Shown in pieces: positions 1-64,000 of a stretch of 64,000 nt of DNA. The position numbers and the translations under genes were made by a program. Within the stretch, counting starts at the first letter, position 1; every line of letters starts with the position of its first letter. The notes beneath the pieces were generated by a model. The model saw only the letters and a program-made list of their open reading frames with translations, searched no databases and was not told the DNA's origin. Origin of the DNA: Prasinococcaceae sp. CCMP 1430 (Eukaryota > Plantae > Prasinodermophyta); contig RQSC01000019.1 in NCBI GenBank assembly GCA_013416795.1, forward strand, positions 70,356 to 134,355. Reading direction: 5' to 3'.

Positions 1-273
1 CCGCCCGTCCCGTCGGAGTGCCGACACGCAGGCGAGCACCGGCACCGGCACCGGCACCGACCCCGCCCTCTCGCCTGTCGCGCCGCAGAGGCCGGCAGCG
101 CCCCGCGCCTCCCGGCCTCGCCTGGGAGCGCGCACTCGCACCGTGCGCGCGCTCTGGCGCGGCAGCCAGCATACCCCCGGGCGCGCATGCGATATATATT
201 ACGTACAATCAGGGCTCGTGCCCGAATACCCGCTACCGGAGCCGCTCCTGGCCAATCCTAGCAGGCGGACACA

Positions 274-1842
274 CTATCTCCGGGGGACGCCGCGTGTGCC
301 CCCCCGTGACTGCGGTCGCGGCGGGCGGGTGTCCTCCGTGAAGATGATGCCGAGGTCGATGAGGAATTGGCGCACGTCGCGGAGGCACTGCGCGTCGGCG
401 GCGGGGTAGTACTCGCGGCTGCTGCTGCCGGCGCCACCCAGCGCGTCTGCAATTCCACGCAGGGGCGACGCGAGGCTCTCGACGAGCGCGTCGATGCCGC
501 CTTGCGCAGAGCTCCTCCCACCGCCGGGCGCGACCGCGCGCGCGGCCGCGCGCCATTGCGAAAAAGCCTCGCGCCACTCGCGAGGAGTGGCGCGCGCCAC
601 CGCGAAGTGCGCGGGCGCCACGCGCTCGAAGGGCCAGCGTGCGACGCGCTCCGCCCACTCGCTCACGTCGTCGGCCACGCCGCCCTCCTCCCCATCGCCG
701 TAGACCACCACGCCAACCACCGGTGGGACGACGAGCGCTCGCTCGCTGAGGCGCTCGAAGCTCTCACGGGGGCGCAGCACGTCCGCCTGACCGAAGTACA
801 GGCTGGTGAGTGCCATCCGCTGCCAGCCGAGCGCCTGCGCCTCGCCGTCAGGACGCTCCTTCGCGCGGAGCAGCCCGTAGCGCTGCGAGGCCTCCTCCAC
901 CCCAAAGAGCCTGAGCAGCCTCAACCCAGTGATGGCGATGTTCCTGTCGTCCGCCCACTCGAGCAGGTCACGCGCGCTGACGGTCGGCGGCGGCGCGCGC
1001 GCATCCAAGCGCATCACAGCGTCCGTCACCATCAGCGTGCGCGTGGGGCGGTGGTACAGCGCCACCTCGCTGAAGCGCACGTCCGTGTTGAGGCCCACCG
1101 GTGGCAAGTCGAGCGTGGCGCACTCCAGCTCGGGCGGCAGCATGCCTACCGCACCGTCGTCATCGATCTCCTCGGCCCGCGCGACACCGAGTGGCAGATT
1201 GAGCGGCCAGCTCCACTGGCCGGGCGCGCACAGCACCCGAGCCCGCGGGAAGGCTCGGGCGAACGGCTGCAGGAACTGCTTGTGCTCGTACAGCGTGCTG
1301 CCCAGCACGATGAGCTCAACGCCGCGCCCGTCTGCGCCCGCGGGCGGTCAGCGACACGCACGTCCGCGGCAAGCGAGCGAGCCTAGCGCGCGCCTCGTGC
1401 GGCTGCGGGTCGCAGGCGCGCACGCACCTGGTCCCTCTACCTGCCTCAGCAATTCGATGCACTCCCCAGTAGGCGCGATGGGCCCGTAGACGAAGAGGCC
1501 GCCGCTCTTCAGGCGCCCGACGGTCATGCGCACGTTGAGGCTCGTGTTGAGACCGAGTCCAATGCCCTGTTTCTGTTCGAAGCTCCACAGCGCGCCGCGC
1601 ACGAGCTCCGTGCGATACGTGGCGCGCACGAAGAAGGGCGTCGCGAGGAAGATGGGCACGACACCCAGAATGTAGGAGCGGCCGAATTCGGGTGCCGTCG
1701 CGATGCCGCCGCCGCCGCTGCCGCCTGCGGCGAGCGCGGCAGGCGCGGGCTCGCAGTTCGCACGCTCCCATGACGAGCCTCCAACGCACGCGGCGGCGAT
1801 CGCCGCCGCCGCCACCGCAGCGGCGCCGCCCGCATCGTACAA
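274..1842 (-). CDS. DUF4336-family protein (2+ exons; true start unresolved)
   Basis: Exon ..FEQKQGIGLGLNTSLNVRMTVGRLKSGGLFVYGPIAPTGECIELL.. splices across intron 1332-1427 (GTGCGTG donor, GCTGAC branch, CAG) to ..GRGVELIVLGSTLYEHK..PGQWSWPLNLP..FSEVALYHRPTRTLMVTDA. These match DUF4336 motifs from memory. No in-frame ATG was found in the upstream exon. Confidence 0.8.
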
Positions 1843-2064
1843 CCAGTACCTCGAGTACGCAACCAGTTCGCTGCGGCGGCCGCCGCCTGTGCGCCGTGTG
1901 GGAGCAGGCGCGCGTCGCCCGCCTGCGCCGCGGCCGCTGCGGCGCGCGCGCCCCTGCGCGAAGAGCGGAGAGCGGATAAGAATTCGAATCGAGAGGGTTT
2001 ATACCCAAATACTACGGCATCAACCCAAACCTGCGTGTACCTTACGTGATCCAACAATACTACT

Positions 2065-4905
2065 TTACAACAGCGGTCCGCTCCCGTCCCCGGCGAGCCT
2101 GTCGAGGAGCGAGTCGAGCTCGGCCATCGCGGGGACCGAGTCGCAGCAGATGCGCGCGAGCGCGAGGTCGTTCGGCAGCGTCTCGAGGCGCAGCAGCAGG
2201 TGCTGGCGCGGCGGGATGAGGACGAGGCAGCGCGCCCCGTCCGCCGCGCCGACGTCTCGATCGATGGCGTACTCGCGCAGCGCTGTGAGCACACGCGCCG
2301 CGCCAGCGTGGCCACCGGCGATCTCTTTCACCGACCAGAGTATTGTCGGCCCATCAATTTGCTCATCGCTGCCCCCGTCCGCGGGCGCGGCAGCCTCCCT
2401 CATCCGCGCGCGCGTCTCCAGCGCGTCGTACAACCACGCGAGCCGCCGGTGATCGTCGCGCTCATCACCTGTCGGCACAGCCTTCGCGTGCGCGCCAGCT
2501 GAGGGGACGAGAGAGCCGAACGCCGAGCGCAGCGCGTTCTGTGGCACCGTGTGAAAGAAGTCGGTGGCGTCGAGCCGCAGGTGCAGAGGCGTGTCGGCCT
2601 CCCACGTGCGCCCACACTCGTCGCTCGCGGCCACCGACACGCGCACGGCCGCAGACGACACGTGCGGGCGCAGCACAGGCAGCTGTACGCGCATCGTCAC
2701 ATCACATTCCGTTGCGCCCGCTTCGGAAGGGTGATGCGTCCCGCGCACGAGCGCGATGGTGTGGCTCGACGCGCGTCCTGGAGCCTGCTGGCCCTCGAAC
2801 GTGAGCCGCACTGCGTATAGGTCAGCAGGGAGCTCGTGTCCGGCACGCGATTCGCTCGCGCCCGTGTCGGGGCCCGCGTCCGCGCCCAGCGCCGCATCGA
2901 TGGCGCCGCTGCTGCGATTGCCGCAATCGGACAAGTCGTAGCCAAAGGCGAGCGACAGATCGAGCTCGAAGAGCCGCTCGCCGCCGTTCGCCAGCGCGGC
3001 CATGTAAGCGTCCAACACGACGGCCGTGTCACCCTCCCCGAGCTGAAGACTTCCGCCTCCGCCGTCCGCGCCGCCGGTGGTGCACGAGGACGCATCGCCG
3101 TGCCCACCGGTGCGCTGCGCGGAGGCCCCTTCCGCACGGCCCGCCACCGTGCTGGGGCCGGGGACGGCAACGCGGCGCAGCGAGAGCGTGTCCGCAGGGA
3201 GCAGACACACGGTGTCCGGGGCCGCTGAGTCGGCAGCGGCTGCCACAACGCGCGTCGTCGTCGTGGGACCATACCACTCATCGGCCCACGCCGGCGCGTA
3301 CGCGCCAAGCAGGGCGCCTCCAGCAGAGCTGCACGCGCGCGCGCGCGGCGCGCGGTCAGCTTGCGCGATGGCGCGAGCGCATGCTGGACGCGAAGGACTT
3401 GGCCACGCGCACCTTCGGCTCGCGTCGATGGTCGTCAGCACGCGCCTCGCCTGCACGCGCACATCGTCGGCGAAGCGCGCGGCCGACAGCAGACGGCACA
3501 CCGCGCGTGCCTGCGACAGCACCGCTCTCCTCGCAGCGTCTGCTTCGCCGCGCTTGGCGAGCGCGCCCTTGGATAGCTGCAGGACCGCGCAGCACTGCTC
3601 CCAGCTCGGAGGCGCACCACCGGCGTCCGCACCCAGCCGGAGCTCGTGTGCCAGCGCCGCTAGCGCAGGCGCCGGGGAGATGCCCTCGCCATGCGTGAGG
3701 ACGGCATCCATCAGGATCAGGCAGTCCATGGCGGTCGCGCGCGCGCGCAGCTGGTGCGCACTCTGCGGGCTGCGCGCGTCGACGGGTGATGCGCAGCCGC
3801 GCATCGCAGCACGCACGCTTGCGTGCGGCGCCATTGGCAGCCCCTTGATGACGTGCTCGTTGGCTGCGGCGAGCACGCGCTGCAGCAGATCGGCGCCGAG
3901 GGGGCTCACGTACCGCAGCAGGTGCGGATGCAGCGCGGCGTCGGTGGCGATCGCGCGGCAGAGCGCCAGCACGCACTCGTCCTCGGCGCGCGAGAGAGGC
4001 GCGGTCGCGCGCGCGGCTTCGGCGAGCGCAGCCAGGTACGCGCGCGGCGCCACACCGCCGCGCGAGCCGAGATCTTCGAGAGCACCGAGCGCGCCGGCCA
4101 GCGTTGCCAGCGCCGCCGTCCCATCGCGGCCCGCGCCCGCGGGCGAGCTCGCGTGCGCCGCCCACTGTGCCGCCACGACCAGCTTCGTGCGCACAACGCG
4201 TTCGCCGTCGGCCGCGCGCGCGCGCACGCACTCCAGCAGCTCGTTCTCGTCCACGACGAAGGCACCGCCGTTGGGCTCGGCCGCGGCGCGGCGCGAGGCG
4301 AGCATGAGCAGGAGCTGACGCGTCAGCGGGTCGGCGAGCTCCGCGTCGCTGGCCACGCGCAGCACTGCCGATGCGCTCTGCTTGGTGGTCATCGACAGCG
4401 CGTCGGCTGCCGCCGCGGCGGGCGACGAGGGCTGCGCGCCACCGCCGCGGCCACCGCCATCGCCGTCGGCACCGCCGTTGGCACCGCGGCGGCCGCCGCC
4501 CTCGCTCACAAGCGTGCCGTTGCCGGCGCCGGCCTCCGCCTCGCACATGCGCGCCACGCCCCCGGGCAGCACGCCGGGACGCGCGCGCTGCAACTCGAGC
4601 GCCGCGCGCGCGAGCGCCTTCTTGACCACCGACGAGCCGTCGCTCACTGTATGCCACCCGCGCCGCTCGAGCACCTTGGCAGCGAGCCCGGCGAGCGAAC
4701 CGCAGAGCTGCTCGCGCACACGATCGAGCTGGCCCGGGAGCGCACCCGCGCGCTCCTCCGGCCCGCCACCGCCGTGCCCGGCGCTCGCGCCGTGCGCCTC
4801 GCACGCGTCGAGCGCTTCGAGCGCCTGCATGACCACGCTCACCACGACGCGCGCCGCCTCGCAGCGCACGCGCTCGGCCGCGCCGCCGTCGGCAGCGACG
4901 CCCCC
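2065..4905 (-). CDS. AP5B1: AP-5 adaptor complex subunit beta-like, 3' part (5' end in N gap)
   Basis: Helical solenoid with SWEQCCAVLQLSKG and RFADDVRVQARRVL (plant AP5B1 has roughly W..G.K.L.IC and FPDLEVRDNAR.YL). The C-terminus LIPPRQHLLLRLE..ARICCDSVPAMAELDSLL resembles the plant FLPP.FHLLF.ME..IRTD.WPCLAYID..L. Probable in-frame intron at 3329-3412. Confidence 0.7.
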   Translation of the reverse strand, partial: GGVAADGGAAERVRCEAARVVVSVVMQALEALDACEAHGASAGHGGGGPEERAGALPGQLDRVREQLCGSLAGLAAKVLERRGWHTVSDGSSVVKKALARAALELQRARPGVLPGGVARMCEAEAGAGNGTLVSEGGGRRGANGGADGDGGGRGGGAQPSSPAAAAADALSMTTKQSASAVLRVASDAELADPLTRQLLLMLASRRAAAEPNGGAFVVDENELLECVRARAADGERVVRTKLVVAAQWAAHASSPAGAGRDGTAALATLAGALGALEDLGSRGGVAPRAYLAALAEAARATAPLSRAEDECVLALCRAIATDAALHPHLLRYVSPLGADLLQRVLAAANEHVIKGLPMAPHASVRAAMRGCASPVDARSPQSAHQLRARATAMDCLILMDAVLTHGEGISPAPALAALAHELRLGADAGGAPPSWEQCCAVLQLSKGALAKRGEADAARRAVLSQARAVCRLLSAARFADDVRVQARRVLTTIDASRRCAWPSPSRPACARAIAQADRAPRARACSSAGGALLGAYAPAWADEWYGPTTTTRVVAAAADSAAPDTVCLLPADTLSLRRVAVPGPSTVAGRAEGASAQRTGGHGDASSCTTGGADGGGGSLQLGEGDTAVVLDAYMAALANGGERLFELDLSLAFGYDLSDCGNRSSGAIDAALGADAGPDTGASESRAGHELPADLYAVRLTFEGQQAPGRASSHTIALVRGTHHPSEAGATECDVTMRVQLPVLRPHVSSAAVRVSVAASDECGRTWEADTPLHLRLDATDFFHTVPQNALRSAFGSLVPSAGAHAKAVPTGDERDDHRRLAWLYDALETRARMREAAAPADGGSDEQIDGPTILWSVKEIAGGHAGAARVLTALREYAIDRDVGAADGARCLVLIPPRQHLLLRLETLPNDLALARICCDSVPAMAELDSLLDRLAGDGSGPLL

Positions 4906-5897
4906 NNNNNNNNNNNNNNNNNNNNNNNNNNNNNNNNNNNNNNNNNNNNNNNNNNNNNNNNNNNNNNNNNNNNNNNNNNNNNNNNNNNNNNNNNNNNNNN
5001 NNNNNNNNNNNNNNNNNNNNNNNNNNNNNNNNNNNNNNNNNNNNNNNNNNNNNNNNNNNNNNNNNNNNNNNNNNNNNNNNNNNNNNNNNNNNNNNNNNNN
5101 NNNNNNNNNNNNNNNNNNNNNNNNNNNNNNNNNNNNNNNNNNNNNNNNNNNNNNNNNNNNNNNNNNNNNNNNNNNNNNNNNNNNNNNNNNNNNNNNNNNN
5201 NNNNNNNNNNNNNNNNNNNNNNNNNNNNNNNNNNNNNNNNNNNNNNNNNNNNNNNNNNNNNNNNNNNNNNNNNNNNNNNNNNNNNNNNNNNNNNNNNNNN
5301 NNNNNNNNNNNNNNNNNNNNNNNNNNNNNNNNNNNNNNNNNNNNNNNNNNNNNNNNNNNNNNNNNNNNNNNNNNNNNNNNNNNNNNNNNNNNNNNNNNNN
5401 NNNNNNNNNNNNNNNNNNNNNNNNNNNNNNNNNNNNNNNNNNNNNNNNNNNNNNNNNNNNNNNNNNNNNNNNNNNNNNNNNNNNNNNNNNNNNNNNNNNN
5501 NNNNNNNNNNNNNNNNNNNNNNNNNNNNNNNNNNNNNNNNNNNNNNNNNNNNNNNNNNNNNNNNNNNNNNNNNNNNNNNNNNNNNNNNNNNNNNNNNNNN
5601 NNNNNNNNNNNNNNNNNNNNNNNNNNNNNNNNNNNNNNNNNNNNNNNNNNNNNNNNNNNNNNNNNNNNNNNNNNNNNNNNNNNNNNNNNNNNNNNNNNNN
5701 NNNNNNNNNNNNNNNNNNNNNNNNNNNNNNNNNNNNNNNNNNNNNNNNNNNNNNNNNNNNNNNNNNNNNNNNNNNNNNNNNNNNNNNNNNNNNNNNNNNN
5801 NNNNNNNNNNNNNNNNNNNNNNNNNNNNNNNNNNNNNNNNNNNNNNNNNNNNNNNNNNNNNNNNNNNNNNNNNNNNNNNNNNNNNNNNNNNNNNNNN

Positions 5898-7624
5898 CGC
5901 GCGCGGCGCCGGGCGCGCCCGCCGCGAGCGTGGCGGTGGGCGCGTACTTGACGAAGGCGTCGCTCAGCTGGCGGATGCGCTTGACGTCGAGGCGCCGCCC
6001 GCCGCCCGGGCCGTACACCAGCGACTCGAGCGCGGCGCGCGCGCGCGGCGAGCGGTCGGTGAGCAGCCGCCGGGCGACGTACGGGTAGCACTCCTGCGCG
6101 ATGGCGTAGTCGGGGTCGGTCTGCAGCCCGATGCCCTCCAGGATGGAGAAGGCGCGCAGGATGAGCGCGAAGTAGCTGGGGATCTGGAAGAGGTTGCCGT
6201 AGGTCTCCTGGATGCGCGCGAGCTCGCTGCCCAGCTCCTCCACGCGGCTGCCGCCCCCGGCGCCGCCCGCGCCGGCGGGGGCGGAGAGCGCGGCGGCCGC
6301 GTCGGCCGCGGCCAGCGCCGACCGCGTGGCGCCGGCGTCGCCTCGCGCCTCGCGCCGCGCCTGGATCTGGCGGCGCGCCTCGGCGGCCGTCTCCGAGCTG
6401 AACCCCGAGTCCGCCAGCGACGCGGTGACGCCCTTGGCGCCGCCCCCCTTGGCGAGCGCGCGGAAGACGTCCGCCAGCACGCGCACGACGCCCTCGTCCT
6501 CCATGGCCAGCGACTTGCCCGGCGGGATGAAGCCCAGCGCCAGCAGGTCCTGGGGCACGCTCTTGTAGTCGCGGCCGATCAGGTGGACGATGTACTCCAG
6601 GATGGCGAAGCGCTTCTCGCTCTCGATCTCCGTCACGAGGCCGAAGTCGAGGATGCACAGCCGCCCGTCGCGCGTGCGCAGCAGGTTGCCCGGGTGCGGG
6701 TCGCTGTGCAGCGTGCCCGTGTCGAGCAGCATGGTGAGGTAGGCCGTCAGCGCCACGCCGCACAGCAGCGGCACGTCCGCGGCGTCCGACCGGTCGAGGC
6801 GCTCGCCGTCGATCCACTCGGTGGTGAGCACGCGCCGCGAGCACAGGCCGGGCTCCACGCGCGCGGTGGTCACCGCGTCCAGCCCGCGCGCGCGCATGGC
6901 GTCGTAGAACTGGGCGCCGTTGCGCGCCTCGAGCGTGTAGTCCAGCTCGTCCATGAAGCGCGTGCCCCACTCGTCGACGAGCCCCTGCAGGTCGCTGTTG
7001 AGGCCGCCGCGCGCGCGCACCACCGGCGCGAGCGTGCGCAGCACCAGCAGGTCGAGCGCGATCTCCTCGACGATGCCGGGGCGCTGCACCTTGACCGCCA
7101 CCTCGCGCGTCGGCTGCGCGTCTCCGCCCGCGTCCCCGGCGGCGGCGGCGGCGCGCACGCGGCAGCGGTACACCTGCCCCAGGCTGGCGGCGGCGACGGG
7201 CGCCGCGTCGGCGTCCTCGATGCCCTCCAGCGAGCGCAGCGCGGCGGGCCCCAGCTCGGCGGCGATCAGCGCGCGCGCCTGCTCGGTGGGGAAGGCCGGC
7301 ACGCGGTCCTGCAGCTGCTTGAGCGCCTCGACGTACGTCGCCGGCACCAGGTCGGAGCGGCTCGACGCCACCTGCCCCGCCTTGATGAGCGCGGGGCCGA
7401 GCGCGACCAGCGCCTCGCGCAGGCGCGCCGCCTTGACCTCGTCGCCCTTGCCGAGCGTGGCGGCGTACGTGCGCCCCACCACCGCGGCCACCTTGAGCAG
7501 CCGCCGCGCGACGCGCAGCGGCCGCCGGCGGAAGTACGCGGCGAACGCCTCCGGGTCGTACCGCGCGAAGAAGGGCTCGTCGGGCAGCGCGCGCGGGTCG
7601 TAGGCCGCCAGCCGGGCGAGCGCC
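5898..7624 (-). CDS. ABC1K: ABC1/UbiB atypical kinase (plastid ABC1K-like), flanked by N gaps
   Basis: LGPALIKAGQ..SSRSDL, VAAASLGQVY, VAVKVQRP, ELDYTLEARN, HSDPHPGNL, ILDFGL and FQIPSYFALILR are all ABC1 hallmarks. Confidence 0.93.
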
Positions 7625-8555
7625 NNNNNNNNNNNNNNNNNNNNNNNNNNNNNNNNNNNNNNNNNNNNNNNNNNNNNNNNNNNNNNNNNNNNNNNNNNNN
7701 NNNNNNNNNNNNNNNNNNNNNNNNNNNNNNNNNNNNNNNNNNNNNNNNNNNNNNNNNNNNNNNNNNNNNNNNNNNNNNNNNNNNNNNNNNNNNNNNNNNN
7801 NNNNNNNNNNNNNNNNNNNNNNNNNNNNNNNNNNNNNNNNNNNNNNNNNNNNNNNNNNNNNNNNNNNNNNNNNNNNNNNNNNNNNNNNNNNNNNNNNNNN
7901 NNNNNNNNNNNNNNNNNNNNNNNNNNNNNNNNNNNNNNNNNNNNNNNNNNNNNNNNNNNNNNNNNNNNNNNNNNNNNNNNNNNNNNNNNNNNNNNNNNNN
8001 NNNNNNNNNNNNNNNNNNNNNNNNNNNNNNNNNNNNNNNNNNNNNNNNNNNNNNNNNNNNNNNNNNNNNNNNNNNNNCCAACCCCCCGCCACCGCTGGGG
8101 CGCGTCCGGTGTGGCTGGCTGGCTGGCTGGCTGGCGCGCCCCTCGGTCCTCCCCCCACTCTCACACCAAGAGCAGGAGCAGGCCACGCCCGCCTGCGCGC
8201 GTGGGGGCCACGCGCGCGCGCGCGCCGCCGGCCGCCCCTTTTTTTTTTTTTTTTAAAAAAATAAAAAATAAAAATCCCGCGCATTATCCGGCCGCGGACG
8301 CGCCGCGCGGGTCGACGAGAGCATCCCCGACCCGAATTGTTTTGGGTTTTCCGCAGATTTTCGGCGCCGCGGTTCAATCGCTGATGCAATGAGAACCTCG
8401 ATGACTTTTCCGGCAGAGGACGCATTTTGTTCGCGATACGGTGCGTGCGCGAACGCGCTCGGAACGGCGCGCGGCGAAAGGGTCCCCGCAAATCGCCGGC
8501 GCGCGAGGGCGGCGCCCGCCGCCGCGCGCCCACGTCACCTGGCATTCGTTCGCCG

Positions 8556-8677
8556 CGCGCCCCATCCCAAGGGAGTGCTCGCCCGTGGGGAAATCACACT
8601 CCAAATGAAATGGACTCGCGCCCCATCCCAAGGGAGTTCTCGCCCGTGGGGGAATCACACTCCAAATGCAATGGACT
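8556..8677 (+). repeat. Two-copy 61-bp tandem direct repeat
   Basis: 8556-8616 and 8617-8677 read CGCGCCCCATCCCAAGGGAGT(G/T)CTCGCCCGTGGGG(A/G)AATCACACTCCAAATG(A/C)AATGGACT, with 3 mismatches. Confidence 0.95.
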
Positions 8678-8722
8678 GACTCATGAGTGCTCGCTCCCAT
8701 TCGTTCGGGGTCGGGGGGAGGG

Positions 8723-8731
<9 letters not shown>

Positions 8732-8777
<46 letters not shown>
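8732..8777. repeat. Poly-T homopolymer running into an assembly gap
   Basis: Uninterrupted T run followed directly by Ns. Confidence 0.9.
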
Positions 8778-9040
8778 NNNNNNNNNNNNNNNNNNNNNNN
8801 NNNNNNNNNNNNNNNNNNNNNNNNNNNNNNNNNNNNNNNNNNNNNNNNNNNNNNNNNNNNNNNNNNNNNNNNNNNNNNNNNNNNNNNNNNNNNNNNNNNN
8901 NNNNNNNNNNNNNNNNNNNNNNNNNNNNNNNNNNNNNNNNNNNNNNNNNNNNNNNNNNNNNNNNNNNNNNNNNNNNNNNNNNNNNNNNNNNNNNNNNNNN
9001 NNNNNNNNNNNNNNNNNNNNNNNNNNNNNNNNNNNNNNNN

Positions 9041-9944
9041 CGAGGACCCGGTGGCGACGGGCGCGTGGCCGCGCCGCCGCCGGCGCACCGCCGACGAGCC
9101 CGGCGAGCCGGCGTTCGTGCCCAACGAGGTGGTCAAGTACTCGCTCTTCGGCGGGAGCACGGCCGTGATGGGCGCGACGCCCGACGACAAGGTCGACTAC
9201 AGCGGCGAGGGCGCCTTCGACCGCTTCTTCCTGCAGTTCTTCGCGCGGTCGATGGCGAGGCGGCTGGGCGAGACGGACGTGCCGGCGGACTTCAACGGCT
9301 TCGTGGAGCTGTCGAGGAGGGTGGTGAACCGCTTCGACGCCGCGGGGTGCGCCGAGATGACGCTGGGCATCCTGTACGACGTCATGCCGTCGGCCACGCC
9401 GGCGGTGTTCCGGGTGCTCTTCCCGCCGACCAAGTTCAGCTGCGAGGCCAACGCGTGGGTGACCACGCAGTTCTTCTCCTTCCTGGTGGGCCCGTCGTAC
9501 GTGACGGAGGTGCTGGTGAACGACACGCGCGAGGCCAAGCGCGCGGGCGCGCCCCAGCGGCAGATGAGCCGCGTGCAGATCAAGAAGTGCCGCTGGCTGG
9601 AGGCGAGCGGCTGCGCGGCGTCCTGCCAGAGCATGTGCAAGGCGCCCACGCAGGAGTTCTTCAACGACGTCTTCGGCCTGCCCGTCACCATGAACCCCAA
9701 CTACGAGACGCTCAGCTGCGAGATGGTCTTCGGCCAGGCGCCGCCGCCGCGCGAGGAGGACGTCGCGAGCGCCGAGGGGTGCCTGAGCGCCTGCGCGACG
9801 GGCGTCGTCGCCGACGACGACCCCTCCGCGGGAGGCAGCTGCCACAGGCTGCCCAACTTCGAGCGGTACTTGGCCGAGCTGGAGGAGGCGCGGCACAGCG
9901 AGGAGCCTCCTGGTGGGAACGACGACGGGGGGGGTAGCCCGTGA
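9041..9944 (+). CDS. D27: Beta-carotene isomerase D27-like (DUF4033), 5' end in gap
   Basis: FDRFFLQFF, KFSCEANAWVTTQFFSFLVGP, VQIKKCRWLEASGCAASCQSMCKAPTQEFF..FGLPVTMNPNYETLSCEMVFGQAPP. Confidence 0.9.
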
Positions 9945-10167
9945 GGATGATCGATGGAAGGGGGGAGGAGGCTGTGTAAACGACGGCGCTTGTTTTTTGG
10001 TCCGTGGCGTGGCTCTTTGTGAGTCGTTTCTGGCGACGTCGCGGGGGCACTTTGGGGTGCGCTGCTTCGCTTGCTGCTGCCGCGGCGAGGTCGGCGGGGG
10101 ATGCGAGGGGGCGGGGAGGGTTCTGGCGCGCGCTGGGTGCGCGCCGTTCGTCGGGCTGCTGTTTCTT

Positions 10168-10726
10168 TTACTTCTCGATCTCGACCGAGAGCATGGTGAC
10201 CGGCTCCACGGGCTTGTCGGCGCGGTCGGTCTGCACCTTGGAGATCTTGTTCACGACGTCCATGCCCTCGGTGACCTTGCCGAACACCGGGTGCGCCGAG
10301 GGCGTGCGCGTGTCCCAGAAGTCGAGGAAGCTGTTGTGCACCGTGTTCACGAAGAACTGCGAGCCGCCCGAGTTGGGCGCGCCGGTGTTGGCCATGGAGA
10401 GCGTGCCCGGCTCGTTGGAGATCTGCTCGACCAGCTCGTCGGGGATGTTGCCGCCGGCGTCGCGCGTGATGGTCTGGCCGTCCGGCGTGGTGAACGAGCC
10501 GCCGCCCGGCGGGCCGCCCGTGCCGGCCTGGCGCGAGCTGGGGTCCTTCGACTTGGGGCAGCCGAACTGCAGCATGAAGCCGTCGATCACGCGGTGGAAG
10601 GTCAGGCCGTCGTAGAAGCCCGACTCGGCGAGGTCCACGAAGTTGGAGGCCGTGATGGGCAGCTTGTCCATGTACAGCTCGGCGGTGAAGGAGCCCTCCG
10701 ACGTGGTGAAGACCGCCTTCGGGTTG
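10168..10726 (-). CDS. Cyclophilin-type peptidyl-prolyl isomerase (main exon; upstream exon likely starts at ATG 10970, junction unresolved)
   Basis: [50 protein letters not shown]. The acceptor at 10727 follows an ACTGAC branch site. The ATG at 10970 opens an Ala/Arg-rich targeting-like peptide, but the phases do not join with a single intron. Confidence 0.92.
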
Positions 10727-11283
10727 CTGCAAGTTTTGGGTGGGTGGATCGGGCGTCAGTGGCTGAGGTCGGGCGGTAGATAGATAGATGGCGCGAGGGC
10801 TGCGTGCGCGCCGCGAGCGCGCGAGGGGCCGCGGCACAGGCGACGGCGACTGCGATGCGATCGGATCGGACCGGCGGCCACGTACCCCGAGGCCGTCGCC
10901 ACGAGGCGGCGCGCGGTAGCGCGCGTGCGGCGGCGCGCGCGGCGGACGAGAGGCGCGCGGCGACGGCCATCGCTCCGATCGGTCGGGAGGGTTGGGGGGA
11001 TGAGGGAGAAGGGCGGCGGGGGAGGCGCCGGCTGCAGCGCGTGTGCCCCGCGCGCGCAGCGGCGCGCGCGCGCCGCGGCTGCTGCCTGCAGACCCTCGTC
11101 ATCCCTCGCCGTCCACGTCGCCTGCACCAGCACACCGCGCCCCATCAAACCCAACTGGGCTCGCCCGTGGGCGCGCCACACGCCAAATGCAATCGCCTGC
11201 CTCATGGTTGGTCGCTCCCATTCTTGAACCCCCATTTTCCGCCCTGCGATCACGCCATCAAAAAACAGGGCGGCCAGTGCCTT

Positions 11284-11381
11284 GCCGGGGTAGCTGTCGC
11301 AACTCTCTTTGCATCTACATCAGTCGGTAGAGCGCAAGGCTCTTAACCTTGTGGTCGTGGGTTCGAGCCCCACCTTCGGTG
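11284..11381 (+). tRNA. trnK-CUU: tRNA-Lys(CUU) with a 25-nt non-canonical intron in the D-stem (11296-11320)
   Basis: Removing 11296-11320 gives a 73-nt cloverleaf: GCCGGGG TA GCTC AGTCGGTA GAGC G CAAGG CTCTTAA CCTTG TGGTC GTGGG TTCGAGC CCCAC CTTCGGT G. The anticodon CTT is at 11342-11344, and a T-run follows near 11447-11455. Confidence 0.88.
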
Positions 11382-12110
11382 GAATTTCCTAGATTCCAAA
11401 CGTCACGAAGTATTACGCACAAGTTCCGAAACAACGGAAATGCCCATTTTTTTTTCCGGCCGCGCACACACCTCCCATCCGCGCCCGCCCACACCCTCCA
11501 ACCAGCCACCCAACCCCCCCAGCCCGCCAGCGAGCGCCCCTCTCTCCCGCCTCCCTTCACGCCCCCCCCGGAGGACTGGGCGCTCGCCACCTACAAGGAG
11601 CTGCTCTTCCTCGACACCACCGCGGCGGTGCCCAAGCGAGCGAGCGAGCGAGCCGCGCTGGACGAGCGCGCGCTGACTGAGGCCGCGCTCGCACATCTAT
11701 GACTCTCCGCGGCCCTCGCCACATCCACGATCGGCACCCTCCCCCTCACCTCCGCGCTCACTCCCCTATCCCCCGCGCTCTCTCTCACACACACCACACC
11801 TACTCGGATCGCCGCGTCGTACATGATGGGTGGGTGTGTCACATGTGAGTGCTGTGCGGAGGGGGCCGCGCCGCGTTCCGCGTTCGGGACGCGGCTCCCC
11901 CCCCCCCCCCCAGCACCCAAGCTCGCGCGCGCGGCGTCGGCCGGGCGCCCGCCCGCGGGGAGGGGCTGAGGGCTCCGGCGTCATGTGCCCGCCAGGTCGC
12001 AGGAGCAGGCGGAGGGGCGTGCTCCCGTGACCGGCGAGCGCGCGGCGTCTTGGCGCTCGTTCGTTTTTCTTCGGAGCGTCTGCAGGCATCGCGCTGCAGG
12101 CCTAGCCGCC

Positions 12111-12353
12111 TCAGCCGACCTTCTTGAAGTCCTTCATGTTGGTGGTCTCCACCGTCATGCCGGCCAGGTCGATGCGCGACACGCAGGTGACGTCGTCGGT
12201 GCCGCCCTGATTGTCCGCGAAGAACACGCTCACCTGCGACACGCGCTGGAACTTCACGAAGTGCAGCGGGATGAGCTTCTCGCCCGCCAGCGCCGCCGCG
12301 TCGAGGGTGAGCGTCTGCGCCGGCGTGTGGCTCTCCGCGTCCTCGAAGCCCAT
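12111..12353 (-). CDS. PITH-domain protein, last exon (5' end in gap)
   Basis: MGFEDAES..LIPLHFVKFQRVSQVSVFFADNQGG..SRIDLAG..TTNMKDFKKVG is a typical PITH C-terminus, preceded by a GCTGAC branch site. Confidence 0.88.
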   Translation of the reverse strand: MGFEDAESHTPAQTLTLDAAALAGEKLIPLHFVKFQRVSQVSVFFADNQGGTDDVTCVSRIDLAGMTVETTNMKDFKKVG

Positions 12354-13200
12354 CTTCGCGCGCCGGGCATCGCGGGCCGCGGCGGGGGCGGCGGCGGGCG
12401 CGGGCGCGCGTCAGCTCGAGCTTTCGGCGCGCGCCGNNNNNNNNNNNNNNNNNNNNNNNNNNNNNNNNNNNNNNNNNNNNNNNNNNNNNNNNNNNNNNNN
12501 NNNNNNNNNNNNNNNNNNNNNNNNNNNNNNNNNNNNNNNNNNNNNNNNNNNNNNNNNNNNNNNNNNNNNNNNNNNNNNNNNNNNNNNNNNNNNNNNNNNN
12601 NNNNNNNNNNNNNNNNNNNNNNNNNNNNNNNNNNNNNNNNNNNNNNNNNNNNNNNNNNNNNNNNNNNNNNNNNNNNNNNNNNNNNNNNNNNNNNNNNNNN
12701 NNNNNNNNNNNNNNNNNNNNNNNNNNNNNNNNNNNNNNNNNNNNNNNNNNNNNNNNNNNNNNNNNNNNNNNNNNNNNNNNNNNNNNNNNNNNNNNNNNNN
12801 NNNNNNNNNNNNNNNNNNNNNNNNNNNNNNNNNNNNNNNNNNNNNNNNNNNNNNNNNNNNNNNNNNNNNNNNNNNNNNNNNNNNNNNNNNNNNNNNNNNN
12901 NNNNNNNNNNNNNNNNNNNNNNNNNNNNNNNNNNNNNNNNNNNNNNNNNNNNNNNNNNNNNNNNNNNNNNNNNNNNNNNNNNNNNNNNNNNNNNNNNNNN
13001 NNNNNNNNNNNNNNNNNNNNNNNNNNNNNNNNNNNNNNNNNNNNNNNNNNNNNNNNNNNNNNNNNNNNNNNNNNNNNNNNNNNNNNNNNNNNNNNNNNNN
13101 NNNNNNNNNNNNNNNNNNNNNNNNNNNNNNNNNNNNNNNNNNNCGCCGCCCCCCGCCCCCCGCCCCCCGGCGCACCCCCCCAGCCTGCGCGGCGGCAAAC

Positions 13201-13773
13201 ATGTCGGAGGGCCCCAACGACCCGCTCGGGCCGCGCCGGCCGCTCGTGCGGCGGAGGGACTGGGGGGAGATACCCAACACGCGCGCGCCGAGGGGCGGCG
13301 CGGCGGACTCGGGCAAGGAGACGGCGTTCCTCATCGGGGTCGAGGTGCGCTCCGGAGGCCGGCAAGGCAAGACGCCCTTCTCCATCCACGACTCGCTCGG
13401 CGAGCTCGAGCAGCTCGCGGAGACCGCCGGCCTCGCGGTGGTGGGCTCGACGTACCAGCGCGTCGCCGAGCCCAACCCGAAGAGCTACATCGGCCAGGGC
13501 AAGGTCGACGAGGTGGTCGCCGCGGCCAACGCGCTGGGCGTCGACACGGTGATCTTCGACGACGAGCTGAGCGGCACGCAGCTGCGCAACCTGGAGAAGG
13601 CGCTCGAGGAGTCGGGCGCCGACGTGCGCGTGTGCGACCGCACGGCGCTCATCCTCGACATCTTCTCGCAGCGCGCGGCCACGCGCGAGGGCATGCTCCA
13701 GGTGGAGGCCGCGCAGCTCGAGTACCAAATACCGCGGCTGACGCGCATGTGGACGCACCTGGAGAGGCAGGCG

Positions 13774-13805
<32 letters not shown>

Positions 13806-14772
13806 GCTCAAGGGGATGGGCGAGAAGCAGATCGAGATCGACAAGCGCCTGCTGCGCGACAAGCTCGCGACCATCCGCCGCAGCATCGAGGACGTGCGCG
13901 GCCACCGCCAGCGCTACCGCGACCGGCGGCGCACCGCGCCCATCCCGACGCTCTGCCTCGTGGGCTACACCAACGCGGGCAAGAGCACGCTGCTCAACGC
14001 GCTGGCCGACGCCGGCGTCATCGCGGAGGACAAGCTCTTCGCCACGCTGGACCCCACCACGCGCCGCATCACGCTGCCGAGCGGCAAGGAGGTGCTGGTG
14101 ACCGACACGGTGGGCTTCATCCAGAAGCTGCCCACGCAGCTCGTGGCGGCGTTCCGCGCGACGCTCGAGGAGATCCAGGAGGCGTCGGTCATCGTGCACG
14201 TGTCCGACGTGTCCAACCCGATGGCGGCCGCGCAGTCGGAGGCCGTGCTCGACGTGCTCGACGACCTGGGCGTCGAGGACATCCCGCTCATGCGCGTGTG
14301 GAACAAGATCGACAACGTGGCGGCGCCCGAGGCGCTGCACGCCGTGGCGAGCGCGCGCGGCGACACCGTGTGCGTGAGCGCGCGGACCGGGGAGGGGCTG
14401 GAGCAGTTCGCGCGGCTGCTGGAGGACGCCGTGTCGGAGCTGCTGATACCCATAGACATCCTCGTGCCGTACGACCAGGGCAAGGTCGTGGACACGGTGC
14501 ACCGCGCGGGCGTGGTGGAGCTCGAGGAGTACGGCGAGCAGGGCACGCACATCCGCGGGCGCGCGCCCGCGCAGCTGGCGCAGCAGCTGCAGGACCTCTG
14601 GCTGCAGGCGCCCGAGGACCTCCAGGGCCCGGAGGAGCCGGTCCTGGAGTTCGAGGGCGACGCCGCCGCCGCGGACGGCGGCGGCGCTCCCGACCTCGGC
14701 TTCACCGACGAGGACGCGCAGAGCGACGACTGGCCGGACGCCAGCGCCGACGAGCTGGTGCGCCTGAACTAG
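13201..14772 (+). CDS. hflX: HflX ribosome-associated GTPase (organellar type; may extend into the upstream gap)
   Basis: GELEQLAETAG, YIGQGK, VCDRTALILDIFSQRAATREG.LQVE.AQLEY..PRL, G1 GYTNAGKS, LFATLDPTTR, DTVGFI and NKID. Confidence 0.95.
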
Positions 14773-14900
14773 CCCGGGCCGAGGACGGCAGGCGCGGCGA
14801 CGCCGCGCGGCGAGGCGCGCCGGAAGTCGCGTGTGCACGAAGCCGCTACACTACTCTGCGATGCCAAAACGCGCGCTCGCGCGCGACAAGCTCGAGCGCG

Positions 14901-15610
14901 TCAAATAAGCTCTCGCATGGGCGCGTCCATGTGCACGACGAAGCCCGGCTCGTAGGCGCCGTCCAGCACCAGCTTGCCGATGGCGGTGATCGAGCGGCTC
15001 GGCGCGGTCGCCGCAAAGGTCGCGTTTCCGTACAGCGAGCCGCCGAAGCCGCAGCCGACGAGCAGAGTTTTGGTGCCTGCGAGCGCGGCGCGACGCGCGC
15101 GTCAGCACGCGATGCGAGCGACGCGGGAGGACGGAGGGATGGGAGGTCCGGGACCGGGGATGGGGCGCGAGTTCGCGCGGCGGCGACGGCCGCGGGCTTC
15201 AGGCGCTCAATCTCTTCGAGCTCTAAGCGCTCTTCCTCTTCGCGCAGAAAGGCGAGGAAGTTGAACAATCCCTCGTCGAGACGCGACTTCAAAGGCTCCT
15301 TCAGGTCGTTGTAGCGCAAATCCATCTCGCGCAGGGTCTTGACGTGGCCCAACGAAGCGGGCACCTCCTGGAGCTGATTGCTCGCGGCGTCCAGCGTCAG
15401 CAACGAGCGCAGTTTGCCCACGGACGCCGGCAACGCCGTGAGGCGGTTCGTGCTCAGGTCTAGCTTCTGCAGGCGCGACAGATTGCCGATGTCTGCGGGT
15501 AGCTCCTCGAGCAGGTTGTTCTCCAGGTTGACGTTGACCAGCGTGGAAACATCGCACAGCCCATCCGGCAGAGAATCGAGCTGGTTGCCGCTCAAGTCGA
15601 GGTACTCCAG
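14901..15610 (-). CDS. Leucine-rich-repeat protein fragment (5' end lost at the n join at 15611; last exon uncertain)
   Basis: Five LxxLxLxxNxLxxLP repeats (LEYLDLSGNQLDSLP, LQKLDLSTNRLTALP and others) followed by a charged helix. A GCTGAC branch and CAG acceptor near 15078-15105 suggest a terminal exon, but no clear GT donor was found. Confidence 0.75.
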
Positions 15611-16469
15611 NCCCCACCCGCACCCCACGCCCGCGCGGATCGCACGGCCGCGCTCCCCCAGCGCGCAGAACGACCCATTCCTTCGTTCGGGTCACGGCCG
15701 AATTTCGGATTCATTTTCAAAGTGTGCAATACACATCGTCTTCTATTTCAATCACTTCATTCTACGTTATTTATGAATTTCATTTCTGTGACTTTGACAG
15801 GGGCAACCAGGGTCTGCCTGCGCGCGACGGATTGATTGCGCCCCGAAACGAGATCTCGCATCGTCGAAGAGACTGCGGCCCAGCTGCGCTCGGAGGTCGC
15901 GGCCGCAGTCCGTGATCGTGCACGGGGGTAAATGTACCCACGGGAGAGCTCTTTCTGCGCTGTGCGTATCTGAGCGCGTGCGCGCGGATTTGGATCTTTT
16001 CCGGGTCGTCGGATCGCGCGCGCGCGGCACCGGGCCCCGAACCCTCCCACGGGGAGTAGCGCCGCCCCGTTTCCTTGGTCGAAATGGAAGTGCAATGATG
16101 CGATGATAGACCCTGAAAGCAATGACCGAAAAGGGGTGGGCGGGGGCGCGTGCTGGGCGCGCGCGCGCGCGCGGCGGCGCCGCCAGACNAGTGAACCGGA
16201 GCTGGGGCGACATATTCACGCCTGTCTGCAGGGATGCAGGCAGGACGCCCCGGACACAGCACGGAGAGGGAGCGAGCAGACGCGGTCTTTGTCCGAAGTA
16301 AAGGTTGTCGGTTTAATGTTTCATGGGGGGGTGGGCACGCGCATGGCGCACGGGTGTGCGCATGGAGGCAAGCGCGAGGTACCCACGGGAGGTTCATATA
16401 TATCACAATGCTGTGCGTGGACAATGTTGTGCAGGTGTCGAAGGTTGCGTACGGAAGTCTCAGCGGCTC

Positions 16470-17339
16470 TCAGACGCTCTCATCTCGGCCCATCGAGTGG
16501 CACTCGACCTTGTTCCGCTCGCAGGCGCCGCCGTTGGCCTCGCAGTCGCGCATCGAGGGCCCGCCTAGCAGGCGGTCCGTGCCGCTGGCGTTCAGCCGGA
16601 GCGACTCGTCCTCAGCGCGCTCCGGCGCGCACATCCGCGGCAGCTCCTGCCCGCGGCAGCACGCCTCGGCGGAGTGTGCCACGGGCACACCGAGCGCCGG
16701 GCGGTTGAAGACGAGGTATCCCGCCATGATTCCGAGCACCACGGCGACAAAGAGCTCCACCTGGTACGTCATGGCCACGAGCATGAGCCAGTAGCCCAGC
16801 AGCAGCTGCATGCCGTACGAGGCTGTGTCGGCGGCCTGGTGAGCAAGAGACTTCTTGGCCGCGGCGGGGCGTTTGGACAGCGTGCGGCGCCCCGCGACGA
16901 TGACCTCAACGAGGACGCCCATCGCAAGGGTGAGCACCGCGTATCCGGCCATCTCAGCCTCGCTGGTGACTACCCACCCCTGAAAGAGGAACAGGAGGCA
17001 CGGCTGCATGGGGTCACCGCCTCCCCTGAAGCCGTCCATCCACATCGACACCGCGGGCAGCGCGCTGTTGCAGAACGCGTCGCTGCTCCCGGCGTCGACC
17101 GGACCGAGCGCACCGCCCTGCGGGGGAGGAGGCGGCTCGGACTCGGTTGGGCACGTGAGCTGGCAGCTGTGGCACACCTGTCCCTGCAGCCACGCCGTCC
17201 CATCGGGATACACGCACACCGCGTCTGTGCCGCAGGGGAGGTGCGATGTGTCCTGGCAGGACATCCAGCAGTACTTGAACGGCGCGTCGCACGAACCCTC
17301 GTCCGCGAGCGCGCGACGCGCGACGCCGGCGCCGGCGCC
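16470..17339 (-). CDS. Mirror copy of the Ctr copper transporter fragment (possibly artefactual)
   Basis: Exact reverse complement of 17340-18209. Confidence 0.4.
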   Translation of the reverse strand, partial: GAGAGVARRALADEGSCDAPFKYCWMSCQDTSHLPCGTDAVCVYPDGTAWLQGQVCHSCQLTCPTESEPPPPPQGGALGPVDAGSSDAFCNSALPAVSMWMDGFRGGGDPMQPCLLFLFQGWVVTSEAEMAGYAVLTLAMGVLVEVIVAGRRTLSKRPAAAKKSLAHQAADTASYGMQLLLGYWLMLVAMTYQVELFVAVVLGIMAGYLVFNRPALGVPVAHSAEACCRGQELPRMCAPERAEDESLRLNASGTDRLLGGPSMRDCEANGGACERNKVECHSMGRDESV

Positions 17340-18209
17340 GGCGCCGGCGCCGGCGTCGCGCGTCGCGCGCTCGCGGACGAGGGTTCGTGCGACGCGCCGT
17401 TCAAGTACTGCTGGATGTCCTGCCAGGACACATCGCACCTCCCCTGCGGCACAGACGCGGTGTGCGTGTATCCCGATGGGACGGCGTGGCTGCAGGGACA
17501 GGTGTGCCACAGCTGCCAGCTCACGTGCCCAACCGAGTCCGAGCCGCCTCCTCCCCCGCAGGGCGGTGCGCTCGGTCCGGTCGACGCCGGGAGCAGCGAC
17601 GCGTTCTGCAACAGCGCGCTGCCCGCGGTGTCGATGTGGATGGACGGCTTCAGGGGAGGCGGTGACCCCATGCAGCCGTGCCTCCTGTTCCTCTTTCAGG
17701 GGTGGGTAGTCACCAGCGAGGCTGAGATGGCCGGATACGCGGTGCTCACCCTTGCGATGGGCGTCCTCGTTGAGGTCATCGTCGCGGGGCGCCGCACGCT
17801 GTCCAAACGCCCCGCCGCGGCCAAGAAGTCTCTTGCTCACCAGGCCGCCGACACAGCCTCGTACGGCATGCAGCTGCTGCTGGGCTACTGGCTCATGCTC
17901 GTGGCCATGACGTACCAGGTGGAGCTCTTTGTCGCCGTGGTGCTCGGAATCATGGCGGGATACCTCGTCTTCAACCGCCCGGCGCTCGGTGTGCCCGTGG
18001 CACACTCCGCCGAGGCGTGCTGCCGCGGGCAGGAGCTGCCGCGGATGTGCGCGCCGGAGCGCGCTGAGGACGAGTCGCTCCGGCTGAACGCCAGCGGCAC
18101 GGACCGCCTGCTAGGCGGGCCCTCGATGCGCGACTGCGAGGCCAACGGCGGCGCCTGCGAGCGGAACAAGGTCGAGTGCCACTCGATGGGCCGAGATGAG
18201 AGCGTCTGA
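17340..18209 (+). CDS. Ctr-family copper transporter, 5'-truncated at the palindrome centre
   Basis: FCN..SMWMDGF, CLLFLFQGWVV and three hydrophobic segments, with the MxxxM motif (WLMLVAMTY) and a GxxxG (GIMAG). The Cys-rich segment precedes the first TM. Confidence 0.88.
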   Translation, partial: GAGAGVARRALADEGSCDAPFKYCWMSCQDTSHLPCGTDAVCVYPDGTAWLQGQVCHSCQLTCPTESEPPPPPQGGALGPVDAGSSDAFCNSALPAVSMWMDGFRGGGDPMQPCLLFLFQGWVVTSEAEMAGYAVLTLAMGVLVEVIVAGRRTLSKRPAAAKKSLAHQAADTASYGMQLLLGYWLMLVAMTYQVELFVAVVLGIMAGYLVFNRPALGVPVAHSAEACCRGQELPRMCAPERAEDESLRLNASGTDRLLGGPSMRDCEANGGACERNKVECHSMGRDESV

Positions 18210-18484
18210 GAGCCGCTGAGACTTCCGTACGCAACCTTCGACACCTGCACAACATTGTCCACGCACAGCATTGTGATATATATGAACCTCCCGTGGGTAC
18301 CTCGCGCTTGCCTCCATGCGCACACCCGTGCGCCATGCGCGTGCCCACCCCCCCATGAAACATTAAACCGACAACCTTTACTTCGGACAAAGACCGCGTC
18401 TGCTCGCTCCCTCTCCGTGCTGTGTCCGGGGCGTCCTGCCTGCATCCCTGCAGACAGGCGTGAATATGTCGCCCCAGCTCCGGT

Positions 18485-19679
18485 TCACTGCAGGCACTCG
18501 AGCGCCATGGCCTTCTCCTCCACGAGCTCCTTGGCGGTGGTGTCCATCTTGGCGCGGCTGGCATCGTCTATCTCGAGCCCGTTTACGATGGTCCACGCGC
18601 CGTCCTTGCACGTCACCGGGAAAGAGTACACCAGGTCCGCGGGCACACCGTAGGAGTTGCCGTCTGAGATCACCCCCATGGACACCCAGGTGCCCTCCGG
18701 TGTGCCCAGCACCCAGTTGCGCACGTGATCGCACACCGAGCTGGCGGCGGAGAGCGCGCTGCTCAGCTTGCGCGCCTTGATGATGGCCGCGCCGCGCTGC
18801 TGGACGGTGGTGACGAAGTCGCCGTCGAGGTACGCGTCATCTCCCACCGCCTCGCGAATCGGCGTGCCATCGACCGTGCCGTGGTTCACATCGGGGTACT
18901 GCGTGGACGAGTGGTTGCCCCAGATGATGACATTCTTGACGGTGCTGACGGCCTTGCCCGTGCGCTCCGCGACCTGCCCGAGCGCGCGGTTGTGGTCGAG
19001 GCGCGTGAGGCACGTGATGTTCTCGCGGGGGATCGACGGCGCGTACTTCGACAGCACCCACGCGTTGGTGTTCGCCGGATTGGCCACGACAACTACCTTG
19101 CAGTCCTTCGCCGCGTGTGCCTCAAGCGCGCTCGCCGTAGCCTTGTAGATGCTCACGTTCTTGCCCATGACCTCCTTGCGCTCCATGCCCGCCTTGCGCG
19201 GGAAGCCACCGACCAAAATGGCCACGTCGACGCCGGCACAAGCCGCTGCCGCATCGGTCGTCGCGAGCGTGCCCTGCAGCAGCGGGAAGGCGCTGTCGAC
19301 GAGCTCCATCTCGACGCCCTTCAGCGCCTCCTCGGCAGGCGGTATGTCCAGCATGTGAATGATCACCGGGGTGTCTGCATGGGGCGGGTGGACGAGGCGC
19401 GGCGTGCAGCGCGCGAGCGCAACCGCCACCCGCGCGCGTCAGCAATCGTGCGCGCGCTGGCCAGCGCCATCGCCTGACCAACCTTCCGGCGGAGATTCAC
19501 GCGCACACGCAGCGCTGCGCCGCGTGCCCACTGCGCGTCCGCGCGCTCGCTGCGCATCCGCGCCCCCGCTGCGCGCCCGCACCTGCTCCGAGCAGCGCGC
19601 CGCGGCATATCTGCGGCAGCAGCGCGTAGCCGATCTGGCCGGCCGCGCCCGTGACGAGCACGCGCTTCGCGGCGGCCAT
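18485..19679 (-). CDS. MDH: Cytosolic NAD-dependent malate dehydrogenase (exons 19583-19679 and 18485-19374)
   Basis: [62 protein letters not shown] and [11 protein letters not shown]. The GT..CAG intron restores the frame (G+AC = D). Confidence 0.97.
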
Positions 19680-20279
19680 CCTTGCGCGAGGCCTGAGGTC
19701 GAGGGCGACCTTCGACGCGTGGCCGGGGGCGGAGGGGGGCGGGGCGGCGCGGACGGCCTCCGCCACGCACAGGTGCGCGCCCCGTGCCGCGGGCAGAGTG
19801 TGGCGCGGCCTCGTTCGATGCGGCGGCGTTGAGATTTGACAGACGCCCAAATCCGAATATGTGTTTTACCGTGGAATTCCTTCACAAGCACATGAATGGT
19901 CAACGCTCAACGGAGAGCCAAATACAGATGCGGTTCTGTCGACAATCCGCGACCCCCGGCGGCGCCGCCGCCGGCTCCTCCAGCTCCAGGCGAGCGCGGA
20001 GCGGGCAGGAGAGGACGGGTCGCCAAAGTCGTCGTCGGCGGTCCCGAGGCGCTCGCCAGCGGGCTGCGCTCGCCGTGGCGGCGGGCCTGGTTCCGTGCGC
20101 TCCGCCGTGGGCCGGCGAGGCGGGGGGGGCGCGCGTGGGCTACTAAACAACATGCTCTTACGTCGTCGTTGAGCGCACCATTCTGTCGAGATTAGGCATG
20201 CGGTAAATGGATCGGCGGGCGCTGCCGGCACACCTCTTGCGGCGACACGTACGCGGCGCGCGCGCAGCGCGCAGGGGCC

Positions 20280-22643
20280 TCACCCGCTGCTCAGAGCGAT
20301 TGGTCTGCCTGCCGGAAGCTCTGTGATTGTGCGCGCGCGCGCACCGGTCAGCATCGGGCTCATCACACTGAATGGCCCACGAGGCTTCGAAAGCGTGCGT
20401 GCAGCGCTCGCCGCCGCCACGCGCACGCGCGCGAAGGCGCGCGCGCACGCACCCCTGGGACCATGCTCCTTCACGATCCGCTCGACCTTGATCCTGCGCT
20501 CGCCGAAGTCCTTCTGCTGCCGCCAGACGAATGCCTGCCGCCGCAGGGCCTGGTTGAAGATGAACGCCTGCTTCTCACCCTCGGCCGCCGCGAGTCTGTC
20601 GAGCTCGGCGGGAGTCATCGCGGAGAGCAGCACGAGCGCGCCGTGGATATGCTTGGTGCGGCTCTGCATGGCGGCCTCGCGCGCGTCGGCGCTGGTGCCT
20701 TCCGGCGCTGCCGCCTCGGGCGCAGCACGCCCCGCCTGACGCGCCCACGCCAGCGCGGCACTGTCGGCGCGCTCGAGTTCCGCCGCGTCGCCGCTGAGGG
20801 CCGCCGCGCCACGCTTGCGCGCCTCCTCCACCGCCGCGTTGATGCGCTTGGACATCTCGTTCGCGGGGCCCTCCAGGCCCCTCGCCCACTCCTTGACCGT
20901 CGGATACTGCCACCCGAAGTCTCCTTGCAGGCGCTTCTTGGCCTCCGCACGGCGCTCTTTCGTCCGGCGCTGGCGGTCGGACGAGCCGCGTCCCTCGAGC
21001 GACATGATGTGGTCCTCGAGCTCCCGCTGCTTGATCTTGCGGACGCTGGCGTCGTTCGCCAGGCGGTCGAGGAACGCACGCGCCTGCATGGCGCCCTCCA
21101 GCGCCTTGCGCTTGCCCTCAACGCCGCCCTTGGTCTTAAGGATGACCTGTATGTCCGAGTCGGACAGACCCAACGAGCCAGAGTTCGCTTCCAGCCCCTC
21201 GTCGAAAAGCTCCTCCTTGGAGAAGGCCCACTTGTCGTTGCCCTCGCCGCAGCGTGAGCGGATCTCCTCGCGCAGGAAGCGCTCGCGCTTGTTTGCGCTC
21301 TTCTTGAGCGCCTCGGCGCCGCCGCGATCCTGCTCCGTGTAGAAGCGGCGGCGGTCCGACTCGCGCTGCTTGCGCACGCGCTCGTCGCGCTTCAGGCGGT
21401 CCTCGAAGCTCACGGCCTCCTGTTCGCTCATGAGCTGCTTGGACTTGGCACTGACGTACGGCTGGAAGGTGCACAGTTGTGCGGGCACGCTAAGGCCGGC
21501 GTCGTACTTGCGCCGGCCCTTGTTGGCGTCGCCAACAGGCCTCCAGCCGCTCTCACCGAGCCTGACATTCGGCACCTTGAGGCGGCGCGTCTTGAGCTTG
21601 GCCTCCGAGATGCCCAGTGCGCTCGCGAGGCGCTGGACCTCCTGCTCCGCGATGCGCAGCATCTCCTGCGCGCGCTCGGCGTCGTCTCGGCAGCGGTTGC
21701 ACCGGACTAGAGCCTTGGAGAGCTCACGGTCCAGCTTGCGGTGGCGCTCCTCTTCCACATGCACGTGCTCGAGCGCGGCCGCGGCGTCCGCGATTGCCTG
21801 CTCGCGGCTGGGCTGCGCGCCCGCTCTCGCGCGGCTCAGCTTTGCGCTGCCAGGAACCGCACCGGCCATCTCGGCAATGGCCTGCGCGAGCTTCGCGCGG
21901 TGGCCGAGCGAGTCGATGCGCAAGTCCACACGCAGCTGCTCGGGGGTCAGGCTCAGCAGCACGATGCCATCCACGCAGTTGTGCGCGAACGTGCGGCGGT
22001 ACTGCCGGAAGCCCACATGCTCCAGCCACAGCAGCACCTCTTCGACGGTCCAGCTCGATGGGGCCTTCTCGAGGGCGGCCTTGAGAGCGCGCTGCTGCGC
22101 GGCGGTCATGCCGAGGGGTTCGGACGGCCCCGCGTACGCGCGACTGCTGTCGCTGGTGGACGGTCCAGCGGACTGCGGGCGGCGGCGCTGCTGCTGCTGG
22201 TGCCGCCGCGCGGCGAGCTCGGACGGGTGCACGTTGGCGCCCCACGGGCGCGCGTGCAGCGGCTCGCCGCCCGCGGTCGACGGCCTCAGCGGCGAGGGCG
22301 GCGTGGCCGCCATCGCGACAGCCTCGGCGGCGGCATCCGCGGCGTCCGTGTTGGGAGCGCGCACGCTGGCGCTCGCCACGGGCTCCTTGTCGGGAGTCGG
22401 GACGATGTCTGCGTCGTCCTCGGCAGCGCCGGTGACGCCGGCGTCCGCGCCGTCCGGTACCGGGACTATGTCCGCCGCAGCGGGAGGTGTGGCGGCGATG
22501 GGATCCGCAGGAGCCGGCGACTCGACGGGTGCCCCTCCGGCAGACGCTCCCGCCGCAGCAGCAGCAGCCAGAGCTTTGTCCGCCGCGCGGTCGAAGCTCG
22601 CCTCGCCCGCAAGCGGCGACGACGTGTACGAGTCGGACTGCAT
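20280..22643 (-). CDS. SAM-domain and coiled-coil protein of unknown function (3' exon structure uncertain)
   Basis: SWTVEEVLLWLEHVGFRQYRRTFAHNCVDGIVLLSLTPEQLRVDLRIDSLGHRAKLAQAI is a canonical SAM pattern, followed by charged helical regions. ATG at 22643; donor at 20452. Confidence 0.78.
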   Translation of the reverse strand: MQSDSYTSSPLAGEASFDRAADKALAAAAAAGASAGGAPVESPAPADPIAATPPAAADIVPVPDGADAGVTGAAEDDADIVPTPDKEPVASASVRAPNTDAADAAAEAVAMAATPPSPLRPSTAGGEPLHARPWGANVHPSELAARRHQQQQRRRPQSAGPSTSDSSRAYAGPSEPLGMTAAQQRALKAALEKAPSSWTVEEVLLWLEHVGFRQYRRTFAHNCVDGIVLLSLTPEQLRVDLRIDSLGHRAKLAQAIAEMAGAVPGSAKLSRARAGAQPSREQAIADAAAALEHVHVEEERHRKLDRELSKALVRCNRCRDDAERAQEMLRIAEQEVQRLASALGISEAKLKTRRLKVPNVRLGESGWRPVGDANKGRRKYDAGLSVPAQLCTFQPYVSAKSKQLMSEQEAVSFEDRLKRDERVRKQRESDRRRFYTEQDRGGAEALKKSANKRERFLREEIRSRCGEGNDKWAFSKEELFDEGLEANSGSLGLSDSDIQVILKTKGGVEGKRKALEGAMQARAFLDRLANDASVRKIKQRELEDHIMSLEGRGSSDRQRRTKERRAEAKKRLQGDFGWQYPTVKEWARGLEGPANEMSKRINAAVEEARKRGAAALSGDAAELERADSAALAWARQAGRAAPEAAAPEGTSADAREAAMQSRTKHIHGALVLLSAMTPAELDRLAAAEGEKQAFIFNQALRRQAFVWRQQKDFGERRIKVERIVKEHGPRGACARAFARVRVAAASAARTLSKPRGPFSVMSPMLTGARARTITELPAGRPIALSSG

Positions 22644-23574
22644 CGTGCGCCCCTGCGCCGCGCCCGCTCGCGCGCGCCCCCGCGCGCGTGGGCGCGGCGC
22701 GCGCGCGCGGCCGCGCGCGCGCGCGCCGAGGGGCGGAACAAAGGGAGTCGCCATCACCCCGCGCCCAAATTCAACTTTTTTTTTTTGGGCCCGCGCGCGG
22801 GAAAAAAAGCACGAGGAAAAATCCTTCCTCCGCGAGCCGTCTGATGACGACGGGGGTAACAACGGGCGCCGCGCGCGCCCAGGAACCCACAGACGGAATC
22901 CACACAGAGTTCCACAAATGAGCGTCGCTTTAGTATATTTAATTACATTCGAAATGGATTCCTCATTGCCGTCGACGCCACGCCCTCGCGCGGCGTGCGT
23001 TTTCATGGGCGGCCGGACAGAAAAAATGAAAAAGAAAAAGAAAAAGAAAAAGAAAAAATGCGACGCTGGCCGCACGGACGCGTTTCGACCTCGGCGCAGG
23101 CCAACGGTCGGCAGCGTCCTTTTTTTTTGCCTCTCTTTTTGGCCTTTTTTTTTGGCGTTCCGCGTCCATGTTGATACCGTCCTGCACTTTCCGTGCCATT
23201 TTCTGTGTGTGGTGTGCGTGCGTGCCCAACGGGCGGGAGGGGTGCAGCTGCGTGCGATTTGACCTGGCTCGTCGGTGGGCGGGGGGGAATCGCGCGCGAA
23301 ACGCCGGGGGGGAAAAAAACCGCGGCGCCGGTGCGCCACACCGCGCAGCGCCCCGCGGGTGTTGGGCCTCGCGGGCGGGGCCCTCGCCCGCAGGAGGCGG
23401 GGGCGCTGTGTGTGTGTGTGTCTCCCTCTCTCTCTGTGTGTGTGGTGTGTATCGGGGAAGGGTTGAATCGGCGGCGCAGGTGCCAGCGGGCGGGCCGCGC
23501 GCGCGAGAGAGCTGCGATGGAGGAGGGAGGCGCGCCCGCCGCGCCCGAGCCTGCCACGCTCGCGCCGGCGAGGC

Positions 23575-26500
23575 ATGGCGAGGCTTGGCGAGGCGGGCGG
23601 CGCCGGCGCGCCGGAGGCCAAGGCGAGCGGGGAGCAGACGGGGGCGGCCGCCCAGGCTGCCGAGCCGGAGGACCTGCCCGTGCGCGTCGCGGTCAACGTG
23701 CGGCCGCTGATTGGCACCGAGCGCGCCTCGGGGTGCGCGCCGGTGCTCGAGTGCCGCGCGCCTGCGGCAGGATCCAGCGGCGATGCCACCATCGAGGCGA
23801 ACGGCCGCACCTTCCCATACGACTTCGTGTACGCGCCCGGAACTGCGGAGGAGCGCCTGTACGACGAGTGCGTCGCGCCTCTCGTGGAGGGGCTCTTCAA
23901 GGGCTACAATGCAACCGTGCTCGCGTACGGCCAGACGGGCTCCGGAAAGAGTGCGTGCCACCGCGCTGCTGACGACGCGTCGCGTGGCTGCGGCAGCGAT
24001 GGCCGTGGCCTCGCCCGCGGGTGCTGACGGCAGCTCGTGCGCGCGGCACTACCCGCTTGCCCTTCCCGCGCGTGCGACACGCAGCCTACACCATGGGCAC
24101 CGCTTACACGCCCGGCGCCCCCCCGCAGGGAGTGACGCCCCGCGCGATGGCCGACATCTGCGACCGCGCCGATGCCATGCGCGACTTCGCCGACGTCAGC
24201 GTGCGCGCTAGCTTCATCGAGCTGCATGAGAAGGTCATACACGACCTGCTGGACACCAGCGGAAAGGGCGCCTCCGACAGGGTTGCCATACGCGAGGCCG
24301 CTGGGGGGGGCATCGTGTTGAGTGGCGCCAGCGAAGTCGCTGTTAGCACGGTGGCGGACATGGCCGAAACGCTGGAGAGAGGATCGCTCGCCCGCGCGAC
24401 CGCGGCGACCGGCATGAACGCGCGCTCAAGCCGAAGCCACGCCGTCTTCTCCATCCACCTCGAGGCGAGGCGCAAGCCTGGCTGCGAGGAGGCCATGGCA
24501 CGGGAGTACGTTGCCGCCAAGCTGCATCTCGTGGACCTCGCGGGTAGCGAGCGTGCCAAGCGCACCAAGGCCGAAGGCAAGCGCTTCCAAGAGGTGCGTT
24601 CCTTGCCCCACGAGTGCGCCGTGGCTTGCGTGTCCCGCTTGCATGGGAGTGGTAACTGACACCCCCGCCGCGTTCTGCGTGCGCGCGTCCCATCTCAGGG
24701 CGTTCACATCAATCAGGGGCTGCTCGCCCTCGGCAACGTCATCTCTGCGCTTTCGGCCGAGGCCGAGGAGCGGGAAGGGACGGCTGACGGCGCCCCGGCC
24801 CCTGGACCTGCGGTGGCCAAGCGGCACATCCCGTACCGCGACTCAAAGTTGACGCGCCTGCTTCAGGACTCGCTCGGTGGAAACAGCCGCACGGTCATGA
24901 TTGCGTGCGTGTCTCCCGCGGACTCAAACCTCGAGGAGACGCTCAACACCCTCAAGTACGCCGGGCGCGCTCGCAACATCCGCAACACGCTCACGGTGAA
25001 TTGCGACAGCAACGCTGAGGAGGTGGTGCGCCTTCGCCAGCAGCTCGCGGCCGCCCATGCGACCATTCGATCGCTCAAGAAGCGGGCTCTCAAGTCGGGT
25101 GGTGGCGATTCCGGCCGCGGCGGCGGCTCCGGTGGCATCGGTGGGAACAGCGCTGCGGCGGCGAGGGAGATTGCGGCCCTACGCGCTGACAATCAGCGCC
25201 TGGCGGATGCCCTGATGTCCTCTCAGAGCGAGCTGGCGGCAGCACTCTCCACCATCGGTGGCAACGGAGCGGAGGCGCTGTGCGGCGGTGAGATGAGCGC
25301 CGAGGAGGTCGACGCTGCCGGTGTCCGCCTCGCCGAGCTTAATCAGAGCCTCGAGGCCAAACAGGCCACGCTCTTGCGTGTGAGCGCTGATGGCAGGCAG
25401 GTCGAGGTGCTGAAGGCGCACTACGAACGCCAGATGACCTCCATTGAAGCCGAGCGGGCCACTGCTGAACGAGAACGCGACGAACTCATGAACAAGCTCG
25501 AACAGGCTAAGGGTAAGTCCGGCGCAGAGCAGAGCAAGCTGCAGGCCAAGTTCAAAGAAAAGGTGAAGGCCCTGGAGGCCAAGGTAGCCGAGCTCAACAG
25601 GAAGGCTCGTCAGGCGTCGCAGCTTGAGGGCCTGCAGCGTCGGTCGGCGCAGGCTGTCGCACGTCTGAAGGGCGATGTTGAGAGCATCAAGCGCCAGCGT
25701 GTGCAGCTGGAGCAGCGACTGCGTCGCGAGGCCAAGGCCTTCCAGAAAGATCTGCAGATCAAGAACAAGGAAATCATGAGTACTAGGCGCGAGGGCGAGA
25801 AGAGCAAAGCAAACCTCGCCAAGCTCAAAGGGCTCCACGAGCGCCAGGCCGCTGTGCTCAAGCAGAAAATGTCCGAGCTGGCTGCCGCATCTAAGCGACT
25901 CAAGGAGAGCGTGGATCGCCGCGCTGGTATCGCCGCGGACAAGAGGGAGCGGCAGCAGGCCCGTGCGGGTGTGTCACGCCCGTGGTCGTCCACCACCACG
26001 CGTCCCGCAACCGCTTCGTCTGCTCCTTCCATCACGGCGTCCGAACTTACGCGTCGCATTGAGGAGGAAGTCAAGCTGGCGGTGCAGCTCGATGGCGCGC
26101 GCCGAGGGCTCGCGGAAGAGCGGGCACGCCTGGAGCATGTCACCGCGCAGCGCGACATCGCCCGGCAGGCATTGGGAGACGCGCGCACGGCTGGCGTACC
26201 CGATGAGGCCCGTATCAACGCGCTCAAGGCTGAGGAGGCGTCGCTCGACCTCGAGGTGATCGACGCTGGCGCTGCCATCGCGCGCGACGAGGCCACGATT
26301 GCTGCGGCGGAGAAGGCCCTGGAAGCCGCACGCGGTGCCGCCGTGGGCGCCCCGCGGAAGCGCATTGGCAGTGACATGAAGTCCTCCGCAGATGCATCGG
26401 CGGCGCTGGCGACCTTAGCCGACAAGCTCGTCGCGTCCGCGGTGGACGTCGCTTCGGCGAAGGAGGCACGCGGGGCGCTGGAGAGGCGCGCTGAAGCAGC

Positions 26501-27956
26501 TGAGCGTGAGCTTGCGGAGGCGCTTGAGCGCACAGCCGCGCTTGAGGCCGCAGCATCGAAGGCATCCAAGCGCGTCAGCCTGTGCATGACAGGAACGCCA
26601 ACGCCCAAGGTGCACCCGCAGAGCAGCACGTCTCCTTTGATTGGTATGCGCACGCCTGGTCCCGCAGCCGCCCCTTCGGCCGATGACTCGGAGGAGCTAG
26701 CTGCACTCGGGCGCGACGTGCGCGCTAGTGTCATGGCTGCAGGCGGCTTGTTTGCCCAGGGCCTCGAGGAGGCGCTTGCGACGCCGTCCGTGCCTCCCGG
26801 TACAACCGGCCGCCGCGGATCAGTCTTCGAGCACCCGTCTGAAGAGGAGGCTGAAGGCGAGGCGGATGCGGAGGGTGAGCTGGAAGACGAAGACGTCACC
26901 GACATCGAGGAGTCAGACAGTGACGACACCATCGAAGACCCCAGCGATGAGGAGTGGCGCGCAACTCCGATGCACCGCCGACGTCCCGCGAAGCCCGTCT
27001 CGCATCTGCCAAACGCTGGTGCGCGCGCGACCTCTCGGATGGCCACCCGAGCGGTGGCGGCCGCGCGCCCCGAAGAGAATGCTGTGCAGAATCGTAGATA
27101 CAGCTCGGAGAGCGACGGGAGCGCCGCCGGCGACTCACCGGCTAGCCTCGGCGCGAGCGATGCTTCGACAAGCTCAGGAGAAGGGGGGTCAAAAACGCGT
27201 GTGCAGCGCGCCGAGATCGTTGCGTATCTGAAGGAGAAGAAGGGCGTCACGCGTCTGCCGGCGCCCGTGGTCAACGGGACGGCCGTGTCGCTGCCCACGC
27301 TCGCCAGTGTCATCTGGGAGTTGGGTGGCCCGGCCATCGTCGAAGCCGAACGGCTATGGGATCGCGTGGCGGACAAGGTTGGGGTGGGGATGACCGGTGC
27401 ACGCGCGACGGCGGCACGCGCGGCTGCTGGGGTGCACAGGGCTTATGAGCGGCACCTTGAGGACTTCTTCATGGAGTGGAACCCGCGCGAGGAGGAGGTC
27501 GCGGGAGGCGGCAAAAGCAACAAAGGCAAGCGCGATTCGGGAGGGGGGCGCAAGAGCCGCTCGAGCGACGCGAGCAACAGTAGCTCGCTTGCCAACAGGC
27601 CCTCGTGGGTGGACGTCGTGCTCACGCCCGCGACGCAAAGGACGCCCAACAACCTCACGCCAACGTCGCGCCGCAAGGAACAGATCTCTCGTGCGGCCTC
27701 CGCCGACCAGAACGCGCAGGAGCCCGTATTGACGCCGATGTCGCAGATCAAGGGATTCGGCGGCTACCAGGAGGCCGGCCTGCGCTCGGTGCTGCGTGAC
27801 GCATCCAACCACGCTACGCCTGTCACCGAAGCGCCCAGCCCTGCCACCCAGGCGCACGTGAAGTTCTCGCAGAAGCTGAGGGCGACCGAGCCCAGCTTGA
27901 CCCTCATGGGCGAGATCCACAAGACGCCCATCGGCAAGCCCGCGTGGGAGTTCTAG
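23575..27956 (+). CDS. Kinesin-4 (KIF4/chromokinesin-like) motor with a long coiled coil and a C-terminal ARID-like domain (exons 23575-23950, 24085-24593, 24699-27956)
   Basis: [23 protein letters not shown] (spliced), switch I SSRSHAVF, switch [74 protein letters not shown]. The kinesin-4-type coiled coil includes IKRQRVQL. Confidence 0.92.
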
Positions 27957-28122
27957 CGCGCGGGCGCCCCGGCCGCGCTCGCTCGCGCCCGCATTCGCCA
28001 GCATGGAAAAATTTGCCAATTTGTTCACACTTGTTGTCGTCCGGCGCGGCTGTTGGCCACAGCGCGCACTTTTTGCGCGCGCGGCGTGGGACCCAGGCGC
28101 CGCGGCGGGGCGGGGCAGGGTG

Positions 28123-29655
28123 ATGGCGCCCCTGGCGGCCGGGCACGTGCGCGAGGGCTCGGCGGTCGGCGCGACGGGCCTGCGTATTGCTACGTACGCG
28201 TGGGACGCGCCCGCAGCGGCGCGTGCGCTCTCGGCGAGCAACGAAAAGGGCGGCGATAACGGAGGCGCGGCGGGTGCGGCGGGGGGAAACGCGAGCGACG
28301 CGGGTGGCAGCGGCAAGGTGCGCGCGAGTGCGAGCGCGAGCGCTAGGACCCGGAATGCACTCGTCGCAGCGCTCTTATGGCTGACACCCCCCTCCGACTG
28401 CGCGCGCGCGCAGCCACGAGCATTCGTGCTCGCGCTGCATGGCCACGCCGTGCACGCGAGGTACGAGTTCATCCCGGCGTCGAAGCGCGGCGGCCCCCAC
28501 GACGACTACTCGGAAAGCATCATCGCGCGCCTCAACGCCGAAGGCATGAGCGTGCATGCGTACGACCAGCAGTCCTTCGGCCTTTCCGAGTCGCGTGTGC
28601 CAGGTAAGCTCGCGCTCTTCTGCACCCACGTGCCGCGCACATTCTCACCACGGTCTCTCCGTACGTATGTGTATCGCGCGCGCACTCGGACTGAGCATCG
28701 TGTGCAGGGCTGCACAACGCATGCATGCGCATGCGCTCGGGAAAGAATAGCGCCCGCCCCCGCACTCACGCGCGCTGACGCGCGTGCACCCACACCCGCC
28801 CCAACAATGCCCTCGTGCGGTCAAGGATTCAAGGGTCGCGGATTCGTGAAGCGCTTCGACGATCTGGTCGACGACTGCGTGGTCATGGCTGAGAAGCTGC
28901 GCGCTGAGGCGGACGCGTTGGGTGTGCCGCTGTATCTTCTGGCGTGTTCGATGGGCGGATGCGTGGGCGTGCGCACGATGCAGCGGCGACCTAAGCTCTT
29001 CGACGGCGCGGTGCTCGTGGCGCCCATGCTGTCGCTGGAGCAGGCCAAACGGCAGCCCGCCAATGCCGTGCTCCTCCCCGTGGTGGGATTGCTGAGCCGA
29101 GTTTGGCCCACGCTCAGGTGCATCCGCGCGCACACTAGAGCCGCCTTTGCGCGAGTGGCGCGCGCAACTGCTCCGTCGAGTCGCCGCTGCTGCCGCACGC
29201 GAGCTCCCTGACTGGCTGGACTGCGTCCCATTCTCTGCCCTGACACACACTCACAACTTCTCTTCTCTTGTACCTCACTTGCTCTCAGGCTGCCAGCGGG
29301 TGCGGTGAACACAAAGTTCCCGTTCTTGCAGGAGGAGATGGACCGCGACCCGCGCTGCCTGAGCTCGCGCACGGTGGGCACCACGGCAAGGATGGCGAAC
29401 GAATACCTACATGCCACCGAGGCTTGCCGCAGGGACGTTGGTGCGATGACCACGCCCTTCCTCACGCTGCACTCCCACCAGGACACCTCGGTCGACCCGG
29501 AGTCGTCCGAGCACCTGCACGCGCACGCGGGTGCGCGTGACAAGGATGTGAAGTGGTTTGACGGGATGTGGCACAACCTACTCCTCGAGCCCGGCAAGGA
29601 CGAGGTGCTCGATGAGATCGTCAGCTGGTATTCCGCGCGCGCGCCGCCGGCGTAG
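28123..29655 (+). CDS. Monoacylglycerol lipase/lysophospholipase-like alpha/beta hydrolase (introns 28318-28413, 28604-28825, 29118-29288)
   Basis: LHGH oxyanion region, YDQQSFGLSE, nucleophile ACSMGG, GAVLVAPML, PFLTLHSHQDTSVD and GMWHNLLLEP. The introns restore the frame. Confidence 0.88.
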
Positions 29656-29820
29656 TAGGCGTGCTGGCGAGGGAGTGGCTCGCGTGCTTTATGAGGTTCC
29701 CCGCGCCGCGCGCATATATGGGAGACACAGATGCCGCCGCCTGTTTTTGAAGAGGGAGTGTACATGAGTCACAGTACAGCGACAGAGCACGCGGGCGGCG
29801 CAGCGCAGCGCGCTCGCTCG

Positions 29821-30501
29821 CTACGCGAACTTGAGCCCCTTGAAGGGTTTCTGCACAGCGCTGCGACGGCCAGGCCACGCCGCCAGCGCTGTGGCGACGT
29901 CCTCGGGCTGTTCCACCCACAGGTGGTGCTGGGTGTGGCAATGTGCAGCGACGAGTCGGCGTCAGCGGTGGTAAGGGGGGGCTCGCGGGAGCGGGAGCGG
30001 GCGCGCCAGTGCGCGACGGTGGCGCGCACCTTGATGCCCTTCGCGTGCAGCTTCTCGCTGAGCTTGCGCAGCGCCGGCTCGTCGTCGATGCCGAGCACGT
30101 ACTTCGTCATCGATCCGAGCGCCTCGGCGGACACGTACTCTGTGTGTGGACGGGCGCGTGTGTGAGAGCGGGTTCCACGTGCATGCGTGGCGCAGGCGGG
30201 TGCACCGGGGGGTGAGCGACGGGAGACGTATGGGAGAGGGGAGAGGTGGTGCCGCAGAGCATGTGCGCGAGTGCGTGTGCGCGCACGAAGGCGCACGAGC
30301 GCGTATACCATTAGTCGCCTCGTCGCCAGCGTCGAGTCCCTGCGCGACTGCCGCGACGCTCGCGTGCGCGCCCTGCGCGACGACCGCGCCGAGCGGCCAC
30401 GGCGTGCCCTCAGCGTCAGCGAGGTCGCGTCGGATGACAACGTACTGCACGATGGGGTCTGGCCTCGACCGCGCGCCCGCCGCCGCCGTCGCGGCAGCCA
30501 T
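29821..30501 (-). CDS. PTRHD1: PTH2-superfamily peptidyl-tRNA hydrolase domain protein (exons 30309-30501, 30030-30139, 29821-29928)
   Basis: VQYVVIRRDL..WPLGAVVAQGAHASVAA, MTKYVLGIDDEPALRKLSEKL..GIKHHLWVEQPEDVATALA. Confidence 0.88.
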
Positions 30502-30916
30502 GGGCACGCGGCGCGCACTCTCGCAGTCTCTGACGCCGAGCTCGCGAGGAGGCGGCGCGCGGCACGCGGCGCGGCCCGCGCGAGGCGCAGCAACGGGCGC
30601 GCCAGCATGCAGGGGGGCGGCGGCGGGCCGCGATGTGGCACGGCAAGTGCGCCTGCGCCCCAGTACTGGTGTCCTCGTTTGATAATTTGACAACGCATGA
30701 AGCAGAGAGCGCCAGTTGGCGCGCGCCGCGCGGGCCAAGGGGCCCTCCGCTTCCCCCCGGTGGCCCCGCCGGCGGGCGACTCTCCGCGCCCTTCCGCCCT
30801 TTCCCCGCCCTCCGCTCGGTCTATTTCTTCCCCCCCCACTCCCTCTCTGTGCCTCCTCGCTGTGCGCGTGGGCGTGCGAGCCGGTCGCCTGCGCGCTGCG
30901 GGCGCGCGAGAGAGAG

Positions 30917-33728
30917 ATGGACGCGGCCAACATCATCCTCTCGGGCGTCGACGTCGCTGCGCAGCGCCAGTGGCGCGACGAGGACCGCGAGTGGCGCAGC
31001 GAGGATCGCCGCTGGCACGCTTCCGAGGTGGCCTGGCGCGAGGAGGAGCGCCGCTGGCGCGAGGAGGAGCGCGAATTCCGCGCTGAGCAGCGACGCTGGC
31101 ACGTGCAGGAGGCCACGCAGCGTGCGCTCGACAACGCGCGGTGAGGGCGCGCGTTGAGCGTGTGGTTGTCGTGCATGCGCGTGAGCCAGCTCTGGCGACA
31201 TTTATGTGCGTGTCTCCATCTCTGTGTCTGACGCCGCCGTGGCCACACACACGCGCGTGCGCTCGCTCGCTCCCTCGCTCGCTCGCCCTGGCTCGCACAA
31301 CTCGCTTCAGGTACACATGGTCTCGCCACGTGGAGAAGAACCGCCGCGACGTCGAGGAGCGCACCGAGCAACTCAAGGTGGTTTCGCAGGTCGCCGCGCT
31401 GCTAGCGGGATTTGCAGTGATTGGCCTGGCGGAGTTCGAGATTGAGGAGGACGTGCGCGATCGCGAGTGGCTCATCACGCTGTTCGGCGTCACCACGGGA
31501 GTCATCGTGGGGCTCATGACGCTTTCGACCGTCATCTGTACGTACATGCTCGCCGGCATACTCAGGGTGGGAAAAACGGTGCGTGAACGAATGCGGATGG
31601 ACGCACGAGCGCTTGAGCCCGCGCTTGCGAGCAGGTCTTGGTTTGACCATCGTTGCTGACGCCCAGTCGTCTCCGCGCGCAGTACGTGTCGTTGCTGCAG
31701 GAGGAGCGATTTTTGTTCGCTTGCAAGGCGTACATCGAGGAAGGCCAGCCAGGCGAGCTGCCTCCCACGCCCGAGCGCACCTTTGAGCGTCACTGGGAGC
31801 TGCGGTGCGAGCCTGACTGGCAGCTGGCGTTCTCCATGTTCGCTGCGGGGCTGCCGCTCTTTCTGGCCAACGTCGGCCTGCTCGCCTGGGTGAAGTTCCA
31901 CTACAGCGCGCTCACCGCGGGCTTTATCACGGCGGTAGCCGCGCTGGCGGTGACCGTGTGGCTACGCATGCACCTCAAGGTCCGAGCGCGTGCTTTGTGC
32001 GCACCTCATCCGCGCGCGTGCACGCGGACCGCATGCGTACAGCCTCCTGACATGCGCGCTGCTGCGGTCACTCGGCGTGGCTCCGCCTCCAGTGGGGCGC
32101 GCTGCTGCGCGAGCCCACCGAGGCGCTGTATTCGTCGGCAGGCAGCGTGTGCGCGGCGGACTTCGAGCGTGGGCTACCGTGGGACTGGTGCACCGACGAG
32201 CACTCCGCCGCGCGCGAGGGCCTGGGCGATCGCTCGCCCTCGAGCGACACGGGGCACGCCGGCGCGGCGTGGCTCAGAATGAGCCCACGCGCGAAGCACG
32301 CGCGCGCGCGGCGGCGCCTGGATGGCGGCGAGCCGCCGCACGCGGGCGCCTCCGCCGCAGCAGCAGCANNNNNNNNNNNNNNNNNNNNNNNNNNNNNNNN
32401 NNNNNNNNNNNNNNNNNNNNNNNNNNNNNNNNNNNNNNNNNNNNNNNNNNNNNNNNNNNNNNNNNNNNNNNNNNNNNNNNNNNNNNNNNNNNNNNNNNNN
32501 NNNNNNNNNNNNNNNNNNNNNNNNNNNNNNNNNNNNNNNNNNNNNNNNNNNNNNNNNNNNNNNNNNNNNNNNNNNNNNNNNNNNNNNNNNNNNNNNNNNN
32601 NNNNNNNNNNNNNNNNNNNNNNNNNNNNNNNNNNNNNNNNNNNNNNNNNNNNNNNNNNNNNNNNNNNNNNNNNNNNCCGCAGCGCTGCGCGCGGCGCGTG
32701 AGGCCGCCGCAGCAGAGCTCGCCGCGCTGCGCGCGAGGGAGGCGGCCGCCCTGGCGCGCGCGAGCGAAGCGATGAACGCCGCGGCTGCCAGCACCGGCGC
32801 CAGCACAGGCGGCGTGCAACCGCTTGCAGCCGCGGCCACGCCCGTTCCGACGCCGGCTGAGTGGGCATTCCGTTCAGGCTACGGGTCAGGTGGCCCGCAC
32901 GCGCACGGCAGCGCGTACGCGGCGCGGGCAGGCTCGTACTCGACGCCCGCGTCCATGCTCATACCTGCACCACTACACTCGCCTGCGACGTGGGCACACG
33001 ACGATGCGACCGTGCCAGCGGCAACTGTGAGCGCGTACGTCGGTGCGGCCGCCGCGGCTGTCGAGGCTGACACAGGCCCTGGTGAGCATGCAGAGGCATG
33101 TGTGCCCTTTCGGTCGAATGACGGTGCCTCCACGCCCGCTGGGCGCGCGGCGGCACTGTCATTCTGGCACGAGCAGACAGAGCGCGCACGCACTCAGCTA
33201 CAGGAGCTAAGCGAGGCCGAGCTGCGCACGGCCTTGACCGGCGCAGGCGCGCTGGACGCTCACGACAACTCCGGGATGAATGCAAGTGCGGCTCCAAGCG
33301 CGAGTACTACTAAGGGGCGCGCCGGCTACGCTGAAGTGACGCGGCGCGAGGAGGCGCTGCGCGCGGAGCTCGCAGCGCTGCGCGCGGAGATCGCATCGTT
33401 GCGAGATGAAAACGCCTCATTGCGGGCGAAGATGGGCGCCGCAAGCGCCGCGACGAAGCCGCCGGCGTATGTGGAAGCGAACGTGAGGGAGGCTACTGCG
33501 TCGACGTGTGCGGCAAAGCCTGTGGGCGCAGCAGCTGCCAGGGAGCTCGTCAACGCTGCGCTTGCCCCTGCCAGTGGCACGGGCCAGCCAAGCGCAGAGC
33601 AGGGGGCATTGCTCGAGCAGCTGATTGGCCTCCTGCCGTCAACCGCTCCAGACGACGAGCTGTGCACTGACGCCGACGGCAGCGACGACGGTGAGGGTGT
33701 GGACGAAGTCAGGCTGCTCCCAGCATGA
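30917..33728 (+). CDS. ORAI: Orai (CRAC)-family calcium channel-like protein with a long coiled-coil C-terminus (exons 30917-31140, 31311-31578, 31683-31979, then 32093 onward across the gap)
   Basis: TM1 LKVVSQVAALLAGFAVIGLAEF aligns with Orai1 [22 protein letters not shown], and TM3 LFLANVGLLAWVKF with LFLAEVVLLCWVKF. Joining to the post-gap ORF ending at 33728 is inferred. Confidence 0.8.
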
Positions 33729-33832
33729 GCGCGCGCGCGGCCGCCGCGCGACGCGGTCAATGTACACTGTGTATCATTTTCTCGTATTCTCACACTCGAC
33801 ATTAATTATGGGGCTAGGATACAGGTGGCCTG

Positions 33833-35719
33833 CTAGACCTTGACCGTCCCCGAGTCGTAGCCCCCGTCGGCGTTCTCGATGGACCAGTTGACGTAGTCTG
33901 GGCTTTCGCAGGCTTTGTACTCGTCGGCAAGAGACTGCACGATCTCGGCGCTGTCGTCGAATTCAGTGAGGTCCTCAGCGAACATGGGACACTTCTGATA
34001 GTTGTCCAAGAACGCCTTCTTGCGGCGCAGCTTGTCATACTGCGACAAGGAACGGCTGAACAGGTGGCGGATGCTCGTGTTGTTCGCGAGCATGAGGCCG
34101 CTCACCTTGTGTCCGGTCTTGATATACGGGCTCTTCCTGGACAGCGCCACCTGAATAGTGGCTGGTCCCCACTCGATCATGCTGGCGAGCTTGCGCTCTC
34201 GAATGCGCTGCAGACTCTTGTGTACCTGCGTGGGGTCCACCTCGCCCTGCACAATGTTGAGGATGGAGATGTACTTGGAGCGCGACATGTCCTTCGCGCG
34301 CGCGGTCGTGCTCACCATGATGTTCTTGCTTTGCAGCAGCCTCCGCATGACGTCCAGCACGCTCGTCTTCCGCACGCCCACCACCTGTTCTGCCTCCTTG
34401 GGCGGCGTGAGGGGCGTGTACCCCGTCATGAGGAAGTGGCACCTTGGCGTCGGAATGAGCGAGGCGATGACCCCCACCATGTCGTTGTTCATGTAGCCCG
34501 GGTAGCGCAGCGTAGTCGTGGACGCGGCCATCACCGTGCTCACGAGGCTGTTTGTCTGTGCAAACGTCGGCGTGTCGAGGTGCAGCCGATCCACGGCGAT
34601 GCGGTTGAGCGCGGTGTTGTCAAGCACCACCACGGCGTCGCAGTTGAGTGCCAGCCGCTTGAGCGTGAGCACGCTGTTGTACGGCTGGACCACCACGTCC
34701 GAGGTTTCGTTCTGATTGGGGAACACCGAGTACGTCTGCACTAGCTTCTTGCCATACCTGTCATTCAGCGCCTCGAGCAGGAAGCTGCCCATGCCGCTGC
34801 CCGTGCCGCCGGCGATCGAGTGGCACAGGACGAAGCCCTCGAGCGAGTCGGACCCGTCAGCCTCGCGGTCGATCATGTCGATGATCTCCTCCGACACCTT
34901 CTCGCCCTGCATGTACCCGCTCGCCCAGTTGTTGCCCGCGCCGCCGCCCTCCGGAGAGATGTACACGTTCTCGTGGTTGTACAGGTGGCGGTGGGAGCTG
35001 TTCTGGATTGAGTTGATCACGCGCGGCTCGAGGTCCAGCAGCAGAGCGCGCGGGCTACGCAGCGAGCGCGCGGGCGCAGGCGGTGTCGGGGGAAATGGGG
35101 ATGGGGATGGGGATCGGCACCCACCCGTCAGCACAGAGAACGGCCGCCATCGCGCGGCGCGCGCAGCGGCGGCCGCGCAGTGGGCAGACGTACATGTAGT
35201 GCTCGTCGTCCGCCTGGTAGAAGAACACGTCCTTGCGGTCGTTGGCGGGCACGGTGGTCGGCTCGAGCAGGCCCTCAGGAGAGATGCCATGCTCAAGGCA
35301 CAGCTGATGTGTGGGTGGGGGGGTGTTTGTGGGGGTGGGGTGGTGGGGGGGCGATGGCATCGGGGGCGCGGCCGGGCAATCATAGACCAGAAGCGCGCGT
35401 CAGCTGCGCGCCGGGCAGGACGTGGGGGAGGAGCAGGGGACACTCGTGCCGCCTCGCGGGCAGAGCGGAAGGCAGGAAGGGGAGATGAATGGAGCAGTCG
35501 CTTCGGCGCCCCTGCGCCCTTCGAGAGGACGAGGCACGACGCACGTGGCGAGGCGCCGTCGGAGGGCGCCCCGCTACCGCTGCCGCGCCCGACCGGTGGC
35601 CTTCGCGAGCGCCAGCGCCCAGCGCCCCCGTGCCGGCGCCGCCGCACCTGCTTCCAGAACTCGGTGCCGATCTGGTTGCCGCACTGGCCCACCTGCAGCG
35701 TGATGATCTCGCGCGGCAT
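33833..35719 (-). CDS. TUBG: Gamma-tubulin (exons 35648-35719, 35194-35303, 33833-35054)
   Basis: [82 protein letters not shown] and VVVQPYNS. Confidence 0.98.
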
Positions 35720-36180
35720 GGCCGCCCGCCCGCGCGCCGCGCTCACGCCCCCGCCGCGCGAGCGCTCCGTGCTTCCTCCACCCCCCCGCAAGCAACCGGC
35801 GGCGGCGCGGCGCGGGTGTGGCGCGTCGTCCGGCGCTCACACACACACGCACACACACACACACACACATCTCCACCCCGCTCGCGCTCCGCGCCTCATG
35901 GCCATCCCCACACGCCTTTCCCCCCCACCCCCCCACCACACACACACACACCCGAGCCGCTCCTGGGCGCCGCGAGACGACGCTCGCTGCTGCCGCGCGC
36001 GCGCCGAATCGCCGCTCGCGAATTCGCCCCGATCCCGCGCGCATCGCGCCCCGAAGGCGAGTGCGAAAAGATGTCGCGTCCCGCGCCGAGGCGCGCGGAA
36101 AACGACTGGCGAAACGCGAACGAAAACGAAATCGCGGCGCGTTCCCCGAACACGCCGTCCCCCAACCTGCTGCGCGATCG

Positions 36181-36271
36181 CGCGCGTGTGCGCGTGTGCG
36201 CGTGTGCGTGCGCGTGTGCGTGCGCGTGTGCGTGCGCGTGTGCGCGTGTGTGCGCGTGTGCGTGTGCGCGT
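36181..36271. repeat. (GCGTGT/GCGTGC)-type microsatellite
   Basis: Visible alternating purine-pyrimidine tandem array. Confidence 0.85.
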
Positions 36272-36753
36272 GCGGAGACGGAGACGGAGACGGGCTCGGT
36301 GGCGCCGCCTGCGGACGCAACGGACGGCGGCGCCCGCGAGGGCGGCGCTGGCGCGGGCGCGGAGACGGGAGCGGGCGCGCTGGCGTTTCGCGCGGCGCCT
36401 TCCCGCCGCGCGCGCGCGAAACGCGCGCCGCGGCGCTTCGAAAATCCGGGCGGTTCGAACATCGGCCGGATCGTCCATCAAAACGCAAAGCGCAAGGGCG
36501 GGTGCGGCGCGAGGCGCGAGCCGGATCGGCATGGCGACGTCACGTTCGGTTTTTACCGCGCGATCCCAAGGCGGGGGTGGGGTGGGGGCACTGGGGGGTG
36601 GGGTGGGGGGTAGGGGTCGACGAGCGGCGCGGCACGGGTTGGGACCTGTCACCCGTGGCGGGTGAGCCGCGGCGGCGAGCGCCTCGTAGTCCCTCTGGTC
36701 GCTCGCGCCCGCCCTCCGCGCAGCGGCAGGCCTGCGGCGCTGTCGCAGCGGCG

Positions 36754-37416
36754 TCAGTACTGCAGGCGCGGCGGCTCGACACCGGCGCTCTCGAGCCGCC
36801 GCTTCATCTCCACCCAGCGCTTGGTGGCAGCGCCGTGCTTCTCCGGCCCTGCGACACCGCCGGTGGGCGACAGGTCGCTGACGTCCACATCCGCCGCGTC
36901 GCAAGCCGCGCGCATGTCGTGCTCCTTGAGGCGCTCGCGCAAAATGCCCCACATCACGCTCGGCGTGTGCGCGCGCTCACCCGGCGTGGGGTTCTTCCAC
37001 CACGGCGTGAGTTCGACTATTTTGGGGTTGCCGCTGTAGGTCTCCTCGGTCACGTAGAGGTCGCCGGTGTAGATACCGAGGGACTCGCACCTTGGCAGTG
37101 CGTCGGCGATCTTGTTCTCCAGCCGCGACGAGCCCCAGCTCACCACCGCCGCGCGAAGCAAGAACACGTAGACGAGGTACTGTCCCTGCTCCCAGCCGTA
37201 CGACGAGGGAAGCGCGGGCGTCGCGACCTCCGCCGCCAACGCAGCGGGCGGCAGCCACGCGGCCATGGCCGCGGTGGCGGCAAGGTAAGCGCCGGGCGCC
37301 TGCGCTGATCGAGCGCCGTCGCTGCTGGGGGGGGTGCGCGAGGCACGCGCGAGGGGAACGGCGCGGCGACCACGTGCGAGCGCAGTCGCCCGCACACTGA
37401 TGCAGGAGGCCGCCAT
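36754..37416 (-). CDS. Hypothetical protein with a probable plastid/thylakoid-type targeting peptide and one TM segment
   Basis: ATG at 37416 opens an Ala/Arg/Ser-rich leader, then a hydrophobic stretch ending AALAA, then YLVYVFLLRAAVVSW and a globular-looking C-terminus. No family was recognised. Confidence 0.6.
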   Translation of the reverse strand: MAASCISVRATALARGRRAVPLARASRTPPSSDGARSAQAPGAYLAATAAMAAWLPPAALAAEVATPALPSSYGWEQGQYLVYVFLLRAAVVSWGSSRLENKIADALPRCESLGIYTGDLYVTEETYSGNPKIVELTPWWKNPTPGERAHTPSVMWGILRERLKEHDMRAACDAADVDVSDLSPTGGVAGPEKHGAATKRWVEMKRRLESAGVEPPRLQY

Positions 37417-37644
37417 GGCGGGCGCGTCGCCGTGCCAGGTGCCAGCGACGGCGGTGGGCGGTTCGGAAAGCCGCGTGCGGTGCGCGGCGTGGCGTGTGCG
37501 GCGTGGCGTGCGCGGCGTGGCCCGCGGCACGAGCGCGTGGCGCTCTGTGCCCAGCCTGCCCGCACGGATGCAACATCCCGCAGCAGAAATCAAATATCTC
37601 GTCTGGAAATGAAGTCGGAAAATGCGCGCTGCGTAGGGCATGGA

Positions 37645-37646
<2 letters not shown>

Positions 37647-37735
<89 letters not shown>

Positions 37736-37754
37736 NNNNNNNNNNNNNNNNNNN

Positions 37755-37813
<59 letters not shown>

Positions 37814-37885
37814 GCACACACACACACACACACACACGCAACAAACACACACACACACACACGCACACGCAAACACACACACACA
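37647..37885. repeat. Long (CA)n microsatellite with a small N gap
   Basis: Direct observation. Confidence 0.97.
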
Positions 37886-38255
37886 CCCAAAAAAAACAGA
37901 AACGCCAGACGAAGTTGCTGAAGAATAACATTCGATGTCAAACAATGCCCGGAAATTGACGGAAAATCTTTAAAATGACAGAAAAGTCCGCGGGCGGCCA
38001 GACAGTCCTGGTCCGGGCGGCGCGCGGGAGGGCGGGTGTTGACGTTGACATTTTCAAGAGTGCGGGAGAGCGCATATCAAATCGAATTGCGCGCGCGCGT
38101 ACGGGCGTGTGGCTGCCGTACCGCCGCCGCGCCACAGCGCGCGCGCGGCGGAGGCGCCTCGGCGGGTGCCGGGCGCGGGGCGCCGCCTGGCGAGCGCGTC
38201 GGGTGTGATTGCGGGGTGTTCGCGGGTGGGCCAGAGTGCGCGACGGACGGCCGCC

Positions 38256-40757
38256 ATGGCCATCGCGGGCGGGCGGCGCCACCCCCACGGCGGGGGAGCA
38301 TCGTCGATGCAGCGCTGCCTGGAGCGCACGCTCCCATTCGTGGCGGGCGTCATGCTCACCGCGTGGGCCGTGACCAACCCCGCGGTGCAGCCGATGCTCG
38401 GCTTCGCGCCGGCGGACGCGCCGCGGTCGCCCATGCGAGGGGACGCGCATCGTGGGCGGAAGCTGGGAGAGAAGGTCCGCGGCGTGCTGTTCACGAAGAG
38501 CCGCGTGGGCGGCGGGCTGGGCGAGGCCATGGAGGATGTGGAAGATGCCAGTGGGATTGCTGCTGAGGGCGCCGGCGCAGAGGGCGCGCAAGCGGCCGGC
38601 GGCGATTCCACGCAGCCGAAGAAGCCTTTTAACTACTGGGAGCCCATCAAGGACGACGATCCCGACTTCCCCCTCCTGCCGCGCAACCCAAAGAAGCAAA
38701 AGATTCGCATCATAACGCCCGACGAGCTGGCGAACGGGGAGTACCACATGAACGGCCTGGAGGAGGAGCTGAAGAAGCAGGAGACGCACTTCACCGCCGA
38801 CGGCCAGGCGATCCGGCCTGACAATACTGGCAAAGCCACGGCGGCGCAGCAAAAGGCCGCGCAGCAGGTGCTCGCAGTGACGGGCGGCGCGCACAAGGAG
38901 AGTGGCGGCGGGAGCACGGGCAAGGCTGAGGGTAACGGCGCCACGGCCACCGTCACGCAGGAGCAGACAAAGCGCGACGAGGTGCAAAACAGGCAGATGC
39001 GCCAGCAGCAGTCGGTGCTGCAACAGGCCGACCGCCAGGAGCAGACTAGCGACCTGCGCGCGCAGTTTGAGGAGGCGATCAGGAAGCATTGGCTCAGTGG
39101 CGACCTGAGTCGCATGGCCGGCATCACACAGCGCATTGCTTCGGACACCAGTGCTGATGACGACCTGCGCTACGAGGCGCACATCTACACTGGCGTGGCC
39201 TTGTGCACAGGCTGCGAGCCTGGTGCGCTAGACGGCCCCGAAGTGCCACTCAGCTGGGTCAACATGTACTGGAGCGGCGCGCAGGGTTACCTCTGCCGCT
39301 GCCACGACGAGCTGTACTCCAAGGAGCACTGCGAGGATCAGCAGCGGCGCGCCGAGGAGCACGCGCGAAGCGCGATCGAGCTCAAGCCCAACGACTCCGC
39401 CGGCTACTACCTGCTCGCCAAGGTCTCCGGAGGGCCGATGAATTGGCCGTCGTACAACTTCGAGGTATCCCTCGACGCGTACAACAAGGCGGCGGAGCGC
39501 GGAAACGGCCTGAAATTGAGGCCTGACCTCAACACCTTCGCGGGCGCCGCGAGGAGCTCCGTCGCGCAGCTGCTGGGCGCGGCAGCGTGGGGAATGGACG
39601 ATCACATCCACAACATGACGTACTTGCGCGCAGCCATGAAGGCCTGGCGGCACGACTACACCTACATGGACACTCTCAGGGAGAATGAAGACAACGGCAT
39701 CCCGCACGTCATCGAGGACGGGCACCCGGCCCACAACAAGTTCAGGGTGGTGAAAGAGATCATCCCGCGCGACCTCGCCATCGCTGGGTACCACTACTTC
39801 ATGGGGCTTTGGGAGGACAACATGGTGCGCTACGACGAGTACGACTCGCTCGTGTACGACAAGACGGCATTCATGTTCTACTCCAACCCCTTCAGCGAGA
39901 GCCTTGCGGAATACGTGCGCCCGAAGGTCGAAGAGTGGTGCGGCAAGAAACTGGTGCACGCGTACAGCGCGGGACGCGTCTACCTCAAGGGTACTGACCT
40001 CAAGCTGCACTCGGACCGCCCCGCGGCCCAGTACAGTGTGACTGTCACGCTGGGCTACCCCGACGACGATCCCGGATGGCCGCTGTTCATCGATAGCCAC
40101 GACGGCGGCAAGACGGTGACCATGGCCAATCTCGAGCCCGGCGACGGTCTGGCGTACCAGGGAGTCAACTGCGAGCACTGGCGCGGAATGCTTCGCTCGA
40201 AGAACCACGTGCAGGTCTTCTTGCACTTTGTGGACGCCGAGGGGCCCTTCCAGACGTCCTTCTTCGAGGGCCTCCACGTCGGCAGCTACATGGTGAACGT
40301 GTTCGGCCAGCGCTGGGCGCACGACGGCAAGTACTCGGACCCGCACGCGTGGCGCACAGCGCGCGAGCGCTGGTGCCGCGGCGACAAGGTGGGGTCCGTC
40401 GAGGACTTTGCGCGCATTGGCGTGTCGCGCGGCGAGGGCGCCCTCATGAACCTGCTGCGCGTCGATCGCAGCCCCGAGGCGCAGAAGAGTTACTCCCTCA
40501 TCATGGACCTCGCCAACGGCCGTCGCTATGCAATGGACACCGTGTACAAGAATATCGTCGACAGCCACACGGCCACATGGGTGGAAAAGGGCGACCAGAT
40601 GCTCGAGTGGCTCTCGCGCGAGTTCCACGACCTGGGCGTGAAGCACCACAACGCCTCGCTGCTCGATGCGGCGACAACCATCATCGAGCGCAGGGAGATC
40701 TGGAATCGCTGCAACGGTCAGCCATCGGCTTTCAAGGAGGAGTGCTGCTGGCACTGA
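38256..40757 (+). CDS. Intronless membrane-anchored or secreted 2OG-Fe(II) oxygenase-domain protein
   Basis: N-terminal hydrophobic anchor (LPFVAGVMLTAWAV), a low-complexity stalk and a TPR-like segment. The catalytic region is YSAGRVYLKGTDLKLHSDRP..YSVTVTL..WPLFI..LEPGDGLAYQG..EHWR..QVFLHFV (HxD...H triad). Confidence 0.82.
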   Translation: MAIAGGRRHPHGGGASSMQRCLERTLPFVAGVMLTAWAVTNPAVQPMLGFAPADAPRSPMRGDAHRGRKLGEKVRGVLFTKSRVGGGLGEAMEDVEDASGIAAEGAGAEGAQAAGGDSTQPKKPFNYWEPIKDDDPDFPLLPRNPKKQKIRIITPDELANGEYHMNGLEEELKKQETHFTADGQAIRPDNTGKATAAQQKAAQQVLAVTGGAHKESGGGSTGKAEGNGATATVTQEQTKRDEVQNRQMRQQQSVLQQADRQEQTSDLRAQFEEAIRKHWLSGDLSRMAGITQRIASDTSADDDLRYEAHIYTGVALCTGCEPGALDGPEVPLSWVNMYWSGAQGYLCRCHDELYSKEHCEDQQRRAEEHARSAIELKPNDSAGYYLLAKVSGGPMNWPSYNFEVSLDAYNKAAERGNGLKLRPDLNTFAGAARSSVAQLLGAAAWGMDDHIHNMTYLRAAMKAWRHDYTYMDTLRENEDNGIPHVIEDGHPAHNKFRVVKEIIPRDLAIAGYHYFMGLWEDNMVRYDEYDSLVYDKTAFMFYSNPFSESLAEYVRPKVEEWCGKKLVHAYSAGRVYLKGTDLKLHSDRPAAQYSVTVTLGYPDDDPGWPLFIDSHDGGKTVTMANLEPGDGLAYQGVNCEHWRGMLRSKNHVQVFLHFVDAEGPFQTSFFEGLHVGSYMVNVFGQRWAHDGKYSDPHAWRTARERWCRGDKVGSVEDFARIGVSRGEGALMNLLRVDRSPEAQKSYSLIMDLANGRRYAMDTVYKNIVDSHTATWVEKGDQMLEWLSREFHDLGVKHHNASLLDAATTIIERREIWNRCNGQPSAFKEECCWH

Positions 40758-40887
40758 CTGAGACACGGCAAAGGCAGGCGCGGCCCGCCGCGGCGGGAGG
40801 ACGGGCCACGGAGAAGGAGTGTGTGTGTGAGAGAGATAGGTCCTATCGGGAGCTCCAGCGGTAAAGCTGGCAAACTTTATTGTGTAT

Positions 40888-42743
40888 CTAGAGACTGCCG
40901 TAGTAGCGCTGCGTCAGTGCTGGGGGGAGGTGACGCCTCGCCGCCTCCACGCAGCCGCTGAGCGCACTTGGGCTGAGGGTTTGCTTGTATCCGTCCACGG
41001 ATGCGTTTCCCACCTTGCGCGAGTTGGCACCCTATATATTCCGGCGCGGCCGTGACTGCCAGCGTCAGCGCTGCGCACGCATCCATAATGGGTGTGGGAG
41101 AGCGCACCGGACCATGCATGCACATCGCGCTCTACCAGAAAGGCATGAGCCTGCGACCGTGCGCCGTCCGTACCTCCATGCCCAGCCCGGGCACAACCCC
41201 GACCGCGATCTTGCCCGCGACCACCTCGTCCTGCAGCTTGCGCATGTTCTCCGGCGAGGTCTCTTCGATGGCGCGCAACACGTCGAAGTCAGGCATGGCG
41301 GCGATGCCCATGGCCCGCATAAACTTCTGCGCATGGGCCATCGGGAGCAGACGAGACTCGCCGTATTCGAATTCCACCGTCGGGGCGAATCCTGCACGTG
41401 GCATAAGCACGTTGGACACGTGGTGGCGCAAGGCGGCCGTCGCGGCGGCAAACGCGCAAGTCTTCGCCTGGCGCTCGTCATCAAAGTCGCGGTCAAGATA
41501 CGCCATCTGCACGCGCGAACCGTCGAAGGGCGACGGAGAGCGGCGCGCAGCAGGAATGACGGGGTGTCAGGGCGGAGAGCAGCATTAGCGCGGCAACACA
41601 GGGGGACGCGCAGCGAAGACGCGACTCGGCGTGCGCACGGGCCCATCGATCGAGGCGCGCGAGGCGGCGAAAACACGCAGTGCGTACCTTCGACACGGCG
41701 ATTGCGATAGGGTCGCGGCTCGTGCGCAGCGTGACCAGTATGTCTGCATCTTCTTCGTCGTCCACCGCGTCGCCGTCGACGGGGCTGTCGTTCAATCCAA
41801 GGCTCGGGTCGCCAGGGAGCAGCAACCTGCCCTCTGCGAGATCGGCCTCAAACGCGTCCTCCAGACCTACCTCCTCGATGCAGCGACGGGACCACGTGGG
41901 CACGTCGAGCTTTTCCACGCATTGCCTGGCCATTTGATTGATTCTGCTTCCAGTGAGGGCCTCCAGCTTCTTGTGCTTCGCGGAGATGGCAAGGTCATGC
42001 TTGTAAGCCCAGCCTTCGAACTCGATGACCGCCGCAGGCACGCCGCCCACGTAGAAGGTCGCGGCGAAGGTGCGCTGGTTGTTGGCGTTGGCGCCGCTCC
42101 TCGAGAACACGCAGCTCGTCCGCGCGTGCGCTTCGCCGCCGCCGCTGGGGGTAGCGTCGTCGGCACTCGTCGCAGCGACGGCGGCCTGCCGATCGGTGGC
42201 GGCTGCGGTGTCCTCACCAGCCGCGGAGGAGAAAATGGCCTCGGAGGCAGCGCTGTCGACGCTGCCAACGTTGGCTTCGCCGTTCGCCGCCTCGCACGCG
42301 TGCTTGAGCAGCGCGGCGCCGAGCCATTCCATCGCCGTCGTGCCCGTCTTCTGCTGCGAATTCACGAGCACCGCACGCCAGCGCAGGGGGGGCGCGGCGG
42401 TGCCTTCCGCAAGCTTGCCGCTCTGCTGCCCGGTCGACCACTTTGCGCCGGCCTGCGCTGCCCTCGCTCTCGCACGCGCGAGCGCAATCTCGAGCGGTGC
42501 CTCGAGCGCCAGCGCGGGCCAGCTCGTGTCCACGGTGACGGGCAGACCCGAGGAGGCGTCCGTCGCGTCATGTTTTTGTTCGTTGACCGCGCCGCCGCCG
42601 GCGGCTTCCACGAGCAACCTGGGCGCCGCGCGCGCCGCCGCCAGCGGCGCGGCCGCCACCAGCGCGACGGAGAGGAGGAGGACCGCCCGGCCCGGCCGCG
42701 CAGCGGCGGCGGCCGCGGCGCCGTCGCCACTCCTTCGCACCAT
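40888..42743 (-). CDS. Sulfotransferase-family protein with an N-terminal signal/anchor (exons 41688-42743, 41174-41506, 40888-41031)
   Basis: 5'-PSB-like QKTGTT, 3'-PB-like SRDPIAIAVS and IEETSPENMRKLQ. The last exon, absent from the ORF track, gives SRKVGNASVDGYKQTLSP..RRHLPPAL, the typical C-terminal RKV.. motif. Both introns have CTGAC branch sites and are phase 0. Confidence 0.78.
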
Positions 42744-42930
42744 GACGATGTCGTCGCACTCACAAGCCGGGCGCGAGCGGGTGATAGCCGCCGCCACCCC
42801 CCGAGCGCGCGCGGTGTGGCCGCCTGGCACTGCTCGCGCCACCCCCCCGCGTCCCCCCACCCATTGCTGAGGGGCGCGCGCCCCGGCGCGCGCGAAGCGC
42901 GCGCGGGGAGGAGGAGGGCGCCGTGTCGCA

Positions 42931-43243
42931 GGCGGAGCTCGCGGTGGGCACGCTGGTGGTGCTGGGCGCGGCCCTCGGCCTGGCCATGCTCGTGCCGAGC
43001 GTGGTGGTGGTGTGGAGCCTGGTGGGCTCCACCGTCAGCGTGCTGGTGGCCTTCACGCTGCCCACGGCCTTCTTCGTGGCCGTGCAGCGCATGGCGGGCG
43101 AGCCGCCGGGGGCCGTCGGCTGGCTCAGCCGCGCGTGCCTCGCGCTGAGCCTGCTCGCGGTGGTGGTGTGCTCGGCGGCCAGCGCGCTCTCGCTCTCGCA
43201 GGAGACGCTCGACCTCGCGGGCGAGGACACGTGCAACCAGTGA
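42931..43243 (+). pseudogene. Orphan 3' exon resembling the C-terminal TM helices of an amino-acid transporter (Aa_trans/SLC38-like)
   Basis: LGLAMLVPSVVVVWSLVGSTVSVLVAFTLPTAFF is typical of Aa_trans C-termini. It is preceded by a GCTGAG branch-like site and a CAG acceptor, but no upstream exon is visible. Confidence 0.55.
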
Positions 43244-43326
43244 TCGCCGCCCGCCGCACGTGCGGCGATCGCACCCATTCTTGCGACGCGGAGGGGCCTC
43301 CGCGCCGCCCATTCTGTAACACAAAT

Positions 43327-44109
43327 TCACGCGCACGCGAGGACGGCGGCGCGCACCGCCGCCATGACGAGCGCATCCCCCGCAGGCTTGCCGCGCGCGA
43401 GGACGGTGCGCACGGCCGGCGGGCACGCGAGCGCGTTGGCCACCAGGTGCTGTATGTGCACGCCCATGCGCGGGTTGTCGCAGCAGTTGGCGTCGAGCAC
43501 GGTGCGGAACGCCGGCGAGCCCATCCAGCGCGCCGCGCTGCCGTCATCGGCCATCCTGCACGTGACGCTCACGTTCTGCAGCGACGCGCACAGCATGCCC
43601 AGCATGGCCTCGTGCATCGGGCGGCGCGCCTGGGCGAGCGTCATCACGGCGGCCGCGAGCGCGTTGAGCACGTCGTGGCTCGGGTCGCCGCTGTCGAGGC
43701 TCCGGAGCGCGATCTCGCGGTCCTTGCACCACCCCGGCAGCCCCTGCAGCAGCAGCATGCACACGGGCTCGAAGACGCCCTGCGCCATGAAGCGATCCGT
43801 CGCGGCCCCCGTGCGGACGAGCTTGGCGGCCGTCTCGAGCAGCGCGGCCTTCTCCTCGCTGGCGACGGTCTCGGCGAGCGTCTTCACGGGCGCCGCGCCG
43901 AGCGCCGCGAGCATCTTCGCGCCCTCCCTCGCGCGCACCTCCAGCGCGTCGGCCTGGTTGGCGATCTTGCCGTCGGCGCCCACCCGGGGCCACTTCTCGC
44001 CCGGCGGCGGCGGCCCCGACCGCTGCGGGTGCAGCAGCCACGGCACCGTCCTGCGGACGATGTCCGGGTACTCCGTGAGCGCCTTGTGCGCCGAGGGCGC
44101 GTCGTTCAT
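43327..44109 (-). CDS. Hypothetical helical protein
   Basis: ATG at 44109, about 260 codons with very high GC3 and an amphipathic-helix composition. No family was recognised. Confidence 0.65.
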   Translation of the reverse strand: MNDAPSAHKALTEYPDIVRRTVPWLLHPQRSGPPPPGEKWPRVGADGKIANQADALEVRAREGAKMLAALGAAPVKTLAETVASEEKAALLETAAKLVRTGAATDRFMAQGVFEPVCMLLLQGLPGWCKDREIALRSLDSGDPSHDVLNALAAAVMTLAQARRPMHEAMLGMLCASLQNVSVTCRMADDGSAARWMGSPAFRTVLDANCCDNPRMGVHIQHLVANALACPPAVRTVLARGKPAGDALVMAAVRAAVLACA

Positions 44110-44181
44110 GGGCGGCTGCCGCGGCGGCCGCCGCGACGACTGCTCGCCGGCGTCAGCGCCGGCGCCGTCGCCGGACGCAGC

Positions 44182-44183
<2 letters not shown>

Positions 44184-44234
<51 letters not shown>

Positions 44235-44250
44235 CACACACACACACACA
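44184..44250. repeat. (CA)n microsatellite
   Basis: Direct observation. Confidence 0.95.
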
Positions 44251-45474
44251 CAGACGCGCGTGCGCGCATCGCCTGCACCAGCGCGGCGCGCCGACACACC
44301 CGTCGCGGCTGTCTCAGACCCTACTTCCGCACGAACCCAATGTCAAGCGCGCCGTTTCCTTCCATCGGATTGCATGCGAACGCGGGTGACGGGAGCTCCC
44401 AACCTCAACCGTGCGCCCGCGCGGCGCCGGTCGGGCCGCCTCGCGCGCGCGCGCGCGTTTTTCCGGCCGCTTTCGCTTTGGGGCGGGTTTCGCGTGGCGC
44501 CCCGCGAAAGAGGCCCCACATCAAATCCCCACCCTGCAAAACTCCGCGTTCGATGTGACAATGCGATTGCCCCCTTCTTCCGAAGGTCACGTCGCATTTC
44601 AGGGCATCGCGGGCGACGGAGGGGTGCAAAGTGATGGCAGGAATCGCCGCGAGATCGCTGGCGAAAACGCATTCGAGCGGCGCGCGGAGGAATTCGCCTC
44701 CCGTCGAATTTTTGGCGGGAGCGCGCGCGCGCGCGCAAACGCGCGCGCCGATCGCCCGCGGAGAGAACATCCTCGTCAAAACGCATCACCAAAGGAAGAG
44801 GATGGTCACTCCGAGTGTCTCTCTATATGACGTCATTATACAAGCAAATTTGAAACCACAAGTCAAGACGCATTGGAAAGGTACGAGGTCAAATCGCACC
44901 CGCGCGCGGGGGGTCTCCGCGGCGGGAGGGGGGGCCCGATCGCGCGCCCCGGCGCGCGCGCACTGACAGGCGCGCTGACGGCGCGCTCGCGCACTCAGCG
45001 CGCACTCAGCGCATTCAGGGTTCACGAAAAGAGTTCGAGATCAATCCACATGTAGACTACAGTATCATCTTCTGATGGTACGCGAAGTGAAGTGCTTGTA
45101 GTGACTATATACCCAAACCCTCTAACCCTAACCCCTCTTCCAAAAGTTTCGAAACAACACACAAATCTGAGCTGTTCCGGGCGGGGCCGCGCGGTTACTG
45201 TAGCATCACAACGCATGCGCGGTTTTCGCGCGCGTGCGTTTTGATGGGGGAGCGTCGCGGTCCCCGGCCGCGCGCTCGGTCTCGCTCCGCTCCGCAGATG
45301 CGCCAAAAATATATATCCGGTCGGGGCGTCCACAGCGCGCGCGGCACGCGCGGCGCGATCGGCGCCTTTCCCCCGTCCCCCCGCCCCCTCTCCCGCCTTC
45401 CACGCACACACGCACACACCTCCTCACCCCACACCACTCCGGTCACCTGTGTCCTCGGCAACCCACCGAGCGCG

Positions 45475-46765
45475 ATGTCCGCGGCCGCGAGCGCGGCGGC
45501 CGGCGCGCCCCAGGCGGACCCCGAGCTCGCCGGCGCGGGCCGCCGGAATGGGGTGGAGGTGTGGCGCGTCGAGAACCGCCGCGGGGACGGCGCGGGGATG
45601 GCGGCCACCTTTGGCGTGGCGCGGTGGCCGGAGGACCGCACCGGCGACTTCTACAGGGGCGACTCGTATCTGGTGCTCTTGACGGCTGAGCTGTCCGACG
45701 GCAAGAAGGAGTATGACATATTCTTCTGGCTCGGTAGCGAGAGCTCGCAGGACGAACGCGCTGTTGCAGCCGTCAAGGCCGTGGAGCTTGACTCGGTGCT
45801 CGGTGGGCGCCCGGTGCAGCACAGGGAGACGGAGGGCAAGGAAAGCCAGCTCTTTCAGTCGATGTTTCGCTCGATCCGCTACCTCGATGGCGGTATCGAG
45901 TCCGGCTTTACCCACGCGAAGCCGGAGGAGTACGAGCCGAAGCTGTTCCAAGTGAAGAAGACGAAGCACACCACACGCGCGTTTCAAGTCCCGCTCTCGG
46001 TCAAGTCAATGCATCAGGGCGATTGCTTCGTGCTCGATCTCGGCAAGGAGGTGGGTGGTGCGCGTGTGCTTTCTTGCGGGGGCGCGCGGCTCAAGCCAGC
46101 AAAGCTCGCTGACACGACAAAAACTCTCTTTGTTTGCGAGCGCGCTCGACACGCAGGTGACGGCGTGGCACGGGACGGAGTCGTCGCCGTTTGAGCGCGC
46201 TAAGGCTGCCGACTTGCAGGACGAGATCGTCGCCTCCCGCCACGGTCATGCGCTCAAGGTGCGTTGCGAGAGCGCGCCGTGCCGCACGAAGCGATGTGCA
46301 CTGGATAGAGTCGTGTTTTGCCCCCGAGCGAGCGAATGCTGATGATCGCGCGCTGCCCGTTCGCTGCAGGGCGAGAGCGACGATGCCGCGTTCTGGGAGG
46401 CGCTCGGTGGCACGGAGGTCGACGTAGGGCCTGCGATCCACGACACGGTCGACGCATCCGACATCGACCCGGCGAACTGCAACCTGTACCGCCTGTCCGA
46501 CGCGACCGGCTCGATGAAGTTTACGCACGAGCGCGCCGGTGAGAGCCTCGCAAAGTCAATGCTCGACGAGTCTGACGTGTTCATCGTGGACGCTCAAGTA
46601 CAGCTATTCGTGTGGATCGGCGCGGGCGCGTCCGACGAGGAGAAGGCCCAGAGCATGGACACTGCGATCACATTCCTGTCTAAGCACGGTCGGCCGAGCT
46701 ACACTCCGGTCAGCGTTATCAAGCAAGGGCAGACGAGTGCCGCGTTTAGAAAGTGCTTCGCCTGA
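45475..46765 (+). CDS. Three-domain gelsolin-family protein, severin/fragmin-like (exons 45475-46050, 46157-46258, 46370-46765)
   Basis: GVEVWRVEN, GDFYRGDSYLVL, YDIFFWLGSESSQDE, VELDSVLGGRPVQHRETEGKESQLF, GGIESGF, GDCFVLDLG, FWEALGG, LYRLSDATG and DVFIVD..FVWIG.GAS..EK. Confidence 0.92.
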
Positions 46766-46818
46766 GGGCCAAGCAGTGAATGGAGTATATATATACGTAT
46801 TATGTGGCCGCGCCGACC

Positions 46819-47637
46819 TCACCGGCGCGGGGCGGCGCCCCCCTCGCCCTCGTCGATCGCCTCGATGCCGTCCGGCGTCTGGACGATGCGTTTGCGCTTC
46901 AGGAGCGCGCCCATGGCCTTCTTGAACGACGCCTTGGACATGCCCAGCAGGTCCGCGATTCGGTCCGGCGAGCTCTTGTCGTTGACTGGAAGGAAGCCGC
47001 CGCTCGCCTCGATGCGCGCGAGGAGCGTGTCGGCGCTGTTGGCCTGGCCCTGCTTGCCCCACATCTGGAACGCGAGGTCCAGCCTGTTGTCGGCGCGCAC
47101 CTTGCGCACGTACGCGCTGATGTGCGCCCCCATGCGCAGGTGCTCCACCTGCTGCTCGCGCGCGGGGCTGTCGTAGAAAACGAGCCCCTCGAACGAGCCG
47201 TCCACGACCACGTTGACGCCCTTGGGCGAGAGCCTCTCCACCACGCCCGTGACTTTGTCGCCCTCCTTGATGTACTGCGCTGCGTCGCGCGGGCTGTCGC
47301 GCGAGCCGCGCCACACCCACAAGAGCTCCTTGCCGGTCGCCTCGTCCAGGATGTGCTCGATGTGCCGCTCAGTCACGCGGCCGGGCTGCGCGCCGAACCG
47401 GCTCCGGCGCGGGCCGTCGTGCTCGCGCTGGCCCTCGCGCGCCTGCGCGCGCATGTGCGAGGCACGGTCGCGCTCGGCCGCCTCCGCCCAGTGAGCTTGC
47501 ATCTGCCGGTCGAGTTCTTCGGCCTCGGCCTCGGTGCGCGCGCGCGCGTTGAAGCGATTGCTGCTGCCCCTGGAGACGCCGCCGTCGGCGAAGGTGTCTG
47601 GGCCGCGCCCGCGGCCCCGCCCGCGCCCGCGCCCGCC
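46819..47637 (-). CDS. CvfB-like S1 plus winged-helix RNA-binding protein (5' end in gap)
   Basis: S1 domain IKEGDKVTGVVERLSPKGVNVVVDGSFEGLVF..AYVRKVRADNRLDL, followed by the CvfB-type WH GGFLPVNDKSSPDRIADLLGMSKASFKKAMGALLK. An RG-rich stretch lies next to the gap. Confidence 0.82.
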   Translation of the reverse strand, partial: GGRGRGRGRGRGPDTFADGGVSRGSSNRFNARARTEAEAEELDRQMQAHWAEAAERDRASHMRAQAREGQREHDGPRRSRFGAQPGRVTERHIEHILDEATGKELLWVWRGSRDSPRDAAQYIKEGDKVTGVVERLSPKGVNVVVDGSFEGLVFYDSPAREQQVEHLRMGAHISAYVRKVRADNRLDLAFQMWGKQGQANSADTLLARIEASGGFLPVNDKSSPDRIADLLGMSKASFKKAMGALLKRKRIVQTPDGIEAIDEGEGGAAPRR

Positions 47638-48101
47638 NNNNNNNNNNNNNNNNNNNNNNNNNNNNNNNNNNNNNNNNNNNNNNNNNNNNNNNNNNNNNNN
47701 NNNNNNNNNNNNNNNNNNNNNNNNNNNNNNNNNNNNNNNNNNNNNNNNNNNNNNNNNNNNNNNNNNNNNNNNNNNNNNNNNNNNNNNNNNNNNNNNNNNN
47801 NNNNNNNNNNNNNNNNNNNNNNNNNNNNNNNNNNNNNNNNNNNNNNNNNNNNNNNNNNNNNNNNNNNNNNNNNNNNNNNNNNNNNNNNNNNNNNNNNNNN
47901 NNNNNNNNNNNNNNNNNNNNNNNNNNNNNNNNNNNNNNNNNNNNNNNNNNNNNNNNNNNNNNNNNNNNNNNGCCGCGCTCGCGCGCGCGCGGAGGGAGGC
48001 GCGCACACGCGCGCACACACACGCACACGCACACGCACGCACACACACACACACAGTCACGCACACACACACACACGCGCGCGCACGCACACACGCGCGC
48101 G

Positions 48102-49058
48102 ATGCCGCGCCCGCGCTCGCCGAGGCCGGGGCGGAGGCGACTGCGCGGGGCGGCGCGTGCGCTGGGCGGGGGTGGACGCGCTGGAGCGCGTGCGCGAGTT
48201 CGAGGCGGAGGACAGCGAAGCGCGCGCGCGCGTTCGCGAGCTGGTGGACGATCTTACCGACATCCTCGACAGGACCCAGGCGCGAACGGCAACGGCACCG
48301 CCGGCGGCGGCGGCCGGGGCGGGGGCGCGGTGGGCGAACCGCGCGGGCTTCTGCCGTACTCGCGCGCCGTGGGGAGCCAGGTGGTTGCGGCGGGCTCAGG
48401 CGACGCGCTGGCGGCGCACGAGCCTCCGAACGCGGCGTTTCCGCAGCTCTCCGTGTACAACACAGCTGCGCGCGCGAAGCAGCCGTTCGTGCCTCTCGTG
48501 CCGGGCAAGGTATCCATGTACGTGTGCGGCGTCACGGTGTACGACTACTCGCACGTGGGCCACGCCCGCGTGTACGTGGCCTTTGACGTGCTCGCGCGTA
48601 CGCTGGCGGCCGCCGGCTACGACGTGACGTACGCGCGCAACTTCACCGACGTCGACGACAAGATCCTCAAGCGCGCGGCCGAGAGTGGCGAGGACCCCAT
48701 CCAGCTCGCCGCGCGCTTCGCGGACGAGTTTCACGTCGACATGGAGGCGCTGCGCTGCCTGCCGCCCACCTTCGAGCCGCGTGTGTCGCAGCACATGGAC
48801 GACATCATCGCCATGATCCAGACCATCGTCGACAAGGGCGCCGCGTACGAGGTCGAGGGCGGCGACGTGTACTTCCACGTGCCCTCGTCCGAGAGCTACG
48901 GCGAGCTGAGCGGGAGGCGGCCCGAGGACAACGAGGCGGGCGCGGGCGGCCGCGTGGCGCTCGATGACCGAAAGCGCGACCCGGCAGACTTTGCGCTGTG
49001 GAAGGCCACCAAGGAGGGGGAGGGCGTCTCGTGGGACTCGCCGTGGGGCAAGGGCCGC

Positions 49059-49089
<31 letters not shown>

Positions 49090-50149
49090 TCTCCGCGCTG
49101 CTCGGCGAGACCATTGACATCCACGGAGGCGGCGCCGACCTGGTGTTCCCGCACCACGAGAACGAAATTGCGCAGTCGCGGGCGGCGCACGGCAAGGATG
49201 GCTGCACGTGTCAGTTCGTCAAGTGAGTGGAGGCGCGCTTCCCGTTTGCACGCGCGCGCGAGTTCGCCTGCGCAGACACTGCGCCCGCGCAGCAGCGGCT
49301 GGCACTAGCTGACGCGCGGCGCTCACCCCTCCCCCGCCTCCCCCCTGCGCCTCTCCCCCCCTTCCCTTGTACGCAAGGTACTGGATGCACAACGGCTTCG
49401 TGCGTGTCGACAGCGAGAAGATGTCCAAGTCGCTGGGCAATTTTTTCACCATCCGGGACGTGCTCAAGGTGCACCACCCGCTGGCGATGCGCCTCTTCCT
49501 GCTGCAGACGCACTACCGCTCTCCCATCAACTACTCCAACGCGGTGCTGGAGGCCGCAGGTGCGCGCCTGTATTACATCTACACGACTCTCTCCGATGTC
49601 GACCGCACCCTCGAGGAGCTCGGGGAGGACGGCGCCGCGCAGGATGCGACTAAGGTTGAGAAGAGCAAGGGACCCGCGCCCGTGGCGCAGGCCGCGATGG
49701 ACGCCGCCGCGGAGTGCGCCACGTCGTGGCCGGCGGCGCTCGCGGACGACCTCAACACACCGGTGGTGCTCGCCTCTCTGTCGGCGCCGTTAAAGGCGTG
49801 CAACGACCTGATGCTCACCAAGAAGGGCAAGAAGGCCGCCGGGCGCGTCGCTGCGCTCACGCAGCTGCGGGAAGCCATGCGTGGCGCACTGGGCGCGCTC
49901 GGGCTGGACGCTTCCGGGGAGGCCGCGCGCGCGTCGATGGAGGAAATGCGGCAGCTCACGCTCGCGCGCGCGGGCATGACGCCCGCAGACTTGGCAGCGG
50001 CCATCGAGGAGCGGCAGGAGGCGCGCGCCAACAAGGACTTCGCCACGTCGGACAGGATACGCGACGAGCTCTCCACCAAGGGCGTATCGCTGCAGGACAC
50101 TCCCACCGGCGTCGACTGGAGGCCCGCCTTCGAGGAGGTCATGGCATGA
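48102..50149 (+). CDS. cysS: Cysteinyl-tRNA synthetase, probably organellar (intron 49223-49377; 5' exon structure uncertain)
   Basis: [18 protein letters not shown] (HIGH motif), [63 protein letters not shown] and [15 protein letters not shown]. Confidence 0.96.
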
Positions 50150-50471
50150 ACGCTCCGGCGGGGGCATGCCGTGGACGCCCCGTCGAGACCTGTGTCTCCA
50201 GTCGATTAAATATTGATATTGGTTTTGCATCAGCCTCGCCCAGCACTCGAGCGGATCGAGCGCCCGCGGGCCGCGCTCAAGTGTGTTCGCTAGGAATGCA
50301 ATTGTTGGTGGTTTACGCATTGTCTTGACCGCCAATGGTGCGAAATAGAGTACATCGCTTGCGCACAAGTGTATGAGTGGAGTGCCGTGAGGTGCTGTGC
50401 TGTGCTGTGTGTATGATGCCATGCATCTCTTGAGTTGCCCGCTCGCGCTCGTGCTCGCGCTCGCGCTCGCG

Positions 50472-51500
50472 CTACTCGGATGAGGGCTTCCGAGCCGCAC
50501 GTCTGATCAGCGCGGCCTTCTTCGCCAGCGCGTACGCACGTGCGGTCGCCTGCACCTCCTCCTCGGCAGCGACCCCGGCGAGGCCCGCGTATAACTCGAC
50601 GAACTCCGCGTCGGTCATTGCCAGCACGCGCGGCAGCGTCGCGGCATGCGGCTGCGAGCTCGCAGCTGCGTTCGCGCTCGTGTCCGATGGCTTCTTGTCG
50701 TATACGAAGCCCTGGATTTTGCGCGTCGCGAGCGCGTGTCAGCGCAGGAGCTTCACCGGTGCGCATAGGAGACGGTGCGCGCTGGCTGTCCCACAGCCCC
50801 CTCACAATCTTCCCCACGCGGGCGCTCGATTGGCACGCGCCGCCTCTCACCTTGCCTCGCCTCCAGCGCGAGTTCTGCCGGCGCGTGTATCCAGCACCGC
50901 GCGCGCGCACCCCCTCGACTGAGCGAAAGCGCGGGTGGACGCCCAGGTCAACGCCCTGCGCGCGCAGAGCTGGCAGGCGCACGCGCATGCGAGCGCGCAG
51001 CTCCCCCGCGAGGAAGATGCGAAAGCGGCAGCAGGTGCCCGCGTCGAGCACGCGCGCCTGCTGCGCCGGCTGCTGCTGCACCTGCTGCTGCACCTGCTGC
51101 TGCGCCTGCGTGCGCCTGTTGCGGCGCGCGCCGCCGACGAGCAGCGAGTCCAACGCGGGCACGAGCTCGGCGTAGTCGGATGTGCGCGTGACCAGGTTCC
51201 GCCCGAGCTCTTGCGAGAACCAGTTTTCCAACAGCAGCTCAGCGCCCGACATGTCGGCGTTTGCGTCCCCTTCGGCGTCGGCCGCCGCCGCGGTGGCCGC
51301 GCCAAACGCAGCCCGCGATGCTCTCGGCGCTGCTGCCGCCGCCACCGCAGCCGCCGGCCCCCATGACCGCGCCTTCGCCGGCGTCGAGGCCGGCGGCGAG
51401 GCGCGGCCCTNCTCTTCGCAGAGGGCCAGGCGACGCTCGACGGCCTGGACGACTTCATCGGCCGCGCCGAGGCTGCCCTGTGCGACGTGCTGCGCCGGGC
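50472..51500 (-). CDS. Hypothetical protein, broken by the n join at 51410; weak SAM-methyltransferase-like motifs
   Basis: Coding-like frame ..ELLLENWFSQELG..RVLDAGT..AQGVDL.. with a donor at 50850, a GCTGAC branch and an acceptor at 50712. The last exon reads GFVYDKK..LAMTDAEFVELYAG..*. Confidence 0.5.
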
Positions 51501-52389
51501 CGCCATCCCCGCCCCAACCTCCCCCCCACCAAGCCCTCCCGGGCCCAGCGCACGCCCCACGCCCCCCCCAGGCCCTGCCGCGCACGCCCTGTGGCGCCGC
51601 CCCTGCTCCTCTGCTGCGCACAGGCGCGCGCGCGCGCGCAAAAGTGCGCGATGCGGAGATTTTCTCCGCCCGCGCCGCGCGCGTTTCGAACTCCGCGAAT
51701 CCGCCGCCCCGCGCGCGCCCGTCCTGCCCGCCCCCCACCGGATCCGCCCCCTCAATTTCGCGGAAGGATGGCGCATTTCGGAGGGCCGCTCCGCGGAAGC
51801 CCGCCCGCGGGCCGCTTTTTACTCCGCTTTCGCGCGCGGCCGCGCGGCGCCACGCGCGCGCGAAAATATCCGGTGCACGCGGACGCCTTCCGCGGTTCCA
51901 CAAAAGCATCACAATGAGACTCGTAATTCACGCGAGTGAATCCGAAATCACACCGAACCGCGTTTTAGTTTTCCACTCGGTGCTCCGTGCGTGTGGGCCC
52001 CCCAACGGACACACCCGGGCGTTTTTTTTTTTTCCCCTCCCCCCCCGACGACCGAACGCAGATATATATTTTTCGAGGCGCGCGATCGTCGCGGCCAATT
52101 TCGCATCGAAACGCCGCCTCGACGTCGAACGCGCGCCGCCGCCGCGCCGGCGCGCGCGCGCNNNNNNNNNNNNNNNNNNNNNNNNNNNNNNNNNNNNNNN
52201 NNNNNNNNNNNNNNNNNNNNNNNNNNNNNNNNNNNNNNNNNNNNNNNNNNNNNNNNNNNNNNNNNNNNNNNNNNNNNNNNNNNNNNNNNNNNNNNNNNNN
52301 NNNNNNNNNNNNNNNNNNNNNNNNNNNNNNNNNNNNNNNNNNNNNNNNNNNNNNNNNNNNNNNNNNNNNNNNNNNNNNNNNNNNNNNNN

Positions 52390-53373
52390 GCGCTCGCCGG
52401 CGCCGCCGCGGGCATGGCCGCGCGCACGGTGGTGGCGCCGCTCGACCTCATGAAGATTCGCTTCCAGGTGCAGCTCGAGCCGACCAAGGCGGCGGGCGGC
52501 GCGCGCGCGGCGGCCGGGCCGGTGGGGAAGTACGCGGGCACGTGGCAGGCGATGCGCACCATCGTGCGCGAGGAGGGCGCGCGGGCGCTGTGGCGCGGCA
52601 ACGTGCCCGCGCAGATGCTCGTCGTGCCGTACTGCGCCGTGCAGTTCGCCGCCAACACCGAGATCAAGAAACGCGCCGCCGAGTGGGCGCGGGAGCGGCG
52701 GCGGCGAGAGGGCGGGGGCGGAGGAGGCGACATGAGCGCGACGGAGAAGACCGCGCTCTCGCTCGTCGCGGGCTCGGCGTCCGGCGCGGCCGCGACGCTG
52801 GCGACGTACCCCCTCGACCTGCTGCGCACCAGGCTCGCAGCCCAGGGCGAGCCGAAAGTGTACAAGGGAATGTTCCACGCGGCGAGCACCATCGTGCGCA
52901 AGAAGGGCGTGTCGGGGCTGTACGCGGGGCTGGTGCCCACGCTGGTGCAGATCCTGCCCTATGCGGGCGTGCAGTTCCTCGCGTACGACGGCCTCAGGTC
53001 GGCCGTCGTCGCCTCCAAGGAGCGACGGCGCGGCGAGGGCCCTGAGACCTCCGCGACGGTGTCGTCGCTGGAGAGCTTCTTCCTGGGCGTGGCCGCGGGC
53101 GTGGTGTCAAAGTGCGTGGTGCACCCGCTCGACGTCATCAAGAAGCGCCTGCAGGTGCAGGGGCTCAATCGGAGTATCGCGTACGGCGCGCGCGTGGCGT
53201 GCGGCACCTACAGCGGCACGCGCGACGCCATGGTGCAGGTACTACGAACCGAGGGGGTCGCCGGACTGTACAAGGGCATCGCGCCGAGCCTCATCAAGGC
53301 CGCGCCCAACGCCGCCATCACCTTCATGGTGTACGAGTGGGCGAGCAGGCGCCTCTCGGCCGCGGGAATTTAA
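52390..53373 (+). CDS. TPC1: Mitochondrial carrier, thiamine pyrophosphate carrier-like (5' end in gap)
   Basis: Three PxDxxK/RxRxQ repeats (PLDLMKIRFQVQLEP, PLDLLRTRL, PLDVIKKRLQ) and WRGNVPA.. .VVPY.AVQF as in plant TPP carriers and SLC25A19. Confidence 0.88.
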   Translation, partial: ALAGAAAGMAARTVVAPLDLMKIRFQVQLEPTKAAGGARAAAGPVGKYAGTWQAMRTIVREEGARALWRGNVPAQMLVVPYCAVQFAANTEIKKRAAEWARERRRREGGGGGGDMSATEKTALSLVAGSASGAAATLATYPLDLLRTRLAAQGEPKVYKGMFHAASTIVRKKGVSGLYAGLVPTLVQILPYAGVQFLAYDGLRSAVVASKERRRGEGPETSATVSSLESFFLGVAAGVVSKCVVHPLDVIKKRLQVQGLNRSIAYGARVACGTYSGTRDAMVQVLRTEGVAGLYKGIAPSLIKAAPNAAITFMVYEWASRRLSAAGI

Positions 53374-53470
53374 TACGCACCGAAACGCAATCCCACCATC
53401 TGTGCACGCGCGCTGAACGCGCGCGCAAAGCAGCTCGCGTCGCGGTCCTGCGGACAGTCGCGCCTCTCGC

Positions 53471-56400
53471 TCACACCCAGCACTTGACGACACCGTCCCT
53501 CGACCCGGTCGCAAGCAGGGTGGACCCACCGCCGCCCTCCACGGCGCACATGCTCAGGATGGCGTCCCTGTGGCCCGGCCGCGTGGCACGCGCGCGCAGG
53601 TCGTTCGTGGCGTTGGGACCGCTGCCGCCTCCCCCGTCGCCGCCATGCGCGCTGCCGCCGTCGGCGTACGTCGCCTCGAGGGGCGTGCAGCGCAGCAGAC
53701 GCACGCCGCCGGCGTCGACGCCGCTGAACATGGGCTCGCTCTCAGTCGACGGCGACGCGCTCACGGCGTAGCAGCCGCGCGCGCCAGGTGTAGCCATGTC
53801 CCAGTAGCGCACGCACGCGTCGGTGCCCGCCGTCAGGAAGGCACTGCCGCCGCGCAGCGGCACCACGCAACGTGCCCCCGCAGGACGCGGCGGCGGCGCG
53901 CACAGCTCATCCACACGCAGGCGTCCGGTAAGGCCACCGCCGCCGCTGCCGCCGCTGCCCGCACCGCCGGTCACGAATGCGCTGAGGCGCTGCAGCGAAG
54001 CGGGCGGAGTCCTGCCAGACGCGGCGTCTGCCGTCGCGGCGTCGGGGCACACGCGCACCCCCCCTACAGTCTCGCCTGTGGCCATGTCGTACAGCCCCAC
54101 GTCGTTCAGCGCCGCCGCTGCCAGCACGGGGGCGCCGTTGACGACCGCCGTAGGTGCCACCGCGGCGAGCGCCTCGAAGCGCGCGCGTTTGGGATGAGCC
54201 CACAGAGCTGATCGCACCTGGAACCGGAGGTCCCACAGCGACACGCGGTGGTTGGCGGACGCCGCCACCCAGCATCCAGAGGGGTCCATCAGGACGTGCT
54301 CCACCGGCCCCTCCGCACGCGGCGCAGCCAGCACGAAAGCCTCGGATTTGGCGCGGGGGTCTGCACGGGGGGAGCACCACGCACAGGAAGCACAAGCGCG
54401 AGTCAGAGATAGCCCCGAACGACAGAAATTGAACGCGTTCGTCATGCTTCCGCCCCTTCCCCAGCGCGCAAGGACGCATGGCCGCACGCGCTGCAAGGTG
54501 CGCACGTACCGAGGGCGTGCACACGTCCCCACTGCGTCGACCATAGAATCAGCTGACCGGCACCACCAGCGGCGGCCACGCTCCCGGGCGGCGTAGCTGC
54601 CACCGAGAGCGCCGCGCCCTCGTCCACGCTCGTGTCCACTATGCGCTCGACCGAGCCAGCATACTGCTCAGCAATGCCCTGTCCCCGCACCGCGGGGTTG
54701 TAGCTGACGCTGAAGATGTGCACGCTTCCATCTGAGACGGACGCAGCCACCCGATGGTCCGGGAGCGCACACACCTTGGTCACGCCAGCGGGCGAGCGCC
54801 CTCCCAGTGCGCTGTCGCTGCGCACATTGTATGTGAGGCGCGAGCGGAAGGACACATCCTTCTCCACGCGTCGCTTGTCCCACACCTTGATGGTGCCGTC
54901 GGCGCTGCCAGTGGCGAAGAACGCGCCATCGTGGGAACACGCAATGCCCGTGACGGCGCCCGAGTGCTCAGCCAGATGGGCGAGGAGGACGCCGCGCGGG
55001 CGCCAGCCGGCTGGGCCGCTGCCGCTGGGTGAGAGCACGGGCGCGACGGGCATCAGACGCGGCGCGGGCTGGCTCGAGGTGTGCGCGTGTGCGGCGTGGT
55101 GAGCGTGTATCGAGCGGGCGCTCGTGTGTCTGTGCATGCTAGTCGACGGCGAGCTCAGGCCAGCAGGAGTCGCGGCTGTGCCTCCTGGAAGCCTTCGGAT
55201 GGCGCCAGGATTGAGCGTGAGTGCCGGCGATGCCGCCAGGTTTGCCTGCAGCGAGACCTTTTCGACATTGGCACCGCCGCGCGCGTCAGGTGCCAGCGAC
55301 GCCGGAGGCGCGCCGTAGACCGTCCGCGCGTGCCTGTCGCTGTCTGGGAGCACTCTGTCCGTGCCTTCGCCCACAGCACCAGAGGCGCCCCCATGGCCAG
55401 CGCCGTCATCAGCGTCCGCGCCAAGAGGGGGAGGATGGTCCAAATGATACCTCGCGGCAGCACTCCCGGCCACGCCCCTGCCTTCCCTTGTCGGCTCAAC
55501 GGGAAGAAGACCGAGCGCAGCTAACGGCGGCGGCGCAGCCGCGGCCGCGGCGGCGCGTGAAGACGCCGCAGCTGCGGCTGCCGACGCAGCCTTGCTCCCT
55601 CCACCTTGCATGCGATTGGCCCGACGAGTTGCGTGCTCCGCCAAAGCGGAACGCACATCAGGGTCAAGGCCGGCGAGGACCTGCTGGCCTGGTATCTGAT
55701 GCATGCCGCCGCTCGCGTCGACCCCCCGACTCTGCGCAATCGCCACTTGGACGAGCGCTTCGAGTTGCTCGCATGTCACGGGAGGCTTGGACGCATCCAG
55801 CAGCGCTCTTTCGCTCGTCATATCGAGCGCGGGGTACTTGAGCACCGGCAATAGCGCCGGCAGTATGAATGTCTGCTTGTCTGCCGGACCCACAGCTGCG
55901 GCTGCTGCGGCAACCGCGGCGCGCGCTGCCGAGGCCACAGCGGCAGACGGATGGACGAGCAAAGGCGCTGCTTTCTTCACAGCGGCCAGTGTGGCCGGTC
56001 GCCGCAGCGGTGCGGCTGGACTGCTGATCATTTTTGCGAGGCATCGCAACGCCGCCGCGGCGACGGCCTCCTCTGGATCGCACAGCGTGTTTTCAACGCA
56101 CGGCAGGAGGAACTGCTCGACGGCCGCGCCACCGGCCGCAGCGCCGATCGCTGCCGCCTCGTCGAAAAAGGCGGCTCGAAGCTGCCAATCCCTATCGTTG
56201 AGAAATGTGATCAGCATGGGCAAGAGGAACCCAGCACACTCCCGGCGACCGAGCGCGCCGCACAGCGCGTGCGCGCTCCGCAGGACCGCACGGCGCACTG
56301 CAGCGACGTCCACAGCGGCTGAGCTTGCTCTGTTGCTGCTGTGTGAGTCCGTCGGCGTCGCGAGTTCCTGCAAGGCCTGCTCGACCTCAATGCGCAGGGC

Positions 56401-58827
56401 CGCCCGCTCCTCATCGAAGCGTATGCCAGCTGCTCCGCCGCCAGTAGCGCCGATCGCACTACTGCCACCGCCTGAGCCGTCGCCGGTCCCGCCGCGTGCT
56501 CCGCTGCCCGCACTCTGATTCTCCTCTTGCGATGCGTTGAGTTGGGCCCTCGCAAGGAAAGTGTCCGCGGCAGACGCAATGCGCGCCAGATGGACGGCAT
56601 AGGTTGCGCGCACGCCGGCCTCCGGGTCGGCGGGCAGCAGGCTCAAAGCAGGCAGCACATACTCGGGAAATGCCTTCGCTTCCGACGGCGGAAAGGCTCG
56701 CACTAGCATCGCAACGTCCGCGAGCACCTCCACGGCCTTCGACCGCACCGCTGACGACGGATCGGGCACTAGTGACAGCACGTACGGCATGATGCGCTGC
56801 AAACGCGTGTCGTCATCCAGGGCGGGTGACAGCCGTGCAAGCATCTGCAGGGCGGCTCTGCGGCAACTGGCACGCGCAGCACCCCGCGCGGCAGAGCAGA
56901 GCGCCGCTGCAAGGATGGCAGCGCCAATGCAAGGGTTGGTCGCGACGCCGCGCGAGCCGTCGTCACCCTGTGCGGCAACCTGGGCAACTGTCGCCTGCGG
57001 AGCCCCTGACGCGACCGCCGTCGCCATGTCGCCCGATCTGCTGCCACCGACAGCCATCACACGACGGCGTCGACGAACCCACCGTCGCCTTCGGCTCGTT
57101 GCCACCGGCGACTCCGTTTCTCGCCAACGACGCTCGCGAGCGGCGTTGGCCGCATCCTCCGCGAGTGCCGCGTCAGTCTGACCAACCCCGACGAACGCCG
57201 GTGTGTGACCCGCGTGTGCCTCAGAGCAGGTGCCCGACGATGCCTCTTCCTGTATCATGTACTGCCACTTCTCCGCCGTCCATCCATCGTCCAGCCATCG
57301 CCATCCGCCACCCGACGGCAGCTGCCGCATCTGGCGCCGCCACGAGGCGGGAGCCTGCGCTGGCGCGGCGATCATGCATGGCGCGTCATGTCCCGCTCCA
57401 TCGGATGCGCCCACATCCGCTCCCACGGGATCAACTTCAACCCACGCGCGCGTGTCATCGCTGCGGCTCTGATACTCCCAGACTTCCTCCTTTTCCACAC
57501 AGCCTGCGGTGCCTATCGACGCGCACAACGACGCCGAGAGTGACTGACCGCCCTGCACGCCACCAGCACCATCGAGCGCCGCGGGGTCCGCCCACGCATC
57601 CATGCCATCAGCGTCAGCGCTATCAGTGCCAGCGTCGTGCGCGTCATGGCCGCGACCATCGGCTCCATCGGGCAACAGGCGCGAGATGTCGAGCCGCGCG
57701 ACGTCGCTGATGAGGTCACTGCCGGCATCGCTGGCTTCAAAGTTTCCTTGCGACCCCCCACCGATGCGCGCATTCAGAGCCGCGCTCTCGGCCGCGAAGG
57801 CGCGCTCGAGTTCAGGCAGTGCTTGCTGCACCATCTCAACGCGCCTGTTGCAATCGCACAGAAGCATGTCGCCCATAAAGCCGTGCAGCCTCTCCTTGAA
57901 GAATCTGGGGAAGCACTTCGGCGCCCAGATCGCCACGTACTCCTGCGCGCTCAGCCTCCGCGCTGGGTCGCGCTGCGTCATGTGGAGCACCATCCGGGCG
58001 ACTTCGGGGTAGTGTGCGGACACGCCCTGTAGGGCCTCCTCGCGCCTGTCCTCTGCCCCGGTGCGGTAGCGCAGCAGCGCGCCGAGGTCGAAGAGCGCCG
58101 TGCCCTCCGTGTACAGCTCGGCGATGCAGCACCCCAGCGAGAAGACGTCCGAGCTGAACTGCAGGGGCACGTCAAAGTCCGCAGCGCTGGACCCGTCTGT
58201 GAAACGCTCGGGTGCAAGGTAGCACCGCCTGCGCCCGCCGGCGTCGAAGAAAAACGAGAAGTCCGCAGGGTTGTCCGCGGGCAGCATCGCAGGCTTGAAC
58301 GGCGCGAAGTCGCTCAGGAAGACCCAGTGCCAGCTCGTGACGAGCGCGTTCTCCAGCTTGACGTCGCCGTGCGCCACACCACGGCCGTGTGCCTCAGCGA
58401 GCGCGCACATCATCTGGAAGGCGATCCAGGCGCGCTCGGCGGCGCTCAGGAACGGCCGCGTGCTCAGCCGGTCGCGCACAGAGCAGAAGCCGTACGGCCG
58501 CACGAGGTACACCGCGCGGTCGGTCTGCACAATCTCCTGATACGGCCAGCAGTGGATCGTGCTGCCCGCACCGGGGGAGCCCTCGAGCTTCTCTTTGACC
58601 CTCCTGAGTCTCTCGACGAACCTCCCGATGCCTTTGGCATCGTTCTGCCGCCGGGCGTACACCTTAGCGACCGCCGCGCCGGCGTTGCCAACGCACTGCA
58701 GCGTCTTCAGGAAGCGCCCGCCGCCGAGGGCCTCCTTGCACGTGTACCGCGCGCCCAGCTCGGCCGCCAGCAACGATTCCGCCGTGCCGCGCTCGAGCGG
58801 CGCCTGCAGCGCCAGCTGGTTTCCCAT
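53471..58827 (-). CDS. VPS15: VPS15/PIK3R4 (kinase-like domain, HEAT repeats, WD40; exons 54510-58827 and 53471-54360)
   Basis: MGNQL myristoylation-type start, LGGGRFLKT, RLSTRPFL..ERAWIAFQ, HGDVKLEN, LSDFAPFKP..LPADNPADFSFFFD.GGRRRCYLAPERF, LQRIMPY, LITFLNDRDWQLRAAFF, WRPRGVLLAHLAEH and WD40 repeats. Confidence 0.96.
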
Positions 58828-58866
58828 GGCGACCGTCGTCAATCACCCCCCACCCGCCCGACACTG

Positions 58867-60951
58867 TCAGTGCACCAGGGAGTGGATCGCGTTGTTGAGC
58901 TGCGTCGTCTTCGTGTGCAGGCTCTGGTGGATCCACCGCTTGAACTCGGCGCCGGCTCGCCCGTCGTCGTCCGTGAGGAGGAGCGCGTCGACGAGGTACC
59001 TGATGTCGTCGGTGCTCGCGAGCTCGGGGATGCCGCTGGAGAGCATGAGCTCGAACAGCGTGGTGAAGGTGTCGGCGTGGCGGCGCAGGATGTTGAAGGC
59101 CCTCGCGCACAGATCCTCGAACAGCGCGAAGCGGGGGTCCTCGATGCCGCCCATGACGAAGGCGAAGTCGGGGGTGAAGACGAACTTGGCGCGCTCGCGC
59201 TTGAAGCCGAACTTGCTCTTGAAGTGCCCCAGGAAGTGGCCGAAGTCGACGTGGAACAGGTTGCCCGTCCGCTGCACCAAGATGTTGTCGTTGTGCCTGT
59301 CGCCGATGCCCAGCACGCACGTGGCCACGCAGTAGCCCGCGCACGAGCGGACGAAGTTGTCCACCGCGCGGTCGTAGGACTCGTCGTCTGGGTTGTTCCT
59401 GCGCAACCACTTGGCGAGCGGGTCCGCCATGAAGCACTGGAAGCTGCCTCCCGCATCCTTGGAGATCTCCGACGTGGTGTGCGCGTTTGGCACCACCTCG
59501 AGCATGCCGACCTCGCTCCCGACGGCCACCGTCCGATAGGCGTTCATGCACAGGTCGAGGCCGTCCTGCCGCCAGAGCGTGTCCATGACGCGCAGCGTCT
59601 GGAGCGTGAGCAGGTCCTGACGCGGGTCGTCGCCCGCCTTGTAGATGACGCTGATGTCGTCGCCCAAGGGGTCGGCGTTCTCGAACACCAGCCACAGCGG
59701 CAGCTTCTTCGAGTCCATGCACTTGCACTCGGCGACCCTCAGTCCCTTCACGCGCAGCTTGGGGTGGAGGGGCAGGCGGCACTCCGGCGGGACGGTCACC
59801 TCGGCCAAGAGCTTGCGCAGCAGCGCCGGGCGCGCCTTGTCGGGCGCCGCCTTGATGGCGAGCGCCGCGCGCGTGAGCTGCGAGACGAGCTCGTTCTGCT
59901 TGAGAAGCTCGTGGCGGTACTCGCCGCTGCACTTTTGGTATGTTTGCAGCATCGCCCTCAAGTTGTCGCGCGGGCGAATGCTCGGCATGCGGGCCTGCGC
60001 CTTGAGGTGCCAGTAGAAGTAGTGGCCAATGAGCGGGCTGCGCACCGCGCGGTCCATGAGGAAGTCCGCAACGGGGCTCGAGTGGTACGACTCGTGCTTG
60101 GCGACCTGCGTGAGCTGCAGCAGGATCGACTCCAGCGCCGCGTCGTCGAGGCAGCGGAGGCACCCTACGGCAAACGCGCGCACAGCGGCGTCCGTGGGTC
60201 TCAAAGCCAGCAGCTGCAGCGCCACCTGCGCCGACACGCGCGGCCACATCGCCAGCTGCCTGTGCGCCGCCGCCACGTGCTTCTGGCTGTCCCAGTTCAC
60301 GCTCCGCAGCAGCTTGGCCAGCGACCGCTCCGGACGGTGCGCGCGCAGCCAGTCGCGGTGCCGAAAGAACAGCTCCTGTTGGGCGTGGGTGAGCTCGTCC
60401 GGGCTTGACATGTTGATGCTCTCATCAAGCGACATCCTCTCGTCCTCGGCTGGGTGCGGCGGCGGCGGCGTGCCGCCCCCGTCGGCGCCGTCCTCCGCAA
60501 CCGCCGCCTCGGCTGGTGTCATGCCCCCAATGCGCCCTGCTGCCCCGCTCCCCTCTGCGCCGTTCGCACCGCCCTCCTCCGGCCCTGCGCGCTTGACCAG
60601 CGCCGGCGGCGCGAGCACCAGGGCGAGCTTCGCCACCGCGCCCTGCTTGCGGCAGCGCGCGACGTGCAGGAACTCACCCATCCGCGCGGCCGGCTCGGCA
60701 AGTGTGTCGAGGTACTGGTCGTACCCAACGAGCTTGATGGCGAATTTCGCAGGGTCGGCGGTGGCGGCGCCGTCGCCTCCTCCGCCTCTGTGGGCGACGC
60801 CGTACGCCGTGACGAGCCTGTCGCGCACGGCCGTGGCAGCTTCCGAGACGTCGAAGGCGATCTCAACCTGGACCAGGCCCGGGCAGATGCAGTGGCACCG
60901 GAGCTCCGTCGAGGGAGCTCCGTCGACAGGAGTCTGGATGCGCTCTGCCAT
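58867..60951 (-). CDS. Class I/II-type phosphoinositide 3-kinase catalytic subunit (RBD-like, helical PIK and kinase domains); start uncertain, may extend to about 61375
   Basis: MDSKKLPLWLVFENADP, IYKAGDD.RQDLLTLQ..MDTLW..GLDLCM..Y, SCAGYCVAT.VLGIGDRHNDNI, GNLFHVDFGHFLG.FKSKFG.KRER..FVFT. The helical domain includes LLQLTQV.KHE..FLMDRA...IGHYFYWHLK. Confidence 0.9.
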   Translation of the reverse strand: MAERIQTPVDGAPSTELRCHCICPGLVQVEIAFDVSEAATAVRDRLVTAYGVAHRGGGGDGAATADPAKFAIKLVGYDQYLDTLAEPAARMGEFLHVARCRKQGAVAKLALVLAPPALVKRAGPEEGGANGAEGSGAAGRIGGMTPAEAAVAEDGADGGGTPPPPHPAEDERMSLDESINMSSPDELTHAQQELFFRHRDWLRAHRPERSLAKLLRSVNWDSQKHVAAAHRQLAMWPRVSAQVALQLLALRPTDAAVRAFAVGCLRCLDDAALESILLQLTQVAKHESYHSSPVADFLMDRAVRSPLIGHYFYWHLKAQARMPSIRPRDNLRAMLQTYQKCSGEYRHELLKQNELVSQLTRAALAIKAAPDKARPALLRKLLAEVTVPPECRLPLHPKLRVKGLRVAECKCMDSKKLPLWLVFENADPLGDDISVIYKAGDDPRQDLLTLQTLRVMDTLWRQDGLDLCMNAYRTVAVGSEVGMLEVVPNAHTTSEISKDAGGSFQCFMADPLAKWLRRNNPDDESYDRAVDNFVRSCAGYCVATCVLGIGDRHNDNILVQRTGNLFHVDFGHFLGHFKSKFGFKRERAKFVFTPDFAFVMGGIEDPRFALFEDLCARAFNILRRHADTFTTLFELMLSSGIPELASTDDIRYLVDALLLTDDDGRAGAEFKRWIHQSLHTKTTQLNNAIHSLVH

Positions 60952-61681
60952 GAATATGATCGGCGATGGCGCGATGGCCCTGCACATGTGTGACCAGCGG
61001 CGCCTCGCCACTGCGGAGGCGGACCGCCGACGCGTGGCCATCGGCGCCGACGGCGCCGACCGCGCGCGCATCGATTTTCTGATCGAGGTCGATGCTGAAC
61101 AACCGGCCGTCGCTCGACAGGAAGCGCGTGCGCGGGAAAGCGCGTGCGGCTTCGGAAGGAGCGGCGCCATTATATGCCCGATACATGGCGGCTCCAGCGT
61201 GTGGCGCTTCACGTCCGCCGATGGCGATGCGTTCGATATTTGATGGGATTCGAAGTGCCCTCGCCTCAGCCAGCGTAGCTGCATAGGCGATATTGCCATC
61301 GCGCTGCGTCGGGCCAGCCGCAGCGGCAACCACGTCACCCGACACCAGTCCGCCGGCCGCCAAGCCGCTGCCTTGGCCCGGGGCGCGGGCGCCGGGCAGG
61401 GTTAGAGCTGGCCGCAGCCGCGCCCGCCGTGTGCCGCCGTGCCGCGGCCCGCAGGCAATGCGGGCCGGTTGAGCCTGCGTTTACGCGCGGGAGCGACGAA
61501 CCTGCGCGTTGCCCGCCCCAACGACGACCAGGACCCCCCCACCACCACCACCACCCTTCCCTCCCCCTCCACCTCTCTCTTCCCGCAGGGCCGCGCCCCG
61601 CCTCGGCGCGCGCCGCGTGCCCCTTCGGCGCCGCGCGCGCGCGCGCGCGGTGCCAGTTCGGCGTTCGCCCGTTCGCTTCTC

Positions 61682-61690
61682 AAACCCTAA
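61682..61690 (+). promoter_or_regulatory. Telo-box-like motif (AAACCCTAA) in the divergent PI3K/pepN intergenic region
   Basis: Exact match to the plant interstitial telomere promoter motif. A single 9-mer could be chance. Confidence 0.3.
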
Positions 61691-62729
61691 ATAAATGTGC
61701 TCACACCTGGTGACGCGACTTCACGCCTTGGAAATTTCAAATGTCAAACTCCGCAAATTCCACCATGCGGCCTCGGCACGACATACAGTACGATTCGACG
61801 ACGCCGCGATTTCGCGATTCAAAGTCACGCATATGTCTCCCGTGGGTACTTTATATACATAAAAATATAGTTGTGTGTGCGCACGCGTCGCCGTATGCGC
61901 ACGCGTCCCGCAGCAGTGGATCGCGCCAGCGCGGGGCGCATGCGGTTTGATGTCCGGGGTGTTTGCGCATGCGGTTTGATGGGCGGGACGCTGTGGCGCG
62001 CTGCGGCGCGCCACAGCGCGCGCGCGGTGCGGTGCGGTGCGGTGCGGCGACGACCCCCTCCCCCCCCCCCATCCTCGTCGCCGGGCCCGGCCGACGCATG
62101 CTCGCGCGCGCCGCGTCGTTGATGGCATGCGCCGCGCGCGCGGGCCCGGCCCCCCGCGCCGCGGCCCGGTGACCTGGGCCGGATCGAGCGCGTCCGCGGC
62201 GCACGCTGGCTCTCCTGGGACGCTCCGCCACGCGTAGCGCTCACCGTCTGGCTCCGGCCCGGCCCCTCCCCCTCCCGCAACACCCTGCCCCCCGGGCCTC
62301 CACGAGCAGCCCCCGCCGATCCCCCGCTTCGACCGCGCGCAAAAAAACATTTCCGCCCATTTTCATCCCCGCCGCGCCAAAAAAAGTTTTTTTTTTAAAA
62401 AAAAAGCGCGTCAGCCGGGACACTCATCGAAAAGGGCGGGCGCCGGCGCGGGAGCGCGCGGCAGAGAGGGAGGGAGGGGAGAGCGCCCCCGCGTGCCCCG
62501 AACGGCCCCATTTGTGGGGGGTCGGGGCCGCGGCGCGTCCCATCTCGATCCCGGCGCCCAGATCCGCGCGGATCCGCCCAGATCCGCGCCGCATCCGCGC
62601 GGCCGCAGGGGCGCACCGCTCTCTGAGCCTATCGGATGTCGCTCCGCGCGCTGACCTGCGCTCGCCCACTCACCTCCCCACCACCACCGCCACCGCGCGC
62701 AATCCATCCGCCGGCGACGCATCGCGCAG

Positions 62730-64000
62730 CGACGGCTGCCGCGCCCGCCGACACCATTCCTGCCACCAAGGAGATCTTCCGCGCGGACTACACGCCGTAC
62801 CCGTACGAGCTCTCGTCCATCCTCCTCGACTTCGACCTGCGCGAGGACAAGGGCACGCGCGTGCGCTCGACGATCAAGCTGGCAGCAAAGGCGGCCGCCG
62901 AGCCGCTCGTCCTCGACGGCGACGCCTTCGTGACGCTCAAGGGCGTCGCGATCGACGGCGCGGCGCTCGATGAGTCGGCGTACGAGCTGAGCGCTGACGG
63001 CTCGACGCTCACGATCACCTCGCCGCCCTCGGAGCCGTTCGAGCTGACGGTCGACACGGCGATCGCGCCCGAGGACAACTCGCAGCTCGACGGCCTGTAC
63101 AAGAGCAGCGGCAACTTCTGCACGCAGTGCGAGGCCCAGGGCTTCCGCCGCATCACCTTCTTCCCCGACCGCCCCGACGTCATGACCACCTACGTCACGC
63201 GCATCGAGGCCGACAAGGCGAAGTACCCCGTGCTGCTGGGCAACGGCGACCTGATGGAGTCGGGCGACTGCGCGGACGCCCCCGACCGCCACTTCGCCGT
63301 GTGGAACGACCCCTGGAAGAAGCCCGCGTACCTCTTCGCCCTCGTCGCGGGCGACCTCGCGTCCATCGAGGACTCCTTCACCACCAAGAGCGGCAAGGAG
63401 GTCACGCTGCGCGTCTACACCGAGGCGCACAACATCCACAAGTGCGACTACGCCATGGCGTCGCTCAAGGCGTCCATGAAGTGGGACGAGGACGTGTACG
63501 GCCTCGAGTACGACCTCGGCCTCTTCAACATCGTCGCTGTGGACGACTTCAACATGGGCGCCATGGAGAACAAGTCGCTCAACATCTTCAACTCGCGGCT
63601 GGTGCTCGCCACGCCCGAGACGGCCACCGACGCCGACTACGAGCGCATCGAGGGCGTGGTGGGCCACGAGTACTTCCACAACTGGTCGGGCAACCGTGTG
63701 ACCCTGCGCGACTGGTTCCAGCTCTCGCTCAAGGAGGGCCTGACCGTCTTCAGGGATCAGAGCTTCACGGCCGACATGAACGACGCCGCCGTCAAGCGCA
63801 TCGCCGACGTGGTGCGCCTGCGCGCGAGCCAGTTCCCCGAGGACGCCTCGCCCATGGCGCACCCCGTGCGCCCCGACTCGTACGTCAAGATGGACAACTT
63901 CTACACGGTGACCGTGTACGAGAAGGGCGCCGAGGTCGTGCGCATGTACCATACGCTGCTTGGCGCCGAGGGCTTCCGCAAGGGCACCGACCTGTACTTC
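62730..64000 (+). CDS. pepN: Aminopeptidase N (M1 family, PepN-type), runs off the window; a probable transit-peptide exon starts near 62098
   Basis: [75 protein letters not shown] and the zinc motif [17 protein letters not shown]. This frame is missing from the supplied ORF track. Confidence 0.96.

Follow-up and report, generated by a model that had tools for sequence, protein, structure and literature searches.

Can a eukaryotic nuclear tRNA gene of the green lineage be interrupted inside its D-stem and still deliver a functional tRNA? Introns of eukaryotic tRNA genes are held to lie only at position 37/38, and the splicing endonuclease is held to measure from the mature tRNA body. To our knowledge, the documented nuclear exceptions come from red algae and relict nucleomorphs. 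The question is raised by a tRNA-Lys(CUU) gene at 11284-11381 (+ strand) of the 64-kb window (the whole stretch of DNA analysed here, 64,000 nucleotides), which is split after tRNA position 12 by a 25-nt insert (11296-11320). We regard it as likely, with a probability of about 0.7, that this is a working nuclear tRNA-Lys(CUU) gene, the ectopic 25-nt intron of which would be removed by the tRNA splicing endonuclease via a relaxed bulge-helix-bulge (BHB) motif.

Layout and integrity of the interrupted gene

All parts of the gene are located on the + strand. Exon 1 (11284-11295) comprises tRNA positions 1-12, i.e. the acceptor 5' strand GCCGGGG, U8 and A9, and the D-stem nucleotides G10, C11 and U12. 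Its extent is based on the ARAGORN cloverleaf obtained once the insert is removed and on the alignment of a covariance model (R1, see below), which begins at 11284. The insert, a putative ectopic intron (11296-11320), separates tRNA positions 12 and 13. Exon 2 (11321-11381) consists of 61 bases from C13 to the discriminator G73 (11381), i.e. tRNA positions 13-73, and contains the anticodon CTT (11342-11344) and an intact B box (GGTTCGAGCCC, 11360-11370). The tRNA body is of the eukaryotic type and CCA is not encoded. The insert is thus read from the sequence at 12/13, i.e. at a position other than 37/38, and its removal restores the mature tRNA sequence. The boundaries are ambiguous by 1 nt: both are preceded by a T, so that the insert may equally well be placed at 11295-11319, and every other shift fails in the boundary test. 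The first-pass annotation had placed a 25-nt insert after nucleotide 12 and held that the two cuts rebuild the D-stem GCTC. The insert is found where it was placed, and cutting after T11295 and T11320 does rebuild this stem.

The insert has a GC content of 44% (counted by hand); that of the published Prasinoderma coloniale genome is 69.8% (PMC7455551). It is unique in the window, lacks a target-site duplication and is not a repeat; an origin as repeat or transposon was ruled out on these features. The exon 1 sequence (RCCGRRGTAGCT) has its sole zero-mismatch match in the window at 11284-11295, besides two sites with one mismatch, and no alternative 5' exon was found elsewhere in the window. 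Other interrupted tRNAs were not detected in the 64-kb window by a sensitive Rfam scan.

On the genomic sequence ARAGORN reports no tRNA anywhere in the 64-kb window; the "tRNA-Arg(tcg) with intron" that its relaxed mode gives for the genomic form was discarded as a poor artefact. After deletion of 11296-11320, a check proposed with the original observation, the same program returns a complete and clean tRNA-Lys(ctt) cloverleaf. The Rfam tRNA model RF00005 yields a partial match (11316-11373, model positions 8-63) of 30.9 bits, just above the gathering score of 29, and its alignment misreads the last five intron bases as tRNA positions 8-12. The expectation that standard scans mistake this gene is therefore borne out, as one finder misses it and the other truncates it. 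A covariance model (R1) constructed from intronless Lys(CUU) genes of metagenomic origin (seven distinct sequences, standard cloverleaf) has a single match in the whole window, exactly at 11284-11381 (model positions 1-73, 71.8 bits, E 1.5e-17), and its alignment takes up the 25 extra bases inside the D-arm. With the speed filters switched off, a shorter alignment (11313-11381, 64.5 bits) is obtained that misses exon 1. Uninterrupted relatives score 101-105 bits under the same model as against 71.8 bits here; the difference of about 30 bits is therefore due to the insert, the tRNA sequence being otherwise without fault. The full-length R1 match and the ARAGORN call after deletion together confirm the earlier identification of a nuclear tRNA-Lys(CUU) with an insert in its D-stem. 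The tRNA-Lys(CUU) gene is computationally well supported as such; its intron is a putative one.

From position 8 to position 65 the spliced product does not differ from the consensus of green-type metagenomic Lys(CUU) genes, and the sequence therefore gives no sign of decay. Within exon 2, positions 13-65 are identical to those of intronless metagenomic Lys(CUU) genes. The acceptor stem includes three G-U pairs (1-72, 5-68 and 6-67), two of them adjacent. As G1-U72 is common to four of the seven distinct reference relatives (L015, L017, L021 and L030), it belongs to the family and is no mark of decay; the adjacent pairs (5-68, 6-67) are specific to the window gene.

Two of these reference contigs are rich in RNA genes. 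On L030 (JGI Ga0115004_10255882, positions 1-1042), a contig of 1 kb, one strand encodes all of seven tRNAs (Cys, three Val, Ile, Lys and Ala), a 5S rRNA and an SRP RNA (108 bits), and the tRNA-Lys(CUU) of this contig has GCCG...CGGUG and G1-U72 in common with the window gene. L017 (JGI Ga0307984_1041828, positions 1-1457) is a contig of 1.46 kb and 61% GC with a dozen tRNA-like R1 matches, a compact tRNA gene cluster from a GC-rich eukaryote.

The A box is divided by the insert; a split A box has likewise been described for Cyanidioschyzon merolae (PMC3728597). An A6 run (11260-11265, + strand) lies 19-24 nt upstream of tRNA position 1 as an AT-rich patch within a spacer of 65-70% GC, and may represent a TATA-like upstream Pol III element, as far as its composition and position suggest. 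The sole run of at least four T after the tRNA is a T9 run (11447-11455, + strand) 66 nt downstream, a candidate Pol III terminator that would imply an unusually long trailer. Runs of T9 or longer occur eight times on the + strand of the window, and the chance of one falling within 100 nt downstream is about 1.3% (p about 0.013). Together, the A6 and T9 runs would be consistent with a Pol III unit whose trailer is long. The 65-nt trailer (within 11382-11455) is AT-rich (about 44% GC) and contains a small TTCCG/CGGAA hairpin. It matches no Rfam family and shows no structure above shuffles, on which grounds a snoRNA or other RNA in the trailer was rejected.

The principal alternative to a working gene is a young, unspliced pseudogene, in which a 25-bp insertion has disabled one copy of a multi-copy family and the exons are intact as the event is recent. 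A major isoacceptor such as Lys(CUU) is usually multi-copy, and one copy could hence be lost harmlessly. The rejection of the genomic form by ARAGORN, the partial Rfam match, the split A box and the three G-U pairs of the acceptor stem are all compatible with such a loss; the 73 exon positions, however, contain no lesion besides the insert, the terminator-like T9 run is retained, and the insert carries neither a target-site duplication nor repeat character. We consider the pseudogene distinctly less probable than the working gene, at odds of the order of one in five, a judgement to which the pairing at the junctions contributes on both sides.

Pairing at the exon-intron junctions

The exon strand G7-U8-A9-G10 (GTAG, 11290-11293) and the intron strand CUAC (11315-11318, C32 to C35 in precursor numbering) form four Watson-Crick pairs in the canonical BHB register. 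The cuts U12|G13 and U37|C38 (precursor numbering) each fall 2 nt 3' of a strand of this central helix, the same cut geometry as in the canonical BHB and in the anticodon-intron pairing of ordinary pre-tRNAs. How often such an arrangement arises by chance was assessed under three null models with 100,000 random inserts each; all equivalent boundaries and both motif topologies were allowed. A perfect in-register 4-bp helix occurs in 2.0% of intron shuffles, 1.4% of uniform 25-mers and 0.8% of 25-mers drawn from the window, and this range of 0.8-2% likewise argues against a mere disabling insertion. The intron hairpin, the inner helix h' (11299-11312), consists of a GCAA (11299-11302)/UUGC (11309-11312) stem with a 6-nt loop and has a pairing probability of 0.45-0.60 in the ensemble of the whole precursor. 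Both the perfectly complementary GTAG/CTAC helix and the GCAA/TTGC hairpin had been recognised in the first reading of the sequence.

The designation of the motif as a bulge-helix-bulge stands for the helix and its register, but fails for the two 3-nt bulges, both of which are open loops without an adjoining closing pair. The strict hBHBh' motif requires two 3-nt bulges closed by helices of more than two pairs, and these are not formed. On the 5' side the mismatches U14/U31 and C15/A30 precede h', resulting in a 5x2 loop instead of a closed 3-nt bulge; on the 3' side G6/A39 is unpaired. The outer helix h is possible only in two ways. Either acceptor pairs 1-6 stack on the central helix, by which the rest of the tRNA falls inside the 3' "bulge", or CCGG (11285-11288) pairs with TCGG (11324-11327) in competition with the acceptor stem. 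Furthermore, CUAC (11315-11318) is also complementary to G19-G22 of exon 2, and this competing hairpin is present in the minimum-energy fold. Under relaxed BHB/BHL criteria, which call for one 3-nt bulge and one loop, the helix and the cut geometry fit, but both cut sites are placed in loops larger than 3 nt.

Thermodynamic support for a BHB was sought and dismissed. The central helix reaches a pairing probability of about 4% in the ensemble of the whole precursor, and the local 47-nt fold is not more stable than its shuffles (z = -0.02). According to nearest-neighbour energies the BHB-like conformer (-21.1 kcal/mol) is isoenergetic with cloverleaf conformers in which the intron is extruded (-20.6 and -22.1 kcal/mol). 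For the local BHB-like model the dG is -6.1 kcal/mol, a value between those of two spliced introns of C. merolae, -11.1 for a strict motif and +1.15 for one lacking a central helix (PMC3728597). Since folding energy does not favour the motif, the case for a BHB rests on register and not on stability, and the motif is, in terms of the pairing models, best called relaxed BHB-like and not strict bulge-helix-bulge. An imperfect motif that is not thermodynamically favoured is also what a pseudogene might display.

The same observations bear on a second alternative, in which the insert is indeed removed, by a recognition other than that of the GTAG/CTAC helix, e.g. of the D-stem with an extruded hairpin, or with no defined BHB at all. 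The equal energies of the extruded cloverleaf and the BHB-like conformer and the unclosed bulges are in agreement with it, as are the spliced introns of C. merolae without central helix (PMC3728597) and the BHB-less ectopic introns of Guillardia theta, as cited in PMC3728597 and PMC3978253. Nevertheless, the exact register of a 4-bp helix is improbable by chance, and both cuts are symmetric, as the dimeric active-site pair requires. We consider recognition of this kind improbable, clearly more so than the pseudogene.

Under the preferred reading, a gene spliced via its relaxed BHB, RNA polymerase III would transcribe the gene from an intact B box and a split A box, possibly assisted by the upstream AT-rich element, and transcription would stop at the T9 run 66 nt downstream. 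In the precursor, G7-G10 would pair with the intron CUAC in a helix able to stack on what is left of the acceptor stem, and the GCAA/UUGC hairpin would form within the intron. The tRNA splicing endonuclease, judging from the established enzymology of the family, would cut U12|G13 and U37|C38 regardless of their position in the tRNA. Joining of the halves by tRNA ligase would then restore the D-stem pairs G10-C25, C11-G24, U12-A23 and C13-G22. The expected product is a standard green-lineage tRNA-Lys(CUU) reading AAG, essentially the sole lysine codon used nearby.

Host genome, neighbouring genes and related contigs

Two proteins of the window are 100% identical to EukProt models of P. coloniale, a malate dehydrogenase ORF over 297 residues (PRCOL_00004158) and an HflX GTPase ORF over 542 residues (PRCOL_00004156); the window is therefore P. 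coloniale nuclear DNA. The best named relatives of both ORFs are green algae and land plants. According to an analysis of GC at third codon positions the tRNA gene sits in non-coding DNA. The last coding stretch to its left is a cyclophilin gene (10171-10671, - strand), and a strong coding signal to its right starts only near 12190. The HflX gene begins inside an N-run (12437-13143). N-runs mask real sequence here: 24 N-terminal residues of the annotated P. coloniale HflX (P0255) fall within this run, directly ahead of 13144, and a Tara contig (L036) begins at about the edge of this run.

All lysine codons (39/39) in three neighbouring genes (10171-10671, - strand; 13144-14769, + strand; 18488-19378, - strand) are AAG, and tRNA-Lys(CUU) is therefore the essential lysine decoder here. 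The same three genes have a GC content of 0.9-1.0 at third codon positions. Such an extreme codon usage should leave tRNA-Lys(UUU) nearly idle.

A perfect palindrome with zero spacer occupies 16190-18489, with two arms of 1150 nt (16190-17339 and 17340-18489) that are 100% complementary. A Ctr copper-transporter ORF is thereby present in duplicate, on both strands, and a single N (16189) adjoins the palindrome. Two Tara contigs (L001, L002) match one arm, and their alignment ends at the centre. The palindrome is probably an assembly artefact; it is not shared by the Tara contigs, and the assembly therefore probably has local errors.

Tara contigs of wild P. coloniale-like populations have 95-99% DNA identity to the window. 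For ten cyclophilin contigs (10 of 17 on record, L003-L012) the identity is 93-98%, with many indels in their non-coding parts. All ten break off no more than about 150 nt from a CG-repeat near 10934 (10919-10947), some 350 nt short of the tRNA, and none of the Tara contigs fetched covers the tRNA gene. Exact look-ups of the two ATG ORFs beside the tRNA in Tara/ENA contigs yielded no match, nor did a homology search with a 180-aa ORF overlapping the tRNA or a search for the 3' exon in viral contigs. At the HflX locus of a related species (L033/L034) a tRNA gives no signal even at E <= 1, and the neighbour is a different one. These two ENA metagenome contigs (5-9 kb) encode an HflX of 79% identity beside DnaJ-like, HPAT and serine acetyltransferase genes, and probably belong to a second Prasinoderma-like species in marine metagenomes.

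JGI metagenomes were scanned with a gapped pattern (TAGCT, 8-38 nt, then the green-type Lys(CUU) 3' part), and no interrupted Lys(CUU) orthologue was detected there: the 20 loci returned are all intronless, ordinary genes with a chance TAGCT upstream, and were used only as a reference set.

An assembly or sequencing artefact, by which the 25 bases would be absent from the real genomic DNA, is highly improbable: although the same scaffold has the perfect 1150-nt zero-spacer palindrome 5 kb away, absent from Tara contigs, and no independent contig fetched spans the tRNA, a random mis-assembly would not add exactly 25 nt, keep the exon ends and supply an in-register helix, and the window holds no second copy from which the insert could derive.

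Relation to known tRNA introns and significance

[quoted passage not shown] As in that species (Soma et al. 2013, PMC3728597), the gene is nuclear with a short D-stem intron, putative and of 25 nt here as against 11-69 nt there, which interrupts the A box, and a 4-bp central helix is found at the junctions, relaxed motif types being accepted there. In contrast, the host belongs to the green lineage (Prasinodermophyta) and the gene has one intron and no permutation. Unlike the D-stem introns of C. merolae tRNA-Phe and tRNA-Ile, which form a strict hBHBh' (PMC3728597), the present one has two open loops.

In Chondrus crispus, nuclear tRNA introns occur in the D-loop (20/21) and T-loop (58/59) (PlantRNA 2.0, doi 10.1101/2021.12.21.473619). 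Like the gene described here, those of Chondrus are mis-scored, as pseudogenes by tRNAscan-SE, and were recovered by manual inspection; they differ in having two fixed loop positions, whereas the present intron lies inside the 5' strand of the D-stem at 12/13. Archaeal, mainly crenarchaeal, non-canonical tRNA introns possess a strict or relaxed BHB (Marck and Grosjean 2003, as cited in PMC3978253 and PMC13728533), the relaxed forms being processed by (alpha-beta)2-type and related endonucleases according to the same citing papers. They share with the window gene a 4-bp helix flanked by both cleavage sites and a position-independent recognition, here proposed. The window gene is set apart from them by its place in a eukaryotic nuclear genome and by a tRNA body of eukaryotic type in which CCA is not encoded, and the enzyme would be eukaryotic TSEN.

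[quoted passage not shown] 2010, as cited in PMC3978253 and PMC13578239). They too are green algae with a non-standard tRNA gene architecture, BHB-dependent in their case as cited there, but their genes are permuted and the window gene is interrupted at an ectopic site. The nucleomorph of Guillardia theta, the relict nuclear genome of a eukaryote, likewise has short introns outside 37/38 (Kawach et al. 2005, as cited in PMC3728597); according to that citation most of them form no BHB, whereas an in-register central helix is found here.

The first-pass annotation stated that D-arm introns are reported from a few algae such as Cyanidioschyzon and some prasinophytes. The former is correct (PMC3728597); the latter is not backed by the literature examined. 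Reviews describe green algae as having permuted tRNA genes and almost no ectopic introns, and a 2026 review (PMC13578239) gives the same picture. Our literature search yielded no paper that treats nuclear tRNA introns in P. coloniale, and the available portions of the main text and supplements of its genome paper give no account of nuclear tRNA genes. The window gene is thus an addition of a known kind of element, familiar from red algae and archaea, in a lineage without an earlier description of it.

The annotation further took the intron to imply a relaxed-specificity endonuclease in this lineage, which is overstated. Eukaryotic TSEN has been reported to cut both BHB and BHL substrates (PMC13728533), and a special relaxed endonuclease therefore need not be inferred; such an enzyme is plausible, and is not required by the window locus. 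For plant TSEN, a reduced build resembling (alpha-beta)2 is considered possible (PMC13728533).

More tentatively, P. coloniale might possess a widely disrupted nuclear tRNA gene set like that of C. merolae, in which decoding of AAG may depend on the removal of the D-stem intron; we hold this to be rather unlikely. If the intron is spliced, essential tRNA genes are missed by standard annotation in genomes of this kind, in the present case one for the sole lysine codon in use nearby. [quoted passage not shown] Were the tRNA gene set widely disrupted as outlined above, position-independent, BHB-guided tRNA splicing would be a trait common to red and green Archaeplastida, either ancestral or repeatedly evolved. 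P. coloniale would then provide a green-lineage system for how the eukaryotic TSEN escapes its 37/38 "ruler".
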